In this document: one piece after another, positions 1-64,000 of the stretch | Layout of the letters: every line of letters starts with the position of its first letter | Position numbering within the stretch: position 1 is the first letter of the stretch | Source of the DNA: a virus | Length of the DNA: 64,000 bases | Direction: 5' to 3' (one strand) | IMG/VR virus record: IMGVR_UViG_3300032311_001250 | Coordinates: 1-64,000 of that record | Translations under genes and position numbers: made by a program | Notes under the pieces: generated by a model | What the model was told of the DNA's origin: nothing | The model's input: the letters and a program-made list of their open reading frames with translations, nothing else | Databases searched by the model: none

Positions 1-182
1 GAAGATGTCGTCGGTCATACGTCGGTTTATAATGTCTTGCATCTCTGCTTTTGTGCAAGAGACGACCCGTCTACCGCCTCGGTAGCCATCTGTATATGGT
101 AGCAGATATTTGCCCCACCAGTCTGGCACGACCTGGCGCCCGTCCGTAAAGTCGACCTCGATGGTCGTGTGGATGGAGGGGG

Positions 183-599
183 TCAAATCTCGTCCTCTTC
201 GATTCCGTCCAGCTTGTCCAGCTCCCGGAACGCCTGATCAATGTCAATGTCGTGCTTGCGCTGCTGGGGAACGCTGCGCCGGGCGGCCTTTAGGTCGCTG
301 TAGCAGAACTCGCAGACCGAGTAGCGCTTCTGCCCCTTGGCTCGTGGCACCATAGGTTCCGGGACGGTATTGGAGATCCAGTGATGTGGCCCGGTCATAA
401 TCCCGCAGCAGGCACACTTGGGGTGAGAGCGCTTGATTTTTTGGTATTCCTCTAGGACTGGGGCAATAGTCTTTTGAAGGCGGATGAGGGCCGAGGCAAG
501 CTCCCGGACCTCTCGGCCGCGATCTCGGATCTCAGCGCAAAGCACGCACAGGCCGTGCTCCTCCAGATCCCCGGGTCGATGGTGCTTGTCGTGTTCCAT
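183..599 (-). CDS. Hypothetical Cys-rich (Zn-binding) protein, probably leaderless
   Basis: CxxC pairs (CVLC, CACC, CEFC). The ATG at 599 lies 7 nt downstream of a TATAGT -10 box, so this start is preferred over 656. Confidence 0.6.
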   Translation of the reverse strand: MEHDKHHRPGDLEEHGLCVLCAEIRDRGREVRELASALIRLQKTIAPVLEEYQKIKRSHPKCACCGIMTGPHHWISNTVPEPMVPRAKGQKRYSVCEFCYSDLKAARRSVPQQRKHDIDIDQAFRELDKLDGIEEDEI

Positions 600-818
600 A
601 GTCAATACTATAAAGGCTGACAGCAGGCATCTACTGTGGTACGTGCCGCAGAACATCCATGTATTGTCGTCTAGGCAGCTTGTTTGTTAAAAACTTGGGT
701 AAGGATTTCCGTTGAAATCCCAGCAGTTTGTGTAAACTGCAAAAGCAGATGAGATAATCGTCTCATTGACGAGATCAGTGATTGCAGGCAAGATCTCGCA
801 ATACCACTGGAGGTAACT

Positions 819-2924
819 GTGGATTTCAAGGTGTACACCAATGCCCTGAAGGCATATGAGGCGCCAGACGGCGAGCTTTATGTCACGGGGACGACCTCAT
901 CGACGATCCGAGACCTGCACGGCGACGAGATGACGCTGAACGCTATCCGAACGATGGCCGATACCGCCAAGCAGAATATGACGATCTTCCTTAACCATAA
1001 CTACAATGTGCCGGAAGACCTGTTTGGCTCCGTGACAGATGCTCGCGTCGTCAAGCGCTTTGACGCTGAGACCAGCCAGGAGGTCTATGACCTCGATATT
1101 GATGTCCTCGTCTGCAAAGAGGACGAGAACCCGGAGGCCATGCGCGCCTACAAGGCGATCAAGCGTGGCGTCAAGCTTGGCCTTTCCATCGGTGCTCGTG
1201 TTGACCGAGTTTCCAAGAAGAAGGACAACAAGACCGGTGAAGATACCTACGTTATTGATTCCGTCAAGTTGATGGAAGCGTCTGTCGTTGGCATCCCCGC
1301 CAATCAGCGTTCGTACCTCCAGAACGCCGTCAAGAGCCTGAAGGCTGCCGAGAAGGCTGGCGAGCTTACCCTTGAAGAGAAGGCCGCGACTGACCTCGCA
1401 GAAGGCGACTTTGTGTCGTGGTCATCCAGCGGCGGCACGGCCCGTGGTAGAATTGAGCACGTCATGCGCGAGGGCACGCTTGGCGTTCCCGACTCCGAGT
1501 TTAAGATTGAAGCTACCCCAGAAGATCCGGCTGCGCTTATCAGAATTTGGCGAGATGGTTCTGACGGCTGGGCAGAAACCGACAAGCTGGTTGGCCACAA
1601 GTGCTCCACCCTTCGAAAGATCGACTCACTGAAGGGTATTTTCGAATTTGACACCAAGGCTGTCGAGGTAGAGGGTCAGCCGGCCCCAGAGCGCGCCGTG
1701 CTCGTCAACGCGCTTCAAGATCTCCTTGCCGACACCGTGTCGTTCTACCTCAAGGCGCATGGCGCCCATTGGAACGTCGTTGGCGAAGAGTTTGCGCAGT
1801 ATCACGAGCTGTTCGGAGAGATTTATGAGGACGCTCAAGGGGCTATTGACCCAACTGCCGAACTGCTTCGAAAGCTTAACGCCCCGGCGCTTGGCGATAT
1901 TCGTGAGGTTGCCTCTCGTGCAGAGGGTGAGCCCGTCGCCGACGATAATGACGCAGAGAGCCTTGCCGAGGCGGTGTACTCCGCTAACGAGATGGTTCTT
2001 GATTGCATCGCCCATGCCATTGATGAGGCTACCCGCCTCAACATGCAGGGCATTTTGAACTTCCTGGCGGAGCGCCAGGACATGCATCAAAAGTGGTCAT
2101 GGCAGCTTCGCGCTTCTTTGGCCCCCGAAGAGTCTGAGCCGGAACCGGCTGAGACGCCAGAGGCCCCTGAAGCGGGCGATACTGAAGGAGACACTATCGT
2201 GGATACTGAAAAGGCCACGCGGGTCACCGTCACTGTCACGCAGAGCGATGACAAGGAGAAGGTTAAGCCCGCAGAAGAGAACGAGGCCGTTGAGGCCCAG
2301 AGCGCAGAGGCTCCTGCCGATGTCGCTAAGTCTGATACTGAGCCCGTAGCGGAGCCCGTGGTTGAGGAGCCGGCCGTTGAGCCTGCTGCTGAGCCCGTCG
2401 CTGAGCCCGCTGCTGAGGAGCCTGCTGCCGAGGAGCCCGTCAATGCGGGTCACCAGGCCCTGCAGGACCTTGGGGCTGTCCTTGTTCGCGCCAGCGCTGA
2501 TGAGCGCGCGCGAATCATTTCTAAGGTCGCTGAGCTCGTCTCTGATGGCGAGCCCGAGGCCGTTGTTCCCGAGGTTGCAGAGGAGCCCGCTGTGGCACCT
2601 GTGGAGCCAGAGGTCGAGGCACCCGTTGAGGCCCCAGCCCCTGAGGCTGCGGCAGTTGACGAGGTGACTGCTATCGCCAAGTCTGCGCTGGATGCAGCCT
2701 TTGCCGCTCAGCAGGAGGTCGCAGCCGTTAAGGCTCAGCTGACCGAACTGCTTAGCCAGAAGGCCACGGTCGAGGCTGATCTTGCAAAGGCACTTGATGT
2801 CGTCGGGCGACTGATGGATCTCCCATCGGGTCGCAAGTCGTATTCAGTTCCTACAAACAATTCCGGGACGAAGGCCCCTTGGCTTTCGCCCGTCATCCAG
2901 CGCATGCTGGACAGCGAGGAGTAA
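819..2924 (+). CDS. HK97-type prohead protease fused to a Tudor-like domain, a Dps/ferritin-like domain and an acidic scaffold
   Basis: Protease motifs RDLHGD, FLNHN, GLSIG, LMEASVVGIPAN. Tudor-like segment GDFVSWSSSGGTARGRI. Dps motif HWNVVG...YHELF...IDPTAE. Pro/Glu-rich linker and C-terminal coiled coil. Lies directly upstream of the capsid gene, with a GGAGG RBS. Confidence 0.9.
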   Translation: MDFKVYTNALKAYEAPDGELYVTGTTSSTIRDLHGDEMTLNAIRTMADTAKQNMTIFLNHNYNVPEDLFGSVTDARVVKRFDAETSQEVYDLDIDVLVCKEDENPEAMRAYKAIKRGVKLGLSIGARVDRVSKKKDNKTGEDTYVIDSVKLMEASVVGIPANQRSYLQNAVKSLKAAEKAGELTLEEKAATDLAEGDFVSWSSSGGTARGRIEHVMREGTLGVPDSEFKIEATPEDPAALIRIWRDGSDGWAETDKLVGHKCSTLRKIDSLKGIFEFDTKAVEVEGQPAPERAVLVNALQDLLADTVSFYLKAHGAHWNVVGEEFAQYHELFGEIYEDAQGAIDPTAELLRKLNAPALGDIREVASRAEGEPVADDNDAESLAEAVYSANEMVLDCIAHAIDEATRLNMQGILNFLAERQDMHQKWSWQLRASLAPEESEPEPAETPEAPEAGDTEGDTIVDTEKATRVTVTVTQSDDKEKVKPAEENEAVEAQSAEAPADVAKSDTEPVAEPVVEEPAVEPAAEPVAEPAAEEPAAEEPVNAGHQALQDLGAVLVRASADERARIISKVAELVSDGEPEAVVPEVAEEPAVAPVEPEVEAPVEAPAPEAAAVDEVTAIAKSALDAAFAAQQEVAAVKAQLTELLSQKATVEADLAKALDVVGRLMDLPSGRKSYSVPTNNSGTKAPWLSPVIQRMLDSEE

Positions 2925-2928
2925 AATC

Positions 2929-4158
2929 ATGAGCGAACTCAACGAGAAGTTGCAGGAAGTTGCAAAGGGTCTTGAAACCCTTGGCAATGCTCCGCACCTT
3001 GTCGGCCGTGTTGCCGACGAGTCCATTGATGTCGCCGAGGCCTATGCTACTCAGCGCGAGCTTCGCAAGAAGTTCTCGAAGATGAGCCGCATGGAACTTG
3101 GCGAGGCGCTCGACATCCAGGCCACCCGCGAAGCGGGCAAGCAGGCTTCGTCCGATGTTCTTAACCGCCTTGCGGTTGCGAACCCGAACATTGCCAAGCT
3201 GCTCGATGCCAGCGGCGGCGCGGCGCTTATCCGCCAGGATCTCGAGCCAATCCTTTACGCGATCTTTGTTAAGAAGTTCCCGTTCTTTGAGCGCCTTCGC
3301 AAGGAGCCGGCAAACGGCCTTGTGCATGCGTTCAATCAGCAGACTGCTTACGGCGACGCAGTGTTCCAGACTGAGACCGGCACGGTCACGGACGACGTGA
3401 ACACCTACGCCCGCCAGACGACCAACGTGGCCGTTTTGGCAACCCGCCGTGGTATCACCCTGAAGTCGCAGTTTGCGATTACCCAGGGCGGCGCCCCGGG
3501 GCAGCAGGGCCTTTCGACCGAGCTTGAGGGTGGCGTCACTGCCATCGCCCACAAGCTTCAGAAGACCCTCTTCCAGGGTAACGCCAACACCACTTCCGGT
3601 GCAGGCGCGACCACCGAGCTCGGTGCCTATGATGCGAACGGCTTTGACGGCCTCCGCAAGCTCCTCGGAGCTGCGGCCGGTACTGCCCAGATCGCAAACA
3701 AGGGTACCGCTGCTTACCTGAGCGTCATCAACAACAACGTTGCTGACATCCTCAGCGCTGGTGGTAACCCATCGGCAATCCTTGTGAACCCAGCCGACTA
3801 CGCCGGCTTGGTCAACGAGGTCACGAACCTTGTTCGCTACAACGGCTCAAGCCGCGCGAGCGAGCAGATGGGCCTTGGTCTTGGTTCCGTTGTCACGGCT
3901 GCCGGCGAGCTTCCGCTCCTGGCTGTTCCTGGCGACGCAATCGGGACGTACACCTATAGCTCGACGGCTTACCGCGACATGTATGTCGTGGACGAGTCGG
4001 TCTGGTCGATGCCGTACCTTGGTTCGGACTCGATCACGACGCTCGAGATTCCAGTTGGTGTGAACGGCGCTCTTTCGCGCCTCTACATCATGTACTGCAT
4101 GTACGGTCTTGCCAACAAGACCCCGCAGTTCAACGGGAAGATCCGCGTTTCGATCTAA
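2929..4158 (+). CDS. Major capsid protein (HK97 fold)
   Basis: Follows the protease/scaffold; 409 aa; ALIRQDL, TLFQGN and FDGLRKL motifs typical of capsid proteins; followed by a terminator. Confidence 0.88.
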   Translation: MSELNEKLQEVAKGLETLGNAPHLVGRVADESIDVAEAYATQRELRKKFSKMSRMELGEALDIQATREAGKQASSDVLNRLAVANPNIAKLLDASGGAALIRQDLEPILYAIFVKKFPFFERLRKEPANGLVHAFNQQTAYGDAVFQTETGTVTDDVNTYARQTTNVAVLATRRGITLKSQFAITQGGAPGQQGLSTELEGGVTAIAHKLQKTLFQGNANTTSGAGATTELGAYDANGFDGLRKLLGAAAGTAQIANKGTAAYLSVINNNVADILSAGGNPSAILVNPADYAGLVNEVTNLVRYNGSSRASEQMGLGLGSVVTAAGELPLLAVPGDAIGTYTYSSTAYRDMYVVDESVWSMPYLGSDSITTLEIPVGVNGALSRLYIMYCMYGLANKTPQFNGKIRVSI

Positions 4159-4183
4159 GAGACGCAGGTCTCTGAAATGCCTG

Positions 4184-4217
4184 GGGGGCGGGGTGAGTGA
4201 CCCCGCCCCCTTTGCTT
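4184..4217 (+). terminator. Intrinsic terminator after the capsid gene
   Basis: GGGGGCGGGGT-gagtg-ACCCCGCCCCC stem followed by TTTGCTTT. Confidence 0.75.
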
Positions 4218-4227
4218 TGAGGTATCT

Positions 4228-4458
4228 ATGGCAAAAAGACGGAAAAACAGAAAAATCCCGTACCACGAAATTATGGCCAAGAAAGCAATTGCTCATGCTA
4301 TTGCACGGAACCCCGAATACCTGGTAGAAATTACCTGGGACGGCGGAAAAACAATTATGCTTTCAGACGACTTGGTAGTCCGATTCGTCAATGGAAAGGC
4401 CAAAATCCCGCTTCGCCTCCTTCCAGAGGTCGAGCAACACGGATGCAAACGCATCTGA
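4228..4458 (+). CDS. Hypothetical protein (head region)
   Basis: GAGG RBS; collinear with the structural operon. Confidence 0.6.
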   Translation: MAKRRKNRKIPYHEIMAKKAIAHAIARNPEYLVEITWDGGKTIMLSDDLVVRFVNGKAKIPLRLLPEVEQHGCKRI

Positions 4459-4475
4459 GATAAGGAGACATTCTC

Positions 4476-4787
4476 ATGGTCGACATTAACGATATCCTGG
4501 GGATCAAGGACGCTAAGCCGGAGCCGGTTGTTGAGATCGAGCCGGTTGTTGCCCCTGAGCCGGTTGTTACACCAGCCGCCCCAGCTAAGGCTGTTGAACC
4601 GGTCAAGGTCGCTGCAGAGGCGGACGAGTTCGAAGTCGCTCCTGGCGTGTGGCAGATCAACGTTCCGGTTACGCAGTCGTTCACCCTTCCTGACGGCACT
4701 TGGGTTCGCCCAACACAGCTGGATGGCGCCACAAAGGCCGCTGTCCCCGCCAAGTGGGTTGACTGGGTCCGCGCACTCAAGGGTTAA
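4476..4787 (+). CDS. Hypothetical virion-associated protein
   Basis: AGGAG RBS; Pro/Val/Glu linker; collinear with the operon. Confidence 0.65.
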   Translation: MVDINDILGIKDAKPEPVVEIEPVVAPEPVVTPAAPAKAVEPVKVAAEADEFEVAPGVWQINVPVTQSFTLPDGTWVRPTQLDGATKAAVPAKWVDWVRALKG

Positions 4788-4827
4788 TCATTTACCGGCA
4801 CTGCCGGGAATAGCAAAGGGCAGATAA

Positions 4828-5760
4828 ATGGCCAGCCTCGTGACTCTTTCTGTACCGGGAATCATCTCCGATATTGCTACGTACAACCGTATCCAGGTTG
4901 GCCGTGCTGATACTGAGGATGACGCCACGGCAAAGTCTGGAACGTGGGAGCTGCTCGGATACGTCCCCCTCGTGGCCAACGTCTCTTCGTACACATATAC
5001 TGACGAAGGGGGGGACGCAACTCACTTTTATGCATACCGCCTGAACCACTCTGGAACAAGCGCCACAGGGTCGTGGAGCAGCAATGCTGTCGGCCGCGTG
5101 GAAGGGTATTTGACTGTTGCAGAGTTCCGAGAGTACGAGATCGGTGACCTCGGCTTGCCGGATGGCACAGAGGTAAGCAATCAAAAGATTCGGGCAATGG
5201 TCAAAATGGCCAGCTCCATGGTCGATTCATACGTCGGATATTCTTTCGACCACAGGCGTTCCGTAGAGCGCCATAAGTGGGACCAGCATACCCGACGCAT
5301 CTATCCGCGCCATAAGAACATTGAGTCGGTTGAGGCGGTTAGAATCTATGTGAGCGCCCAGCAATCTGCTGCGTTTACCGTCAATGATATTTTCATCAAT
5401 GACGACCGTGGCTATGTTGAGATCACCAGCCTGGCCAACGTTACCTACTCGCTCTTCCCGGCCATTGTCGCCCTCGGCATGATCGAGCCGGTGGCAGAGA
5501 TCACCTACACGCACGGCAAGACAAACGTCCCCCAGGACATCAAAGACGCAACGGCGCTTATCGCCGTTGACCTTCTTGCAAAGGACAATGTCGCCAAGCA
5601 GGGCCTGCAGGGCATTAGCCGCCTGCGCGTTGGCGAGATGGAGATCTACGCCGACCAATCCGGAGCTGGTGGCTCAAGGAATCGACGAGATCCGCTGGCC
5701 TCAATCCCGCTTGCCGCTACGCTTATGCTTGATGCCTACATTAGGACATCTATCCGATGA
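4828..5760 (+). CDS. Head-tail adaptor with an N-terminal FN3/Ig-like domain
   Basis: YLTVAEFREY...ASSMVDSYVG and ITYTHG...VPQDIKDATAL adaptor motifs; N-terminal SYTYTD...FYAYR...GSWS FN3-like pattern. Confidence 0.75.
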   Translation: MASLVTLSVPGIISDIATYNRIQVGRADTEDDATAKSGTWELLGYVPLVANVSSYTYTDEGGDATHFYAYRLNHSGTSATGSWSSNAVGRVEGYLTVAEFREYEIGDLGLPDGTEVSNQKIRAMVKMASSMVDSYVGYSFDHRRSVERHKWDQHTRRIYPRHKNIESVEAVRIYVSAQQSAAFTVNDIFINDDRGYVEITSLANVTYSLFPAIVALGMIEPVAEITYTHGKTNVPQDIKDATALIAVDLLAKDNVAKQGLQGISRLRVGEMEIYADQSGAGGSRNRRDPLASIPLAATLMLDAYIRTSIR

Positions 5761-6086
5761 GTCTTCCTGGCTTTATCAGCACAATCACGCTCAAGCGCCA
5801 AGGGTCACTGACCCAGGACGCTATCGGAGCTCCGGTCATCGTGGAATCGGAAATTTGGACCAAGCGTGGACACTATCAGCAAGTATATGGTAACGATCAG
5901 CCGAACCAGACTGGACGAAGCTCAAAGAGCATGTTCAAGTTCTGGTTGCCGTATCTCGACGACGCCGACCGACCGGCAATCAACGATACGCTGGTTACCG
6001 GCGGCAAAGAATTTACCGTTGCATCGATCAACGAGGAGTCCCTCAAGCACCACCTTTTGGTGGAGGCTTGGATTGTCGAGCGGTAA
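5757..6086 (+). CDS. Head closure/stopper protein
   Basis: 109 aa, beta-rich; QDAIGAP motif; ATGA overlap with the adaptor; synteny. Confidence 0.65.
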   Translation: MSLPGFISTITLKRQGSLTQDAIGAPVIVESEIWTKRGHYQQVYGNDQPNQTGRSSKSMFKFWLPYLDDADRPAINDTLVTGGKEFTVASINEESLKHHLLVEAWIVER

Positions 6087-6797
6087 ATGGCTCGCGGCTC
6101 TGTAAGTTTCAATATCTCCGTTGCCCAGCAGCAGCTCAAGGCTGTGGAAAATACCCTTAAGCAGGCACAACAGCAGATCGACCCAACGTTTGTTCAGGCC
6201 GCAACGCAGCTTGTTCAGTCTGAAGTGTATGGGGGACCACAGAGCCTTGCGGGCCTAGCCTCGCAGGCGGCCCCAGTAGACACCGGAGCGCTGGCCCATG
6301 GTCTTGAGGGGCCATACAACAGCGAGGCATTCCCCAAGCGACGACGATCTCAGAGCGTTTTTTCTGTTACCCCGGCCGGTAAGGGGAAGGTTGCCGCGAT
6401 CATGGTCAATTACGGTACAGACCCGCAGCAGGGGAGCTCGAATGGCGGCGAACATCCATACGTTGGATACGTAAAGCAGGACTTTCTCGGAGCGGCAATG
6501 CGCTCATTCCGCTCTCGTCTCAACGTAATTGGCAATGCGCTCTCCCAGGCAATCGCCTACGAAGTCACGCAGTCCCTCCGCTCTGCTGCGCAAGGAGCAG
6601 CAAGCTATGCTGCCGGGAAGTTGAAGCTCAGCCCCAAGGCCATCGCCGCACTAGCCGCAAAATTTGGTGCGGCACCTGTGGGCACAGCAAGCGGTCGTGG
6701 CTTTAAGTCGCGTAAGCTTGCATCGCTAAGCCAAGCGCATTACAAGAAAATCATGCGCCAGCGTCGGTACAAGCTTCGCAAAGCCGGACTAGCCTAA
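6087..6797 (+). CDS. HK97 gp10-like neck/tail component with a basic C-terminus
   Basis: APVDTGAL motif; position in the neck region. Confidence 0.65.
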   Translation: MARGSVSFNISVAQQQLKAVENTLKQAQQQIDPTFVQAATQLVQSEVYGGPQSLAGLASQAAPVDTGALAHGLEGPYNSEAFPKRRRSQSVFSVTPAGKGKVAAIMVNYGTDPQQGSSNGGEHPYVGYVKQDFLGAAMRSFRSRLNVIGNALSQAIAYEVTQSLRSAAQGAASYAAGKLKLSPKAIAALAAKFGAAPVGTASGRGFKSRKLASLSQAHYKKIMRQRRYKLRKAGLA

Positions 6798-8066
6798 ACG
6801 GATCAGGTACTCCGCTGTTACGCCGCTCTCATGCTGAAACAACAACCACTGGCACGGTTCACCAGCAGAAGCAAGCTGCTCCTGAGCGTACGTGTTTGAA
6901 CTTTCCGTAGATCCCCCGCTCCAGTGCGTAATGCCGTTCAGATACATCCGCGTTGGGGTGTGGAAGTGACCGGCAGCGCTGTAATCAAACCGCGCAACGG
7001 TCATATTCCATCCCTGCAGCTTCTTGCCGAACCCATACCAGGGGAAACCGGCAAAGCCGCCGGACACCTGATCGCCATGGAACAAGAACCACGTCTTACC
7101 CTTAACGACATCGGTTGCAAACCACGCACGTTCGCCGGCAGAGATAGTCTCTACCCACTCAACGTTCTTCTGCTCCTTCAACGCCATCGAGGCAATGCGG
7201 TACATCATGGCGTCGGCGTTGGATTCCGGGTGGAACGTGCCGCGACGACCAAGGCGGCCATGATTGCCAATGACGCCAACGACCCGCACCTTCTCGAAGA
7301 CGGATGCCAGGCGGCGAACAAGGTTAGCAAGGATCTCGCCACCATGGAAAATCTGATTGTACAGCGAGGCATCAATGAGGTGCGCCTGACCAGGGAAAAT
7401 GTCTTCCCCTTCAACCAGGTCGCCCAGCAGATACACGCGGAGCTCCTTGACCGGATGCGCCGCACGCTGGATTTCAACGAGGCGCTCTACCTTATCGGAA
7501 AGTGACTTGATGCGCTCTGCGGCGACATCGGAATTGTACGTCGGCGTAATCTTTCCGAGCTGCCAATCCGAAAGCAGCAGAATGGCCGTCTCATCGTCGG
7601 CCTTGCGCTTGTCTGCCTTTGCTGGAGCAACCGGTGCAATGTTCATTGCTGCCGAAGCCTCTCGCGCTGCCTGATAGACAGCCTCGACAAGCTCGTTTCG
7701 GTCTCGCTCCTTATCTTCCAGTTTCTTGAGTGCCTTGCGGTGGGCGGACTTGAGCCGCTCAATCTCACCGATTGCCTCGTATGAGGCAACTTCTTTTTCG
7801 GCAACTTCCTTCACGACTTCCACCTTTCCGCGAACAGACGCAATGGCCTCTCGCAATGTTCCTGGGATAATCTCCGGAGAACGGCCGTTGAAGGCCCTTC
7901 GGTCGATAAACGACTTTTCTCCCCGGAGTAGCTTGTTCCTCATAATGTTATACCCATTGATCGAACGATCTGGGTATGCCTTGCTGAACTCGCTGTACTC
8001 CATGTTCAGAGCGTCCTGCTTTTCCGCAGCGGACCACGGCCGCAGGTACTGATACTGTCCTGGCAT
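6789..8066 (-). CDS. Calcineurin-like metallophosphoesterase with an N-terminal coiled coil
   Basis: SDWQLG, GDLVEG, GNHG, FHGD and GHFH motifs; GGAGG RBS. Confidence 0.85.
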   Translation of the reverse strand: MPGQYQYLRPWSAAEKQDALNMEYSEFSKAYPDRSINGYNIMRNKLLRGEKSFIDRRAFNGRSPEIIPGTLREAIASVRGKVEVVKEVAEKEVASYEAIGEIERLKSAHRKALKKLEDKERDRNELVEAVYQAAREASAAMNIAPVAPAKADKRKADDETAILLLSDWQLGKITPTYNSDVAAERIKSLSDKVERLVEIQRAAHPVKELRVYLLGDLVEGEDIFPGQAHLIDASLYNQIFHGGEILANLVRRLASVFEKVRVVGVIGNHGRLGRRGTFHPESNADAMMYRIASMALKEQKNVEWVETISAGERAWFATDVVKGKTWFLFHGDQVSGGFAGFPWYGFGKKLQGWNMTVARFDYSAAGHFHTPTRMYLNGITHWSGGSTESSNTYAQEQLASAGEPCQWLLFQHESGVTAEYLIRLG

Positions 8067-8089
8067 TTAACCTCCGGGGAGACTAATCC

Positions 8090-8230
8090 CTACTTCTTGC
8101 CTGAAGCAGGCTTCTTGGCTGCCGCCTTTGCGGCAGGCTTTGCGGCTGGCTTGGCAGCCTTCTTAGGAGCAGCCTTCTGCGCCTTTAACGGCTTTGCCGT
8201 CTTTTTCGAGAACAGATCCTTCAAACCCAT
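8090..8230 (-). CDS. 46-aa Lys/Ala/Pro-rich histone-H1-like peptide (not in the ORF track)
   Basis: Translates as MGLKDLFSKKTAKPLKAQKAAPKKAAKPAAKPAAKAAAKKPASGKK*; AGAAGGAG RBS; upstream extended -10 box. Confidence 0.75.
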   Translation of the reverse strand: MGLKDLFSKKTAKPLKAQKAAPKKAAKPAAKPAAKAAAKKPASGKK

Positions 8231-8265
8231 GTTACAACTCCTTCTGGCCATTTTCGGCCAGAGGG

Positions 8266-8274
8266 ACTATATCA
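8266..8274 (-). promoter_or_regulatory. Extended -10 promoter (TGATATAGT) for the antisense two-gene insert
   Basis: The same TGnTATAGT motif recurs at about 48842 and 52570 on the - strand. Confidence 0.6.
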
Positions 8275-8361
8275 CACTTTGAACCACATATCCACAACAT
8301 CGTGTAGTCGCAGAAGAATTTATGGTAGATGATGGACATGTCAAGAAGTACAATCTTGGGC

Positions 8362-8760
8362 ATGTATGGCATCTACGAAGCCTTTTTCTCCGCGTTGAGC
8401 TCCGATACCCAGCTTCAGACGCTGCTGGGCGGTACTGCCACGGATAAAAAGGTCTACCCCGTTTACCACCCCGGAAAGTCCAGTTTGCCCTCCATCCGCG
8501 TGGCCATTTATGGCGGCGGAAGCGATGTGGCCCTGGGCGTTGACCGCCCCATTGTGGACGTGCTGATCGTGAGTAAAAACGGGGCCGCAGAGATGAATAC
8601 TATTGGCAACCGCGTGGATGTGGTGCTTAATAGGAAACGCCTCTCGGGGCCGAACGGGACAGTCTTGCATTTGTCGCATAAGGTGACAGAGCAGGACATC
8701 TACGACGACACGAGTCTGGAATACCGGCGAGTGATCCGGTATAGCGTCATCAAGACATAG
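8362..8760 (+). CDS. Tail completion/terminator protein
   Basis: Lies just before the tail tube; LQTLLG...KVYP motif; TACAAT 7 nt before the ATG at 8362 (leaderless). Confidence 0.7.
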   Translation: MYGIYEAFFSALSSDTQLQTLLGGTATDKKVYPVYHPGKSSLPSIRVAIYGGGSDVALGVDRPIVDVLIVSKNGAAEMNTIGNRVDVVLNRKRLSGPNGTVLHLSHKVTEQDIYDDTSLEYRRVIRYSVIKT

Positions 8761-8771
8761 GAGAAAACACA

Positions 8772-9434
8772 ATGCTTACACTTGGATCCGGTGTAGTCAA
8801 GGTGGCGTTCTGGAAGTCCGGAGCCGTCATCAACGCTGCTGCACCTTACTTTACTACTACCTCCGGATACGGCAACACGGGCGAGCTCGTGACTGTCGGT
8901 GAGATCGGTGGCGATGTCGAGTTCGACATCAACTTCCAGGAGCGAGAGTTCTACGGCCAGTCGAACTTCCCGATTGCTAAGGCGTTCTTCGGCGGCAAGG
9001 CCGATATTCGCGCTCGTGGCGTCGAGATTAACTGGGACAACGTCAAGAACCTCTTCCACGTTTCGCTCGGCGAGGGCACGAACCTCGACTCGACCGCGTA
9101 TGGCTACGCCCATGACGACTTCACCGGTGGTTCCTACTCGGTGAACTTCGATCCAGACGGCGGCCGCCCGAACAGCACCATCAGCAACGTGACGGCTCTC
9201 ATGGGCCTTCCACGCCCGCTGTATGTCAAGTTCGAGCACATCCGCTCGGATGACCCGTCAAAGTCGGTGATCATTCACCTTCCAAAGGCGTATAGCATGC
9301 AGCTCATGATGCCGTTCACCCGTGAAGACATCGCCCGTCAGGACCTTGACTTCTCGGCCGTTGTGGACCGCAATTGCAAGGTTACATCTGGCTCGTCGAG
9401 CACGACCCCTTCGGTCGTCCTCATCGAGGCCTAA
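8772..9434 (+). CDS. Major tail tube protein 1
   Basis: Synteny; AGGAG RBS; paralog of the next gene. Confidence 0.75.
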   Translation: MLTLGSGVVKVAFWKSGAVINAAAPYFTTTSGYGNTGELVTVGEIGGDVEFDINFQEREFYGQSNFPIAKAFFGGKADIRARGVEINWDNVKNLFHVSLGEGTNLDSTAYGYAHDDFTGGSYSVNFDPDGGRPNSTISNVTALMGLPRPLYVKFEHIRSDDPSKSVIIHLPKAYSMQLMMPFTREDIARQDLDFSAVVDRNCKVTSGSSSTTPSVVLIEA

Positions 9435-9457
9435 TAGCAGATTAGGGGGTCACGAAC

Positions 9458-10321
9458 ATGTTCACTCTCGGAAGTGGTCGTCTGAAGCTCGGTACGTGGC
9501 TCAACGGCGGCCTGTATACACAGGTGTCCGGCGTGTCCGTGACCCCCTCTACTGCTAGTGGTTCCGTTCCGGCTGGCACGTACTATGTGCGTGTCGCCGG
9601 GAAGAACTCCGCTGGCGTTGCAACGCCTTCGGAGACGTATATCGTCGTCCTGAGCGCAACCGGTAAGCTTGATGTGTCCTGGACCGCCCTTACTGGCGCA
9701 ACCTCCGGATACGACGTCTACGTCGGCACGGTCGACGGCTACGACTGGAAGCAGGGCTCAGTGAGCTCTGGCACAACGACACTCAGCGTTACTTCACTGG
9801 CCGATCCGGCCGGTGCCGACCTCGCCCGCTACAAAGGACTACTTGACATCGGTGAAATTGGTGGAGACGTTGAGTTTGACATTACGTTCCAGGAACGTGA
9901 ATTCTTTGGCCAATATAACTTCCCGATTGCCAAGGCTCACTTCGGTGGCAAGTCAAACATTCGCGTTCGCGGCATTGAGCTTGACCCAATGCGTTTCCAG
10001 CGAATCTTTAGCGTTACCGGTGGAAGCAATGCAAGCACAAGCATTTATCCTGGTACTCTAAATTACAAGGAAACCATTAACTTCGGCACTGCTGCTGTCA
10101 ATCCTCTTGACCTGTCAATGCTCCGCAACCGCCCGGTTCGCGCCGTTTTTACTCATACCCGCTCTGACGACCCGTCGAAGACGGTGGCGATCACGGCCTA
10201 CAAGGCGTGCATTTACCAGCACAACATCCCATTCACGCGCGAGGACATCATCAAGGTTGATCTTGAGCTCAACCTGCAGTATGATTCCAGCACGGCGCAG
10301 ATTGTGTCGATTGCAGCCTAA
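9458..10321 (+). CDS. Tail tube protein 2 (paralog with an FN3-like insertion)
   Basis: Shares GEIGGDVEFDIxFQEREF.GQ.NFPIAKA.FGGK and H.RSDDPSK...PFTREDI with tube 1; insert GTYYVRVAG...VSWTALTGATSGYDVYVG. Confidence 0.75.
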   Translation: MFTLGSGRLKLGTWLNGGLYTQVSGVSVTPSTASGSVPAGTYYVRVAGKNSAGVATPSETYIVVLSATGKLDVSWTALTGATSGYDVYVGTVDGYDWKQGSVSSGTTTLSVTSLADPAGADLARYKGLLDIGEIGGDVEFDITFQEREFFGQYNFPIAKAHFGGKSNIRVRGIELDPMRFQRIFSVTGGSNASTSIYPGTLNYKETINFGTAAVNPLDLSMLRNRPVRAVFTHTRSDDPSKTVAITAYKACIYQHNIPFTREDIIKVDLELNLQYDSSTAQIVSIAA

Positions 10322-10367
10322 TTAACAGGTTGTAGCTGGTAGGCCCCACAGGGGGCAAGGAGTTCAC

Positions 10368-10655
10368 ATGGCGAACCTTAATGAGGTGCGCGCTGCGCGC
10401 GTACTCAACCTCAATGATCTCGCTGACATTGAGGAGAAGTTTGGTGGCCTTGACAAGGTTGACCTGACACGTTTCACTGTCCTTCGCTACATTCTTTGGC
10501 TTGTCCTTCGTAAGGATGATCCCAAGGTCGATGAGCGCGCGGTTGGCGAGCGATTCTCGCTTGACACCATGCGCGAAGAGATCGATAAGGTGCTCCGTTC
10601 AAGCGGCCTCATTGGCAACGGTGAAGAGGGCATCGAGGGAAAAGCGGAGGCGTAA
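10368..10655 (+). CDS. Tail assembly chaperone (gpG-like)
   Basis: Lies between the tube genes and the TMP; slippery GGGAAAA near the 3' end. Confidence 0.8.
   Translation: MANLNEVRAARVLNLNDLADIEEKFGGLDKVDLTRFTVLRYILWLVLRKDDPKVDERAVGERFSLDTMREEIDKVLRSSGLIGNGEEGIEGKAEA
10637..10643 (+). other. Programmed -1 frameshift slippery site G GGA AAA
   Basis: XXXYYYZ heptamer in the correct phase; the -1 frame reads GKSGGVSWSEIDWGSI-MASYADAF without a stop into ORF 10685..10942. Confidence 0.85.
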
Positions 10656-10942
10656 GCTGGTCTGAGATCGACTGGGGGTCGATCATGGCGTCTTACGCAG
10701 ATGCCTTTGGTTATACCCCAAGCGATTTCATGCAACTCACGCTACCCCAGCTAAACGCATTCGCAAGATACATCGAACAGCGTGATAAGGAGATGAAGGA
10801 GGGTTCGTCCTCATCTTCATCTTCGAAGAGCTCTAAGAACCGAGCGAAGTTTGCCGAAGGTAGCAAGGGAATGAGCAACATCGGCTCACTTGAGCAGATG
10901 ATTTCCGTGTTCGGCAGGCCCGGTGGGCAGTCCGGCGGATGA
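10637..10942 (+). CDS. Tail assembly chaperone gpT part (frameshift product gpGT)
   Basis: FGYTPSDFMQLTLPQL motif typical of gpT; reached by the -1 frameshift. Confidence 0.8.
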   Translation, partial: GKSGGVSWSEIDWGSIMASYADAFGYTPSDFMQLTLPQLNAFARYIEQRDKEMKEGSSSSSSSKSSKNRAKFAEGSKGMSNIGSLEQMISVFGRPGGQSGG

Positions 10943-10955
10943 GTGGGGGTTTTGA

Positions 10956-13900
10956 GTGGCTGAGGGTCAGGGCGGGAATGTCGCAAGCGTAGGTCTATCT
11001 CTAGACTCGTCTGCGTTTAATTCTGGCGTAGCCCGCGCCCTTGCAGACATTTCCCGACTCCTCACCGGACTGCGCGAGCTTCAGGCTGCCAGCCAGAAAA
11101 CCAACCTCGGCCAACTCGGCGCTACTGGACGATCCGGAGCGGCTTCTGGCGCTTTTACCCCCGCAACATTTGCACGCGATATTCGTCGCCTTGCTATTCC
11201 GGCAATCCGTCAGCTTGATCGCGCCGCCTCCACGTCTCCGCTACTTACCGGAAGAATGGCTCGCGGTGCCGGGTTTGACCCTGCTGCCATGGCAGCGGCA
11301 ATCAATCGCCAGACAATTCCCGCAATCCAACGCCTCAACCGAACTATGGGGAGCTTCCGCGACTCCGACTTCATGAAGGAGTTTGAGGCTGGTCGAGCCG
11401 CCAGGGAGCGCGCTCACCGAGCAATGCTGGAGCGTGAGTCCAGGATTACGCAGGAAATTGCCAAGGGAACCACTAAGCGATTGGAGCGCGAGCAGGCGCG
11501 CATGATCCAGGCGCAGCAGGCTGAAAACCGCCGAGCGGCAGATCCAAACACCCAAGGCTCTCGACAGCTTCGTGCCGCAATTGAAATGCGCCGTCAACTT
11601 GCGGAGCAAAAGCGTTACGTTGAGGCGCACCCAACCCCAACGCAGACCCGCTATGCCGGAGGCGGAAGGGGCGGTGGCAGCCGTGAGGGTCGATGGGGTG
11701 ACGTTGCCGACCTGAAAGGCATTCCAAAGGACTGGCGCAAAGTCCTTATGCAGCTTGAGCAGCAGGGGTGGAGGATTGAGCCACGAAGTGGGGGCCATCC
11801 AGTTGCATACCCGACAAGCAAGCAATATAAGCCCATTACGTTCCCGAGCACGCCATCAGACCATCGTGACCTTCTAAACTTTATCTCGAAGGCACGACGA
11901 TCTGGCGGGGTTATCAATGGTCGTGGGTACCGAGATGAGGCCGGTCCATTTGTTGAGCGACAGCGTGGATTCTATGAAGACCCGTCAACCAAGAAACCGA
12001 CGCTTCGCGCCAACTATCGAATGGCTGCCCTTGAGGAACTTGTAACCTCTAACCTACCGAGCTATCCGCCGGTCATGCAACCGCGCCCTCGCGGCGTGTC
12101 TGGTGTCTCTGCGGCCGATCCTAACTCCCGGCAGCAAATTGAAAGAATGATCAAGGGCTTTGAGCGCGGCAAAGTGTTTGCCCCAAGCGCTAACCTTGAG
12201 GAAGGCCTCATTGCCACCGTGGCAAATGCTGCTGGACAGCAGTTCGTCGCATCCGGTAATGCCCGAACCATGGCGCTTCAAGCCATTGCAAAGCAAGGAA
12301 CTCCGCTTCGCAACGCCATTAGCGGCTTTAGCATGGAGTACCTAAAATCAAATCCAACAGAGTTTGGCCAGGGCGAGGTTGCCGCACTTAAAAAGGCTGG
12401 AGCATCTATTGCAAGGTCCGGCAAAACGCCAGTGCTCATCCGCGAGATTGCCGGTGGCGTAGAAGGCCTTGCTCCGCAGCGCCTTGGCCAGCTCGGTCTG
12501 CAACTCAATGCTCGAACCGGTCTTTCTGAGAGCGAGATCGCCATTGCTGCGTCGCGCATGCTTTCTAAGGTCCCGGCAGAGGTGCTTGCCGGAGATCCTC
12601 GTAAGATTGTCGCCGCAGGAAAGGGGCCAGCATATGAGGCCCTAAAGAGCGCCCTTTCTTCGGAAGTGCTCGGTGAGCATGTTATGGGGACAAGGTACAA
12701 GGGTGCCAGCGGTGGTGTTGCATTTAAGGGCATGATGGAGCAGATGCTGTATGCACGCGCGTACGGCAATAACCCGGCAACCGCCCAAATGCTCACCGCA
12801 GCGTTCTCCGGAGAGCCCTCAGAGATGAGTTCCTCTGTCAGGGCTGCACTTGGTCGTAGCCTTGGACCACAACTACGTCTCCGCGAACGAATCAATGCTG
12901 GAGAAGTTCCGGCAGGCATGGATCCAATCTTCAACTCGCTTCCTGGAGCATTGCAACTTATGCAAAGGGCACTCGGGACCGGCGGGCAGGGGCCAGGGTG
13001 GATTACCAACCCAGAAACACTTCGTGGAAACCCTGCCGGAGCGTTGCGTGCATTGCTTTCGCAGAAAACTATGTTTGGAGATCCGACTACAGCAATTGAG
13101 CGTCGTCTTGCCGCAAACATGCTTGCTGTCGGGCCTCAGGGTTTGTCTCCGTTCCTTTCCTCACTCGGCATGTACGGCTCCCGGGCAGAAGGTGCCCAGA
13201 TGGGCATGTTCGGCGCGTCTGAGGGTGGCCTGCTGCAAGCAACTAGCAACCCACGTCAGGCTATTGCACTGGCCCAGAAGGCAGCCGCACAATACCAAGA
13301 AGCACTAAAGACCGATCCGGCCCTGAAGGGCACCGGAAAGGCGGCCGTTACCGCCAGAGAGGCAGTGCTAACCTCCATTGTTGAGGGCGTCTATTCTGGC
13401 ATGCCTGCTCAAGCTGCGGCTGTGGCGCAGAAGGTGGCAACAAGCAGCCCACAGGCTGCTGCTGTCGGCCAAGAAATTGTGCAGGGGACCGCTGCGGCTG
13501 TCACTCAGGCTGCGGTAAATCCAAAGAGGAAGAAATTCACGTTTAAGCTTTCCGAGGAGGAGCAGGCTGCGTTCCTCAGTAAGCTTCGTGGACCAGTGGT
13601 TGCCCCCGCCTCACAGGGCGGCGGATATCAAATGTTCCCACCAGAAGAGCCAAGAACTGGGCTGCGCAGGCCAAATGCCCAGCGCATGACAGAGCTTGGT
13701 GGATACGGTATTTCTCCACGGGAAATCGGTGTTGCTGAGGGCAGCGTAAAGGCCCGTGCTGGTGGGTATCTGCCGTATAGCGAGTCTAGCCCACAGCGGC
13801 AAATGCAATACAACAATCGGCTTACACGCGGCTATGCAACGTTGATGGGTGAAATCGAGGGTCACCTCGCTCAACCAGGACCAAAGTCTACCGCCGCGCT

Positions 13901-16900
13901 TGCAGCAAAAATTCCAGAGGTTGAACGTCTATACAAGGTTGCTATGGAGCGTGGCGGCCTTGGCATGGACCCAATGAACGCCCATGCAGAAGTGGTTGCC
14001 AAGGCTCGAGCAATCCTTGGACCCGTAGCCATCCCGCAGTCAGAGCCCCAGCGGCCACCAATTGTTACCGCAACGCCGGTACCGACGACACCCGAAGGAA
14101 TTCCTTACATCAAGGTTCCAACTAGCGGAGAGTTGACTGAGGCCCAGATAAAAGCTGTCCAGGAGGGCCGAGCAAAGCTCTTAATGCCGCCTCCTCCACC
14201 TCGGCAAAAGACCGGAAGGAGCATTGGCGGTCCTATCCCGCCAACCAATGAGGGTTTGGCATCGCTCCTTGGCATTGGTCCGGCGCTGCAACTTGGTGCC
14301 GGATATCGTCCGTATCCTGGCGATCCAATGCTTGCCGCCCTTACGCGCGCTCAAGTAGAGCGACGCGCCCTCGCTCTGTCTCGTGGGCAGGTTGAGGGTC
14401 CCCTTATCGGGGCAAATCGTGGCGGCCTTGATCCGGTAACCGGTGCGTTTACTGTCAATCCGAAGATTCCAGAAGTCACCAGGATGCAAGGCGGAATGCT
14501 TCGTGCGCTTCTTACTAGCGAATCGCTGAGCGCAGCTGAAAAGGCACGACAGATCTCCCTTCTCAGCGGAAGCATTCCCGGCATGCGAGGGGTTCCAACG
14601 AGTATCCCAGAGGGCCAGTGGCAGAAGCTTGGGAGCGGGTCATATCGCGGACCAAAAGACCTCAAGCCAGTGTACGAGTCGCTCAAGCCGCTTATTGAGC
14701 AGTATGGTGCCGCTCGAACTATGGGCTACGTTGAACTTGCCAGGGGCTCTTCGCAAGGTTACGGGTATTGGGATCCAAAGAATAAAGGCCTGAATCTTTC
14801 TGGGCTTGAGGGACGAAGCTCTGGTGCAATCATGCGAACGTTGGTGCACGAGCTTGCGCATGGATCATTTGGCGAGGCAATGAGGACCGGCTACAAGCAG
14901 CCTGGTCAGGTTCAGATTTATGGCCCCAAGGGTGAAAGCATGGGCATGGCGCCGCATGGCGCTGCCTCTGCGCTTCTTGCCGGAGAGCCAACGAGAGTCG
15001 GCCACCTTGATCCAAAGTTCTACGAGATGCAGGCAAGGATTCTTAAGTCCGAGGGCGGGCTTTTCTCATCGTTGCTGTTCCATAACTTTGCGCAGGGTGG
15101 GTCGCTCCCAGGTGGGCTTGGGTTGCAGGGCACAGGCCCAGAATATGGTATTGGAAAGCTCGCCGCTCAACTGACTCCACAGCTAGAAAAACTTGCCTCG
15201 CCTCAGCAGCTTCTAGCCGCTCAGGCATTTACAAAGACTATGAACACCTTGGTAGGTGGTATTGAAGGATTTGCTAAGGGCAGGGGCAACCTCGAGCAGA
15301 CCAGCAACGGCATCGCAAAGGCGTTCAGAACGCTTGGAGAATCGTCCTCTGAATTCAAGCCAGAGTTTTTGCTCGGCGGTGCCGCCCGGCTATCCAACTT
15401 CATCCGGCAAAATGGCCAAGAAGGCCTGGCAAAGATGGCCCCAGAGCAGTTGCGTGCAGGAATCGTCAACTCCATCCTGTCTACCACGACCGGCGCACTC
15501 GGTCCGGGTCGGTTGCTGGGGCCAATGTCGCAGGTCAGTGGTGTTCATGGGCAGATCTCAGAGTTCCTCAAAAATGCCAGCGAAATGGAGAAGGGCTACC
15601 TGGCCATGGCGATCAACCCGCAGGCCTTTGTTAAGGAGCCCGGGGCAAAGCCATTCTACCAGCGTGGAGATGTAGATCATCTACAGAAGGCTCAGGAAAT
15701 CCTCTCAAACGTTGCGCAGGAGGCAGAACGCGCTGCAAGCGTCATCCCAGCAGCAACAAATGTTGCCGTTACGCGACGTGCCGGAATGCAGCTTCCTGTT
15801 ATCAATCGAGGACGCATGCTTCCGGCAGAACACTCGGTTGTTGTTTCCGGGCAGCGCTATGGGGCCGGTGGTGGTCAGTTTGTAGAAACAACTAATAGCG
15901 CCGGAGAGACTGTTCGGCAATTTGTTCCTGCTCAGCGCCTCCCAGAGGTAACCCCTGTACAGGGACCTATGTCTGGCTCCGGAGCCCTTGTCGTCTACGA
16001 CCCCCGCGTTGCTGCTCAATACGAGCAGAATAATCCACGCTTTGCCGGAAGGCCATATGGCGGTCGAGCAGAGACTCAACGCTTTACTCCGAATGCTGCT
16101 CTTCTCAACGAGGCATACATGCGCACGCTCAGCTACGGAGGACAGGGCTTCTTCGGTCGTGTAGGGTACGAGCGCCTGACAATGCCGGCACAAGAAATTG
16201 CAAGCCGGTACGCCGGATTCCGTGGCGCTGTTGGTCAGGCCGCATACAACAGCCCCCTCAGCCCAATTGGCGGCATGATGAGCCAGTTCCGACAGGCAAC
16301 AGGAACATATGCCGAGGCCGAAATGGGAAAGCAGCAGCTTCGCGCGGCGGCCCGCCAGCAATATCAAGGTCAAGTTGCCCAGGCTGATGCATTTGCCAAT
16401 GCCCAGACTCGATTGAATCGTGTTCTCGGTACTGGCACCGTAAACTTCCGAGAGCTTGGCAAGGTAATGAGCGAGGTCGGAAACGGCTTTACTTCTGGAG
16501 CTCTTTCTTCGCTGAGGTTCGCTGCAAACCTTGCCATTGGACAGCAGGCAGTGTTTGCGTTCGTCGGAATGATCAACCACCTCCGTGGCGGTATTATCGA
16601 GTTCAACGCAAAACTTGAGGCCGCTGCCGTAGGGTTTAACACACTCTTCCGAAACGCTGGATATACCGTCGAAGATGCGAGCGAGAAGACCAAGGCATTC
16701 ATTGGCGTTCTTCGTGACTTTGCCAACGTAACAAACTTCCGATTCGGCGACCTTGAGACCGCAGCCCTCCGCATGAAGGCATTCGGTTTCGAGGTGGATA
16801 ACGTTACCGCTGCCGCAAAGAACCAGATGCCAATCCTTGAGGAAATTCCTAATCCGTGGGCAAAACTGACCGGAGAGGCTAAGAGCTTCCGTGGCGCCCT

Positions 16901-19900
16901 CGTCAACATCGGCGATGCAGTTGCGGCACTCGGCGCAGAAGACGATAAACTCCGCCGTGTCACGTACGCCCTTGGCCAGATGAACTCAGCTGGTCGTGTC
17001 TATCAAAACGACATGATGCAGCTGGCAAACGCTGGTATTGCCGGATATGACATTCTTGCTAAGGCAGTTAAGAAGCAACTCGAGAATGACCCAGAGCTCA
17101 TGCGCGCAAATAAGGCCATCTATAACAAGTTGCTAAACCCAAGAACTGCCGTAGAGGAGATCCGCAAACTTGCCCGCGTTGGACGACTCGTTGGACCAGA
17201 GGCCGTGCAGGCCATTCTCCAGGGCCTTGGGCAGCAGTACGGCGGCGGCATGAAGGCGTTCTCCCGTACCTTCCAAGGAGCCATGACAACTCTTGCGGAT
17301 ACGTCGCAATCCCTTATTGCTACCGCGTTCAAGCCACTCTTCGATGTCACCCGAGATCTTGTCGTTCAGCTTGCCGACGCCTTCCAAACATCTGAGTGGA
17401 CGGGCAAGGCGGATAATGCCGCCAAGGTCATTCAGAAGGTTGCGGAAGCGCTCAGGTCAATGATCCCTGGAACGGCAGACACGATTATGAAGGTCCTTGG
17501 TAGCTTCTTTGAAACCTTTGCAAAACTTGGAAGCTCCCTTGGCAGTACCACAAATGGCTTGGGTAGCTTTGTTAATAACTTTGCTGCAGGAGTAAAGACC
17601 ATTGGAGATCTTCTTCAAAACAGCGTGATCCGCAACCTTTTGGTGGCCGGCGTTACCGCAAAACTCGTTATGGGAACAATTGCTTCCAACCCTCTCCTGG
17701 CAACCATTGGACTCATTGTGTCTTCCATTGGGGCAATCAGTAAGGCTATTGAGACAAACGCCTTTGGCTTTGGCGACCTTGCGGCAAAGGTGCAACCTGA
17801 ATTTGACAAGATCCTTGCAAATATCAGCGGAAACTTCATCCCGGGAGTAACGAGCGGCCTCTCCGACGGCCTGGGCGCGTTCTTTGCCATCATGGGGGCC
17901 TTCATCCGCGCAGTCACTCCGCTATTGGTCGCAATCCTGGACATCATTAGTAACGTTGGGTCTGCTATCAAGCCATTTGCCAGCGTTCTTGGCGTTGCGC
18001 TTGCGGCATTTGTTGGCAAGAAAGTCCTGATCGACGGCATGGCTGCCGCCATGGGTAAGTTTGCCGCCGCAACTGGCGCTGCCGTCGGCAGGGTCACATC
18101 GCTTAAGGAAAAGATGGCGCTGTATCAGGCGTTTGGAACCACCGGAAGGTACTACGGTGGCGACAAGCTAATGGCGATGCAAACTATGCAGCTGGCCAAT
18201 GGTCAAAGTCGAGCAGTTCTTGCCCCTGCCGAGCAGGGTGGAATTGGTATCGGCGGACCGACTGCCGTTCGCGCAGCCCTTGCCCTGGCGAATCAATTTG
18301 CCCTCCTGCAGACCGGAGCCCCACTCCAGACTGCCGGAGTCGTTCCGCCGCAAACGGTCCTTGACAAAAAGACCGGCCGCCAGGTCGCCAACCCAATGTA
18401 TCAACAGTTCCTTAATACCGCCGCATTTAATCCGCAGACAACTCTGGCCCAGTATCAAGCAATTCGCGGCGCACGAAAAGAAGAAATTATGCAGGAGTTG
18501 GCAATTCGAAGGAACAAGTCGCTGACCCCAGAACAGCGCCAGGCTGCTCTAGCAAATGTGTCAACTGCCGGACGCCAGGCATATCGACAATTCCGTGCAG
18601 ATACCGGAGGAGCTGGTTCTTCAAGCATGAAGGCCCTTGAGGCGTCATTTGCCTCAATGAGCCAGGGGATGATTGCCCAGCTCGGTCAGTTTATGGCCAA
18701 GATTCGATCCACTGGCCTCAGCTTGGAAACACTAAAGACTATTGCCAAGGCGGTTGGATCCCGACTTGCTGGCATGGCAACTGCTGCCATGGGCATGGGC
18801 ATGCTCTTTAGCGCTATCGGCGGAGCTTTGAATGTTAAGGAGCTTCAAGCAGTTGGAGATACGCTCACAACGATTGGGTTTGCAACAACAGGTTTGACCA
18901 TGATGTTTAACGCCTTGACTGTAGCTGTTGGCGCTGCCGCGCTGCCGCTTATGGCGCTTATGCTTGCAATTGGCGGCCTTATCGCGTTCATCAGTGCCAG
19001 CACAACTACCGAGCAGGATAAGAAAGGCGCAAAGCAAGTAAGCGAGATTATGGATCTCCGTGATCAGATGGTTGCAATGTACGGAGAGGAAGAGGCAAAG
19101 CGCAGGTTCCCGGACTACTTCCCAGAAAATCTTACGTTGCCGGAGAAAAAGTTGCGCATGGCCCTTCCCGGTGAAACCCCAGACTCTTATGATTGGATTA
19201 ACAATATCGCATTGAAACTTGATTATGACCCAAAGGATCTTGCCGCTGTCCGAAGTCAGTTCGGATTTACCGATGAGGATTTTGCAAAGACAAAAGCCTA
19301 TTTTGAGATGATGAATACCGATACCGGTCGAATTCTCTCCTTGTTCCAGGAAGGAAAAACGGCCGAGCAGATTGCTGAGATTACCGGTCTACCAATTGAT
19401 CGAATCAAGTTGCAGCTAAAGGAATTCTACGAGACAACTGGTTCTGACAATAAGGACTTTATTGCCAAGGTGCTTAGCGATAGCCTTGATGCAACCGGCG
19501 CTGCCCTGAAAGAAGCGCAGGAGGCTTACGAAAAGGCAATGGAGCCGTTCCAGAAGAACCTTAGCCGCCTGACTTCTCGAACCCAGGAAGTCATGCAGGC
19601 GCTCTTTGAGAGCGAGAAGAAGGCCCTGGAAGATGAGAAGAAGGCTGCGCTAGAAAATACGTTGGTAATGTACAACGGCGAGCAGGTCCGACTTGGCGTG
19701 CTGCAGCAGCAATATGATGCCATGAAGCTTCAGCGCGAAGAAATGGACCGCATGGCCGAACTTGAGAAACAGCGCACAGCTGCCGCAGAGGCCGCGCTCA
19801 ATATCTTTGACGCCAGTGTTGATCCGCTTGAGCGAGCTCGAGCGGCTCGAGAGTCCGCTCGAGATCTTTTCAATCAAGTTGGAACGTCAAGGCTTGACGA

Positions 19901-21560
19901 GATGCAGCGGGCGATTACCGCCGGCCAGGGGAATGTCGCCTATACAGAAACCGAGGCATTCTACAACGAGAAGATGGATGCCCTACAAAAGGATCAGGCC
20001 GAGCGAATGCGCACGGTCCAGGAGCAAATCGACGACTTGATGCAGAAGATCAAGGAAGGCAAGATTGGGACCGCCGCCGCACAGCAGCAGTTCAAGGATA
20101 TCTTTGCGCAAGCCGGTCTTGACCTCGACGTTGCCCAGACACAAGGGTACTCGTTTATGTCAGCCTTTGGCGATGGCTTCATGGATGCGATGAACACAAA
20201 TATTAAGGGCGTATTCTCCAAGCTGCCTGGACTTATCATGAAGGCGTTGGAAATGGTCAAGCAGGACAAGCTGTATCAGCAGGCCCTTGACGCCTATAAC
20301 GCCATCGTCACGATGGGTGACAAGATTACTGGCAAGGAATACAAGTCTAAGTATCTGCAGCCGCGCCTTGCTGGTTTGAACACTCTCTACAAAGATGCCG
20401 TTAAGTACCTTACCAGTGGCGAGGGCGTAAAGGCTGCCGGTGGCCTTGATAAGGCGCAAGCCATGATGGCCACACTGCTCAAGAAGAAGATCGAACTGGA
20501 AAACATGATCTCGGCAACTAGCGATACGGCTGTTATTGACAAGTCACTTGCATTGGCTGGAGACTCCTCATATCGCAGTGACATTATGGGTATCCAGTTG
20601 CCCGGCATGGGAAATCGCTCGCTTGTCGACTACCTCAGGCTTTACATGGGCTACGCTTCTCGTGACCGCGATAATTACATGAACAATCCGTATCTTGCCG
20701 GTGGCGCGGCTGGCGGTACAATCACGACTGCCGGTCAGTTCATGGTGGGCGAGCGCGGGCCGGAGATGATTGAAGTTGGGCCAAACGGCATTCGCGTCGT
20801 CCCAAACCACAAGCTTCCGTCCTGGCTGCGCTCGTCTGCCGGGGCTCTTGGCGCTGTCAATATGGGTCTGGGTGGCTATGCCTTTGGCACTGGTTCGGGC
20901 GACTCCGGAATGCGTGGACTGAAGTTTGACCCTAAACACATTAACCCGGAACACATTAGAAAATATGGCAACGTGTCAATGGCCGGAACCTGGCAGTCTG
21001 CCCTTGGCATGCTATTGATGCGTGCCGGGGCACCTATTGCCGCCCTTGCGTCAAGGGCCGGTAACGGACTTACTCGTGGAATGGAGTGGATGATTGGACC
21101 AGGACCACTTGGCAAGATGGCCGATAAGATTGTATCACTTGGCAGTAGCATCAATAATATTGATCCAGAAAATCTTGGACCAAAAATGAAGTTAATTAGC
21201 ACGCTCATGAAACCGCAAATGGACATGATGGCATTTGCGCAAGACGTTGGGTATACCAAGTATATGTCTACTGATTTCTTGAAAACTATGGCAGCTGCTG
21301 GTGGCACAATCGGCCTCACCGGGTTAGAAGCACAAGGCTTGATGGGTGCCCCTGGGTTCCTCATGAATCTTCTCAATGGTGGCCCACGATCAGTAACGCC
21401 ACCAAACGTGCATGCACACCCATCTCGATCACCAATTAGTGGTACAGTGAACATTCACAACCCGCAACTCAACTCTGCGGCCGACATTGACCGACTCGCC
21501 GAGCGCGTTGCGGAGGCTCAAGTGCGAGCACTTCGAAACTCCGGCTATGTAAAGAGGTAA
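10956..21560 (+). CDS. Giant tape measure protein with HicA-like, ddrB-ParB-like and zincin domains
   Basis: Follows G/GT. N-terminal LSLDSSAFNSG. Tape-measure domain about 16590-17350 (FANVTNFRFGDL...IGDAVAALG...ALGQM...QLANAGI). Hydrophobic helices. C-terminal AGG...VGERGPE...VVPN. Extra domains at about 11710-11925, 12010-12560 and 14660-15050. Confidence 0.92.
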   Translation: MAEGQGGNVASVGLSLDSSAFNSGVARALADISRLLTGLRELQAASQKTNLGQLGATGRSGAASGAFTPATFARDIRRLAIPAIRQLDRAASTSPLLTGRMARGAGFDPAAMAAAINRQTIPAIQRLNRTMGSFRDSDFMKEFEAGRAARERAHRAMLERESRITQEIAKGTTKRLEREQARMIQAQQAENRRAADPNTQGSRQLRAAIEMRRQLAEQKRYVEAHPTPTQTRYAGGGRGGGSREGRWGDVADLKGIPKDWRKVLMQLEQQGWRIEPRSGGHPVAYPTSKQYKPITFPSTPSDHRDLLNFISKARRSGGVINGRGYRDEAGPFVERQRGFYEDPSTKKPTLRANYRMAALEELVTSNLPSYPPVMQPRPRGVSGVSAADPNSRQQIERMIKGFERGKVFAPSANLEEGLIATVANAAGQQFVASGNARTMALQAIAKQGTPLRNAISGFSMEYLKSNPTEFGQGEVAALKKAGASIARSGKTPVLIREIAGGVEGLAPQRLGQLGLQLNARTGLSESEIAIAASRMLSKVPAEVLAGDPRKIVAAGKGPAYEALKSALSSEVLGEHVMGTRYKGASGGVAFKGMMEQMLYARAYGNNPATAQMLTAAFSGEPSEMSSSVRAALGRSLGPQLRLRERINAGEVPAGMDPIFNSLPGALQLMQRALGTGGQGPGWITNPETLRGNPAGALRALLSQKTMFGDPTTAIERRLAANMLAVGPQGLSPFLSSLGMYGSRAEGAQMGMFGASEGGLLQATSNPRQAIALAQKAAAQYQEALKTDPALKGTGKAAVTAREAVLTSIVEGVYSGMPAQAAAVAQKVATSSPQAAAVGQEIVQGTAAAVTQAAVNPKRKKFTFKLSEEEQAAFLSKLRGPVVAPASQGGGYQMFPPEEPRTGLRRPNAQRMTELGGYGISPREIGVAEGSVKARAGGYLPYSESSPQRQMQYNNRLTRGYATLMGEIEGHLAQPGPKSTAALAAKIPEVERLYKVAMERGGLGMDPMNAHAEVVAKARAILGPVAIPQSEPQRPPIVTATPVPTTPEGIPYIKVPTSGELTEAQIKAVQEGRAKLLMPPPPPRQKTGRSIGGPIPPTNEGLASLLGIGPALQLGAGYRPYPGDPMLAALTRAQVERRALALSRGQVEGPLIGANRGGLDPVTGAFTVNPKIPEVTRMQGGMLRALLTSESLSAAEKARQISLLSGSIPGMRGVPTSIPEGQWQKLGSGSYRGPKDLKPVYESLKPLIEQYGAARTMGYVELARGSSQGYGYWDPKNKGLNLSGLEGRSSGAIMRTLVHELAHGSFGEAMRTGYKQPGQVQIYGPKGESMGMAPHGAASALLAGEPTRVGHLDPKFYEMQARILKSEGGLFSSLLFHNFAQGGSLPGGLGLQGTGPEYGIGKLAAQLTPQLEKLASPQQLLAAQAFTKTMNTLVGGIEGFAKGRGNLEQTSNGIAKAFRTLGESSSEFKPEFLLGGAARLSNFIRQNGQEGLAKMAPEQLRAGIVNSILSTTTGALGPGRLLGPMSQVSGVHGQISEFLKNASEMEKGYLAMAINPQAFVKEPGAKPFYQRGDVDHLQKAQEILSNVAQEAERAASVIPAATNVAVTRRAGMQLPVINRGRMLPAEHSVVVSGQRYGAGGGQFVETTNSAGETVRQFVPAQRLPEVTPVQGPMSGSGALVVYDPRVAAQYEQNNPRFAGRPYGGRAETQRFTPNAALLNEAYMRTLSYGGQGFFGRVGYERLTMPAQEIASRYAGFRGAVGQAAYNSPLSPIGGMMSQFRQATGTYAEAEMGKQQLRAAARQQYQGQVAQADAFANAQTRLNRVLGTGTVNFRELGKVMSEVGNGFTSGALSSLRFAANLAIGQQAVFAFVGMINHLRGGIIEFNAKLEAAAVGFNTLFRNAGYTVEDASEKTKAFIGVLRDFANVTNFRFGDLETAALRMKAFGFEVDNVTAAAKNQMPILEEIPNPWAKLTGEAKSFRGALVNIGDAVAALGAEDDKLRRVTYALGQMNSAGRVYQNDMMQLANAGIAGYDILAKAVKKQLENDPELMRANKAIYNKLLNPRTAVEEIRKLARVGRLVGPEAVQAILQGLGQQYGGGMKAFSRTFQGAMTTLADTSQSLIATAFKPLFDVTRDLVVQLADAFQTSEWTGKADNAAKVIQKVAEALRSMIPGTADTIMKVLGSFFETFAKLGSSLGSTTNGLGSFVNNFAAGVKTIGDLLQNSVIRNLLVAGVTAKLVMGTIASNPLLATIGLIVSSIGAISKAIETNAFGFGDLAAKVQPEFDKILANISGNFIPGVTSGLSDGLGAFFAIMGAFIRAVTPLLVAILDIISNVGSAIKPFASVLGVALAAFVGKKVLIDGMAAAMGKFAAATGAAVGRVTSLKEKMALYQAFGTTGRYYGGDKLMAMQTMQLANGQSRAVLAPAEQGGIGIGGPTAVRAALALANQFALLQTGAPLQTAGVVPPQTVLDKKTGRQVANPMYQQFLNTAAFNPQTTLAQYQAIRGARKEEIMQELAIRRNKSLTPEQRQAALANVSTAGRQAYRQFRADTGGAGSSSMKALEASFASMSQGMIAQLGQFMAKIRSTGLSLETLKTIAKAVGSRLAGMATAAMGMGMLFSAIGGALNVKELQAVGDTLTTIGFATTGLTMMFNALTVAVGAAALPLMALMLAIGGLIAFISASTTTEQDKKGAKQVSEIMDLRDQMVAMYGEEEAKRRFPDYFPENLTLPEKKLRMALPGETPDSYDWINNIALKLDYDPKDLAAVRSQFGFTDEDFAKTKAYFEMMNTDTGRILSLFQEGKTAEQIAEITGLPIDRIKLQLKEFYETTGSDNKDFIAKVLSDSLDATGAALKEAQEAYEKAMEPFQKNLSRLTSRTQEVMQALFESEKKALEDEKKAALENTLVMYNGEQVRLGVLQQQYDAMKLQREEMDRMAELEKQRTAAAEAALNIFDASVDPLERARAARESARDLFNQVGTSRLDEMQRAITAGQGNVAYTETEAFYNEKMDALQKDQAERMRTVQEQIDDLMQKIKEGKIGTAAAQQQFKDIFAQAGLDLDVAQTQGYSFMSAFGDGFMDAMNTNIKGVFSKLPGLIMKALEMVKQDKLYQQALDAYNAIVTMGDKITGKEYKSKYLQPRLAGLNTLYKDAVKYLTSGEGVKAAGGLDKAQAMMATLLKKKIELENMISATSDTAVIDKSLALAGDSSYRSDIMGIQLPGMGNRSLVDYLRLYMGYASRDRDNYMNNPYLAGGAAGGTITTAGQFMVGERGPEMIEVGPNGIRVVPNHKLPSWLRSSAGALGAVNMGLGGYAFGTGSGDSGMRGLKFDPKHINPEHIRKYGNVSMAGTWQSALGMLLMRAGAPIAALASRAGNGLTRGMEWMIGPGPLGKMADKIVSLGSSINNIDPENLGPKMKLISTLMKPQMDMMAFAQDVGYTKYMSTDFLKTMAAAGGTIGLTGLEAQGLMGAPGFLMNLLNGGPRSVTPPNVHAHPSRSPISGTVNIHNPQLNSAADIDRLAERVAEAQVRALRNSGYVKR

Positions 21561-21563
21561 CTA

Positions 21564-24500
21564 ATGGCCAGCTATACTGGAACAATCACTGTCAAGATTC
21601 AACCAAAGCTGCTCGACTATACCTCGCTGTCCGATTTCGTTGATATCACTAACCGCGTGATCTTTTCCGAGGGAGGAGATTCGTCGTTTACGTTCACGCA
21701 GAGCTCTGAGGGGTCACAGGCAGGTGCTTCGTTCTCCCTGTTCACCATGTTCCCCATCTCAACAACGAAGTGGTCATCGTATACCGGAGCAACAGACTTG
21801 ATCAAGGCGCAAGCTGCGCTTAATGACCCTACCTTTGACTTCGAAGTGCCGGCTAGGTCTGAGGTGCAAATCTACGAGAACGGCAGCCTGATCTTCGGCG
21901 GCATCGTGACCGAAGTGTCTCGGGAGCGAACGGGTGGATCCATCACCACGCGCATTACCTGCCAAGACTATACTGCGCTCCTTGACGAGGTGGTAATTGA
22001 CCGGTACAAGGCCCCCTACGACGTAAAGGACTACCAGATCATCAAGGGCGGCTACGCCACCGACCCCGAAAAGAACGGCCTGTCGGTCATCAAGCTCGTT
22101 GATGGTGGCTCCGGCAGCACCCGAGAAATCACCGTTTCCCTGGAAGATGCGCACGACATGATTGTTGGGCAGCAGTTCACCATTGACCGATCTAGCTCAT
22201 ACAACGGGACATGGACTGTTTCTTCAATTCTTTCTGAGGTGTCAATTAAGGCAACAAAGTCTGGAACCGCTCCATATACCGCAGGCGATGAGACATCCGC
22301 CCGGCTAACGCCATATACGGCATCGATTTTTTCAGACATCCGAACGACCGATGCCTACAGCGGCCTATCGTTTAGCCTTGGAATCAATGCAACTAGTAGC
22401 TATGTCGAAGAGAATCTTAACGATACGCGCTTTAGCCCCATTTCGTATTTGCCGGACTCATCGTACCCAGATAAACTCGGGGCAAAGTTGTATCTGCCAT
22501 TTTCCGATTACAAAGTTAGCAACTATCGATTCTCTGCCGACCCCAAGGCGGCTGATCTTACCAATGAGCTGCGTCTCTTTGGTTTGCAAAGCACTATTAA
22601 TGAGCGAAACCTTGTCACCTCTATCAGTTCCTATAACACGACGAGCAATTATGTTGACGTCACAACTCTTGGTTCACACAACATTATCAGCGGCGAATAC
22701 GTCAGCGTTGTCAACCCGCTTCTTGATTCTGGAAAGACTTCTTTTTCATCGAGCTTCCAGGCAGATCGACAAAGTTCATCGGTGGTTCGCATGGCATCAC
22801 CTACTGATCCGGCGATTGACGTAAAGAAATACGCAATCACTGCGGCAAGTGGGGACGGAACATATATTACCTATACCTGCACAAATACATTTCTTCCTGG
22901 AGATGTGGTGGGAATCAGCGGGATTACGGAAACTAGCACCGCCGGATACGGCTCGCTTAACATTGTTTCCACCGTAGTGGAAGAAGCCACATCAACAACG
23001 TTCAAGATTAAAAACCCAGGAAATCAGACTGCCACCAGCTTTACAGGGGCCTATGCCTACACGACCTATATCCAACTGGCCAAGGATCGAGTGCAAAACC
23101 TTTATTCCGACTCTAAGGTGTATCAAATCCTTGCGGCAAACCGAGAAGGAAACGTTTCGCAAATTTGGTACAATTCAACCACACCGCAGTATGCAGTAAA
23201 TGAGTGCGTATTCATTGAGGGGCTTCCTGATTTTGACGCTCGCGTTATTGTTTCTGAGACGTCCGGTACCACCCCCGATGCTTTCACCGGAAGTCCATGG
23301 AGGATTTACAAATACGGTAGGTATAACAACGTCGGAGTAGTCGGCGTCGCTAAGAACAAAAGCCCCTATGTTCCTGGATACAAGAATGGAAATTACCTTT
23401 CCTCCGGGCACCCGTTTATTGTTGGGGCATCAATCGTTATCTCCGGACTAACCGGATCAGCTGCAACTGTCAACGGAACATTTACTATTACGAGGGTAAA
23501 AGGAAATTTGGTGTTCTTTAACAGTTCTGGAGGCAACACGGGGTCTTCCACAACCTATGTTAAAGATGTTTCCAGCAAGTCAGCCAGGCTTGCCAGCTCT
23601 ATCGTTTACAGCACCGGTGGTGTTTCTTGGATTAAATTTACCGATAGCCGGGCTGACGCAGAAAAAACACCAGAATCTATGCCTAAAACAGCGGCAATCC
23701 GTCAGTTTAATTTTGCCTGGCCAGCGATCTCTGGTGGTCGCTCGGCCGGAACCCCTAGCGCTTCCTTTATCACGGCCCCAGAAGATACGCTTTCGTACAT
23801 TGGCGGCAGGCAAGCTGTAAAGTTCACCTCATCGTCATACAGCGGCATTTCTTCAAGGATTAAGTCAGAAATTTCTTTTGTGGAAATTGCATCTAATGTG
23901 GTCACTATTACCACAAAAGCTGCTCATCGCTTCAGGGTTGGTCAGTTTGTTGTAGTGCAGGCGGCGACAAAAACTACCGTTCAGGGCGGCTATATCATTA
24001 CCGATGTCCCAACCCCAACAACGTTTACATATAGCCTTACTACTTCAAACTATTCAAAAACGGCGGATAGTGGTCCAACGTTTGTCATGGATACCGGTTT
24101 TGCCGCTCTATCAAAATCGTTCAGCGCAATCATTATGGTGCAGCCTAGCTCATTCCCGTCTTCTGGTAACTACAAGACCATTTGGCATCATGGCTCAATT
24201 GCGACGAGTCAGCGACGAGAGCTTATGATTGACTCTACCGGCCAGATTGTGTTTAGTACCGTTCATGGAACTTACTACAATACCGGCCTTACGCTTACCG
24301 CCGACGTTCCGGCATTGATCTACGTGTCCCTTGATTCCTCAACCGGAACCACTAACTTGGTCATTTCCAAGAATGACGAAACCGTGTACACGGCAAGTGC
24401 AACAAACTATGGAGGAACAACAAACGTAGATGGTGAGCCAAGGGCAAATCTCACTGTTGGCTACGGCTGGACAGATTCCAGCGCTGCCACCAGGTTCTAT

Positions 24501-26684
24501 GACGGCTTGATCGGCGACATGATTGTCATTGACCGTGTTCTTACCTCAACAGAACGTTCTCAGCTAATTTCTTGGATGGCGCATACCTTTACCCTTGCTG
24601 GATCGCTTTTGTCTAGCACCTCTACGTATAAACTTCTTGCCGACAATCCCGGGAAGGCCGAGGTTTCTAAGGTCAAAGAGCCATTTAACGGCATGACGCT
24701 ACGCCAGGCAATGGACTATATCTCGAAGAAAACTGGATGCCAGTATTGGGTTGACGCCAATAAGTACCTGCACTATATCAAGCGAGAGGTCCAAAACTTG
24801 GTAGAGAACCCAACTTTTGAAGATCAATTCGGCAATGCAAGCCTGACCGACTGGGATTTTGACGCAGGGTTCACTGTCTCCTCGAGGACAGAGGGGCCAT
24901 ACGGCTATGGATATGCCGCAACGGCCTCTGGAACCGCAGAGCTAATTGCTCGCTCAAAGTTTTTTACTGTTACCTCAGGAGAGAAGTATTTCGCTTCGGC
25001 AATGATGAAGACAAGCAATAAGTCGAAGTCCCGACTGGAAGTTCGCTTCTATAACTCTAGCGATGTGCAGGTAGGGGGAGAAAAGGAGATTGGGTCGGCA
25101 GTATCCACTAACAATTCTTGGGAAAAGATGTGGGGCATGGTTGCCGTTCCGGGAACTCCTGGCATCGTAAAAGCTGCGTTGATTTACCATCATACTTCGC
25201 ACAGCAGCACCTATACGGACTACTACGCTAATCCGCTTGTCGTGAAGCTTACCGGAGACTTTGGGTTTGCTGACTACGGCACCGCACCAGGTTCAACGGT
25301 AGAGATGCTGTTTGATACATCCCTAAACGCAATTATGCCACTCAAGACGTTTGAGGCGCCATCCAACATCTCTCAACACGGCAGCATGGCAAACCGTGTC
25401 TACATTTATGCTAAGCCGCTTGCAACGAATGCTACGGGTGATCTGATCTCGGCAAATGTCGTTACCGGACAAGTGCTGAAGTACACGTTTGACTATGTCC
25501 AGGGCGTCTGGAATACACATGGAAAAATCATTGAATCTTCAACCGTCAACAAGGATATTGAGACCGCTGAGGATGCGGCGTTGGCCGCAAGCGCAATCTT
25601 TAGCGATTCCGGCAAGACTATTGAATCTTACGACTTTGACCATCCAAACTCTGCCTCCGATGGACGACTGACTGTTGGAACCGTTATTCCATACTTCTGG
25701 AGCGAAGTCGGCGTTATTGAGCCGCTTGTAGTCAAGTCACAAACAACTAAATTCATTGGCGGAGAGGCCTACTACTCCGTGCAACTTGCCGGAGAGCCGG
25801 CACTGCAACGAAACGCAATTGTGCTTGTGCAGCGAGAAAACCTTACGGTCAATCTTGGCCCTGGCCAGCTTGCTTTGACTCGACCAACTAAGGTCAAAAA
25901 TATTGTTGTCAACTCTATTGATGTTGACGGAAAATCTCAGACAGTTGACTTGAACGCCAAGATTCAATGGAGCTTTGATACGACTGATCCAAGGAACAAG
26001 TTAGTAAAAAGGTTTGAAATTGAGCGACGTTCACAGGATTTGAACAAAAACATTCTTGGTAAAAAGGCACTTGCAAGTGGCACTGCTCTTTCTCGCGGGT
26101 CGGCTGTTGTTGGCGCAGAGTCTAGCTGCTATGTAAAGCTTGTTGGCTCTAACTCTATTAGCGCAGAGGACATCATCACTATTGCCAACTGGGTAAACCC
26201 AGCAAAAAAGAATTTGGCCGCCAATCCTACGCTTAACGGGAGCTGGGTTGTTGATCATGTGTCTTATAGCAAGACAAGTAAGGCAACAACCGTATACTTC
26301 AATATGTATGCATCGGAAACCTCGCCAATCGCAGCCTACAGCGCAGCAAAGGGTTCTGTCCCAACCAAATTTACTGTCAGCTGGTATGAGACTGTCAAGG
26401 CTGGTGTAACCGGGAACAAGTGGGCAGCGCTAGATACCGTTCTAATTGGGTCAACAAGCTACACGGATAGCAAGAGCGACTATAAGCACCGCTACCAGTA
26501 TAGAATCCGTGCTGTTGCAGAAACTGAAGATGGTGGTAAACTGTATGGCGATTGGTCATACGTTCCGGCAACGGCCATCAGCAGCCTGGCAGATACAGCA
26601 TGGCTGTATATCAATCGCAGCCTTGACCTTTCCTCTGATGGCGGAGCTGGGGCAGATGCGGTATTAACGGAGGCCACCACATGA
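21564..26684 (+). CDS. Large tail tip/hub protein with repeated beta modules, LamG-like and CBM-like domains
   Basis: IFGGIVTEV...ITCQDYT and GCQYWVDANKYLHY hub motifs; FYDGLIGDMIVIDRVLT (LamG-like); NLVENPTFE (CBM-like); C-terminal YQYRIRAV...YGDWS (FN3). Confidence 0.8.
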   Translation: MASYTGTITVKIQPKLLDYTSLSDFVDITNRVIFSEGGDSSFTFTQSSEGSQAGASFSLFTMFPISTTKWSSYTGATDLIKAQAALNDPTFDFEVPARSEVQIYENGSLIFGGIVTEVSRERTGGSITTRITCQDYTALLDEVVIDRYKAPYDVKDYQIIKGGYATDPEKNGLSVIKLVDGGSGSTREITVSLEDAHDMIVGQQFTIDRSSSYNGTWTVSSILSEVSIKATKSGTAPYTAGDETSARLTPYTASIFSDIRTTDAYSGLSFSLGINATSSYVEENLNDTRFSPISYLPDSSYPDKLGAKLYLPFSDYKVSNYRFSADPKAADLTNELRLFGLQSTINERNLVTSISSYNTTSNYVDVTTLGSHNIISGEYVSVVNPLLDSGKTSFSSSFQADRQSSSVVRMASPTDPAIDVKKYAITAASGDGTYITYTCTNTFLPGDVVGISGITETSTAGYGSLNIVSTVVEEATSTTFKIKNPGNQTATSFTGAYAYTTYIQLAKDRVQNLYSDSKVYQILAANREGNVSQIWYNSTTPQYAVNECVFIEGLPDFDARVIVSETSGTTPDAFTGSPWRIYKYGRYNNVGVVGVAKNKSPYVPGYKNGNYLSSGHPFIVGASIVISGLTGSAATVNGTFTITRVKGNLVFFNSSGGNTGSSTTYVKDVSSKSARLASSIVYSTGGVSWIKFTDSRADAEKTPESMPKTAAIRQFNFAWPAISGGRSAGTPSASFITAPEDTLSYIGGRQAVKFTSSSYSGISSRIKSEISFVEIASNVVTITTKAAHRFRVGQFVVVQAATKTTVQGGYIITDVPTPTTFTYSLTTSNYSKTADSGPTFVMDTGFAALSKSFSAIIMVQPSSFPSSGNYKTIWHHGSIATSQRRELMIDSTGQIVFSTVHGTYYNTGLTLTADVPALIYVSLDSSTGTTNLVISKNDETVYTASATNYGGTTNVDGEPRANLTVGYGWTDSSAATRFYDGLIGDMIVIDRVLTSTERSQLISWMAHTFTLAGSLLSSTSTYKLLADNPGKAEVSKVKEPFNGMTLRQAMDYISKKTGCQYWVDANKYLHYIKREVQNLVENPTFEDQFGNASLTDWDFDAGFTVSSRTEGPYGYGYAATASGTAELIARSKFFTVTSGEKYFASAMMKTSNKSKSRLEVRFYNSSDVQVGGEKEIGSAVSTNNSWEKMWGMVAVPGTPGIVKAALIYHHTSHSSTYTDYYANPLVVKLTGDFGFADYGTAPGSTVEMLFDTSLNAIMPLKTFEAPSNISQHGSMANRVYIYAKPLATNATGDLISANVVTGQVLKYTFDYVQGVWNTHGKIIESSTVNKDIETAEDAALAASAIFSDSGKTIESYDFDHPNSASDGRLTVGTVIPYFWSEVGVIEPLVVKSQTTKFIGGEAYYSVQLAGEPALQRNAIVLVQRENLTVNLGPGQLALTRPTKVKNIVVNSIDVDGKSQTVDLNAKIQWSFDTTDPRNKLVKRFEIERRSQDLNKNILGKKALASGTALSRGSAVVGAESSCYVKLVGSNSISAEDIITIANWVNPAKKNLAANPTLNGSWVVDHVSYSKTSKATTVYFNMYASETSPIAAYSAAKGSVPTKFTVSWYETVKAGVTGNKWAALDTVLIGSTSYTDSKSDYKHRYQYRIRAVAETEDGGKLYGDWSYVPATAISSLADTAWLYINRSLDLSSDGGAGADAVLTEATT

Positions 26685-28297
26685 GTGTTGAAAGCCTAAA
26701 AACTCCATCTATCACCACGCAGAGCGGCTCAACGTTTTCTCCTGTAGAAATCACCGCAGACGGGATTGCGCTGCTGAACGCCGCAGATGAGCGACGGTCA
26801 GATGGAGAGCTGATTCCGGCTGGATCTGAGGCAGTACTTTCCGTCAGCCGAGAGGGCGGCAGCAGCATCAATGCCAGCTATATTAAATCCGGCGTTATCG
26901 ACGCAAACCTTATGCGGGCTGGCCTTATTCAGACGGTGCCATCCTGGAACACTAAGTGGTACGGGGCGCCGGCAGACCATGCTGCGGTTCAAATGGGGTT
27001 CACCGGCGGTTCTATCGCCGCAACGGCCGTTTCAACCAGCAGCGGAACGGTTAGCCTCACGCTTCCAAGCGGGCACGGACTTATCACCGGCGACTACGTT
27101 CGAGTTTCTGGCTTGTACTTCACCACCGGGACGCTTCTTGGGGGAGTTGGCCTTAACCTCCCGACAAATGGACCGGTTGACTATGCCTCTGCTACCGTAT
27201 CAACAAACACGCTGACCTATAGCAAGTCTGATATTACCAGCGGCCTTACGGCCTCTACTGCCTCAACAGTCTATGTTGGCAAAGCATTTTCGATTAGCAG
27301 CATTTCCCGTGTTTATGACGACCCAGATAACCCGGCGGAGCTCAGCACAGTCACCGTAACGACAAGTGTTGCTCATGGATTTTCTGCCGGAGATTACGTT
27401 GAAATCACTGGAACCATTGAAACTCTTGACGGTGTCGCGTACATTACCGATGCCCCAAGCAGTACAACTTTTGTCTTTAAGCAGCGGTTTGGTGAAAATA
27501 TTGAGTTTGATGGAACCCTTGGTTTGACACTGCCAACTCTTGGCGCCCCAGCTGCAGTTAAGGTTCTTAAGGCATATACACAGAACTCCGACGGATCCAT
27601 CCACATTACCTCCGGAACAGTTGACTCTACGCTCATCGTCGGCGAGATTGCAGCGACTGAAATCACGATTGGCTCCGGTGAGTCCGTAGTCCGAGTCGGC
27701 AGCTACCCAGATGCTATCTCCCCGGAGTTCCAGGGTATCTGGGGTGGGGCAAGCAATCCAGATAATGCTGAATTCAAAGCAAGCGTAGCTGGCGAGCTTT
27801 ACGCAGCAAATGCCACGTTCCCCAACGCAGATATCGACGGCCTAGAAGTCACCTCGCTGAAGATGGCCGGGTCAATCTCGCTTGGCGCCGACCCTAACGG
27901 AAACATCGATGCGATCCGCGTGTATGACCGGACGTATGTTCCAGCTCGAGAGATTGCGCGGTGGGATACAAGTGGTATTCAAGTTTCCGACACTGGACTA
28001 TCAACCTCTCGGCGGATTTCTATTAGTGGCTCACAAATCACCCTTATTGACGCAGACGGAAATAGCATTGTTGCCATGAGCCCAGATGGAGTTAATGCAT
28101 CATCTATTACCAGCGGCGCGCTTCCTGGCGGATCAAACCTAATCCCCAACTCGTCATTTGAGCTGTCTCCGTTCCCTTCATCTGGTCTGACCTATATCCA
28201 GGCCACTGCAACCGGTACGGCTGTTAACGGCGACACACCTAGCATCAACGGATCAACTCCGTTTAGTGCATCTATGTCTATGTATACGTATAGCTAG
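26681..28297 (+). CDS. Tail fibre/minor tail protein
   Basis: INASYIKSGVIDANL and VNASSITSG fibre motifs; two HG[LF]xxGDxV repeats. Confidence 0.7.
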   Translation: MSVESLKTPSITTQSGSTFSPVEITADGIALLNAADERRSDGELIPAGSEAVLSVSREGGSSINASYIKSGVIDANLMRAGLIQTVPSWNTKWYGAPADHAAVQMGFTGGSIAATAVSTSSGTVSLTLPSGHGLITGDYVRVSGLYFTTGTLLGGVGLNLPTNGPVDYASATVSTNTLTYSKSDITSGLTASTASTVYVGKAFSISSISRVYDDPDNPAELSTVTVTTSVAHGFSAGDYVEITGTIETLDGVAYITDAPSSTTFVFKQRFGENIEFDGTLGLTLPTLGAPAAVKVLKAYTQNSDGSIHITSGTVDSTLIVGEIAATEITIGSGESVVRVGSYPDAISPEFQGIWGGASNPDNAEFKASVAGELYAANATFPNADIDGLEVTSLKMAGSISLGADPNGNIDAIRVYDRTYVPAREIARWDTSGIQVSDTGLSTSRRISISGSQITLIDADGNSIVAMSPDGVNASSITSGALPGGSNLIPNSSFELSPFPSSGLTYIQATATGTAVNGDTPSINGSTPFSASMSMYTYS

Positions 28298-28308
28298 GAG
28301 ATAATCTG

Positions 28309-31300
28309 ATGGCAACAAAGCGCATTTACGTCACCAAAGATGCAAGCGTAGCTCTCCGCGATGGGACTGACTCTCTTGGCCAGGGGGCTGGAGACAACCT
28401 TGTTGTTGGGTATGGAACATGGCTCTATCGTAGCTTACTGTATTTCCCTGTTGACTTTACCGACATGACGGCGATTAGCTCCGCCACAATTACGTTGTTT
28501 GCCTATAGCCGGTCTGGGCAGACCAATGCTAACTGGGAATACGGCTCCGGTATGAGGATTAAGCGCCTGACCTCATCTTGGTCCGAGGGGACCAAGGGGG
28601 CAGACGGTATTTGGTGGAACAATAACGCAGTTGCTTGGGCCAACCAACCAAGCGCAACAACGAGCAACCAGGTTACAGATACATCAACGGTTGGAAATTC
28701 TCGCCCATCGCATGGAAAGGCATACACCTTCACGATTACGGATATCGTAAAGCAGTGGGCGCCATCTACAACAGTAACAGGCGGTGGAGATCAGACTAAT
28801 CACGGCATTCGATTGGAGATGGTCAATGAGACCAGCACAAGCCCTGACAGCATCGAGTTCTGCTCCCGCGAGGATAACTCGATCAACGGCGGGACCTCCT
28901 ATGACGCATATATTGACATTACCTACACGGCGGCGGTCTCTGTTACAAATCCCATCAATGCTGCGTCAGCGCCAACTTCCTCTAAAATTGCAACCATCGT
29001 CAATCTTGATGATGCGAACAACTGGACTGGTGCAACAAAGCTGGCAAGGCCGCAGCTTTCCTGGACATTTACCCCGTCAACGTCAACTCCTGCGGCTCAA
29101 GATGAATGGCGCGTTCGGATCTACAGCGCCTCGAGCGCTGGCAATACCATCTTTGACTCTGGCTGGGTAACCGATGGCTCGCATGCTGCGGATACATCTG
29201 TTGACATCCCTCTGAATATTTCTTCTTCTGGCGCCCCACATATGCCTGGCGGTTTGACCGCTACCGTTAGCAACGTCACCTGGTCATCTAACACGGCGAC
29301 CTATACCACCTCAGCGGCACACGGTCTTGATACCGGGATGTACGTCAACGTTACTGGGCTTAATGAGTCGCAGTTGAACATCTCTAACGCTGAAATTACC
29401 GTCACTGGATCTACCACATTCACAGCGACAGCTAGCTACCCAGGAGCAATCACTGGGACAAGCGGAACGGTTTCAACAATCTGGGCATCCGGGTATAAAG
29501 GACTGGTTAATAACACAAACTATTGGTGGACCATTCAAACCCGAGATGTAAACGGCCTTGAGGCAAGCGAATCGAGCCGAACACAATTTAAAGTACTCTT
29601 TTCTAATCAGCAACTTCAGTACGCATACCCAGGCGGAACAGCCTCAACTTTTGTTCATAACATTGGGTCAACTCCGGCTGGAACTTCAGTTGAGCGCCTG
29701 TACGGAACAACAAACACGACCGGTGCGACTCCGTCAACGTGGTATTCCTCGCTTTCTGAGGCGCTGACAAATCGAGGCAGTAACGCATATATTGTCGTTG
29801 CGGTTCGCATGGGCGTGCTCAATAACAGCAATACAGCAATTTCTGACCCAACAGTCTCTGGCCTTTCACTGTCTTATGTGGCTGCTGTGGCCCGAACTCC
29901 AGACAAGTGGGCAACAAGTTCTGCAAATATTACTGCTGGGCTTTCTGACGAGATTCGTCGGTTTGGTACCCAAGCAGCCAAGATTACGGCAGTAACTGCC
30001 GCCACGCATTCAATTAAGGCCTATCGGGCTTCATCTGGCGACGGCGTCGGGGTTGTTCCGAATACAAACTACACGTTCTCTTTCTATGTGTATGCGGGCA
30101 GTGTCTCTGGAACGATTACTGGAAAGGTATACGCTGGAAGCACTCTTCTTGCTACATCTGATGTTCACACGGCTTTCGATACCGACAATGAGGGCTGGCG
30201 ACGCATGTACGTCAGTTTCCATTCCGGAGGAAATACGTCAGTTGAGCCATATATTTATATTGATGCCACTGCGACCAACACGTCGTTCTATGTCGATGGC
30301 TCCATGCTTGAAGAGGGAACTGTTATCCGCTCGTACACTCCTGGCCTCGTCAACTCCCCCGCGCTAGTTGAAGGCGGAGGCATCCAGGTTGATGCAAGCA
30401 AGGGTGGAACGTTCCGACTACGTGGATCTGCTGGTTTACCACGAGATGTAATTCAACTTGGTTCTAACGGCCTTGATTTTGGAACAACAAGCCCTGTTTC
30501 TATTTATCAAACTGCAGATGGCAGCAATTCTCTAACCGTTTCTGGCGCGCTTTCTGCTACTAGCACTGTGTCGGGCGCAACACTTTCTGCAACTGGGGCT
30601 GTTTCTGGCGCAACACTTTCTGCAACTGGGACATTGACACTTGGCTCCTCAATTATCCATCAAGCGACAGACAACGTTCAAGAGTTCATAATTGCTGAAG
30701 CAGTATCACTGGCTGGACGTACAGCAAGCTTAGCTACCATAACCACTACATATGATCATCAGCTTCTTTCTGGTCAGCTTGTTACCGTAGCCTTAACGTC
30801 TGGACCAACCGGATATGCCGCGCTTAATGGGTCTTGGACTATTGCGGTAACTGGTACAACAACGTTTACCTATACGACTGGCACGAGCGGCACGATCACC
30901 TCTGGCGCGGCAGTCGGGACCGTTACAACAGTTGCTGCTGGTGTACAGCCACATGGACTTTATATTCCGACTGCCAAAGCCGTTGTGTTTGAGGGAACAA
31001 CAGATAATGTGCTGGAAACGTTCCTTGTTGCTGCTGAAGCAACCACCACAGACAAAACTATTACGCTTCCAGATGCCACTGGAACAGTTCAATTAACTGG
31101 GCAAACAATCACTCTTGGAACTGACTTAACTGGTAGCGTAACCCTGGCAAATGGCGCAATGACACTCAACGCTTCAGTTACCGACAATAGTCATAACCAC
31201 ACAAGTTCTACTATTTCTGGACTTGTACTTGGAACTGACGTTAGCGGAACGTATGTAGCCGGAATTACTGCCGGCACCGGAGTCTCTATTTCCGGAACTG

Positions 31301-31866
31301 CTGGTGCTGGATGGTCTCCAATTGTCTCTATTGGTCAGGCAGTCGCAACGACATCAAACGTCACGTTTGCCAACCTGTCAGCAACCGGAACAGTAACATT
31401 TACTACCCCAGGCACTGTGACGCTCGGAACGGTGGTGGGTGATAACGTCCGAATTACAAACTTGTATCAGACAACAACCATTACTAACTCATTTAACCCA
31501 CGCATGTATAACGGTTCTGGCGCATTCCCTTGGCGCTTCTTCTACGATACGTCGTCCGAGCGATTCAAAACCAACATTGTCTATATGGAAGACACCGACG
31601 CCATTCTTGACGTGAACCCGGTCTCCTACCACGACAAAGCCGACTACGAAGCAAACGGCGAGGAATCACCGCGACAATATGGTTTCCTTGCGGAGGATAT
31701 GGCCTCAAATCCAGAAGGTATTTCGTTCGTGGTGCATAACGGAGCGGATGCTGAAACAATTCAATATGAACGCCTTGTTGTGCCGTTGTTCTCGGCTATG
31801 CGCAAGCTTCGCTCGCGGATTGACGAGCTTGAAGCCAGGCTCGCAGAACTCGAAACCGGTGCCTAG
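28309..31866 (+). CDS. Tail fibre/spike with DNRLRE-like N-terminus, CBM-like domain and C-terminal peptidase S74 chaperone
   Basis: RSLLYF...ISSATITL...SSWSEG...ITDIVKQW...NHGIRL; SSERFKTNI...PVSY...YGFLAED...IQYERLVVPL followed by a coiled coil. Confidence 0.85.
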   Translation: MATKRIYVTKDASVALRDGTDSLGQGAGDNLVVGYGTWLYRSLLYFPVDFTDMTAISSATITLFAYSRSGQTNANWEYGSGMRIKRLTSSWSEGTKGADGIWWNNNAVAWANQPSATTSNQVTDTSTVGNSRPSHGKAYTFTITDIVKQWAPSTTVTGGGDQTNHGIRLEMVNETSTSPDSIEFCSREDNSINGGTSYDAYIDITYTAAVSVTNPINAASAPTSSKIATIVNLDDANNWTGATKLARPQLSWTFTPSTSTPAAQDEWRVRIYSASSAGNTIFDSGWVTDGSHAADTSVDIPLNISSSGAPHMPGGLTATVSNVTWSSNTATYTTSAAHGLDTGMYVNVTGLNESQLNISNAEITVTGSTTFTATASYPGAITGTSGTVSTIWASGYKGLVNNTNYWWTIQTRDVNGLEASESSRTQFKVLFSNQQLQYAYPGGTASTFVHNIGSTPAGTSVERLYGTTNTTGATPSTWYSSLSEALTNRGSNAYIVVAVRMGVLNNSNTAISDPTVSGLSLSYVAAVARTPDKWATSSANITAGLSDEIRRFGTQAAKITAVTAATHSIKAYRASSGDGVGVVPNTNYTFSFYVYAGSVSGTITGKVYAGSTLLATSDVHTAFDTDNEGWRRMYVSFHSGGNTSVEPYIYIDATATNTSFYVDGSMLEEGTVIRSYTPGLVNSPALVEGGGIQVDASKGGTFRLRGSAGLPRDVIQLGSNGLDFGTTSPVSIYQTADGSNSLTVSGALSATSTVSGATLSATGAVSGATLSATGTLTLGSSIIHQATDNVQEFIIAEAVSLAGRTASLATITTTYDHQLLSGQLVTVALTSGPTGYAALNGSWTIAVTGTTTFTYTTGTSGTITSGAAVGTVTTVAAGVQPHGLYIPTAKAVVFEGTTDNVLETFLVAAEATTTDKTITLPDATGTVQLTGQTITLGTDLTGSVTLANGAMTLNASVTDNSHNHTSSTISGLVLGTDVSGTYVAGITAGTGVSISGTAGAGWSPIVSIGQAVATTSNVTFANLSATGTVTFTTPGTVTLGTVVGDNVRITNLYQTTTITNSFNPRMYNGSGAFPWRFFYDTSSERFKTNIVYMEDTDAILDVNPVSYHDKADYEANGEESPRQYGFLAEDMASNPEGISFVVHNGADAETIQYERLVVPLFSAMRKLRSRIDELEARLAELETGA

Positions 31867-31923
31867 ATCGAATGTTTACCGTATCCTTTCATTGCCGTAA
31901 AGGCATAACAAAGGGGGTATTCC

Positions 31924-32667
31924 ATGCGATACAAGGTAAAGTCCCAGCTCTATTCTGACGCTGAGGCAATTAAACAGGGAATCTTGGACGATTGTGGCCC
32001 GTCCTCTATGGCCGCAGCCGTGTCATGGGTGTTTCAGTACACCCCAGGTCACGATTTCAGCGCTTCCGACGGGGTTGCCGCTAAGGCAAAGGCAACCGGA
32101 AAGGTTGAGAAGCAGGGTGTTTCCGATAACGGTTCGTCACTTGGTGACCTTATCAAGACTGCCCGAGTTCTTGGGGCCGAAGCTCGGTTTGCCAAGAGCT
32201 GGGAGGATGTTGTGGCTTCTGCAAAAGCCGGATCGGCACTTGGCGTCTGGGTTCAGCAGCCAGTGGGTTTCCCGCCTGAGGTAGAGATCAGCGCTTGGCA
32301 TCGAAAGTGGGCCAAGTGGTGGGGCAAGGGTGGCGGCGGCTACAAGAAGGACCCAAAGCACCTTGGTGAGGGGTACGGCCACATGACCTCTGCAGCTTGG
32401 TGTGAGGATCATGGATGGCAGTGGGCATGCCCAACCCGAGAGGGCAAGGGAGCTGAGGAGTTTGGTGTTCAGGTAACTGAGGCCCAGCTTAAGGCCATTG
32501 CCGACAGCAAGCGTGTAAGTGGTTCTCACAAGGCGCCACCGCATGCGCATGTTATTATTATCTCAGCGCCAAAAGGCTGGGTTGCGCCTAAGCCTGCGGC
32601 AGCGCCGGTAGCCCCTGTGGCTCCTGCACCCGCTAAGCCGGCCAAGTGCCCAACTTGCGGTAAGTAA
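31924..32667 (+). CDS. Putative endolysin, papain-like (C39-like) peptidase
   Basis: SQL...DCGPSS (Gln/Cys) and YGHM (His); lies between the tail genes and a holin-like gene. Confidence 0.65.
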   Translation: MRYKVKSQLYSDAEAIKQGILDDCGPSSMAAAVSWVFQYTPGHDFSASDGVAAKAKATGKVEKQGVSDNGSSLGDLIKTARVLGAEARFAKSWEDVVASAKAGSALGVWVQQPVGFPPEVEISAWHRKWAKWWGKGGGGYKKDPKHLGEGYGHMTSAAWCEDHGWQWACPTREGKGAEEFGVQVTEAQLKAIADSKRVSGSHKAPPHAHVIIISAPKGWVAPKPAAAPVAPVAPAPAKPAKCPTCGK

Positions 32668-32681
32668 TAGAAGGAGAAAAC

Positions 32682-33095
32682 ATGAGCGCCATTAAGAACG
32701 CGGTTCTTTGGATCATGGCTAACACGGGTATCGATGAGATGCTCTTGGAGGCCGCACGCGCCTTTATCGCAACGTCAATCGCCGTTGCGCTCGGTCTCGG
32801 CATCCCGCTGCTTGATATTTCAGGCAACGACTTCCGAACCGTGATCTCCGCCGGACTGGCCGCCTGCTTGCAGGTAGTCGTCCGCGCCCTGAACCCTGAG
32901 GATGCCAAGTTCGGCGTCGGCAAGGCGAAGGTCGCTAAGGCTGAGGAGAAGGCAGCTGCCGAGAGCACGGCTCACATTACCGGCAGCGCAATCGACACGG
33001 ATGGAGACGGAATTGCAGATGAGCTCGCTGGCAGCCTTGCCAACGAGGGTCATGCTGAGTTCCAGGATCTTGAGGACGACGGCCACAAGGGCTGA
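32682..33095 (+). CDS. Putative holin
   Basis: Two hydrophobic helices, VRALNPEDAKFG motif, acidic tail; follows the endolysin candidate. Confidence 0.7.
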   Translation: MSAIKNAVLWIMANTGIDEMLLEAARAFIATSIAVALGLGIPLLDISGNDFRTVISAGLAACLQVVVRALNPEDAKFGVGKAKVAKAEEKAAAESTAHITGSAIDTDGDGIADELAGSLANEGHAEFQDLEDDGHKG

Positions 33096-33112
33096 TCGTA
33101 ATCGGGTACAAT

Positions 33113-33152
33113 AAAAAAGAGGAGGGGTCCCGCGAGGCCCCTCCTCTTTTTT
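33113..33152. terminator. Bidirectional intrinsic terminator
   Basis: AAAAAAGAGGAGGGGTC-loop-GGCCCCTCCTCTTTTTT between convergent operons. Confidence 0.9.
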
Positions 33153-33167
33153 ATGCCCTGCGGGCGA

Positions 33168-33344
33168 TTAGTCGTCTTCGCGCCAGCGAAGTGGTCCGGT
33201 AATAAGCCAGGCCCCAGTAAGAGCAAGCAGGATCGAGCCCACCACGTCGCGGGTCTCACCCTCCGGAAGTACAGCCCAGGCGATGGCCAAACCAAAGATT
33301 GTCCATCCACCTGCAATAATGTCGTTTACAGCGTTTTTAATCAT
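33168..33344 (-). CDS. 58-aa two-TM membrane protein (not in the ORF track)
   Basis: [58 protein letters not shown]; ATGA overlap with the upstream gene. Confidence 0.7.
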
Positions 33345-34825
33345 TTACGGATTCTCCTTGGCTTATCTCCACCGCCAGACGACGTTGGGCCGCCCCCACC
33401 GGTCGTTCGAGCAGTGCTTGCCGCGCTTGCAGCAGCTGCTGCAGCTTGGGCTACTTGTGTCACCACAACGGCTGCAACCACGACTGGAGCAGCTTTTTCC
33501 TTTTCCTCCGGCGAGAGGTCCTTGCCGAGATTGGTAATTGCAGTGACGGCTTTACCAACGTTTTCTACACTATCACCGAGTGTTTCGGCAATAGCTGCGG
33601 CAGCTTCTCCAATAGCCTCTGTCACAGCTCCCACAGCAGCGCCCGGATCAATTGGTCCAGGTGTGTCAGTAGGTACAGGGTTGGGATCAACAGAAGGGGT
33701 CGGAGATTCCGTAGGGGTGGCCGTTGGCTCGGGCGTCGGATCGGGTGTGGCAGACGGGGTCGGTTCATGTGTTACCTCCGGGCTAGGGCTGGGACGGGGC
33801 GTCGGAGACGGCGTCACAGAAGGCTCTGGCGTGGGGCTAGGAGCCACGCTAGGGCTTGGCGTTGGTGGTTCTGGTGTCGGAGTAGGGGTGGGGCTTGGCG
33901 TGGGCTCTGGGGTTGGCGTTGGAGTTGGCTCAGGTGTAGGGCTTGGGGTTGGCGGTGGCGGTGCTGGAACAAACACGGAAACGGCTACTGAGGCTGGTGA
34001 GTAAACGCTTAGGGTGTCATTGTCAGCCCTGACCCAGAACGTATACGTCTGATCTAGGCCGCCAGTAATAATAAAAACGTCGTTGTTAATGCCCATGTTG
34101 GTTTCGCCGGAAGCAGCGCCCCAGCCCACGAGATCCCCAGTGGTCCAGAACACCCCGTACCGCTCAATGTCGGTTCCGCTTGCCTCTGGGGCATTCCACG
34201 TGAGGTAGACGTTCCCATTGCTATAAACAGTAACCATTAAACCGGTTGGCGCGTTTAGGTATGGGTCAGGCACGGGCGTTGGGGTTGGCTCAGGAGTTGG
34301 CGTAGGCGTTGGCTCAGGAGTTGGTGTGGGAGTAGGCGTCGGAGTAGGCGGTGGCGTTGGTGTCCACGTAGCTGATGGCGTTCCTGGGGCAAGCTCGGCC
34401 GCAAAGTTGCTGATCAAATAGTAGTGATTGCCACCAAAGCGGTCAGCCGTTGGGTCACCGCAGCAGACGCCAGCTCGGACTCGATAATCGCCAGCGGGCA
34501 GGGAAATGCGAATCGTTGAAGCAAGTGAGTATCCGCCAGTGTGCTCCGTAAAGGAGTCGTCGTTGGCGGCAAGAAGCAACCCATTGCCATCATAGAGCCA
34601 AAGCATGGAGTCGACCGTTCCAGGGCACCAAGGAGATGTGGTGTTATCGCACAGGTCCGTCCAAAGGTGAAGTTCGCCCTGCTCCGGCAGATTAATCCAG
34701 AAATCCTGTGTGCGATTAACGTAATTGTTTTGGCTTCCAGAAACCGGTCCGGCAACAACACCATATACAAGCGTTGCAAAAATAAGCCAAAGGGTTGCGG
34801 CAATAGTGGCAAGCTTAGTACTCAT
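33341..34825 (-). CDS. Exported surface protein: signal peptide, PPC-like domain, Pro/Thr linkers, FN3, C-terminal anchor
   Basis: Hydrophobic N-terminus; DSMLWLYD...LLAANDDS...LPAGDYRV; APTGL...LTWNAP...YTFWVRA; (PT)n repeats; hydrophobic segment followed by basic residues at the C-terminus. Confidence 0.8.
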
Positions 34826-35007
34826 TTGCCCTGCCCTGCCATCCAGGCGACAAAACTACTGATGCCTGTAAGGCCAAGAATGCCAATAATGAATTTTGCA
34901 AGTCGGTAGGCACCACGAGTCTCTGCCATCTCAACACGCATGGCAGCAATTTCTCCCTCGATCTTGTCGAGGCGTTCAAGGATTTTGTCGACCTGGCTGG
35001 ACGTCAC
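34822..35007 (-). CDS. Small coiled-coil plus TM protein
   Basis: ILERLDKIE coil followed by a C-terminal TM helix; overlaps the start of the next gene. Confidence 0.65.
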
Positions 35008-35084
35008 ATCGGCACCCCATCATGCTATGCGCAAGTAAAATTGACAGGTGCAATATATGTGATGAAAGCTTAACGTTCAATAAA

Positions 35085-35116
35085 TAAAAAGTCTGCCGGC
35101 AAAAACCGACAGACTC
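35085..35116 (-). terminator. Intrinsic terminator for the second fibre cassette
   Basis: On the - strand: AGTCTGTCGG-loop-CCGGCAGACT followed by TTTTATTT. Confidence 0.7.
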
Positions 35117-35139
35117 TTTAATACAAAACGATGAACTAA

Positions 35140-35316
35140 TTAATCGCTGATGCTTTTGAAGCTTACCGTTGTTGCTGGATAAACGTGCGCTTCCGGCTTT
35201 GTAAGCTCTGCAACTTGCTTTTGCAGCTGCTCAATCTGCGCGCGCAAGATATCGTTTTCAAGCGTAAGCGCGCCAATCTTGTAGATAAGCTGCTCAGTTG
35301 TTACTCGCTGTTCCAT
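35140..35316 (-). CDS. 58-aa coiled-coil protein (not in the ORF track)
   Basis: MEQRVTTEQLIYKIGALTLENDILRAQIEQLQKQVAEL...; AAGGAG RBS. Confidence 0.7.
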   Translation of the reverse strand: MEQRVTTEQLIYKIGALTLENDILRAQIEQLQKQVAELTKPEAHVYPATTVSFKSISD

Positions 35317-35318
35317 AA

Positions 35319-35483
35319 TTACTCCTTTGGCCTTGCTGTGACGTCTTCAATGACGTTCTGACACTGCCCGCAGTGTACCACAAAATCAATACCATCCTCT
35401 CGCTCGTATACGTTTGGAATGCCGCTTGCTGCGCACCCGTTCGTTTGGCAAATTGCAGTAATAATAAAAACAGTTTCGCTCAT
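35319..35483 (-). CDS. 54-aa Cys4 protein after the fibre gene (not in the ORF track)
   Basis: MSETVFIITAICQTNGC...VHCGQCQNVIEDV...; AGGAG RBS. Confidence 0.65.
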   Translation of the reverse strand: MSETVFIITAICQTNGCAASGIPNVYEREDGIDFVVHCGQCQNVIEDVTARPKE

Positions 35484-35492
35484 GGCTTCTCC

Positions 35493-36425
35493 TTATGTTA
35501 GCGGTACGGCGTTCAAACGGCCGTAATATGTGCTCACGGTAACGTTTGTAGTCGTTTGGGTGCGAACGCCCACCTTGCACACAACGGCGCTTGTGCCAAC
35601 AGATGTATAGACATCCATTCCGCTGACACTAGTTGAGTAGTTAATTCCGCTTTCAATGTTTACTGTTCGGACGTAAAAAAGGTTTGCGCCGTCAACGAAT
35701 ACTTGATAGATCATATATTGGTCAGTGTTTGTATTTGTTACGCATGCGGCGTTATAAGTGATTAGCCAGCGCTGGCCAACATAGTTTGGCGTAAAGGTTA
35801 CTGTGTGCCCGGAAATATCAGAGTACCCCGTGCCAACCCCCGTGGTATCAACTACGCTTCCGCCGTTGCTATAGCGTTGAGCCGTCATGCCGCTTTTAAT
35901 ATAACCCGGGACGGTAAGGTCTCCGTCGTTATCAAGAGTGAAAAGATTTGTTGTGTAGGCGTTGTTGATAATCTCAATTGCCCCAGAGGAGTTGAGCCTA
36001 AAGAACTTCTTTGGATTCGTTGCAGATCCATAAGTATTCTTAACATCAAGGAATCCGTGATAGCCAACACCGCCGCGCTGGTTATACCCAACGGCGTTAA
36101 TGCTCGCGGTATCGGTGGCTGTGGTGGTGTCTCCGCCTGTGGCAGTAACCTGACTAAAAGATGGCGTGCTTGAAGTAGCGATAGACTGAGGCAAACTTAG
36201 TGTCACTGCGCCGGTGCTAGCGCTGGCTGTTACCTGATCTGTAGTTCCCGTGATTGATGCTACGCCTTGATGCGCATGGTCCGACGCAGAGGCGGTTGCT
36301 GCTGATCCGGACGTCGCCGTTGAAGAAACTGCAGCTGGGGTTGAGCCGCCAATAGACGCGTTGGTTCCGGTTCCAGTTGCCGGAACCCATGCAGAGCCAT
36401 TCCAAACGTTTACTTGCTTACCCAT
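35493..36425 (-). CDS. Fibre-like virion protein
   Basis: VWNGSAWV, ASASDHAH and TGAVTLSLPQSIATSSTPSF fibre motifs; beta-sandwich C-terminus. Confidence 0.7.
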   Translation of the reverse strand: MGKQVNVWNGSAWVPATGTGTNASIGGSTPAAVSSTATSGSAATASASDHAHQGVASITGTTDQVTASASTGAVTLSLPQSIATSSTPSFSQVTATGGDTTTATDTASINAVGYNQRGGVGYHGFLDVKNTYGSATNPKKFFRLNSSGAIEIINNAYTTNLFTLDNDGDLTVPGYIKSGMTAQRYSNGGSVVDTTGVGTGYSDISGHTVTFTPNYVGQRWLITYNAACVTNTNTDQYMIYQVFVDGANLFYVRTVNIESGINYSTSVSGMDVYTSVGTSAVVCKVGVRTQTTTNVTVSTYYGRLNAVPLT

Positions 36426-36426
36426 G

Positions 36427-38019
36427 CTACCTCCCTACAACCATCCAGGAAAACTGCGTGGCCGTAGTGTTTGAGCGAAGAATATAAATACTAAATCCAG
36501 TCAACGTAGTTCCTGAAAACGTTGGATCTTCGTAGGCCCACCAACTAATGTTGGAGCTTTTTGCTTCTGGGGTAACCAGAATGGAAAAGTCAGCAATTGT
36601 TGCCGTTGTCGCTTGCGAAGATTGCACGGAGAGACCCGTAACTGCGTACGAGGTGACAGTGTTTGCTACGGGAGTAATGCTTACTCGTCCAGAAGCGATA
36701 TTTGAAGAAGTAAGCATTCCGCGACTGCTAACTGACGCAAGAACTGTTCCCGAGCTGTTCTGCCAATCTTGCAGGTTAGCCGTTTGACTTGCCGCCGCCT
36801 TGACAATCAATCCTTTATTGGACGCAGAATTAACAGTGACCTGTTGCGGCGCCACGGTGAACGTATTGGCTGCAGCTTTTAGCGCTGCTGCATCGTATGC
36901 TGTCTTAACGCTATTTGCCGTTGCGGCAGCAGTTGTGCTGCTTGAAGAAACTGAGTCGACAAGCGCAACGTCAGGAGTTGTTGTGGAGCTATCAATCCAT
37001 ACATCACCCGAATTTGGCGAGGTCGGTGCCGTTCCGGCATACGTCACTTTTGCTTTTCCGGTAACAGCGCTTGGGACTGCTCCGGACAGTTTTGAAGCGT
37101 CGAGCGTGCTGGCGGTGGTAACAACATCAACACCCTCTACCGCAAGGGTTCCTGCTGCTGATCGAGAGAGGGTAGTATCGCTGGCATGACCAAGCTGAAT
37201 CGTACCAACACCAATTACAGCAGATGTTGATACCACAAACACGCCGAGGTTGTCAGATTTTAGCGGTACGGTTGCGGTGTCAATGGCAATGATAGGAGTT
37301 GAGGCATTACCAGTCCCGCCAGTTACCGTAACCCCTGTCCCTCCAGATACGGTTGCTGCGAAGTTTCCGCTGGTGATGTTTGCTGTTGAGTGGGAGTGGC
37401 CAGAAAGACTTACTGCTGTGCCACCCTGTGAGAGTGTTCCAGATGTTACGTTAAGACCGGTTGTAGCAACAGTTGCTCTCTCTGTTCCTCCAATATCAAA
37501 TGACAACGTGTCGTCAGAGGTAATGTAGTTTTTTCCTGCTTGCCCAACAAGTTCTAGCTCAGCAAATCCCGCCCCGCCAGCACTAACTCCAACTGTTACG
37601 CTCGCTGGACCAACTACTTCAAGTTGATGGGATGGTGCGTTGGTTCCAATACCAAACTTACCAGCGGGAGTAATACGCGCTCGTTCTGCACCACCTGTGC
37701 CAAACACAAGAGCACCGTTGGTCTCTGCGTTCCACAAATATCCGACATCGGTATCTGCCATAAGCAGGTACATACCGTCTTCGGCTCCAGACCCAGATGT
37801 GGTGTTCAAAAGTTGAACTTTGGAATTTGCCTTATTAATTTGGAGGTTATTTGTAAACGATCCAGTAGCCCCAGTCGCCGCAAGGTCTACCCAGGCGCCG
37901 TTGATGCGCGCATACACCTTGTTGTCGGTGGTGTCGTAATAAGCGTCACCGTTTACTGGCGACGACGGGGCCGTTGCCAGTGTTGGAAGGGTAATAGTAT
38001 TGCCTACAAACTTTGTCAT
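36427..38019 (-). CDS. Fibre-like virion protein
   Basis: APSSPVNGDAYYD, ERARITPAGKFGIGTNAP, GTAPTSPNSGDVWID, AATANSVKTAYD. Confidence 0.75.
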   Translation of the reverse strand: MTKFVGNTITLPTLATAPSSPVNGDAYYDTTDNKVYARINGAWVDLAATGATGSFTNNLQINKANSKVQLLNTTSGSGAEDGMYLLMADTDVGYLWNAETNGALVFGTGGAERARITPAGKFGIGTNAPSHQLEVVGPASVTVGVSAGGAGFAELELVGQAGKNYITSDDTLSFDIGGTERATVATTGLNVTSGTLSQGGTAVSLSGHSHSTANITSGNFAATVSGGTGVTVTGGTGNASTPIIAIDTATVPLKSDNLGVFVVSTSAVIGVGTIQLGHASDTTLSRSAAGTLAVEGVDVVTTASTLDASKLSGAVPSAVTGKAKVTYAGTAPTSPNSGDVWIDSSTTTPDVALVDSVSSSSTTAAATANSVKTAYDAAALKAAANTFTVAPQQVTVNSASNKGLIVKAAASQTANLQDWQNSSGTVLASVSSRGMLTSSNIASGRVSITPVANTVTSYAVTGLSVQSSQATTATIADFSILVTPEAKSSNISWWAYEDPTFSGTTLTGFSIYILRSNTTATQFSWMVVGR

Positions 38020-38028
38020 AGGCGTATC

Positions 38029-39996
38029 TTACCCGATAACGACGACTCTGTACGTCCCCGCAAGGCTAATTGTGACCGTCAGGGTATTTGTCGTGGCCGT
38101 TACAATGTCACAGAAAACCTGGGCATCTGTTGAGTCATAAACAGAAACGACAACTGCCTTTGTCCCAAGGAGGTGGGTGACCGTCTTGGCCTCACCGGCA
38201 GTCCAGGTGGCGCTGGTGTTGTAGCGAAGCGCGCCGCCGCGGGTCGAGTCAATTGCCGTACCCTGCCACGTACCAGCAGAGATCGTGCCAACGGTCGTGA
38301 TGCTGTCGTCACCGCTGTATGTTCCGCCAGCCACTGCCGCTAGTGTCGCGTTGTATGCCTGCACGTTTGAGCCAATTGCAAGCCCAAGGTTAGTTCTTGC
38401 CGTCGCAGCATCACTTGCGCCCGTACCGCCATCGGCAACTGCAATATCGGTGCCATTCCAAACGCCAGCAACAATTGTTCCAACAGATGTTAGGCTTGAT
38501 CCGATAACTCCGCTGCCAAGCGCGCTTCCGCTAAGAACCGTAGTGCCTGCAACCTTAAAGGTCTTGCCGGTAGCGAGATCAAGGTGCTCGGATGATGTCC
38601 ACGAGTCAGTTGCGTCAACCCAGTTAAGTGTCTTGTCCGTTGTGCCCTTCAGGGTAATACCGCCGCCGTCAGCAGTTGTATCGGTTGGGCTTGCAACAGA
38701 GCCAAGCTCGATGTTCTTGTCGTCAACGGTAAGCGTCGTCGAATTGAGCGTCGTGGTTGTTCCGTTAACCGTAAGGTCGCCAGAAAGCACAAGGCTTGTA
38801 CCAGTTGCTGCGCCAATGTTTGGCGTGACCAGGGTTGGTGTATTGGCAAAGACCAGCGCACCAGTGCCCGTCTCGTCAGAGATGACACCAGCAAGTTCGC
38901 TGGACGATGTTGCAGCAAACGCGCTAAGCTTGTTATTGGTAAGCGCAATCGTACCGCTTGCATCAGGTAGGGCAATGGTGCGATCCGCTGTTGGATCTGT
39001 TGCTTCAAGTCGTGTTTCGTAGGCGTCGTCTGTTGCTCCTTCAAACTCAATCCCATGAGTAACCGGAAGACGAATTCCGTGAATAACTGGCGTGCTGGCA
39101 GTAGCGGTAAGCGTTACTCCGTCAAGAGTTGCGCTTGTCCCAAATACCAATGCCCCAGTTCCGGTTTCTCCAGTAACCGCGCTTGCAAGGTTTGCCGACG
39201 TTGGCGTGGCAAGGAAGGTGGCAACGCCAGTGCCAAGTCCAGAAACACCTGTGCCAATTGGGAGGCCAGTGGCATTTGTGAGGACACCGCTTGCCGGAGT
39301 GCCAAGTGCAGGAGTAATGAGGGTTGGGCTATTTGCAAAAACCAACGCGCCAGTGCCAGTTTCGTCAGAAATTACCCCGGCAAGCTCAGAAGAGGATGTT
39401 GCAGCAAATACGCTAAGCTTGTTTCCGGTCAGTGCAACCGTACCAGTTGTGGCCGGAAGCGTAATGACGGTGCCGGTTCCGGCAATAGCGGTAGGGATAA
39501 TTTGAGCGCTGCCAGAGGTAGATCCAGGAAGGGTGATGCTCGAAATGCCGGTAAGGGCAAGGTTTGCAGAGGCGCGATTAAGAGCAACGCTCGTCGTACC
39601 AATGTAATGCACATCTGACGGATTGGCCTTAGCAGCGGCTGTGTCGTAGGCAGTCTTTACGCTGTTTGGTGTAGCAGCGGTGCTTGTACTGGTGCTACTT
39701 GTTGAATCCGTGAGCTGAACGGCGCCCTTCTGGGTAGTCGAGGCATCCTGAATGCTGATGGTTGGCGTATTCCCGCCAGTAGATGCAAGCGGGCTAGAGG
39801 CGCTAACAGAAGTGACGGTGCCGCCGCCAGTTGCGAGTGTAACCCAGGCAGCTCCGTCATAGACCTTGATAGCATCAGAAACGGTATTGTAATAAATCTG
39901 GCCCTGAACCGGAGAGGCAGGATCGGTGGCAAGGTTCTGGATTGCCGCGTTTTGCAGCTCATTTTTCTGGAGGTCTAGGTTGGTTAGAAACTTCAC
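38029..39996 (-). CDS. Fibre-like virion protein with internal repeats
   Basis: ASTTQKGAVQL...AATPNSVKTAYD fibre repeat; repeated SSELAGVISDETGTGALVFAN; GDLTVNGTTTT; GGTGASDAATARTNLGL. Confidence 0.8.
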   Translation of the reverse strand: MKFLTNLDLQKNELQNAAIQNLATDPASPVQGQIYYNTVSDAIKVYDGAAWVTLATGGGTVTSVSASSPLASTGGNTPTISIQDASTTQKGAVQLTDSTSSTSTSTAATPNSVKTAYDTAAAKANPSDVHYIGTTSVALNRASANLALTGISSITLPGSTSGSAQIIPTAIAGTGTVITLPATTGTVALTGNKLSVFAATSSSELAGVISDETGTGALVFANSPTLITPALGTPASGVLTNATGLPIGTGVSGLGTGVATFLATPTSANLASAVTGETGTGALVFGTSATLDGVTLTATASTPVIHGIRLPVTHGIEFEGATDDAYETRLEATDPTADRTIALPDASGTIALTNNKLSAFAATSSSELAGVISDETGTGALVFANTPTLVTPNIGAATGTSLVLSGDLTVNGTTTTLNSTTLTVDDKNIELGSVASPTDTTADGGGITLKGTTDKTLNWVDATDSWTSSEHLDLATGKTFKVAGTTVLSGSALGSGVIGSSLTSVGTIVAGVWNGTDIAVADGGTGASDAATARTNLGLAIGSNVQAYNATLAAVAGGTYSGDDSITTVGTISAGTWQGTAIDSTRGGALRYNTSATWTAGEAKTVTHLLGTKAVVVSVYDSTDAQVFCDIVTATTNTLTVTISLAGTYRVVVIG

Positions 39997-40006
39997 GTTT
40001 TCCCCC

Positions 40007-40459
40007 TCAGTTCAGGTAGGCTTTTCCGCCGAAGGCGGCAACAAACGTCAACCGCAGGCTATTATTGTCAAGATACTCAATGTTGCCGTAGACCACACTA
40101 CCCGCAGAATCTACAACCATTACGGAGGGAAAACAGTTCAAGTTGTGCGTAATTGTCCAAGTGGCAGATGAGGTATTCTGATTATGCGTGTAGGTTGTAT
40201 GAGATGCTCCAGTTCCCTGCGGGCCCTGCGGTCCGGTTGCGCCCTGTGGTCCTTGCGGGCCCTGCGGGCCGTTTGATCCGACAAAACCATCATCGCCTTT
40301 ATCGCCTTTTGGTCCCTGCAGCCCAACAGAGGCCACGGTTACGCTATTGGTGGTTTGGCTGGCTGTAATGGTGTTGGCGGATGGAGAGACGGTAACCGTG
40401 TTATCCGCCTCTTCGGTGACCGTTAGATTAATGTCGACAATATTTACATCAGGGCTCAT
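40007..40459 (-). CDS. Collagen-repeat virion protein
   Basis: (GPQ)n repeats; C-terminal WTITHNL...FPSVMVVD. Confidence 0.8.
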   Translation of the reverse strand: MSPDVNIVDINLTVTEEADNTVTVSPSANTITASQTTNSVTVASVGLQGPKGDKGDDGFVGSNGPQGPQGPQGATGPQGPQGTGASHTTYTHNQNTSSATWTITHNLNCFPSVMVVDSAGSVVYGNIEYLDNNSLRLTFVAAFGGKAYLN

Positions 40460-40803
40460 CGGGTAACTTCTCCGGTGACAATGAAGTCTCCGGAGATCAG
40501 CTTCGTAACGACGCCAGCACCAGAGACGAGCTCAAGATCGTAAACATAATTTCCGGCAGCAACAACTGTCAAAGCTGCCGCAGGAATAGCAATGGCAACT
40601 GTCCCAGCTGCTCCGCCAAGCGTAATCCCGCTTGCACTGGTCAGGGTTATAACGGCATCTGCGGACCCGGCTGATCGTCGCACCTGCATCCGGGCTGAAT
40701 ATCCCGTAATATTAATAGCCGTTCCGGAGGAATTGGCGTATGTGAGCGTGGCGGTATAGTCTGTGCCCTGCTCAGCGGCGATATCATATGTCGATGCGGC
40801 CAT
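40456..40803 (-). CDS. Fibre attachment/beta-sandwich protein
   Basis: EQGTD...INITGYSARMQVR...YVYDLEL...G.F.V..EVT pattern; first gene of the fibre cassette. Confidence 0.7.
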   Translation of the reverse strand: MAASTYDIAAEQGTDYTATLTYANSSGTAINITGYSARMQVRRSAGSADAVITLTSASGITLGGAAGTVAIAIPAAALTVVAAGNYVYDLELVSGAGVVTKLISGDFIVTGEVTR

Positions 40804-40892
40804 ATTGGGCTCCCTTGCTATCAGGCATCTAGGGGATGCTCTGTCCTGTGAATCCTATGGTTTCCCCATCTAGCCGACAAGATTGACCAGTT

Positions 40893-41234
40893 CTACCCGT
40901 TGAGATCGACTCTAAGCTTGCGGAGCGACGCCGCTGCGGCCTCAAAGGCCCTAACTTGCAAATCAATAGCCTCTGAAAGCTTTTTGGTTGCCACGGTAAC
41001 GGTAACCATTGCCTCGGCCTCTTCTTGATCAATAGCCATGAGCCTAGACTTAATCTTGTTATACGCTCGACTTCGCATAGGAACTCCTGCGGCTGCATAG
41101 CAGCGCATAGTCTCCGGCGTAAGGCCAAAATCTGGCGAAGCGACGCGACACGCCTCCGTTACGCTGCGATACTCTGGGTAGTCTTTGGCAAGGAGTCGCT
41201 GCAGATCTCCGCCGGTAATTCTTGTTCGGTTCAT
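40893..41234 (-). CDS. Hypothetical, possible HTH DNA-binding protein
   Basis: GAGG RBS before MNRTRI; FGLTPETMRCY helix-turn-helix-like segment. Confidence 0.5.
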   Translation of the reverse strand: MNRTRITGGDLQRLLAKDYPEYRSVTEACRVASPDFGLTPETMRCYAAAGVPMRSRAYNKIKSRLMAIDQEEAEAMVTVTVATKKLSEAIDLQVRAFEAAAASLRKLRVDLNG

Positions 41235-41514
41235 CTGCACCTCAGTAGTAGTCTGAGCATGAGGCAAAGTAGCCACATGAGCATACAAGCTTGCACTTTT
41301 GATCAGAAAGTTCCTGCCCGCAATTCAGGCATGTCCTGACAAGAGCTTCTTGCTGGCCACAATTGTAGCAAGTTTCCCTGGAGAGTGCGTGCTTTTGGCA
41401 CGACCATTGGGCCTGTTTGCACTTTGCACATGCCTGTGTCAAGAATAGATTTTCTGTTTGTGCGCAGAAGTAGCAACGGATGCTGTGTGGCATGCGGGTC
41501 AGTATACTATCTTT

Positions 41515-42033
41515 ATGGCAAAGCGTGGGCGCGTAGGCGCCGAGCAGCTTACTGCTCTACGGGAAAAGATCAAGGGACTGCACCTTCAGGGCGTCCCTTT
41601 GCCGGAAATCGCCACGGCATTGCAGCTATCGCCGGAAACTGTCCGCAAGCATATTTACGTCATCCGTAAGCAGTGGTCGGAAGAAGGCCCTGACGCCGCC
41701 CAGTCCAGGATGGAGCTTCTTCAGCGTGTCAACCTAATTGGGAAGATGGCAGCTGCTGGCGCTGCACGAGCTCGTGGATCAAAAGAAGAGGCGACGTTTC
41801 TAAAACTCCAGCTTGAGGTGGTTGATCGCCTTGCCAAGTTAACCGGCGCGTACATGGGCGAAGGAATCCAGAGCATTAAAAACACCACAAATATGGCCAT
41901 TCAGATCAACCAGGCCACGCATGAAATTGATAATCTGCCTCCGGAAGAGCTGGCCAAGAGGTTGCAGATGTGGGCGGATGAGGTTACGGAGAATCTACGG
42001 GTGATTGATGGAACAGCAGAAGAGCGTAAATAG
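41515..42033 (+). CDS. terS: Terminase small subunit
   Basis: HTH LPEIATALQLSPETVRK; LAKLTG motif; overlaps the terminase large gene; TATACT 6 nt before the ATG. Confidence 0.75.
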   Translation: MAKRGRVGAEQLTALREKIKGLHLQGVPLPEIATALQLSPETVRKHIYVIRKQWSEEGPDAAQSRMELLQRVNLIGKMAAAGAARARGSKEEATFLKLQLEVVDRLAKLTGAYMGEGIQSIKNTTNMAIQINQATHEIDNLPPEELAKRLQMWADEVTENLRVIDGTAEERK

Positions 42034-43435
42034 CAGCTACCGGGATTGGCTTCGGGTCAAGGCCCAGACATCCGATGCGGCATTTGCCGAATACGTTAGC
42101 GGCTTGGTGTTTCCGCGACATCTTCGTGAGATGGAGCAATTCTTGGACAAAAACGACCGTGGGCTTGTGCTCATGCCCCGTGGACACGCCAAGACAACGC
42201 AGTTGATCCATCGGGCCGCCCGAATGATTGGCCTGACCAAAGGGAAAGTAAGGATTGGCGTGCTAACTGCCGTTATGTCTGATGCCCTTGCGCGTTCTCG
42301 AGCCATCAAGGCCCTCATTGAGTCGCCCTTCTTTGCCGAGGTATTTCCCTGGGCACAAGATGGCGTCATTGGCTCAAAGTGGACCGATGAGGTCTGGACG
42401 GTGAAGGGGGCCAACCTTGGAAAGGACTCCACTTGCTTTGCCGATGGTCTTGGTTCGATCAAACCTGGTGCCCGTCTTGACATTCTTTTTGCGGACGACA
42501 TGGTTGGACTGAAGGAAAATGCCACGTCCGGGCAAAGGCAAAAGGCAAGCGAGACTTATTGGCAGGTTGTTGACCCAATGCTTGTCCCCAAGGCAAAACG
42601 CTGGTACATCGGCACGCGATGGCACGAGGATGACTTTTACGCAGAGCTGATTAATAAAGGTGTCCAACACTATCAGCGACGGGCCCTAGAAGATGACAAG
42701 GTGCTTTGGCCAGAAATGTATACGGTTGCCGATATGGAGCAGAAGAAACAGGAGCTCGGCACGCCGATCTTCATGCTGCAGTTTCAAAACGATGTGACCT
42801 CCATGGGCGGCAATATCTTCCGGTACGACTATTTCCAGCGTGTTGATCGTGTGCCGGAAGGCGCTCGTAGGATTGGCGTCGACCTTGCTTCTTCCTCGAG
42901 CGAAAGAAGCGACTACACCGCTGCCGTAGAGATTCTGGAAGACTCTGAGCACAACCTATACATTGTGGGTGCTTGGAGGGCTCGACTCCAAGAGGGACAC
43001 CGGGCCTGGCTTACCGGAATTAACAACGATGGCAGCATCAATGAGGAGCGCGGACCCCGGATGCTTTGGCCCCAGCGACTCGTCGGCCTCAAGGGGCTAG
43101 ACCCAGAGCTCGATGACGTGCGATTCTTCGAGTCTATGAACATCGAGGCCGTTCAGCACCAAAGTACGTTTGTGCGAGAAATCCTGTCGACAACAAGCTT
43201 GCCTGCTCGCGCCGTTCGACCGGACAAAGACAAGGTGTCAAGAAGCCGGGCGCTGGCCGCCAGGTACGAGGCAGGAAAAGTGTTTCACGTGAATAATGCC
43301 CCAGGGATTTCCGACCTGGAGTCCGAGATGCTGGCATTTCCCAATGGTCAGCATGATGACATGGTAGATGCCTTGGTGTATGCCTCAGACCTTGGGGGAT
43401 CTGGTTTTTACTTTACCTCAGCCAAGAGGTATTAG
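42005..43435 (+). CDS. terL: Terminase large subunit
   Basis: Walker A MPRGHAKTT, Walker B ILFADD, GTRWHEDD; nuclease motifs GVDLA, SDYTA, HDDMVDA. Confidence 0.95.
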   Translation: MMEQQKSVNSSYRDWLRVKAQTSDAAFAEYVSGLVFPRHLREMEQFLDKNDRGLVLMPRGHAKTTQLIHRAARMIGLTKGKVRIGVLTAVMSDALARSRAIKALIESPFFAEVFPWAQDGVIGSKWTDEVWTVKGANLGKDSTCFADGLGSIKPGARLDILFADDMVGLKENATSGQRQKASETYWQVVDPMLVPKAKRWYIGTRWHEDDFYAELINKGVQHYQRRALEDDKVLWPEMYTVADMEQKKQELGTPIFMLQFQNDVTSMGGNIFRYDYFQRVDRVPEGARRIGVDLASSSSERSDYTAAVEILEDSEHNLYIVGAWRARLQEGHRAWLTGINNDGSINEERGPRMLWPQRLVGLKGLDPELDDVRFFESMNIEAVQHQSTFVREILSTTSLPARAVRPDKDKVSRSRALAARYEAGKVFHVNNAPGISDLESEMLAFPNGQHDDMVDALVYASDLGGSGFYFTSAKRY

Positions 43436-44421
43436 TAGTCGGTGCACCAAATCCAATCGCAGAAATCAGGTGTCCCAAGGTCTTCACTCGTATAAAGCTG
43501 AAGTAGCGACGATGTCGTATTGGGCCTACGTGCGATGTCAATGCTGTCTGAGGTATAGGACATCATCTCGTAAAATCCTTCCTCTGTAGTTCCCTCAATA
43601 TGTTCTGCAAAGGCGATGATGGCCCCAGAAACAAAAGGCGCAGCAAAAGATGTTCCGCTTGAAATCTGCGGACCGGAAAAACCAAACGGTTCAACCTGGG
43701 CCCCCGGGGCGTAGAGCGCGACACACTCCCCAAAGTTTGAGCTGGTCCACGGCAAGTCATAGATTGTGCTTGCTGCGACGGTTACGGCAAGGTCTTCTGT
43801 GCAGCCGAGCCTGGCTGGCGAGTACCTGATTGAGTCTCGGCGGTCGTTTCCGGCAGCGATGACTACCGGAATCCCGAGATTTGTTAGCGCACGGACTGCG
43901 TTGTCAATTGCAGTTGAAATCTTTCCGCCAAAACTGAGGTTAACAACGCTCCTGGCCGGATCTGCGTTCTGCGCAATCCAATTAAGTCCGGCAATGATTT
44001 TTGAGTTCACGCCCCGGCCGGTACAGGCAAGCACCCTCACGGAAACAACTGCTGCCTTTTGGGCAATCCCAACCCCGGCGCCGGCAACAAGCGAAGCAAC
44101 TCGTGTTCCGTGGCCGCTTCCGCAGTCCTCAAATGTACCGCCGACAAATGACTTTCCGGTAACCCCGCCAGGAAACTCTTCGGTGTCCTCAACGCCAGTA
44201 TCTACAACGTATACCGTATATCCAAAACCAACGTTTTCTCCGTCCCACGAGTATCCATCGGTAATCCTTCCGCCGATCCAGAAATCTTCTGGTTCGACAA
44301 TGCGGTCCAATGCCCAATCGGTCGCCTCCATATACCCTTCTGCTGCTGTGCCAAACGATGGGAACAGAAAAGAGGCAGAGGCGATGATTGAAAGGATCAG
44401 GCGCACGAATTGCACCCGCAA
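43432..44421 (-). CDS. Secreted subtilisin-like (S8, proteinase K-like) serine protease
   Basis: Signal peptide; catalytic triad VVDTG / GHGT / SGTSFAAP; oxyanion motif AAGN. Confidence 0.92.
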   Translation of the reverse strand: MRVQFVRLILSIIASASFLFPSFGTAAEGYMEATDWALDRIVEPEDFWIGGRITDGYSWDGENVGFGYTVYVVDTGVEDTEEFPGGVTGKSFVGGTFEDCGSGHGTRVASLVAGAGVGIAQKAAVVSVRVLACTGRGVNSKIIAGLNWIAQNADPARSVVNLSFGGKISTAIDNAVRALTNLGIPVVIAAGNDRRDSIRYSPARLGCTEDLAVTVAASTIYDLPWTSSNFGECVALYAPGAQVEPFGFSGPQISSGTSFAAPFVSGAIIAFAEHIEGTTEEGFYEMMSYTSDSIDIARRPNTTSSLLQLYTSEDLGTPDFCDWIWCTDY

Positions 44422-44735
44422 ATAGTTACCGGAGAAAAATTAACGCGCTCATCAAAAGTTGCAAATACCGGCATACCGGGCTGCAGGTACGCGCCTTCTA
44501 CATTGAAGGAGATGTACTCATCGGCCTCAAGGTATGGGTCAAATCCATCCTCCTGATCCTGGTCGCGGCTTTGCTCCTGCTCAATAATTTCTTGCGCCAT
44601 CTTTTTAACCATCTTGTCTCGGTCGTAAATTGCAACCACTTTTTGCCCATCAGATCCAAGAAAAATGTTGCCGTGACCAACCAGGCAGTCATCCCATCCG
44701 TCCGCATAGAGAACGTCGTCAATCTTTTCGATCAT
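44397..44735 (-). CDS. Hypothetical phage protein
   Basis: ADGWDDCLVG...AIYD...EADEYISFNVEGAY pattern; collinear with neighbours. Confidence 0.7.
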   Translation of the reverse strand: MIEKIDDVLYADGWDDCLVGHGNIFLGSDGQKVVAIYDRDKMVKKMAQEIIEQEQSRDQDQEDGFDPYLEADEYISFNVEGAYLQPGMPVFATFDERVNFSPVTICGCNSCA

Positions 44736-44737
44736 GC

Positions 44738-45109
44738 TTAGCTACCTCGCAGTTCAAACAAACTCTTTTTACGGCACTGAACGCAGTAATTGTTCGAGTG
44801 CTTGGGCGAGAGGGTATTCGACTCCATCCTGCCCGACTCAATTACGTTCTGACACTTTGTGCATACCCACCCGGTAAGAGTGGAGATCTTCACCGTGCTC
44901 AGCTTATATTCCACAAGCGGCGTTGCGTCATTGCTCATTCGCTGTGCAATGACATTTCCCTCGTTGCGCAGCTCGTTGATGAGTGCGGACCATCGAGGAA
45001 GTCCGAGCTGCGACGACAACAACTTTTGACTGACCCACGTATCTGCGTGCTTCAGCAGGAATTCCTTCAGGCGCTTCTTATCTTGCGGGTCAGACACGCT
45101 TGCCTCCAT
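44738..45109 (-). CDS. Winged-HTH plus Zn-ribbon protein
   Basis: WSALINELRNEG; CTKC...CVQC. Confidence 0.55.
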   Translation of the reverse strand: MEASVSDPQDKKRLKEFLLKHADTWVSQKLLSSQLGLPRWSALINELRNEGNVIAQRMSNDATPLVEYKLSTVKISTLTGWVCTKCQNVIESGRMESNTLSPKHSNNYCVQCRKKSLFELRGS

Positions 45110-45374
45110 ATGCAATAACCATCTGATTGGCCCATGCATAAGCCTGCATCTCGCACTCCTCGATGTTGGTGTGGCTTGTTGTAATTTGTTTCATATCTTC
45201 TCCGAGAATCATACCGGCATGCATCATGAGCTTTCCGGTCTTCTTGTTTTTTGCAATCACGCAAAATCCGCTGTGCTTTTCCTGGTTGCGCTTTGCCCCA
45301 ATAACCTTGGCCATAAGGCCAACGAAGTCGTCAAGCTCATTAGTCGCCTGTTGGATGTCGCGCTGGCTAACCAT
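45090..45374 (-). CDS. Hypothetical protein
   Basis: GAGG RBS; tightly packed operon. Confidence 0.6.
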   Translation of the reverse strand: MVSQRDIQQATNELDDFVGLMAKVIGAKRNQEKHSGFCVIAKNKKTGKLMMHAGMILGEDMKQITTSHTNIEECEMQAYAWANQMVIAYGGKRV

Positions 45375-45552
45375 TATCTACCTCATCAATTGATTTACGG
45401 GCCGCTTCTACTGCGGAAAACCAATCCTCGTTGAATCCGCTGGAAACCATCTGACGCCTTTCTCGGTCAAACACCGACCAGATGTTTACGCCACTTTCGC
45501 GGTCGCGTTCAAGGACAAGAAAGAACCGATCCGGAAAACTCAGGTCGCTCAC
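45367..45552 (-). CDS. Hypothetical protein
   Basis: Overlapping start/stop packing with neighbours. Confidence 0.55.
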   Translation of the reverse strand: MSDLSFPDRFFLVLERDRESGVNIWSVFDRERRQMVSSGFNEDWFSAVEAARKSIDEVDNG

Positions 45553-45986
45553 TTTTCACCCCTATTTCTTGGCGGATACTTGGAAAAAGGAGCAAGTGGG
45601 CATCCAGTGCTGTCCCAGCACGTTCCGCCCTCTTCAACCGTTTCCCCAGCACAACTGGCGCACATCTTATCGATAGATCGCTCGTACATCAAGAGGTCGC
45701 GCTTATACTCCTGGGCCACCTCACTTGTGGACTGCAAAATTGTTGATTGCGAAAGCTTGTATGCGCGTTCCGGATGACGTTCGTTGAGCATGACCAAAAA
45801 GTCGCTGCAAAACTTTGTGGCTGGTGGTCGCTCGCCCATGATGTAGCCAACAATAGTTCGCGCGGTAATTGTCCCAAGATCCTGAGCACAGGCCTGTGCT
45901 CGATCTCGTGGAGTGAGCTCCGGATACAAGACTGCAAGTTCCTCGCTCAGCTCCTCCTTGGTGAGGATGACTTCCCTAATTGGCAT
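45549..45986 (-). CDS. Hypothetical protein with a C-terminal Cys4 motif
   Basis: CASC...C....CPLAPF; tightly packed operon. Confidence 0.6.
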   Translation of the reverse strand: MPIREVILTKEELSEELAVLYPELTPRDRAQACAQDLGTITARTIVGYIMGERPPATKFCSDFLVMLNERHPERAYKLSQSTILQSTSEVAQEYKRDLLMYERSIDKMCASCAGETVEEGGTCWDSTGCPLAPFSKYPPRNRGEK

Positions 45987-46332
45987 TAATCTCGAGCTCC
46001 TCCGTCAGTGGCTTTCCCCATACATTCCTTCGCAGTGCTACAGCAATCAGTGCGTAGTTTGCGATGTCGAGTAGCGTATCTTCCAGCGACTCGTCGCTCG
46101 CACCGTCGATTGGGTCAAGGATGACCTTGCCATCAACAACGCGGCCCTGCATGAACTTCAACGCGCGGGAAATCTTGTCGAATGAGATTCTGCTGATGAC
46201 GCCATGCACGCCAAGGTTTTCGATGTTGCTGTTCCCGTACCGGCGCTGCTTTTGTACCAGCAGCTCAAATGCCTCGCTGTAAATTTTTTCAAACTCTGCT
46301 TCAAAGCTTCCTGCTGGAAAATTGTTCTTCAC
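45976..46332 (-). CDS. Nucleotide-modification-associated (DUF1599-like, alpha-helical NTP-PPase-like) protein
   Basis: LVQKQRRYG...RISFDKISR...ESLEDTLLDIANYALI. Confidence 0.8.
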   Translation of the reverse strand: MKNNFPAGSFEAEFEKIYSEAFELLVQKQRRYGNSNIENLGVHGVISRISFDKISRALKFMQGRVVDGKVILDPIDGASDESLEDTLLDIANYALIAVALRRNVWGKPLTEELEINAN

Positions 46333-46333
46333 C

Positions 46334-47209
46334 CTACCTCCTTGCGCTTAACGCGCGCTTCACTCCTGTCTCAAGATCAATCTTCGGCGTGTACACCTGC
46401 AGCATAGCAGAGATGTCCGCGACTCTCCAGTTGACGCCTTCGGGCTTATCAGTTAAAAATTGAAACTTAGGAAAATACCCCTCGGCCTTGGCAACCATCT
46501 CCCCAAGTTGCTGAAAGCTTGTGGCATGACCTGTGCCAATGTTGAGCGGCCCACGATAATCCTGCTTCACCGCCGCATCAACACAACCAACGACGTCACT
46601 GATGTGCACGAAGTCGCGGGTTTGCGTGCCGTCACCCCAGATCACGAACGGATTTTCGCGGTTTCGTCCTCGCTCGATGAACGATGGGAACGGATAGTCC
46701 AGCGCCTGATCCTCGCCGTACCCAGAGAATGGGCGGAAGATATGCGTCCGAACACCCTCGGCTTCGGCAAACTTGGCCAGATACTCACCGGTGAGCTTAG
46801 ACCAGCCATAGGTGAGGTCTGGGTTGCGGATGTCGTCCAGGTTGATGTCGGCTTCGGTAAGCTTCTTGTGCGACTGCTTAGTTTGCAGGTGCACTGGGTA
46901 GGCCGCCGATGAGGAGAAATACACCACACGGGGCTGCTTGGTCCTAATCGCCCACTGCCACATTTCTGCGTCAATAGACAAGTCTACGGCGACGGAGAGC
47001 GGGTTGCCTTCGATCTTTGCTCGACCACCCACCACAGCGGCGAGATGAATCACCAGGTCAAACTGGGTGTGATTGGCCATCTGGAAGAACTTGCGAACAT
47101 CCATACTATCGACGATATCTACGCCAAGAATCTGATGCCCCTGCTGTTCATAGAACTTATGAAAGTGCCGCCCCACAAACCCCTTGTGGCCGGTGATCAA
47201 GATGTTCAC
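46334..47209 (-). CDS. NAD-dependent nucleotide-sugar epimerase/dehydratase
   Basis: TGHKGFVG, HLAAVVGG, SSSAAY, YGWSK, WGDGTQTRDFVHI. Confidence 0.92.
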   Translation of the reverse strand: MNILITGHKGFVGRHFHKFYEQQGHQILGVDIVDSMDVRKFFQMANHTQFDLVIHLAAVVGGRAKIEGNPLSVAVDLSIDAEMWQWAIRTKQPRVVYFSSSAAYPVHLQTKQSHKKLTEADINLDDIRNPDLTYGWSKLTGEYLAKFAEAEGVRTHIFRPFSGYGEDQALDYPFPSFIERGRNRENPFVIWGDGTQTRDFVHISDVVGCVDAAVKQDYRGPLNIGTGHATSFQQLGEMVAKAEGYFPKFQFLTDKPEGVNWRVADISAMLQVYTPKIDLETGVKRALSARR

Positions 47210-47952
47210 TAGTACTCCTCCAACAAATCAAGGTCGTATTCAAAACGACCGCTTCCACCATTCAGCACCGAAAGGCCTTCGTCTGTTGGGTACCGAAAGA
47301 AATCATTTTCGTCCAGCGCCGCTCCGACATGATTGGCAGGGTTCCTGAGTTTTGTCGGAAACCGCTTTCTAACGCTTGGACGTTTCAGTTCGGTTTCAAA
47401 GTAGCTATCATGCATCATGCAGCTTCGCAGAATCTTTTCCGCCAATTTGTCTTGAACAAACAGTTCGTCTGCACCGTATGCTGGTTGCTCTCCGCGCTCC
47501 TGAATAAACATGCCCATCAGCGTCGACATGTTGCGCACCTTATCTGCCCATCCGCTCCACATGCCGGCAGGAACGAGCTGCTTGTGATTTGGGTGATCTT
47601 TCATAACGTGAAAGTCAAGCTCGCTCTCCATCCACTCATCATGCGCCTGGCGCTCCCGCACGGTCAGTCGAGCATCTACATCCCGGACCAGCACGATATC
47701 GACCTCTGGGTCGGCGAAAGCCAGAAAACGCCAGGCCGAAGAGAACCACCGGTTGTTTTGCGGGGACTTCTTAATCTCTACGTTTTGGTGCAGCTCAAGC
47801 GTATCGACAAGCCACTGCGGCACGTCCTCGGAAACGTAGAATCGCACGGTGTACTCAGGGTAGATCTTCTCGGCCAGAGCGACATTCTTGAGCGCTCCGA
47901 CCAGGTACTTCTGGTCTGATCCATACAGGCTGTACGAGATGACTTGTTTCAT
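47209..47952 (-). CDS. Putative glycosyltransferase-like protein
   Basis: VISYSLYG...WRF...RDVDARL (DxD)...MKDHPNH...AGMW; located in a sugar gene cluster. Confidence 0.6.
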   Translation of the reverse strand: MKQVISYSLYGSDQKYLVGALKNVALAEKIYPEYTVRFYVSEDVPQWLVDTLELHQNVEIKKSPQNNRWFSSAWRFLAFADPEVDIVLVRDVDARLTVRERQAHDEWMESELDFHVMKDHPNHKQLVPAGMWSGWADKVRNMSTLMGMFIQERGEQPAYGADELFVQDKLAEKILRSCMMHDSYFETELKRPSVRKRFPTKLRNPANHVGAALDENDFFRYPTDEGLSVLNGGSGRFEYDLDLLEEY

Positions 47953-48620
47953 CCTTCGAGGTCGACGTTCTGAATCTTTCCGAGATCTGAGAAGAGCCTC
48001 TCCGTCAGATATTTGTGGTAGGCCTCGGAATCCTTCATGAAAACCTCTGGCGCATTCACCTCGATGTAGCCGGCGTCGCGCTCCGCCTTGCCGTTGATGA
48101 AGTGCATATGCTCAATGATGCAGTCGGCATCATAAAAGGCGTTGCCGAGCCCTTTGCCAATCGTCAGCCAGAAATTGTCCATGTACATGTGTACAAGCTC
48201 GGGCGGAGCCATATAGCCGATTGCGCGGACAATTGACGACGAGAGCAGCACCGCAGTTGGGAGGCGCTCGCCCTGCAAAAGATCGTTCCCCCAGGCCACG
48301 CCTGGGTTTGAACCAATGCCAAGCATCAACCTGGTATCCCACCCCTTGGTGCGCGGCCGGTGATCATCGCCCATAAACGAAAGGAACTCGTACTTGTCGG
48401 CATATTGATTTGCGATCAGGTTGAGCGTGCCGCACATGCGCAGACGTGGGTTGACTACCGACTTTGCTCGCACTTCAGCGGAATAGTCGCTGGTATCGTC
48501 ATCGTCCAGCCCAAAGATAATGTCGGAGTCTTCTGCTGTGCTGTTGAACTCATGCAAAAGCTCCAGGGCCTTTTCCGGCCGGTTTCTCGTAGGAACGATA
48601 AGCAGATTCTTTTTAGTCAT
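47949..48620 (-). CDS. GT2-like glycosyltransferase
   Basis: IVPTRNRP, FMGDD, HMYMD...IEHMH. Confidence 0.8.
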   Translation of the reverse strand: MTKKNLLIVPTRNRPEKALELLHEFNSTAEDSDIIFGLDDDDTSDYSAEVRAKSVVNPRLRMCGTLNLIANQYADKYEFLSFMGDDHRPRTKGWDTRLMLGIGSNPGVAWGNDLLQGERLPTAVLLSSSIVRAIGYMAPPELVHMYMDNFWLTIGKGLGNAFYDADCIIEHMHFINGKAERDAGYIEVNAPEVFMKDSEAYHKYLTERLFSDLGKIQNVDLEG

Positions 48621-48834
48621 GCTGAACCTTCACTTTCTGGTCAATCAACCATTGCGCTTCTCGCTCATCCAGGCGAACAAACTCGCCGGTGTCGTAGGTC
48701 TTGGGGAACTGCACCGCATACGGCTCAACGTCGCCTGGCCACCGTGGGGCATAGACAAGAGACACGGCAAAGGAGGATGACCATAGGTACCAAATTGCCG
48801 CAGCTCGAGGGCTAGGCGGTACGTTCATTTCCAT
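48613..48834 (-). CDS. Hypothetical protein (leaderless)
   Basis: TGGTATAGT extended -10 box 7 nt upstream of the ATG. Confidence 0.55.
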   Translation of the reverse strand: MEMNVPPSPRAAAIWYLWSSSFAVSLVYAPRWPGDVEPYAVQFPKTYDTGEFVRLDEREAQWLIDQKVKVQHD

Positions 48835-48938
48835 GGGTAGGACTATACCACACAGTTTGTAGATTTGTGTGAGATTGACCTTGCCGGTAACAATCTAATA
48901 CTTTAGTCATGCGTCACCTTCCGAACGTGGCGCGGCGC

Positions 48939-49052
48939 GCTGTGGCGTTACACCGCAGCTGAGGCGGGGGGTTAAGACCCGTCGGAGGGTTACGCCGGGT
49001 GGCCAAGGCACGTCGACGGACGAGCTGCCGGGCCAGCGGTGGCCCCCCGCCA
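48939..49052 (+). ncRNA. Candidate structured RNA or 5' leader (three-way junction)
   Basis: 11-bp closing stem GGCGGGGGGTT/GGCCCCCCGCC with two internal arms; downstream of TTGACC-N18-TACTTT. Confidence 0.45.
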
Positions 49053-49066
49053 ACATTGGAGGGAAC

Positions 49067-49258
49067 ATGGCACCTAAAGGAAAAACTGCGGTTAGCAAGG
49101 AGAAAAAGGCTCCGGTTATGACTGCGCGAAAGTGCACTGCATGCGGCCAAACGATGCGTTCTGATCAAATTTCTACTGTGCTGACGGTTTCCATTGCCGA
49201 CAGTGGCGCGGCAGCAAAGCGATTTTCTCACCGCCACAAGACTTGCCCGGTGAAATGA
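49067..49258 (+). CDS. Small basic Zn-finger-like protein
   Basis: GGAGG RBS; CTAC...HKTC. Confidence 0.6.
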   Translation: MAPKGKTAVSKEKKAPVMTARKCTACGQTMRSDQISTVLTVSIADSGAAAKRFSHRHKTCPVK

Positions 49259-49414
49259 TGGGCGATTATCCTCTGGAGTTTTTGGACTGGGAACAGCCAC
49301 AAGGCTGTACAGAGGAGTGTTCGTTTAGCCTTGTCGAAACTGTATGCACCAGTTGCTCTACCTTGTTCATGATCTGTGAAATCCATGAATCTAGCGTAGA
49401 GGAGTGCTCGGACT

Positions 49415-49861
49415 GTGCCTAATGTCAAACATCAAAGGAACCAGGAAATCGGCGAGCTGTTTCTCGATGGCTACACGGCAAACGAAATCGGCCGGATGTT
49501 CGGTATCAGCAAGCAGCGCGTCTCGTTCATCCTGCACAACCTGGGTATCCGGGCTGAAGAGGAGTTCACAACTGTCATCCTTCCTGAGCCATACGTGGTT
49601 GTCCTTGACTTTGGCGACCCGGCGTCTCACACGCTCCAGGGCCTGATTGAGCTGGGCTTTATTCCAAAGCCTGACGAAGTAGTTGCGTGCACAAAAGAAA
49701 CTGCGCACAACACCCTGAGGTCATTTTCAAAGCTTGAACACGTTCTGGCGTACGTGCCGGTTGTTGAGGACGAAAATCTCCCCGGACGAGAGATCAGGTC
49801 AAACTGGCTGGTATATGCCTACCCGCTAAAAGAGGCTAGGCTTTCTTCTTTGCAGATTTAG
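49415..49861 (+). CDS. HTH DNA-binding protein
   Basis: GYTANEIGRMFGISKQRVSFIL helix-turn-helix. Confidence 0.7.
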   Translation: MPNVKHQRNQEIGELFLDGYTANEIGRMFGISKQRVSFILHNLGIRAEEEFTTVILPEPYVVVLDFGDPASHTLQGLIELGFIPKPDEVVACTKETAHNTLRSFSKLEHVLAYVPVVEDENLPGREIRSNWLVYAYPLKEARLSSLQI

Positions 49862-50600
49862 ACGCCTTGTTGGCGACACTGGCATTGAAGACGAAATTTA
49901 CAAATCCGGTGTGCAGGGTTGCTGCGTCAACTTTCATGCGCAGTGGAACGCCACATGCTCGTGCCAGCTGGCAGAACGATACATCTTCACCGGAGTATCC
50001 GTTTTCCTGGTCGTCCCACTCGTACTTAAAGAACTCGGTGACCTTCCTGCCGGCTGTGCAGTAGTACTTTCGCACATCGGTCTTGTTAATGGTGTCAAGT
50101 GCCCCACGGGATACCAGCATCATGCCGGTGCCAATCCAGTCAACCTTCACCAGGCCGTTGTCATCCGGTCGGACAATATCGCTTGTGATTGAAAAGTTTG
50201 CATCTCCAAGAAGCGCCACGATAGATTCTGCCGGAGCGTCTGGATAGTCGCGCATGAACTGAACGGCACGATCCCACTTCGGAAACTTTTTTGAGCAGGG
50301 GAAGCCAATAATTCCGTCGCCAAGCTGTGGAAGTGCGTTCACTACATCCTCTGGTCGGAACGAGATGTCAGAGTCAACCAGCAAAGCCACATCGGCATCA
50401 CTTTTGAGGAAGTCGTCCATAAGCTGGTTCCTGGCGTTAAACAAGATTGAGTTGCCGGTCATAAAAGTGCTTCGAAGATGGACGCGCTGCATGTACAACG
50501 CATTCTTGAGCGCCATTAGTGACTGAACAAACTCAACGCTGACCTTTCCGTCAAGCGAAGGTGTCAGCAGCATAACTGCCGGATGTTTGACGCCCGACAT
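49836..50600 (-). CDS. GT-A fold glycosyltransferase-like protein
   Basis: TP...GNS...ARN...VDSDI...GTGMM...GEDVSFC. Confidence 0.75.
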   Translation of the reverse strand: MSGVKHPAVMLLTPSLDGKVSVEFVQSLMALKNALYMQRVHLRSTFMTGNSILFNARNQLMDDFLKSDADVALLVDSDISFRPEDVVNALPQLGDGIIGFPCSKKFPKWDRAVQFMRDYPDAPAESIVALLGDANFSITSDIVRPDDNGLVKVDWIGTGMMLVSRGALDTINKTDVRKYYCTAGRKVTEFFKYEWDDQENGYSGEDVSFCQLARACGVPLRMKVDAATLHTGFVNFVFNASVANKASKSAKKKA

Positions 50601-50806
50601 TAGTTGACCTTCTTTCCAAAGATCGGTGCCTTTTCTACGTCAATCTTTTCCTGCTCTTGCTTTAGGACTGACAGCAGTTGCGCAAAGTCATTCATGCCAT
50701 TCTGCCAACCCTCGTGCTTGGCATCCGAAATTTTTCCGGACATCAATGATCCGCCAACTCCAACGCCAAGAAGCAACCCAATTGCAAACGCGATGATGAT
50801 TTCCAT
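50600..50806 (-). CDS. Small membrane protein
   Basis: N-terminal TM helix; GGAGGAG RBS. Confidence 0.6.
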   Translation of the reverse strand: MEIIIAFAIGLLLGVGVGGSLMSGKISDAKHEGWQNGMNDFAQLLSVLKQEQEKIDVEKAPIFGKKVN

Positions 50807-51621
50807 TACTCCTCCGATGCAAGCGCTTTGAGCGCAGCAAGATCATACCGCAAGTTCACTTGCCCTGCGTGTGTTGAGCGACCATCGACCTTGACGTGGA
50901 TCTTTCCGCCCATAGCGCGGATGTCGTCGCAGAACGTGTAGTCCTCTCCGATGAAATGATTGTCCCGACGGCCGTATCGGAAATACTCAACGGTTCGATG
51001 CGTCACGCCGCGAACATCCTCCATGTACCAGCGGTCCGGATAGGCCTTCTGATATTTCTCGAATGTTCGCCGAGCAATAATCATGGCGCCGGTTCCAGCG
51101 TGCGTTGCCTCCATGATACCGAACTCCTCGTCTTCTTTGCTGGGGGCCGGAGCATTTTTGTCCAGAATAAAGTTTGGCATGCCAATGACCGACTCGATTG
51201 CATGCGCCGGAACCTCCGGGTGTTTGCGCATCATCCCGACGCTTCGATCCCAGTCGATAGCTCGCTTCAAGCATGGAATGGCAACCACATCCTTGTTGGC
51301 AACCAGGGCCACCATTACGTCCTCCCAACGCACCGAAATATCAGCGTCCAGAAACAGCATGTGCGTCGCCTTAGTGCTGGTCATGAACTGGGCTACGCAG
51401 CGGTTCCTGGCCGCCACTAACATTGAGTTTCCCACCACAAACGACCAGGAAAACGGGATGCCAACCGACAGGCAGGCCTGCTGAATCCCCAAAAGTGAGT
51501 GCACGTATCCATGATTTACGTTGCCGTCAATGATGGGCGTGATCGCAAAAAGGGAGATCGGCGACTCTTGGGGGGCAAGCTTCACCTGGGGTTGCTGCTG
51601 ACGGAACTTCTTCTTGGCCAT
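50806..51621 (-). CDS. GT-A fold glycosyltransferase-like protein (paralog of 49836..50600)
   Basis: TP...GNS...ARN...LDADI...GTGAM...GEDYTFC; TTGGCA-N17-TATGAT-N6-ATG leaderless start. Confidence 0.75.
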   Translation of the reverse strand: MAKKKFRQQQPQVKLAPQESPISLFAITPIIDGNVNHGYVHSLLGIQQACLSVGIPFSWSFVVGNSMLVAARNRCVAQFMTSTKATHMLFLDADISVRWEDVMVALVANKDVVAIPCLKRAIDWDRSVGMMRKHPEVPAHAIESVIGMPNFILDKNAPAPSKEDEEFGIMEATHAGTGAMIIARRTFEKYQKAYPDRWYMEDVRGVTHRTVEYFRYGRRDNHFIGEDYTFCDDIRAMGGKIHVKVDGRSTHAGQVNLRYDLAALKALASEE

Positions 51622-51665
51622 GCCGGGATCATACACGAAAATTTTCGGCGTGCCAACCCGATTTT

Positions 51666-51926
51666 GGGGGAAGGGGGGGAGAACCTTTAAGGAGAGGGGG
51701 GGATGGGGGGAATCAGGGCTCCGGGCGGCGAGGGTTCCGGGGTATGAGTATGTTGTTAATACTTCTGTTTAGAAAATTGGGGCGATTTCGTGCTTAAAAT
51801 TGGGGCGCTGCGCAGAAACACAAAGCAGTTGGCACTCCAGATTTTGGTGTGCTAGGATGCGCAGTCCAGACCTGGGGGGGGATGGATGGGGATGACGGGC
51901 GACGGGGGCAGGGTATACGGGGTAGG
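51666..51926 (+). other. G-run-rich intergenic region (G-quadruplex potential)
   Basis: Two clusters of four or more G3-G8 runs at about 51666-51742 and 51874-51926. Confidence 0.4.
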
Positions 51927-51932
51927 AGTTTG

Positions 51933-52289
51933 ATGGACTCAAAAGAGCTGAAACTGGTGAGCCAAAAGGCCGAGTGTCTCCACTCATCGGCACTCATCCA
52001 AACACCAGACGGGTTGAAGTCGTATGGTCTTCCGGTTGACACCGATGATTGCATGCAATGCGCATGGCGAGATTTTGAGCAGTCGGTCGGCAAGCGGGTT
52101 GAGCTCCCTTCGATGCAGATCTTCTGGTGGAATTACAGCGACGACAAGGAACCACATTGGGTTGCCGAAATCATGCCGCTCGACTTGCTCCCGGATGTTG
52201 CGTCAATTGTTGGACGCGGGGAAACGCCCGGTAAAGCCATCCGAGATATGTCTCGTCAGCTCAGGACTTTTTTGAGTCAGCACCAATAA
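51933..52289 (+). CDS. HicB-like domain protein
   Basis: GTAGGAG RBS; C-terminal WVAEIMPLDLLPDVASIVGRGETPGKAIRDMSRQL resembles the HicB antitoxin N-domain pattern (LP...GET..EA). Confidence 0.55.
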   Translation: MDSKELKLVSQKAECLHSSALIQTPDGLKSYGLPVDTDDCMQCAWRDFEQSVGKRVELPSMQIFWWNYSDDKEPHWVAEIMPLDLLPDVASIVGRGETPGKAIRDMSRQLRTFLSQHQ

Positions 52290-52482
52290 CGACGTGCGTC
52301 TCCTGAGGAATCTTCTCCTGGAATGCCCAGCCTGATCCTTTGTAGGTAATCTTTGGTGCGTTGAAGACAACGCGCATCTCGCCGTTGCATACCAGGCACA
52401 ACTCCTTCGAGTCGTCGCTCATCTTGCGAACGGTCTCACGAACGATGTCGCATTTTTCACACTTGTAGTCGTACGTTGGCAT
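52261..52482 (-). CDS. FmdB-like zinc-ribbon protein
   Basis: MPTYDYKCEKC...CLVC...MRVV...ITYKGSGW. Confidence 0.88.
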   Translation of the reverse strand: MPTYDYKCEKCDIVRETVRKMSDDSKELCLVCNGEMRVVFNAPKITYKGSGWAFQEKIPQETHVVIGADSKKS

Positions 52483-52492
52483 GATTCTCCTT

Positions 52493-52564
52493 TGGTGGAG
52501 CCGGGCGGGAGTTTCACCCGCCGTTACCCTTGGGCATGATGACCCTTGGCGTGTACGCGGCCCC
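52493..52564 (-). ncRNA. 72-nt tRNA-like RNA with an Ala-type acceptor stem and ACCA end
   Basis: GGGGCCG/CGGCTCC-ACCA (G3.U70, A73); T-arm GGCGGG-TGAAACT-CCCGCC; no canonical D or anticodon arm; TGATATAGT 5 nt upstream. Confidence 0.7.
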
Positions 52565-52580
52565 GGCAGACTATATCAGA

Positions 52581-52940
52581 TTATAGGCCGAGAGTTACCT
52601 CTCCGGGTACTGCGTTATCCCTTCGCGCCTGGTCTTCCTGGACCTTCCATCGCTTGGCAATCTTTCGAACCGCCCACGACGAGCGGAGAAGGCTCCTAGC
52701 GCGTTCTCGCTGCATGTTGGCCCACGATTCCAGCTCTTCTGAGCTTGTGGCGATATACACGCCGGCAGGGCTGTCAGAGGCAGAGCAGATCGGCTGCTCC
52801 CAGACGTTTCGGAGCTCTTCGACGGCAAGCTGAATTGCCCTGCTATTCCATCGGGTAGTCTTGGCCAGCTCTTTGTAGGTAATAGCGTTTTCTCGACCAA
52901 CACGAATCTGCGAAAGTAAATAAATTAACTCTGGACCCAT
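52581..52940 (-). CDS. Winged-HTH protein
   Basis: GRENAITYKELA...RAIQLAVEELR...PICS...GVYIA. Confidence 0.7.
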   Translation of the reverse strand: MGPELIYLLSQIRVGRENAITYKELAKTTRWNSRAIQLAVEELRNVWEQPICSASDSPAGVYIATSSEELESWANMQRERARSLLRSSWAVRKIAKRWKVQEDQARRDNAVPGEVTLGL

Positions 52941-52948
52941 AATTCCTC

Positions 52949-53710
52949 CTACGGCAAAAACCGCACTTCAATAGTATTCTTCCAGCCCTTAACATTCTGA
53001 CCATTACGGCCGTTTTTATAGGCCCCCAGGGCTGCCCATACCTGTGGTGACAAGTCTACCAGAGACCAGGCAGAGGCCGGTCCATCCGGGTGGCGCTGAC
53101 GGCAGTCGCAGTAGTCAACGACCCACACCTCAACCGATTTATGAGTGACGAGTGAGGTGATTAGCAACTTGTGGGTTGGGATTTGATGCCAAAGAGGCAT
53201 CTGTTCGGCAATCCTCTTGCGAAGGGCCGGGCCAATGGCGGCGTACATGTTGTCAACGTACTCAAGGCCATTCCACGGCCGGACCAGCTTGCTCCAACTG
53301 CCCATGTCGCGGTAGTAGCAGCCCCACTCGGGATGACTCTTGCACTTACTCTTGCTGAGGTACTTGTTTTCCGGGTCAACTGATACCCACGTCTTCGGGT
53401 GGTCATACCACGACTTGGCGTGGTTATAAGCGTCGTAGGTTGTGCCAAAGCCAATCATTTTGTGAGCAGGGGCCCAATAGGCGCGGTCAAACGTCACGTC
53501 AACATTGGGGGTTTTTGGGTAATCATAGGACTGGATACCCGGAGCAGTAGCCGTCTCTACGCAAGGCGCGGGGGCGACGAGGAGTGCTCCCGCTACGGCC
53601 AGCGCAACGAGCACTGTCCACAATCGTCGGTGAGCTCTGCGTGCCGGTAGCTTCATGCGAGCCTCCTCCGGGTACGGTAGCAGCGCGCTAGACACGTGTC
53701 CACTAGACAT
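52949..53710 (-). CDS. Exported RlpA-like double-psi beta-barrel protein (lytic transglycosylase/expansin-like)
   Basis: Signal-like hydrophobic segment; GFGTTY, YAAI, SVEVWVVDYC, LVDLSPQVWAALG. Confidence 0.7.
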   Translation of the reverse strand: MSSGHVSSALLPYPEEARMKLPARRAHRRLWTVLVALAVAGALLVAPAPCVETATAPGIQSYDYPKTPNVDVTFDRAYWAPAHKMIGFGTTYDAYNHAKSWYDHPKTWVSVDPENKYLSKSKCKSHPEWGCYYRDMGSWSKLVRPWNGLEYVDNMYAAIGPALRKRIAEQMPLWHQIPTHKLLITSLVTHKSVEVWVVDYCDCRQRHPDGPASAWSLVDLSPQVWAALGAYKNGRNGQNVKGWKNTIEVRFLP

Positions 53711-53819
53711 TTAACTACCTCCTCGCCAGCATTGCCGGCGCTTGTTTCCAAGACGAGTATACGCTATCCTCACTAGTGAGGCCATTGCCTACCACGAGCA
53801 TATCATATCAGGGGGAACC

Positions 53820-54278
53820 ATGCCAGAAATCAGCACAGAAAATATCGACGATCTGATCCTTCACCCGGATAATCCTCGTGAGGGGGATATTGGTGCGATT
53901 GTTACAAGCATCAAGAAGAACGGGTGGTTTGGCACGGTCGTAGCTCAGAAATCAACCGGCTATATTCTTGCAGGGAACCATCGCGTGCAGGCCGCTCGAA
54001 TCTGCGGCATCAAAGAGGTCCCGGTATTCTGGGTGGACTGCGACGATGAGCGTGCAAAGGCAATCCTTCTTGCGGATAACAAGACAGCGGAGCTGGCAAG
54101 CTGGAACGATGATACCTTGCTTGCGCTACTTCAGGAGGCAGATGCCGGGAACTACCTTCTCGACACAGCATTCGATCAGGACGATATTCAGAAGCTTCTA
54201 GCCAAGCTTAATAGCGCAGATGGCGACGACGGGGACGTGTGCCCAACATGCGGCTCGAAGCGAAAGAAGGGCCGATGA
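53820..54278 (+). CDS. ParB/Srx-like domain protein
   Basis: LILHPDNPR...SIKKNGW...ILAGNHRVQAA...LADNKTAELASW. Confidence 0.88.
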   Translation: MPEISTENIDDLILHPDNPREGDIGAIVTSIKKNGWFGTVVAQKSTGYILAGNHRVQAARICGIKEVPVFWVDCDDERAKAILLADNKTAELASWNDDTLLALLQEADAGNYLLDTAFDQDDIQKLLAKLNSADGDDGDVCPTCGSKRKKGR

Positions 54279-54279
54279 G

Positions 54280-54717
54280 GTGGCATGGTATGAGGATCTT
54301 CCATTCGAGCTGGTCATTCCTGTCCAGATGCCTAAGCGTGACCTTACCCGCTGGCGCAAATCGCTGACGGTTGTTGCGGCAATTGCAGAATCGCGGAAGA
54401 TTGACCTGACGGTTGTCCGGCTGCACTACCACAACCCACCGAAGAGCCGATCAAGCTATGGCGATCATCATCCCATGGGTGAGGCAGAGACGGATTTTGG
54501 CGAAATTACCCTTTGCGCCAACGATGTAGATACTGCGGTGCACGAGCTTGCGCACATCATCACTAAGGAAAACCACACAAGAAAGTGGGCGGAGACATAT
54601 ATCAAGCTTGCAACGGAGTATATGCCGATTGGCGTTGCAAAGCGCGCGCTTCGGCACGCATCAAAATTTTATAAGACGGTGCAGAAGCAGTCAATCAGCC
54701 TTGGGTTGATCGACTGA
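54280..54717 (+). CDS. Zincin-like (HExxH) metallopeptidase
   Basis: AVHELAHII...NHTRKW. Confidence 0.7.
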   Translation: MAWYEDLPFELVIPVQMPKRDLTRWRKSLTVVAAIAESRKIDLTVVRLHYHNPPKSRSSYGDHHPMGEAETDFGEITLCANDVDTAVHELAHIITKENHTRKWAETYIKLATEYMPIGVAKRALRHASKFYKTVQKQSISLGLID

Positions 54718-54912
54718 CGAGTTGCCCCAGTCCCCATACCGCCTCTTACGGTCTTTCTTAGGCGGACTTGGTTGATCAACAACGGCGCCAATGCATTCGT
54801 GGCAGATGTACTTCTGCCGGCCAGGTTCGTCCGGCCCATACTCCCAAATGCGGCCAATGCGACCACAGTGGTTGCAAACGCCAAGCGGCCTGATCGGGCG
54901 GCCGTACTTCAC
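54691..54912 (-). CDS. Small Cys4 Zn-finger protein
   Basis: CNHC...CHEC; start position uncertain. Confidence 0.45.
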   Translation of the reverse strand: MKYGRPIRPLGVCNHCGRIGRIWEYGPDEPGRQKYICHECIGAVVDQPSPPKKDRKRRYGDWGNSSVDQPKAD

Positions 54913-54913
54913 G

Positions 54914-55369
54914 CTAGGCAGGATCGTCCTCCGTATGGCCTTCCCACAGTACGTCCCATCGCCACATATTGTGACCAATGCGATAGAGGCCGCAGCAGCT
55001 GCTTGCGTCCACTCGGACGACAGCAGTCTCCGGGTTTTTGTCACTTGGGTCGATGAGGTAGACCGCAGGGAGAAGTACATCAAACGAGATAATTGGCGAG
55101 TTTGGCCAGGCGCTCTTCAGTCGTCCATCCAGGAAAAGCTTGAGCCGTTCTACCTCGGAAATTGGAAAGGCCGGATTGACGTATTCCTCCTTGCCGAGCT
55201 CGTCAACGATGTGCCGTCCAATCATAGGAATCCAGTCGCCATCCGGGATGGTGAAAAGCGCCTCTTCGCTGCGCTCCGGGTCACACAGACCACAACGCAA
55301 AAAATCCATTCCCTGCTCAGTAACACGCCTCTCCTGCTCGTCTACGTAAAATGTGGTGATGCTAGACAT
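54914..55369 (-). CDS. Hypothetical protein
   Basis: AGGAGG RBS before MSSITT. Confidence 0.6.
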   Translation of the reverse strand: MSSITTFYVDEQERRVTEQGMDFLRCGLCDPERSEEALFTIPDGDWIPMIGRHIVDELGKEEYVNPAFPISEVERLKLFLDGRLKSAWPNSPIISFDVLLPAVYLIDPSDKNPETAVVRVDASSCCGLYRIGHNMWRWDVLWEGHTEDDPA

Positions 55370-55670
55370 GGGTACCTCCTGTCTTATCCGTGCCGTTATC
55401 AAGGCCGGCAATATACGCCCAAACTAGGTTATAAAACTCCCGCTTGCTTTTAGCCGAGAGCTTCAGAACCGTACGATGACCGCCACGGTCGTTGACGGTC
55501 TGGACAAGCTGCAGGCCGCTACCGTTGTTCCATGTGTGGTAGTAGCCGACCTGCGAAACTTGCTTTCCGTCAATAGTGCTCCACAACTTGGACCCAGGCT
55601 CAAACCCACAGCGCCGATTTAGCGCGTCGACCCCGTCCTGGATGTCCTTCTTTGTGTAGGTGTAGCTCAC
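55362..55670 (-). CDS. Hypothetical phage protein
   Basis: Tightly packed operon; plausible composition. Confidence 0.6.
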   Translation of the reverse strand: MSYTYTKKDIQDGVDALNRRCGFEPGSKLWSTIDGKQVSQVGYYHTWNNGSGLQLVQTVNDRGGHRTVLKLSAKSKREFYNLVWAYIAGLDNGTDKTGGTHV

Positions 55671-55876
55671 TTCTTCTTCCCGGTCTTTGCGTAGCGAGTC
55701 GCAGCGTTGCTGCGAAGATGCCGGCGATACTCGGTAATGCCGGTGACCAAGATGGCGAGGAACGCGATCCCAAAGAAAATTGTACCCATGATTACTCCTT
55801 CTACAATACGCCGACCGCGCTGGCCAGCAACCAGATTAACCCACCGACCAATGCGGTGATAATCAGATCATACACC

Positions 55877-56089
55877 CTACCAGTCCTCATCGCACCCTCC
55901 GGCGCACCAGTCGCTGCCGCACCCGGGGCAAAGACCCTGCTCTTGGGCGGATTGCTGCAGCTCATACACATTAGATTTAACCTCGTCAAGGAACCCGTTG
56001 CAGCATTCGCAAGCAGAATATTGCGTCGCCTGGGCGCTGTCTTCGCAGTCAACGTGAATATGCCCGTCAATATGGCCGCTATGCGCCAT
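55877..56089 (-). CDS. Small Cys-rich acidic protein
   Basis: CECC, CPGC...C...C; overlaps the upstream stop. Confidence 0.5.
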   Translation of the reverse strand: MAHSGHIDGHIHVDCEDSAQATQYSACECCNGFLDEVKSNVYELQQSAQEQGLCPGCGSDWCAGGCDEDW

Positions 56090-56417
56090 GGATTTCCGCC
56101 GTGAATGTCTTTGGCTTCAGCTTGGCCGCCCGGCAAACTACGTACCCGGTGGGCTCCATTGCGCTTTCATGAAGTTCAAGGATGCCCTGATCGAGGAGGG
56201 CCTGAACAAACGGCTCATTTTCGCTCCAATGCTTGAGCCAGAACCAGCCACGCGGCGGCTGCGTATCAAGATCGACGCTTAGCCGACAGTACGGTTCATG
56301 CGTCACTGCAACCTCGCCGATGCACTTGCTTCCAACCTGATGCAAGACGATACGGTCTCCGTTGAACTCCACGGTTCGAAATGCCTCCGGTGGCAGCTCA
56401 GAAATCTTTTCCATCAT
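56079..56417 (-). CDS. Hypothetical phage protein (DUF4313-like)
   Basis: LSVDL...LKHWSENE...ALLDQGIL...TGYV. Confidence 0.55.
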   Translation of the reverse strand: MMEKISELPPEAFRTVEFNGDRIVLHQVGSKCIGEVAVTHEPYCRLSVDLDTQPPRGWFWLKHWSENEPFVQALLDQGILELHESAMEPTGYVVCRAAKLKPKTFTAEIHGA

Positions 56418-56714
56418 ACCCCACATATCAGATGCCCTCATGCTCACAGCAATTCCCCGCAGAGCATCCAACGCACGCGCACACATCGCACGCATCGAAT
56501 ACCGGGGGCTCAACCGGGTGCGGCTCCTCCACAAAGGCCAAGCTCATCACCCTTCTCCATTCGTGATGATCCGAGTTAAAGCAACTAAAGCCATCAGAGT
56601 TGCCGCACTCGCACGGAGCATTTGAGGAAAACCATAACGCGCTGCTCGGGCTTAACAGCCCAAGACGATACCGCTGCCAGGCCTGCTCGAGCGACCAGCG
56701 CATGTCGTCTCCGA

Positions 56715-56909
56715 TCATTGAATATTCCTCCCGACATCTACGTACAAAGCGACAAGACCAAAGAGTAGGAACAAGCCAGATAGCACGATGTTAAGGGGGT
56801 CCTTGGCGACAACGCCAGCCCACATCAAAAACGCTCCGCCTCCGATAATGACGAGATCCTCCGCAAACTCAAGCTTCATGTAACGCCTCCTGAATGTAAT
56901 GCTTGGCAA
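56715..56909 (-). CDS. Small two-TM membrane protein
   Basis: Two hydrophobic helices; AGGAGG RBS before the internal MKLEF, which is the likelier start. Confidence 0.55.
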   Translation of the reverse strand: MPSITFRRRYMKLEFAEDLVIIGGGAFLMWAGVVAKDPLNIVLSGLFLLFGLVALYVDVGRNIQ

Positions 56910-57195
56910 TCTCGTGCCATTCTACCTTAGGTAGATAGCTGCTGTAAATGGCATCAGCAGCCGGACCGCGCAAGTCGTCCTGGTTTAAATGGCCCAGATA
57001 CATTTCTTCGCAATACGTCTGTAGCCATTCTGCCAGCGAGCAGGTAGCTCCGGCGATGTCCATTTCCGTTTCGCCCGTAAAATCTTCAAGCTCTCGGTTT
57101 GCCTGACTCAAAATGCTCTCGTCATTGCTTTCTCCAATCCAGAGCGCCATGTTCCAAGTTTCCCAGTTTACCCAGCCGTTGTATTCACTGCACAT
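56869..57195 (-). CDS. Hypothetical acidic phage protein
   Basis: YNGWVNWETWNMALWI...VEWHEIA motif. Confidence 0.7.
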   Translation of the reverse strand: MCSEYNGWVNWETWNMALWIGESNDESILSQANRELEDFTGETEMDIAGATCSLAEWLQTYCEEMYLGHLNQDDLRGPAADAIYSSYLPKVEWHEIAKHYIQEALHEA

Positions 57196-57210
57196 GGTTA
57201 TCCTTCCCGC

Positions 57211-57768
57211 CTAGAACGGCAGATCTGTCCAGCTGCTGACCTTGTGGCCGCAGCACTCCGGAACCTTTGCAAAGTCGCCAATGCTTCGCTTATTCTTGAG
57301 CTCGACCATCATGCGCTCGCAGCAGAGGCTGCACTTGCATGACCTGCACAGGTAATCGTCGTTAGCAATCAGGCGATCCCAGTGCGCGACCTCCATTGAC
57401 GCCGCAGCTCCAAGCACCTCAATAAATGCCTTGTCTTCCGGGAGTACGCCGACATGGTCACGCCGCAGGAATACGGTGCATGACTGGCTAATGGCCTGTA
57501 GGCGCTGCTCAAGTGCTTTGATGATTTTATTGCGATATTCGATCTCGTTGCGCAGATCATCGATCTGGTAGCGTGCAGGCTTGCCGTGCGCACTGTTCCA
57601 GTATTCAAGATGCTCGCAGCACTTGTCTGACAAGCATCCGGCACACGCGCACAGCTGGCACGCATCCAGGGAAATCTTTGGAACCTTGGCAAGGTACTCA
57701 TCTCCCACTTCTTCGTCGTACCGAACGACCTCAATGTACTCAACTTTTGACTTCTTCTTGACCATCAT
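57211..57768 (-). CDS. Cys-rich coiled-coil hypothetical protein
   Basis: AAGGAG RBS; two Cys clusters. Confidence 0.6.
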   Translation of the reverse strand: MMVKKKSKVEYIEVVRYDEEVGDEYLAKVPKISLDACQLCACAGCLSDKCCEHLEYWNSAHGKPARYQIDDLRNEIEYRNKIIKALEQRLQAISQSCTVFLRRDHVGVLPEDKAFIEVLGAAASMEVAHWDRLIANDDYLCRSCKCSLCCERMMVELKNKRSIGDFAKVPECCGHKVSSWTDLPF

Positions 57769-57778
57769 TACTCCTTCT

Positions 57779-58192
57779 TTATCCTTCAAGCGGCAGCGTT
57801 GCCGTGAACTGCGGATCGTCGCCAAGCTCTGGCATATCTTCAACCCATGTCCAGTTCATTGAGCCAATATCATAGCGCCCACAGCACGGGGTTGCGGGAA
57901 TCTCCACAAGATCATCGTCAAACGAACGACCACCGCCACTCATGACAAACACATCATCACGGGCGTTATATGAGGCGAACTCCACTGCGTCGCCCTTGTC
58001 GTTGTGCTCGGCTGCGAGCAGGTGCGTATCCGCCGCAACGCGCAGGGCGGTCTGGAAATCAAAGGCCGGGCAGACCCAGCCGTTCCAGCGGTAATCGGTG
58101 CGGATGCGTGCGGTATACACGCCCATTGTGCCCTCGCCGAGGGTCACCTTAATCTCCGTGCTCGTTGCCGGATCGCAATGCTTGCAGCTCAT
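57779..58192 (-). CDS. Hypothetical phage protein
   Basis: RWNGWVCPAF...YDIGSMNWTW; preceded by a promoter cassette and GTAGGAGG RBS. Confidence 0.7.
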   Translation of the reverse strand: MSCKHCDPATSTEIKVTLGEGTMGVYTARIRTDYRWNGWVCPAFDFQTALRVAADTHLLAAEHNDKGDAVEFASYNARDDVFVMSGGGRSFDDDLVEIPATPCCGRYDIGSMNWTWVEDMPELGDDPQFTATLPLEG

Positions 58193-58197
58193 TTACT

Positions 58198-58264
58198 GCC
58201 TCCTACTACTAGGCGGGACATCCCCGCTAACTGCATCTTAAGGTATGGGGTATTAGGTTGTCAA
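58198..58264 (-). promoter_or_regulatory. Promoter-hairpin-RBS cassette
   Basis: TTGACA-N18-TAAGAT, hairpin GCGGG/CCCGC, GTAGGAGG. Confidence 0.75.
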
Positions 58265-58500
58265 ATCTTCCGCTTAAGCTCTTTGGCCATTTCGGTCACC
58301 GGATCGGGGTTGATCGGCCGAAGGAACTTAAACCGGGCAGCTTGCTCTAGCCGGTCGTCCAGAATCTCATCCAGGGAACGGCGCTCAGTGGCGGCTGCCG
58401 CCTGTTCGCACTCTGGGCTGCAGCACTTGCTTTCTGGCTGCTCATCCATGGTCTTACCGCAATAGAAACACCACGGGCGAAAGCATTCAGTCACGTTCAT
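58261..58500 (-). CDS. Small Zn-finger protein
   Basis: CFYC...CCSPEC. Confidence 0.55.
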   Translation of the reverse strand: MNVTECFRPWCFYCGKTMDEQPESKCCSPECEQAAAATERRSLDEILDDRLEQAARFKFLRPINPDPVTEMAKELKRKI

Positions 58501-58728
58501 CTATCGGATTCTCCTAATTTTCCAGCTGCGCGTGCCGTACGGACGGCGCATAATCCACCCATCATGCTCGAGCTTATTGACAGCACGCTGCACCGTACTC
58601 CGGCCGCAGTTCAGGATTTCGGTCATTTCCTGGAACGTCGGGGATCGATTCCAGGTATCCATGTATTCCCGCATGGCAATAAGCACCTCATCCGGGGTTG
58701 GGGCGCCCTCGGGTCGATTAGCCTTCAT
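58501..58728 (-). CDS. LexA-type winged-HTH DNA-binding protein (no peptidase domain)
   Basis: SPTFQEMTEILNCGRSTVQRAVNKLEHDGWIMRRPYGTRS. Confidence 0.8.
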   Translation of the reverse strand: MKANRPEGAPTPDEVLIAMREYMDTWNRSPTFQEMTEILNCGRSTVQRAVNKLEHDGWIMRRPYGTRSWKIRRIR

Positions 58729-59126
58729 CCTGCCACCGAATACGCGCGCATCTTGCGCATCCTGCTTGGGTGCCGGAGTGTCGTCAGGGCGGCGTTTTCG
58801 ATCTGGCGCACACGCTCTCGGCTCAGGTTGTACTTTTGTCCAACCTCTTCCATCGTCATTGGGCGGTTCAGGCCAATCCCGTAGCGCATAGAGAGGATGT
58901 CCCGGTCGCGTTCAGGCAGACTTTCGAGCATTTCGTGGATTAACCTTACCATATCGGATGTCAAACTCAGCTCTTCCGGAGATGGCTCCGGTGACTCAAT
59001 GAGATCCCCCAAGGTTGCTTCGTTGTCTTCCCCATAGGTTTTATCCAAGGACGACAGCGTGACCATATCGAGCATCGCTCTCATTTCCCGCACATCGTCG
59101 GCGGTAATGACCTTCTTTTTTGTCAT
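58725..59126 (-). CDS. Stand-alone RpoD-like sigma-70 region 3.2/4 protein
   Basis: SLDKTYGEDNEATLGDLI...LPERDRDILSMRYGI...TMEEVG...LSRERVRQIENAAL..LRHPSR; own AAGGAG RBS; no region 2. Confidence 0.88.
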   Translation of the reverse strand: MTKKKVITADDVREMRAMLDMVTLSSLDKTYGEDNEATLGDLIESPEPSPEELSLTSDMVRLIHEMLESLPERDRDILSMRYGIGLNRPMTMEEVGQKYNLSRERVRQIENAALTTLRHPSRMRKMRAYSVAG

Positions 59127-59326
59127 CGTCGCTTCTCCTTTCCTACTGTGTGCCACCGCTCTCGCTGGTAGGCTTTTCGCCGCTCAATTGCCTCCGAACT
59201 TCGGAGCTTTTTCCAATAGGGCTTTTCTTTTTCGCAGGCAATACACCGATCAGCCTCCGGAGTCTCATAAAACTCCGTATCCGGCGGCCACTGCTCGTTG
59301 CACCCCTTGCAGGTTTTTAGATTCAT
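59123..59326 (-). CDS. Small Zn-finger protein
   Basis: KTCKGC...FY...CIAC; overlaps the start of the sigma-4 gene. Confidence 0.55.
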   Translation of the reverse strand: MNLKTCKGCNEQWPPDTEFYETPEADRCIACEKEKPYWKKLRSSEAIERRKAYQRERWHTVGKEKRR

Positions 59327-59724
59327 CAGAACTCCCCACACGTCAGAGGCAGCTTGTCCAGTGTTTCTTTCCAGCGCCGCTCGACTCCCGCAATGTCGGC
59401 GGGGTTGGTGGCGAGCCACGGCCAGTCGGAGATCACGATAGCACGAGCTTTATTGGCACAGGGACTATCGGGGGCTCGGTCAAGCTCCGTCTGAAACTTC
59501 TCGATCTTCCCCTGCAAGTCCATGTACCAGTGCCAGTCGGGCTTCCACTCAATGGCCGGCCCCATGATGTACATACTCTCGTGCCAGTAGAAGACCTCGG
59601 AGTAAAGCTCCGTCAACTGGCTAGAGAATCGGGATGAGTCCGTCCCCTTGGCGGGGGTGTTGATCAGGATGGCTGCGGTGACTCCAAACCAGAGGCCCAA
59701 AAAAGCGGCAATCTTTAAAGCCAT
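59326..59724 (-). CDS. Exported hypothetical protein
   Basis: N-terminal signal or TM segment. Confidence 0.6.
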   Translation of the reverse strand: MALKIAAFLGLWFGVTAAILINTPAKGTDSSRFSSQLTELYSEVFYWHESMYIMGPAIEWKPDWHWYMDLQGKIEKFQTELDRAPDSPCANKARAIVISDWPWLATNPADIAGVERRWKETLDKLPLTCGEF

Positions 59725-59941
59725 ACTTATAACCCCTCTGGGGATGCCTTCCGACTTTCCCCTACTTTCTTGCCGGTCTGAGTTTCATACTTACCCTTGG
59801 CTTTTTGCATGCACTCCTTGCAGAGTCGGCTCCACCATCGATGTTCATTGATGTAATACCCAACGGAGTTTCCTCGGCACTCGTTACACGCATAGTACTT
59901 CAGGCTAGGCCGCCACATGATATAGGGCTCAATAGGCGCGC

Positions 59942-60130
59942 TCATCCGGGCATCCCGGCATACTTGCGGCGGTATACCTTTCGTCGCGCCTCTACGCACG
60001 GATCGCATAGTGGCACCGCACCGCCATCATCAAGCCAGACGGCGCGAGCCTTATCGTCGCAGTCGCGGCACTTCAGATCTGTCGTTGGGGTTTCGTCCTT
60101 GCGGATCACCATCGGCTCCATTAGCGGCAC
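59942..60130 (-). CDS. Small Zn-finger protein
   Basis: CRDC...LCDPC. Confidence 0.5.
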   Translation of the reverse strand: MPLMEPMVIRKDETPTTDLKCRDCDDKARAVWLDDGGAVPLCDPCVEARRKVYRRKYAGMPG

Positions 60131-60333
60131 CCGACGGCTACGGCCTCACCGGCAATGTCAATGCCATTTGGGGCAGGGTCGGGATAGACGGCAACATCAA
60201 CGCCGCACTTGGTGCAGATCGCAACGCTATGGGCGTTCCACCCGGTGCCGATGAGATGGGTGAACTTTCCGAGCTGGTGGCCGCGCATCTTGGCGGCCTT
60301 GCGTGCCTGCTTCCTAAGGTTTCGTGTTTTCAT
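60121..60333 (-). CDS. Small basic Zn-binding protein
   Basis: GTAGGAGG RBS; RGHQL...CTKC. Confidence 0.7.
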   Translation of the reverse strand: MKTRNLRKQARKAAKMRGHQLGKFTHLIGTGWNAHSVAICTKCGVDVAVYPDPAPNGIDIAGEAVAVGCR

Positions 60334-60393
60334 CTTAACCTCCTACTATGGTGCCGGGAGGCGGGGTAGGAGTCCCACCTCAACCGGCATAGA

Positions 60394-60502
60394 TGACACC
60401 ACCGGGTTATGGCGAACCGTCCTACTTCCGAAAGCAGAAGAACCACACAAGCTTTCGCTTACTCTTCTTTTCCCGGTTGATAGGTGTTCCCCGGTGATGC
60501 CA
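60394..60502 (-). ncRNA. Candidate 109-nt rod-shaped structured RNA with a GAAA tetraloop
   Basis: Six nested helices; begins at the predicted TSS of TTGACA-N18-TAGGCT (60508-60537). Confidence 0.6.
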
Positions 60503-60545
60503 AGAGGAGCCTAGCAGGCCTGATATTTGTCTGTCAAATTTCAGG

Positions 60546-60665
60546 TCAACGCCGTTTATTCTTGCGGCTTTCCTTGATCTCATACCGTGCTTGTTCAATG
60601 ATGATGAGCACCCCAATAGCAATCGCCACCGCCCATGCCCAATCTCCATAGCTCATGTGATTCAT
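60546..60665 (-). CDS. 39-aa single-TM peptide (not in the ORF track)
   Basis: MNHMSYGDWAWAVAIAIGVLIIIEQARYEIKESRKNKRR*; GGAGGGAG upstream. Confidence 0.5.
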   Translation of the reverse strand: MNHMSYGDWAWAVAIAIGVLIIIEQARYEIKESRKNKRR

Positions 60666-60933
60666 TGTTCATCTCCCTCCGGTCGATTACTGTATCACGT
60701 GGTTATTACATTTTGGCACTAAGGACTTCTACGCCAGTGAGCCTCGGGCTCGGCCCGAAAACGCCGAAGGCGGTTGAGCCGTGAGGCGAGGGTCACGGTG
60801 CCGTGAGGCAGGCGCCGTACAAGCTCCATAGGGATAGAGAACGACTAAGAGAACGTAGTAGGGAACAACGCCTTCATTCATGGCTAATTCTTCCTGTGCT
60901 GGGGACTACTTGCTCCTGCCTGTGCTATGACCA

Positions 60934-61260
60934 GTTATTCCCTGCGCTGGTACTTTGTTTGAGGTTGTGGCGTGTGGGTGGTGGTTTGGTGTCTGAAACG
61001 GGAAGATGATATTTGGCTGGTGGATTTGGGTGGTTGCCACGGCGGGGGGTTATTCCAGGCCGTTTATGCCCCTCTTCACAACCATCATATCTAAGGTTAT
61101 TCCAGCCCTTTTCCGCACGAGTTATTCCCCCAGCTCCAGTTATTCCGGGGTTATTCCAGGGTTATTCCGGAGTTATTACGGAGTTATTCAGGAATAATTA
61201 CGGCTTCTTAACCAAATCGACCCACAGGCAACGCGCTGGGCAGATTAAGGCTTCTTAACC
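60934..61260. repeat. Iteron-like GTTATTCC repeat array (putative origin or packaging site)
   Basis: Copies at 60934, 61049, 61096 and 61121, then 61139/61150/61161/61172/61183 (11-bp period); inverted copy at 61191; GGCTTCTTAACC direct repeat at 61202 and 61249. Confidence 0.8.
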
Positions 61261-61270
61261 TTCGCTGGGT

Positions 61271-61332
61271 TTGACAGCTGGCTCTCTATCCCCTATGGTG
61301 GTACTGCCCTCTTTGGGGTATGTAGTAGGAGG
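61271..61332 (+). promoter_or_regulatory. Promoter-hairpin-RBS cassette
   Basis: TTGACA-N17-TATGGT, hairpin TGCCCT-cttt-GGGGTA, GTAGGAGG. Confidence 0.75.
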
Positions 61333-61339
61333 TACCGGT

Positions 61340-61591
61340 ATGGCAACAGGCCAGAAGTACGAGAACGGAATGCTCGAGGGGTTCTTGGCCGCTCGGGGTG
61401 CCTATGCGTTTATGCAGGCACAGCAGACCCAGAATCCAGAGGCGATGCGGAGCTACCTTGATGCGTGCATTGCCTATGGGGATGCGCTCAGGATTTATCA
61501 GGCAGAAGGCGATGGCCCCGAGGTGCAGCGGCTTACCGGTGTCGGTATGGACGCGACCGACAAGGCGCACGAGCTTGAGAAGGCCTCATGA
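61340..61591 (+). CDS. Hypothetical early protein
   Basis: GTAGGAGG RBS before MATGQK. Confidence 0.7.
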   Translation: MATGQKYENGMLEGFLAARGAYAFMQAQQTQNPEAMRSYLDACIAYGDALRIYQAEGDGPEVQRLTGVGMDATDKAHELEKAS

Positions 61592-61908
61592 GCAACTTTA
61601 AGACCTATCTCCATAAGGGGTGCTCGGGGAAGTCCCGGGCGTCGAATGAATGGTGGGATGGCATCTACTTCTATGGGCTGCTTGAGGTCGTCTGCTCGAT
61701 TATGGGCGAAGGCGACAAGACGCAGATTGGCGTCGTCCAGAACCCGGAGGAGTACGCCTATCCGGAGATTACCGAGATTCGCTGCCACGACTGCGGTGAG
61801 AGCGTCCGGAAGGTCAGTATGCCGGCCTTGAAGCTTGAGACCCGCATCGGCCACGACCCAGAGTCGTATGGTCTGGTATACTGCGAATCTACCATTCAGC
61901 AGCCGTAG
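61588..61908 (+). CDS. Hypothetical Zn-binding protein
   Basis: ATGA overlap; HKGC...CHDC. Confidence 0.6.
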   Translation: MSNFKTYLHKGCSGKSRASNEWWDGIYFYGLLEVVCSIMGEGDKTQIGVVQNPEEYAYPEITEIRCHDCGESVRKVSMPALKLETRIGHDPESYGLVYCESTIQQP

Positions 61909-61979
61909 TAGTTAGGAGGGTTTATGGATAGCTTGTGGTTTTGGGTTATTTTCTTCCTCGTTTGCGGAGCCATCTTTTA

Positions 61980-62249
61980 ATGAAGGCGTGGGCAGTTCAG
62001 GCGTATCAGTACGATGCGGCCGTTCACTGCGTTGGATGCGCCAAGTCCCGGTTCGGCGAGGAGCTTGATTCATCGGCCGTGGATTCGGAGGGTAATCCCC
62101 CGTTCCCCATCTTTGCGTCAGATGACTTCTGCCCCTGCGGGGAGTGGTGCCTTTCTTGTGGCGCGGTTATTAGCGAGCCGTACAAGCATGAGCCGGGGAT
62201 GTGCTCTCGTGGCTTCGACAACTGCCGTCTGGTGGTTGTGAATGAGTGA
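61980..62249 (+). CDS. Cys-rich hypothetical protein
   Basis: AYQYDAAVHCVGC...DSEGNP...CLSC. Confidence 0.6.
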   Translation: MKAWAVQAYQYDAAVHCVGCAKSRFGEELDSSAVDSEGNPPFPIFASDDFCPCGEWCLSCGAVISEPYKHEPGMCSRGFDNCRLVVVNE

Positions 62250-62472
62250 GATGAGCGAACAGGAGATCCGGGAGAACTTTCAGATTATTTCGATTACGGT
62301 CAAGTGGACGGCGGAGGATATCCGTCGGCGCAGGCCGAACTGGTCAATCGAGGAGTGCGAACACTTCATCGACAGCTCCTATCCGGAGATTGCCGCTGAA
62401 GCGCAGGAGGCCGGCGACCGGATGATCGATTCAGTATTGGAGGCAATGGGAGATGAGCCGGAAACGAACTAG
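62242..62472 (+). CDS. Hypothetical acidic protein
   Basis: KWTAEDI...PNWSIEEC; overlapping packing. Confidence 0.6.
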   Translation: MSEMSEQEIRENFQIISITVKWTAEDIRRRRPNWSIEECEHFIDSSYPEIAAEAQEAGDRMIDSVLEAMGDEPETN

Positions 62473-62618
62473 CTCGTGGGAGTCAGGCAAGTGGCCAACC
62501 TGCCCGAATAACATCAGGCACACACTTGTACCAGATCCGAACGGCGCGTGGGTATGCGAGGAGTGTAAGGCCGCCCACAAGCCCAGGAGCAAGACACCAT
62601 TCCGGTTCGCCTTTGCGC

Positions 62619-62681
62619 TTGACAAGATGACATCAGAAGGAGATACTCAGTAGTACGGCAGTTGCCGTGTAGTGTAGGAGG
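62619..62681 (+). promoter_or_regulatory. Promoter-hairpin-RBS cassette
   Basis: TTGACA-N17-GATACT, palindrome ACGGCAGTTGCCGT (62655-62668), GTAGGAGG. Confidence 0.8.
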
Positions 62682-62686
62682 AAATT

Positions 62687-62956
62687 ATGGCAGTCGATCA
62701 TGACGCACTGGTGAAGGAGCGCGAGAAGCTTCTGCCAGAGGATCGGGAAGTTCATTACATCATCAGTGAGATGCTTGAGCCGCTGCGCGGCGCGCGGATT
62801 ATTGGTGGCCGGGTTGAGGAAAGCGACGATTATTTCCCACCATTCCCGGTTCTTATTATTGAGGACATTCACGGCGACAAGTTCGAGGTGATTGTCTCGG
62901 CGGACGACGAGATGAACGGCGGCGGTCGTCTTATCTTTCAGGTCGCCGATAGGTGA
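62687..62956 (+). CDS. Hypothetical acidic protein
   Basis: Strong RBS; VSADDEMNGGGRL. Confidence 0.7.
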   Translation: MAVDHDALVKEREKLLPEDREVHYIISEMLEPLRGARIIGGRVEESDDYFPPFPVLIIEDIHGDKFEVIVSADDEMNGGGRLIFQVADR

Positions 62957-63020
62957 TTGACAAGTTGCGACCGACCATTTAGTATCGTTAGCACGGCAGT
63001 TGCCGTATTGTTGTAGGAGG
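62957..63020 (+). promoter_or_regulatory. Promoter-hairpin-RBS cassette
   Basis: TTGACA-N17-TAGTAT, identical palindrome ACGGCAGTTGCCGT (62993-63006), GTAGGAGG. Confidence 0.8.
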
Positions 63021-63024
63021 CAGT

Positions 63025-63591
63025 ATGGATAAGTTCAGGACACGAATCGAGCAGGACACAGCCGACGGCTACGATGTCCTTGGCGACCGCGCAGGTCAGT
63101 TCTATACCGGAGAGAAGGCCGCAAACTACGGCTTCCCGTGGGATGTCAAGCTTCCGGTCAATGACGAGAATGTCGCCACTTTCGCGCCACCGGCAGACGC
63201 GGTGTATGTCAGCAAGGTCTACGGATTCTCACACTCTGGCATGAGCATCAGTCTTACGCCGTTCACGGATAAGTGGGATTCCGCGCAGATTGGGTTCTAT
63301 GTGATTGAGAAGGATCAGGCGAAGTTCTGGCTCGGTGATTCGTATACCGAGGAGGAGCTTGCGGCGAAGGCCGAGGCCGAGATTAGCGTCGTAGACTCCG
63401 TGCTTCGTGGCGAGGTCTATTGCGTCATCTTGGAGAAGTCCGTCGATTGCGGCACAGCAGGACACGAGAACACTTGGGAGGTAGAGGAGTCGTTGGGCGG
63501 CATCATTGGCTACGACCAAGCAGAAGCCGAGGCCGACGCAATGATTCGCTACAAGAAGGGCATCGTGGACTATGAGGGGGAGCGAGTATGA
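63025..63591 (+). CDS. Hypothetical acidic phage protein
   Basis: Strong RBS; HSGMSISL...WDSAQIG...GEVY...ESLGG pattern. Confidence 0.75.
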   Translation: MDKFRTRIEQDTADGYDVLGDRAGQFYTGEKAANYGFPWDVKLPVNDENVATFAPPADAVYVSKVYGFSHSGMSISLTPFTDKWDSAQIGFYVIEKDQAKFWLGDSYTEEELAAKAEAEISVVDSVLRGEVYCVILEKSVDCGTAGHENTWEVEESLGGIIGYDQAEAEADAMIRYKKGIVDYEGERV

Positions 63592-63839
63592 GCGGTCAGA
63601 TGGATAAGTGTATTGCGTGTGGCGCAGTGGTGTTCTACGACGACGAGAAGCTCGTCGGTACTTGGAACGGCATGCCATTCGACCGGTTTGATGTGCTTGA
63701 GCCGGAGCATTATGCCGAGGGTGTACCAGAAGGGTATCTGGTGTATTGCTTGGACTGCGCTCCGTGCGAGTGTGGCGACCACGAGCGGTTCGCCCCCCAC
63801 CGAGCTTCGGAGATTGACAAGGGGAACGCAGGGGTATAG
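63588..63839 (+). CDS. Small Zn-finger protein
   Basis: ATGA overlap; CIAC...CLDC. Confidence 0.55.
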   Translation: MSGQMDKCIACGAVVFYDDEKLVGTWNGMPFDRFDVLEPEHYAEGVPEGYLVYCLDCAPCECGDHERFAPHRASEIDKGNAGV

Positions 63840-63878
63840 TATTGTCGTGCTCCACTTGGAGTGAGGAAGTGTAGGAGG
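63814..63878 (+). promoter_or_regulatory. Promoter-hairpin-RBS cassette
   Basis: TTGACA-N17-TAGTAT, hairpin CTCCA-ct-TGGAG, GTAGGAGG. Confidence 0.75.
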
Positions 63879-63882
63879 AAGT

Positions 63883-64000
63883 ATGCCAAACTGGTGTGTG
63901 AATCAGGTAGACATTAGCGGTGATGAGGCGGAGATTGTCCGGCTCATTGCGTTGGTGAAGGGTAGCGATAGCGACTTCGACTTCGCCAAGATTGTGCCGC
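63883..64000 (+). CDS. DUF1281/YubB-like protein (truncated by the window end)
   Basis: MPNWCVNQVDISG...FDFAKIVP. Confidence 0.7.
   Translation, partial: MPNWCVNQVDISGDEAEIVRLIALVKGSDSDFDFAKIVP

Follow-up and report, generated by a model that had tools for sequence, protein, structure and literature searches.

A conserved tag-less alanine-type tRNA-like RNA gene in a group of uncultured phages

The tRNA-like domain (TLD) of bacterial tmRNA (SsrA) combines an alanine-type acceptor, with G3.U70, A73 and CCA, with a T arm and a stemless, reduced D loop, and it has no anticodon (PMC3968760). According to the same source, G3.U70 and A73 are the keys recognized by AlaRS and are conserved in all ssrA sequences, while SmpB binding reportedly requires interactions between the D loop and the T loop (PMC3968760). 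The minihelix substrates of AlaRS are described as an acceptor stem plus a T arm (PMC11392972). Forms of tmRNA reduced to the TLD are also on record: Hudson, Lau and Williams list “Mycobacterium phage DS6A (TLD only)” (PMC4131195), and the 2025 tmRNA database paper describes tmRNAs without a CDS in jakobid mitochondria, as well as genes of ~65 bp in Mallomonadaceae plastids (PMC11915505). In E. coli, a TLD-only-like molecule is reported to inhibit tmRNA strongly, whether or not it can be charged, and titration of SmpB is offered as a possible cause (Mao et al. 2009, as cited in PMC4131195 and PMC11915505). So far, TLD-only tmRNA has been viewed as an oddity confined to one mycobacteriophage and a few organelles.

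Here, we analyzed a small RNA gene of an uncultured freshwater phage, located in a stretch of 64,000 nt of viral DNA, hereafter the window, which is part of an IMG/VR virus record of 78,442 bp that is ~90% complete. A sequence-only reading of the window had proposed an alanine-type mimic resembling the TLD of tmRNA without an mRNA part. The sequence that it quoted, the 7-bp acceptor stem with G3.U70, A73 and CCA, the 6-bp T stem and the adjoining RBS were all confirmed on the - strand, in agreement with the predicted fold. The gene is 72 nt long and occupies positions 52493-52564 (- strand, as do all its parts), running from G1 at 52564 to A72, the last base of the encoded CCA, at 52493. The acceptor stem is made of the 5′ strand GGGGCCG (52558-52564), which bears the G3 of G3.U70 and is invariant in the clade, and of the 3′ strand CGGCUCC (52497-52503), which bears U70 and is followed by the discriminator A73 and the encoded CCA (52493-52496). 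In place of a D arm lies an unpaired 8-nt linker, CGUACACG (52550-52557), the analogue of the D loop, whose fifth base (52553) may pair with T-loop position 3 in an elbow contact. The linker leads into a middle hairpin of 22 nt (52528-52549; CC-AA-GGGU, loop CAUCAU, GCCC-AA-GG), found where the P2 helix of a tmRNA or the anticodon arm of a tRNA would be. A 5-nt junction, GUAAC (52523-52527), then precedes the T stem; it is invariant in the clade, and its counterpart in the diverged members is G(A/U)AAC or GAC. The T arm (52504-52522) consists of the 6-bp stem GGCGGG/CCCGCC and the 7-nt loop UGAAACU, a case of the family loop UGNAACU, in which the equivalents of U54 and A58 are present and those of U55 and C56 are absent. 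The acceptor/T stack thus amounts to 13 bp (7+6), and the RNA has no D stem and no anticodon. A direct repeat noticed earlier within the RNA, CCAAGGGT, does occur in the window copy, but it is confined to it and is not conserved in the relatives.

The structure described above is the minimum-free-energy fold of the window RNA (-32 kcal/mol), with a z-score against shuffles of only -1.55. ARAGORN was silent on this RNA in its default, mitochondrial D-armless and tmRNA modes, and gave a single aberrant call, with a 6-nt loop, when its threshold was set to 60%. Rfam returned no match at the gathering score, nor at E<=10 on a 501-nt slice, with tmRNA (RF00023) and tRNA (RF00005) included in the comparison. 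The sequence-only reading had expected weak calls or none, as indeed seen with Rfam and the default mode of ARAGORN, and the window RNA reveals a gap in the coverage of ARAGORN, tRNAscan-type tools and Rfam. We also estimated how often such a motif arises by chance: a loose descriptor (7-bp stem, stacked 5/6-bp hairpin, NCCA) gave ~1.2 matches per shuffled window, and a strict one (G3.U70, A73, CCA, full pairing) gave 0.05, that is, a match in ~5% of shuffled windows. Even the strict motif is too common by chance for a large scan, and shape alone is therefore weak evidence; we consider the gene to be real because of its conservation and covariation, not because of its shape.

The RNA was found in 14 related IMG/VR viral contigs, at the same site and between the same two genes, the upstream 119-aa gene serving as synteny anchor. 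Identity to the window RNA is 85-94%, compared in the flanking genes with 41-70% at third codon positions and 86-100% at first and second positions. In a six-frame check, each frame was found to be stopped in some relative, and the variable columns displayed no codon periodicity, indicating that the sequence is non-coding. As judged from these comparisons, the window RNA is shown to be under purifying selection. This is not the picture of an ordinary or decayed tRNA devoid of conservation, which had been named at the outset as a refuting case: the RNA is retained across related contigs, under selection, and is not called as a tRNA by Rfam or by ARAGORN at default settings.

Diverged members were obtained from a metagenome scan and from further scans of viral contigs, and bring the range of lengths in the subfamily to 61-113 nt, in other phage gene contexts. 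L055 (72 nt) adjoins a MazG-like gene and has a fully paired middle arm (8 bp), while L058 and L061 (73 nt) differ in the middle hairpin. L127 and L136 (76 nt) have the same 6-bp T stem as the window RNA. The shortest, L042 (61 nt), lies on an AT-rich contig and has a middle module of 3 bp; at the other extreme, the middle helix is long in L300 and L301 (97 nt), and the middle module forms a branched domain in L303 (113 nt), next to a tRNA-Tyr gene. L030-L032 and most of the 34 matches from the metagenome scan were discarded as chance matches without pairing. Outside these contigs, the specific pattern of the window RNA had 0 matches in 185,579 reference genomes, and an acceptor-only pattern recovered from the same genomes tRNA-Ala genes and chance matches, with no tag-less form among the 120 loci listed. 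When compared by blastn with 50,697 cultured phage records, the locus had no match, and the 72-nt RNA had four insignificant short matches (E 2-7), each under a hypothetical-protein gene of an Arthrobacter phage.

Covariation among homologs, which had been suggested as a check on the structure, bears it out. The clade is represented by nine distinct 72-nt sequences that align without gaps; in this set, 89% of cells are paired, compared with 31-57% in slid controls, and the covariation score was reached by none of 500 shuffles. T-stem pairs 45:59 and 46:58 are doubly changed, and the middle-arm pair 20:33 is seen as G-C, A-U and C-G. When 15 sequences are considered, 97% of cells are paired and nine pairs are doubly changed, and 0/500 shuffles match any of these measures, in an alignment that was fitted to the window-family model and therefore leans towards the structure. 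Compensatory double changes affect four of the six T-stem pairs, the sixth included (G-C to A-U in L042). Another pair of positions covaries outside the helices: linker column 14 and T-loop column 109 read GC in 6 sequences, UA in 3, AU in 2 and mismatches in 3, a score that 0/500 shuffles reached, and they are the sole one of 106 variable unpaired column pairs to display three Watson-Crick types. In the window copy, these two positions form a C.A mismatch. Given this covariation and the retention of the U54 and A58 equivalents, the linker/T-loop pair looks like a tRNA-type elbow contact, analogous to G19-C56.

We then compared this RNA with the TLD-only gene of phage DS6A (tmRNA Website tmID 11587), which we placed at JN698994 28478-28560 (+). 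Both are phage-borne and share an identical acceptor stem, GGGGCCG/CGGCUCC with G3.U70 and A73; both lack a D stem and a tag frame, a lone hairpin takes the place of the tmRNA body in each, and ARAGORN is silent on both. In contrast, the T stem of the DS6A gene has 5 bp and closes a canonical UUCGAUU loop, its 14-nt D-loop analogue ends in GGUCGAC, its junction reads CAC, and it encodes no CCA; in the window RNA, the T stem has 6 bp, the loop reads UGAAACU, the linker is 8 nt long and the CCA is encoded. The DS6A-type architecture, namely an acceptor, an unpaired linker, one variable hairpin and a T arm, phage-borne and with no anticodon, is thus found in the window RNA.

Searching viral contigs with the acceptor stem followed by ACCA, we recovered tRNA-Ala genes together with many genes of 65-82 nt that harbor the full hallmarks of a tmRNA TLD and leave no room for a tag frame. 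Six phage genes of ~80 nt were called as RF00023 tmRNA above the gathering score, at 47.9-67.1 bits, these ~80 nt spanning model positions 1-374 (examples of Rfam-called tag-less genes are L167, L083, L080, L155, L088 and L171). The results of this search and the Rfam calls indicate that tag-less tmRNA genes are common in uncultured phages. Like the window RNA, the Rfam-called genes display the acceptor stem, which the search imposed, an encoded ACCA and the plan of acceptor, linker, hairpin and T arm; many of them are closely preceded by a -10-like box and closely followed by an ORF or a tRNA gene. Several tag-less phage genes adjoin tRNA genes or sit in tRNA arrays. They differ from the window RNA by a GGUUUCGAC linker, a GGAC junction, a 5-bp T stem and a UUCGAxx loop, none of which it has.

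The comparison with full-length tmRNA and with tRNA-Ala gave a mixed picture. The window RNA has in common with the bacterial tmRNA TLD the alanine-type acceptor with G3.U70, A73 and CCA, the T arm, the stemless, reduced D loop and the absence of an anticodon, but it lacks the mRNA-like domain, pseudoknots, tag ORF and canonical T loop of tmRNA, and its stack is 13 bp long instead of 12. It does not reach the RF00023 score; the GG...UUCGAC motif of the reduced D loop is absent from its linker, UUCGAC surviving only in the relative L042; the 5-bp T stem and the UUCRANY loop are replaced as described; and in place of an mRNA-like domain with resume codon and tag frame it has only the 22-nt hairpin, the same state as in DS6A. 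The CDS-less organellar tmRNAs, which we liken to the window RNA by description only, are similar in size and have no tag frame, and they show that a TLD alone can be kept by selection; they differ in being genes of cellular organelles with a cognate imported SmpB. With tRNA-Ala and AlaRS minihelices, the window RNA shares G3.U70, A73 and CCA on an acceptor/T coaxial stack, and phages and alphaproteobacteria commonly carry tRNA-Ala genes with this very GGGGCCG stem. Unlike tRNA-Ala, it has neither a D arm nor an anticodon arm with an alanine anticodon, and its T stem is 6 bp long; it is neither a canonical tRNA-Ala nor an ssrA/tRNA att-site fragment.

To place the window RNA between these groups, we used a covariance model of seven canonical TLD-only genes (R1) and a reciprocal model of the window family (R2). 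Under R1, DS6A scored 58.9 bits and the other tag-less forms L087, L120 and L089 scored 50-52, whereas tRNA-Ala controls with the same stem scored 37-47, except L116 at 31.3, and the window RNA 25.9 (family 24.5-29.3), below the same-stem controls. Under R2, L058, L127 and L042 scored 38-52 and are clear relatives, while canonical TLD-only genes (18-30) and tRNA-Ala genes (16-22) overlapped. Since its R1 score lies below the tRNA-Ala controls and Rfam gives no match, descent of the window RNA from tmRNA rather than from tRNA-Ala is not demonstrated. A link with tmRNA is suggested by the plan lacking both D arm and anticodon, by the identical acceptor stem, by a middle module of variable size that sits where the body of tmRNA would be and by L042, a bridging form that joins tmRNA-type UUCGAC...GGAC junctions to a window-type 6-bp T stem and a UGCAACU loop. 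The best reading is that the window RNA would be a reduced, divergent offshoot of phage TLD-only tmRNA-like RNAs, one that falls outside tmRNA as formally defined. It is unlike every described TLD, by its 13-bp stack, its T loop without U55 and C56, and its 8-nt D-loop analogue without GG and UUCGAC.

The part of the molecule that does not change is the one that AlaRS reads. The acceptor 3′ strand, A73 and CCA are identical in the nine clade sequences, and throughout the 15 aligned members of the subfamily the stem has changed once, at pair 5:68 (C-G to G-C in L303), with G1-G4, U70 and A73 fixed. As the earlier searches had all imposed the acceptor stem, an extra search was run with the T arm alone, leaving the acceptor strand free, and all true matches again bear G1-G4, G3.U70, A73 and CCA. 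Charging with alanine is the best-supported functional inference for the window RNA. One branch of these phage RNAs has rebuilt its elbow and lengthened its T stem with the AlaRS identity set unaltered. The initial view of an alanine-type mimic of a tmRNA TLD without an mRNA part is supported by the selection on the RNA, its covariation, the invariance of the AlaRS set, and the existence of tag-less phage tmRNA genes with the same acceptor (DS6A and the RF00023-called loci).

The gene lies between two coding sequences on the same strand. Upstream is the 119-aa gene (52581-52940, -), a member of phrog_2113 with no function assigned in PHROGs, whose stop is separated from G1 by 16 nt. This interval includes an extended -10-like box, TGATATAGT (52570-52578, -), located 5 nt (ctgcc) upstream of G1; TGnTATAGT is present in all clade members, while the bases of the flanking spacer vary. 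The -35 region is weak and a promoter/terminator scanner called no full sigma-70 promoter. The earlier description of the RNA as promoter-driven is plausible only for the window's clade. The same scanner found no terminator anywhere in 51700-53900. Downstream is a gene for a 73-aa Zn-ribbon protein (FmdB-like, PF09723; 52261-52492, -), whose RBS, AAGGAG (52492-52487), directly abuts the CCA and whose ATG, at 52482, is 10 nt beyond it. An ORF also starts 14-23 nt after the CCA in L042, L127, L078 and L089, and in L055 the stop codon of the upstream gene overlaps G1, so that this copy must be excised from a longer transcript. Downstream of the core, the various members have a Zn-ribbon gene, a MazG-like gene, tRNA genes or nothing near, and a comparison of neighbors across loci revealed no flanking protein family common to the subfamily.

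Based on this organization, we propose a model in which, in this clade, the extended -10 box TGnTATAGT would direct transcription from G1 or an adjacent base, and the 3′ end would be freed at the encoded CCA from a transcript running on into the Zn-ribbon gene. Host AlaRS would then load alanine onto the RNA, and the resulting Ala-RNA would act in trans on host SmpB, EF-Tu and the stalled ribosome. Either of two outcomes could follow: SmpB and its partners would be titrated and tmRNA tagging shut off, the effect that a TLD-only RNA reportedly has in E. coli, or ribosomes would be rescued without a tag. We favor an action in trans over one in cis because the genes that follow the core in different members are unrelated or encode tRNAs, with no shared flanking family. 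Taken as a whole, from the extended -10 start through CCA release and AlaRS charging to an action on host trans-translation partners, the chain is a serious candidate that we nevertheless place slightly short of probable.

On the side of SmpB, the phage record encodes none, and this was counted against an SmpB route together with the remodelled elbow, the absence of U55 and C56, the absence of GG and UUCGAC and the C.A mismatch of the window copy at the elbow pair. A stack of 13 bp, compared with 12 bp in tRNA and tmRNA, may also be poorly suited to EF-Tu or the ribosome.

In an alternative explanation, the RNA would be an alanine-accepting or AlaRS-binding minihelix unrelated to SmpB and tmRNA, acting as a decoy for host defense toxins that hit tRNA acceptor ends or aminoacyl-tRNA, as a sponge for AlaRS or EF-Tu, or as a donor of alanine for a non-ribosomal aminoacyl-transferase. 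The features kept are exactly those that AlaRS needs (PMC3968760), while the D-loop/T-loop consensus linked to SmpB is remodelled; by model score, the RNA is no nearer to TLD-only genes than to tRNA-Ala; and the locus is in an operon of early or host-takeover type, beside sugar-modifying genes. Against this explanation, the ten neighboring genes scanned did not include an aminoacyl-transferase-like one (Fem/MprF/GNAT type), the members share no flanking family, and the bridging form L042 and the acceptor stem identical to that of DS6A point towards the tmRNA world. Anticodon nucleases, for which the sequence-only reading had also considered a decoy, are unlikely targets, as the RNA has no anticodon loop. 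We regard a minihelix of this kind as possible, though rather unlikely.

A related proposal concerns the subfamily as a whole (the window clade, L055, L058, L127, L042, L300/L301 and L303), which might represent a separate and so far undescribed class of phage RNAs that accept alanine and have departed from the SmpB/tmRNA system. It would be marked by a minimal top-half tRNA with a 13-bp stack, a T loop of G55 type and one Watson-Crick pair at the elbow, and would be charged by AlaRS for a new use. Such a class may serve in SmpB-independent rescue or alanine addition, in non-ribosomal alanine donation, or as a decoy against defenses that modify or cleave acceptor ends. On the present comparisons, we hold this to be unlikely, yet worth stating.

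A purely cis role is less probable still. The RNA would then be a tRNA-shaped leader or punctuation mark, providing an RNase P/RNase E-type site or a protective 5′ structure that determines where the Zn-ribbon mRNA begins, how stable it is or how it is translated, without any separate function for the RNA once released. Such a role would agree with the immediate succession of CCA and AAGGAG, the ATG 10 nt on and the absence of a called terminator, as well as with the ORF starts 14-23 nt past the CCA in other members and the excision implied by the overlap of stop codon and G1 in L055. A tRNA shape would suffice for this purpose, yet even in a search that did not impose them, the AlaRS identity set and the encoded CCA showed no variation; moreover, the downstream gene varies among members, and the middle arm loop and the elbow pair are constrained as well. 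We consider a cis element improbable for these reasons. That the locus is a non-functional fragment of a decayed tRNA-Ala or ssrA gene, such as an att remnant, or a chance fold is very improbable: the 3′ 30 nt resemble an ssrA 3′ end, the strict motif occurs in shuffled windows at the rate given above and the fold z-score is modest, but the purifying selection, the compensatory changes and the 0 copies of the specific pattern in the reference genomes all contradict it. An att-site remnant was rejected since both acceptor strands are present, the position is mid-operon, and the record has no match to Phage_integrase or Resolvase, that is, to a tyrosine or serine recombinase.

The preferred reading, that of a trans-acting alanine acceptor offshoot of TLD-only RNAs, is thus favored by computation over a purely cis processing signal, and the list of functions in the sequence-only reading is not narrowed beyond that point. 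The locus and its relatives show that, in phages from many environments, selection maintains small top halves of alanine-type tRNAs. Should these RNAs block trans-translation or replace it, they would constitute a widespread tool of phage takeover directed against ribosome rescue; should the reduced branch have lost SmpB binding, it would point to a new use of alanyl-RNA. The window RNA is short, self-contained and directly testable.

The public runs in which the locus was detected are freshwater or lake DNA metagenomes, with no RNA run among those listed. An affiliation of the phage with the N4-like group, considered because of a 3534-aa ORF, was dropped as PHROGs gave no support. The phage record encodes a large terminase, a head protease, a major head gene, very large virion-type ORFs and a ParB-like gene, and a cluster of sugar-modification genes lies downstream of the RNA.

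Among the matches listed in the viral scan, Rfam called at least six genes of ~80 nt from uncultured phages as RF00023 (tmRNA), at 48-67 bits. The calls lie at L167:154-233, L083:2135-2214, L080:3255-3333, L155:5172-5253 and L088:187-266, all on the (-) strand, and at L171:1287-1364 (+), where L numbers designate loci on uncultured viral or metagenome contigs. Both the mRNA body and the pseudoknot body are absent, and these six genes are tag-less tmRNAs consisting only of the tRNA-like domain (TLD), as is the tmRNA of Mycobacterium phage DS6A. The sole hairpin of canonical tag-less forms carries a recurrent purine-rich loop motif of the UAAAGCCGAAGCGCAAC type, found in the hairpin loops of L083, L167, L080, L155, L088, L171 and L078 (alignment A3, columns ~26-45) and conserved among phages that otherwise differ. 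On the L167 contig, the tag-less tmRNA occurs together with a tRNA-Thr gene and a match to the type II hammerhead ribozyme (RF02276; L167:2716-2781 (-)), which scores 38.3 bits, where the gathering threshold is 37.

Tag-less TLD genes also occur as a tandem pair, at L087:2975-3119 (-). One copy, of 65 nt, encodes its CCA; the other, of ~80 nt, lacks CCA and has a GGGACCA/UGGUUCC stem, in which G3.U70 is again present. ARAGORN fuses the two genes into a single 145-nt "tmRNA," and the 31-aa tag in that call is spurious.

The reduced subfamily to which the window RNA belongs, defined by a 7-bp acceptor stem and a 6-bp T stem, includes longer members. The longest of those described here, of 113 nt (L303:10105-10217 (-)), contains within its middle domain a second, canonical T-arm-like hairpin (GGGUUCGAUUCCC), and is directly followed downstream by a tRNA-Tyr gene. 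In the two 97-nt members (L300:700-796 (-) and L301:2950-3046 (+)), the long middle helix is capped by a pyrimidine-rich loop of the CCUCUCUCCUC type, which resembles an anti-Shine-Dalgarno-like tract.

Past the window end, a tRNA-Asn(GTT) gene at 78371-78445 (-) of the virus record overruns the end of that record. Either this gene belongs to the phage, or it indicates that the contig stops at a tRNA of the host; a search for an integrase across the virus record found none. Downstream of the head genes, window 10956-31866 (+) holds a series of very large ORFs of 3534, 1706, 538 and 1185 aa. The 3534-aa ORF raised the possibility of an N4-like virion RNA polymerase. Two of the ORFs were scanned: that of 1185 aa weakly matched a tail protein, and that of 538 aa gave no match.

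Downstream of the 72-nt RNA lies a sugar-modification cluster (window 46334-51636 (-)), comprising a nucleotide-sugar epimerase-like gene, a glycosyltransferase gene, two paralogous phrog_1574 proteins and a 247-aa ORF without assignment (47209-47952). In the diverged relative L055, the RNA copy and a MazG-like gene are closely followed by a 301-aa ORF that, by eye, looked glycosyltransferase-like.
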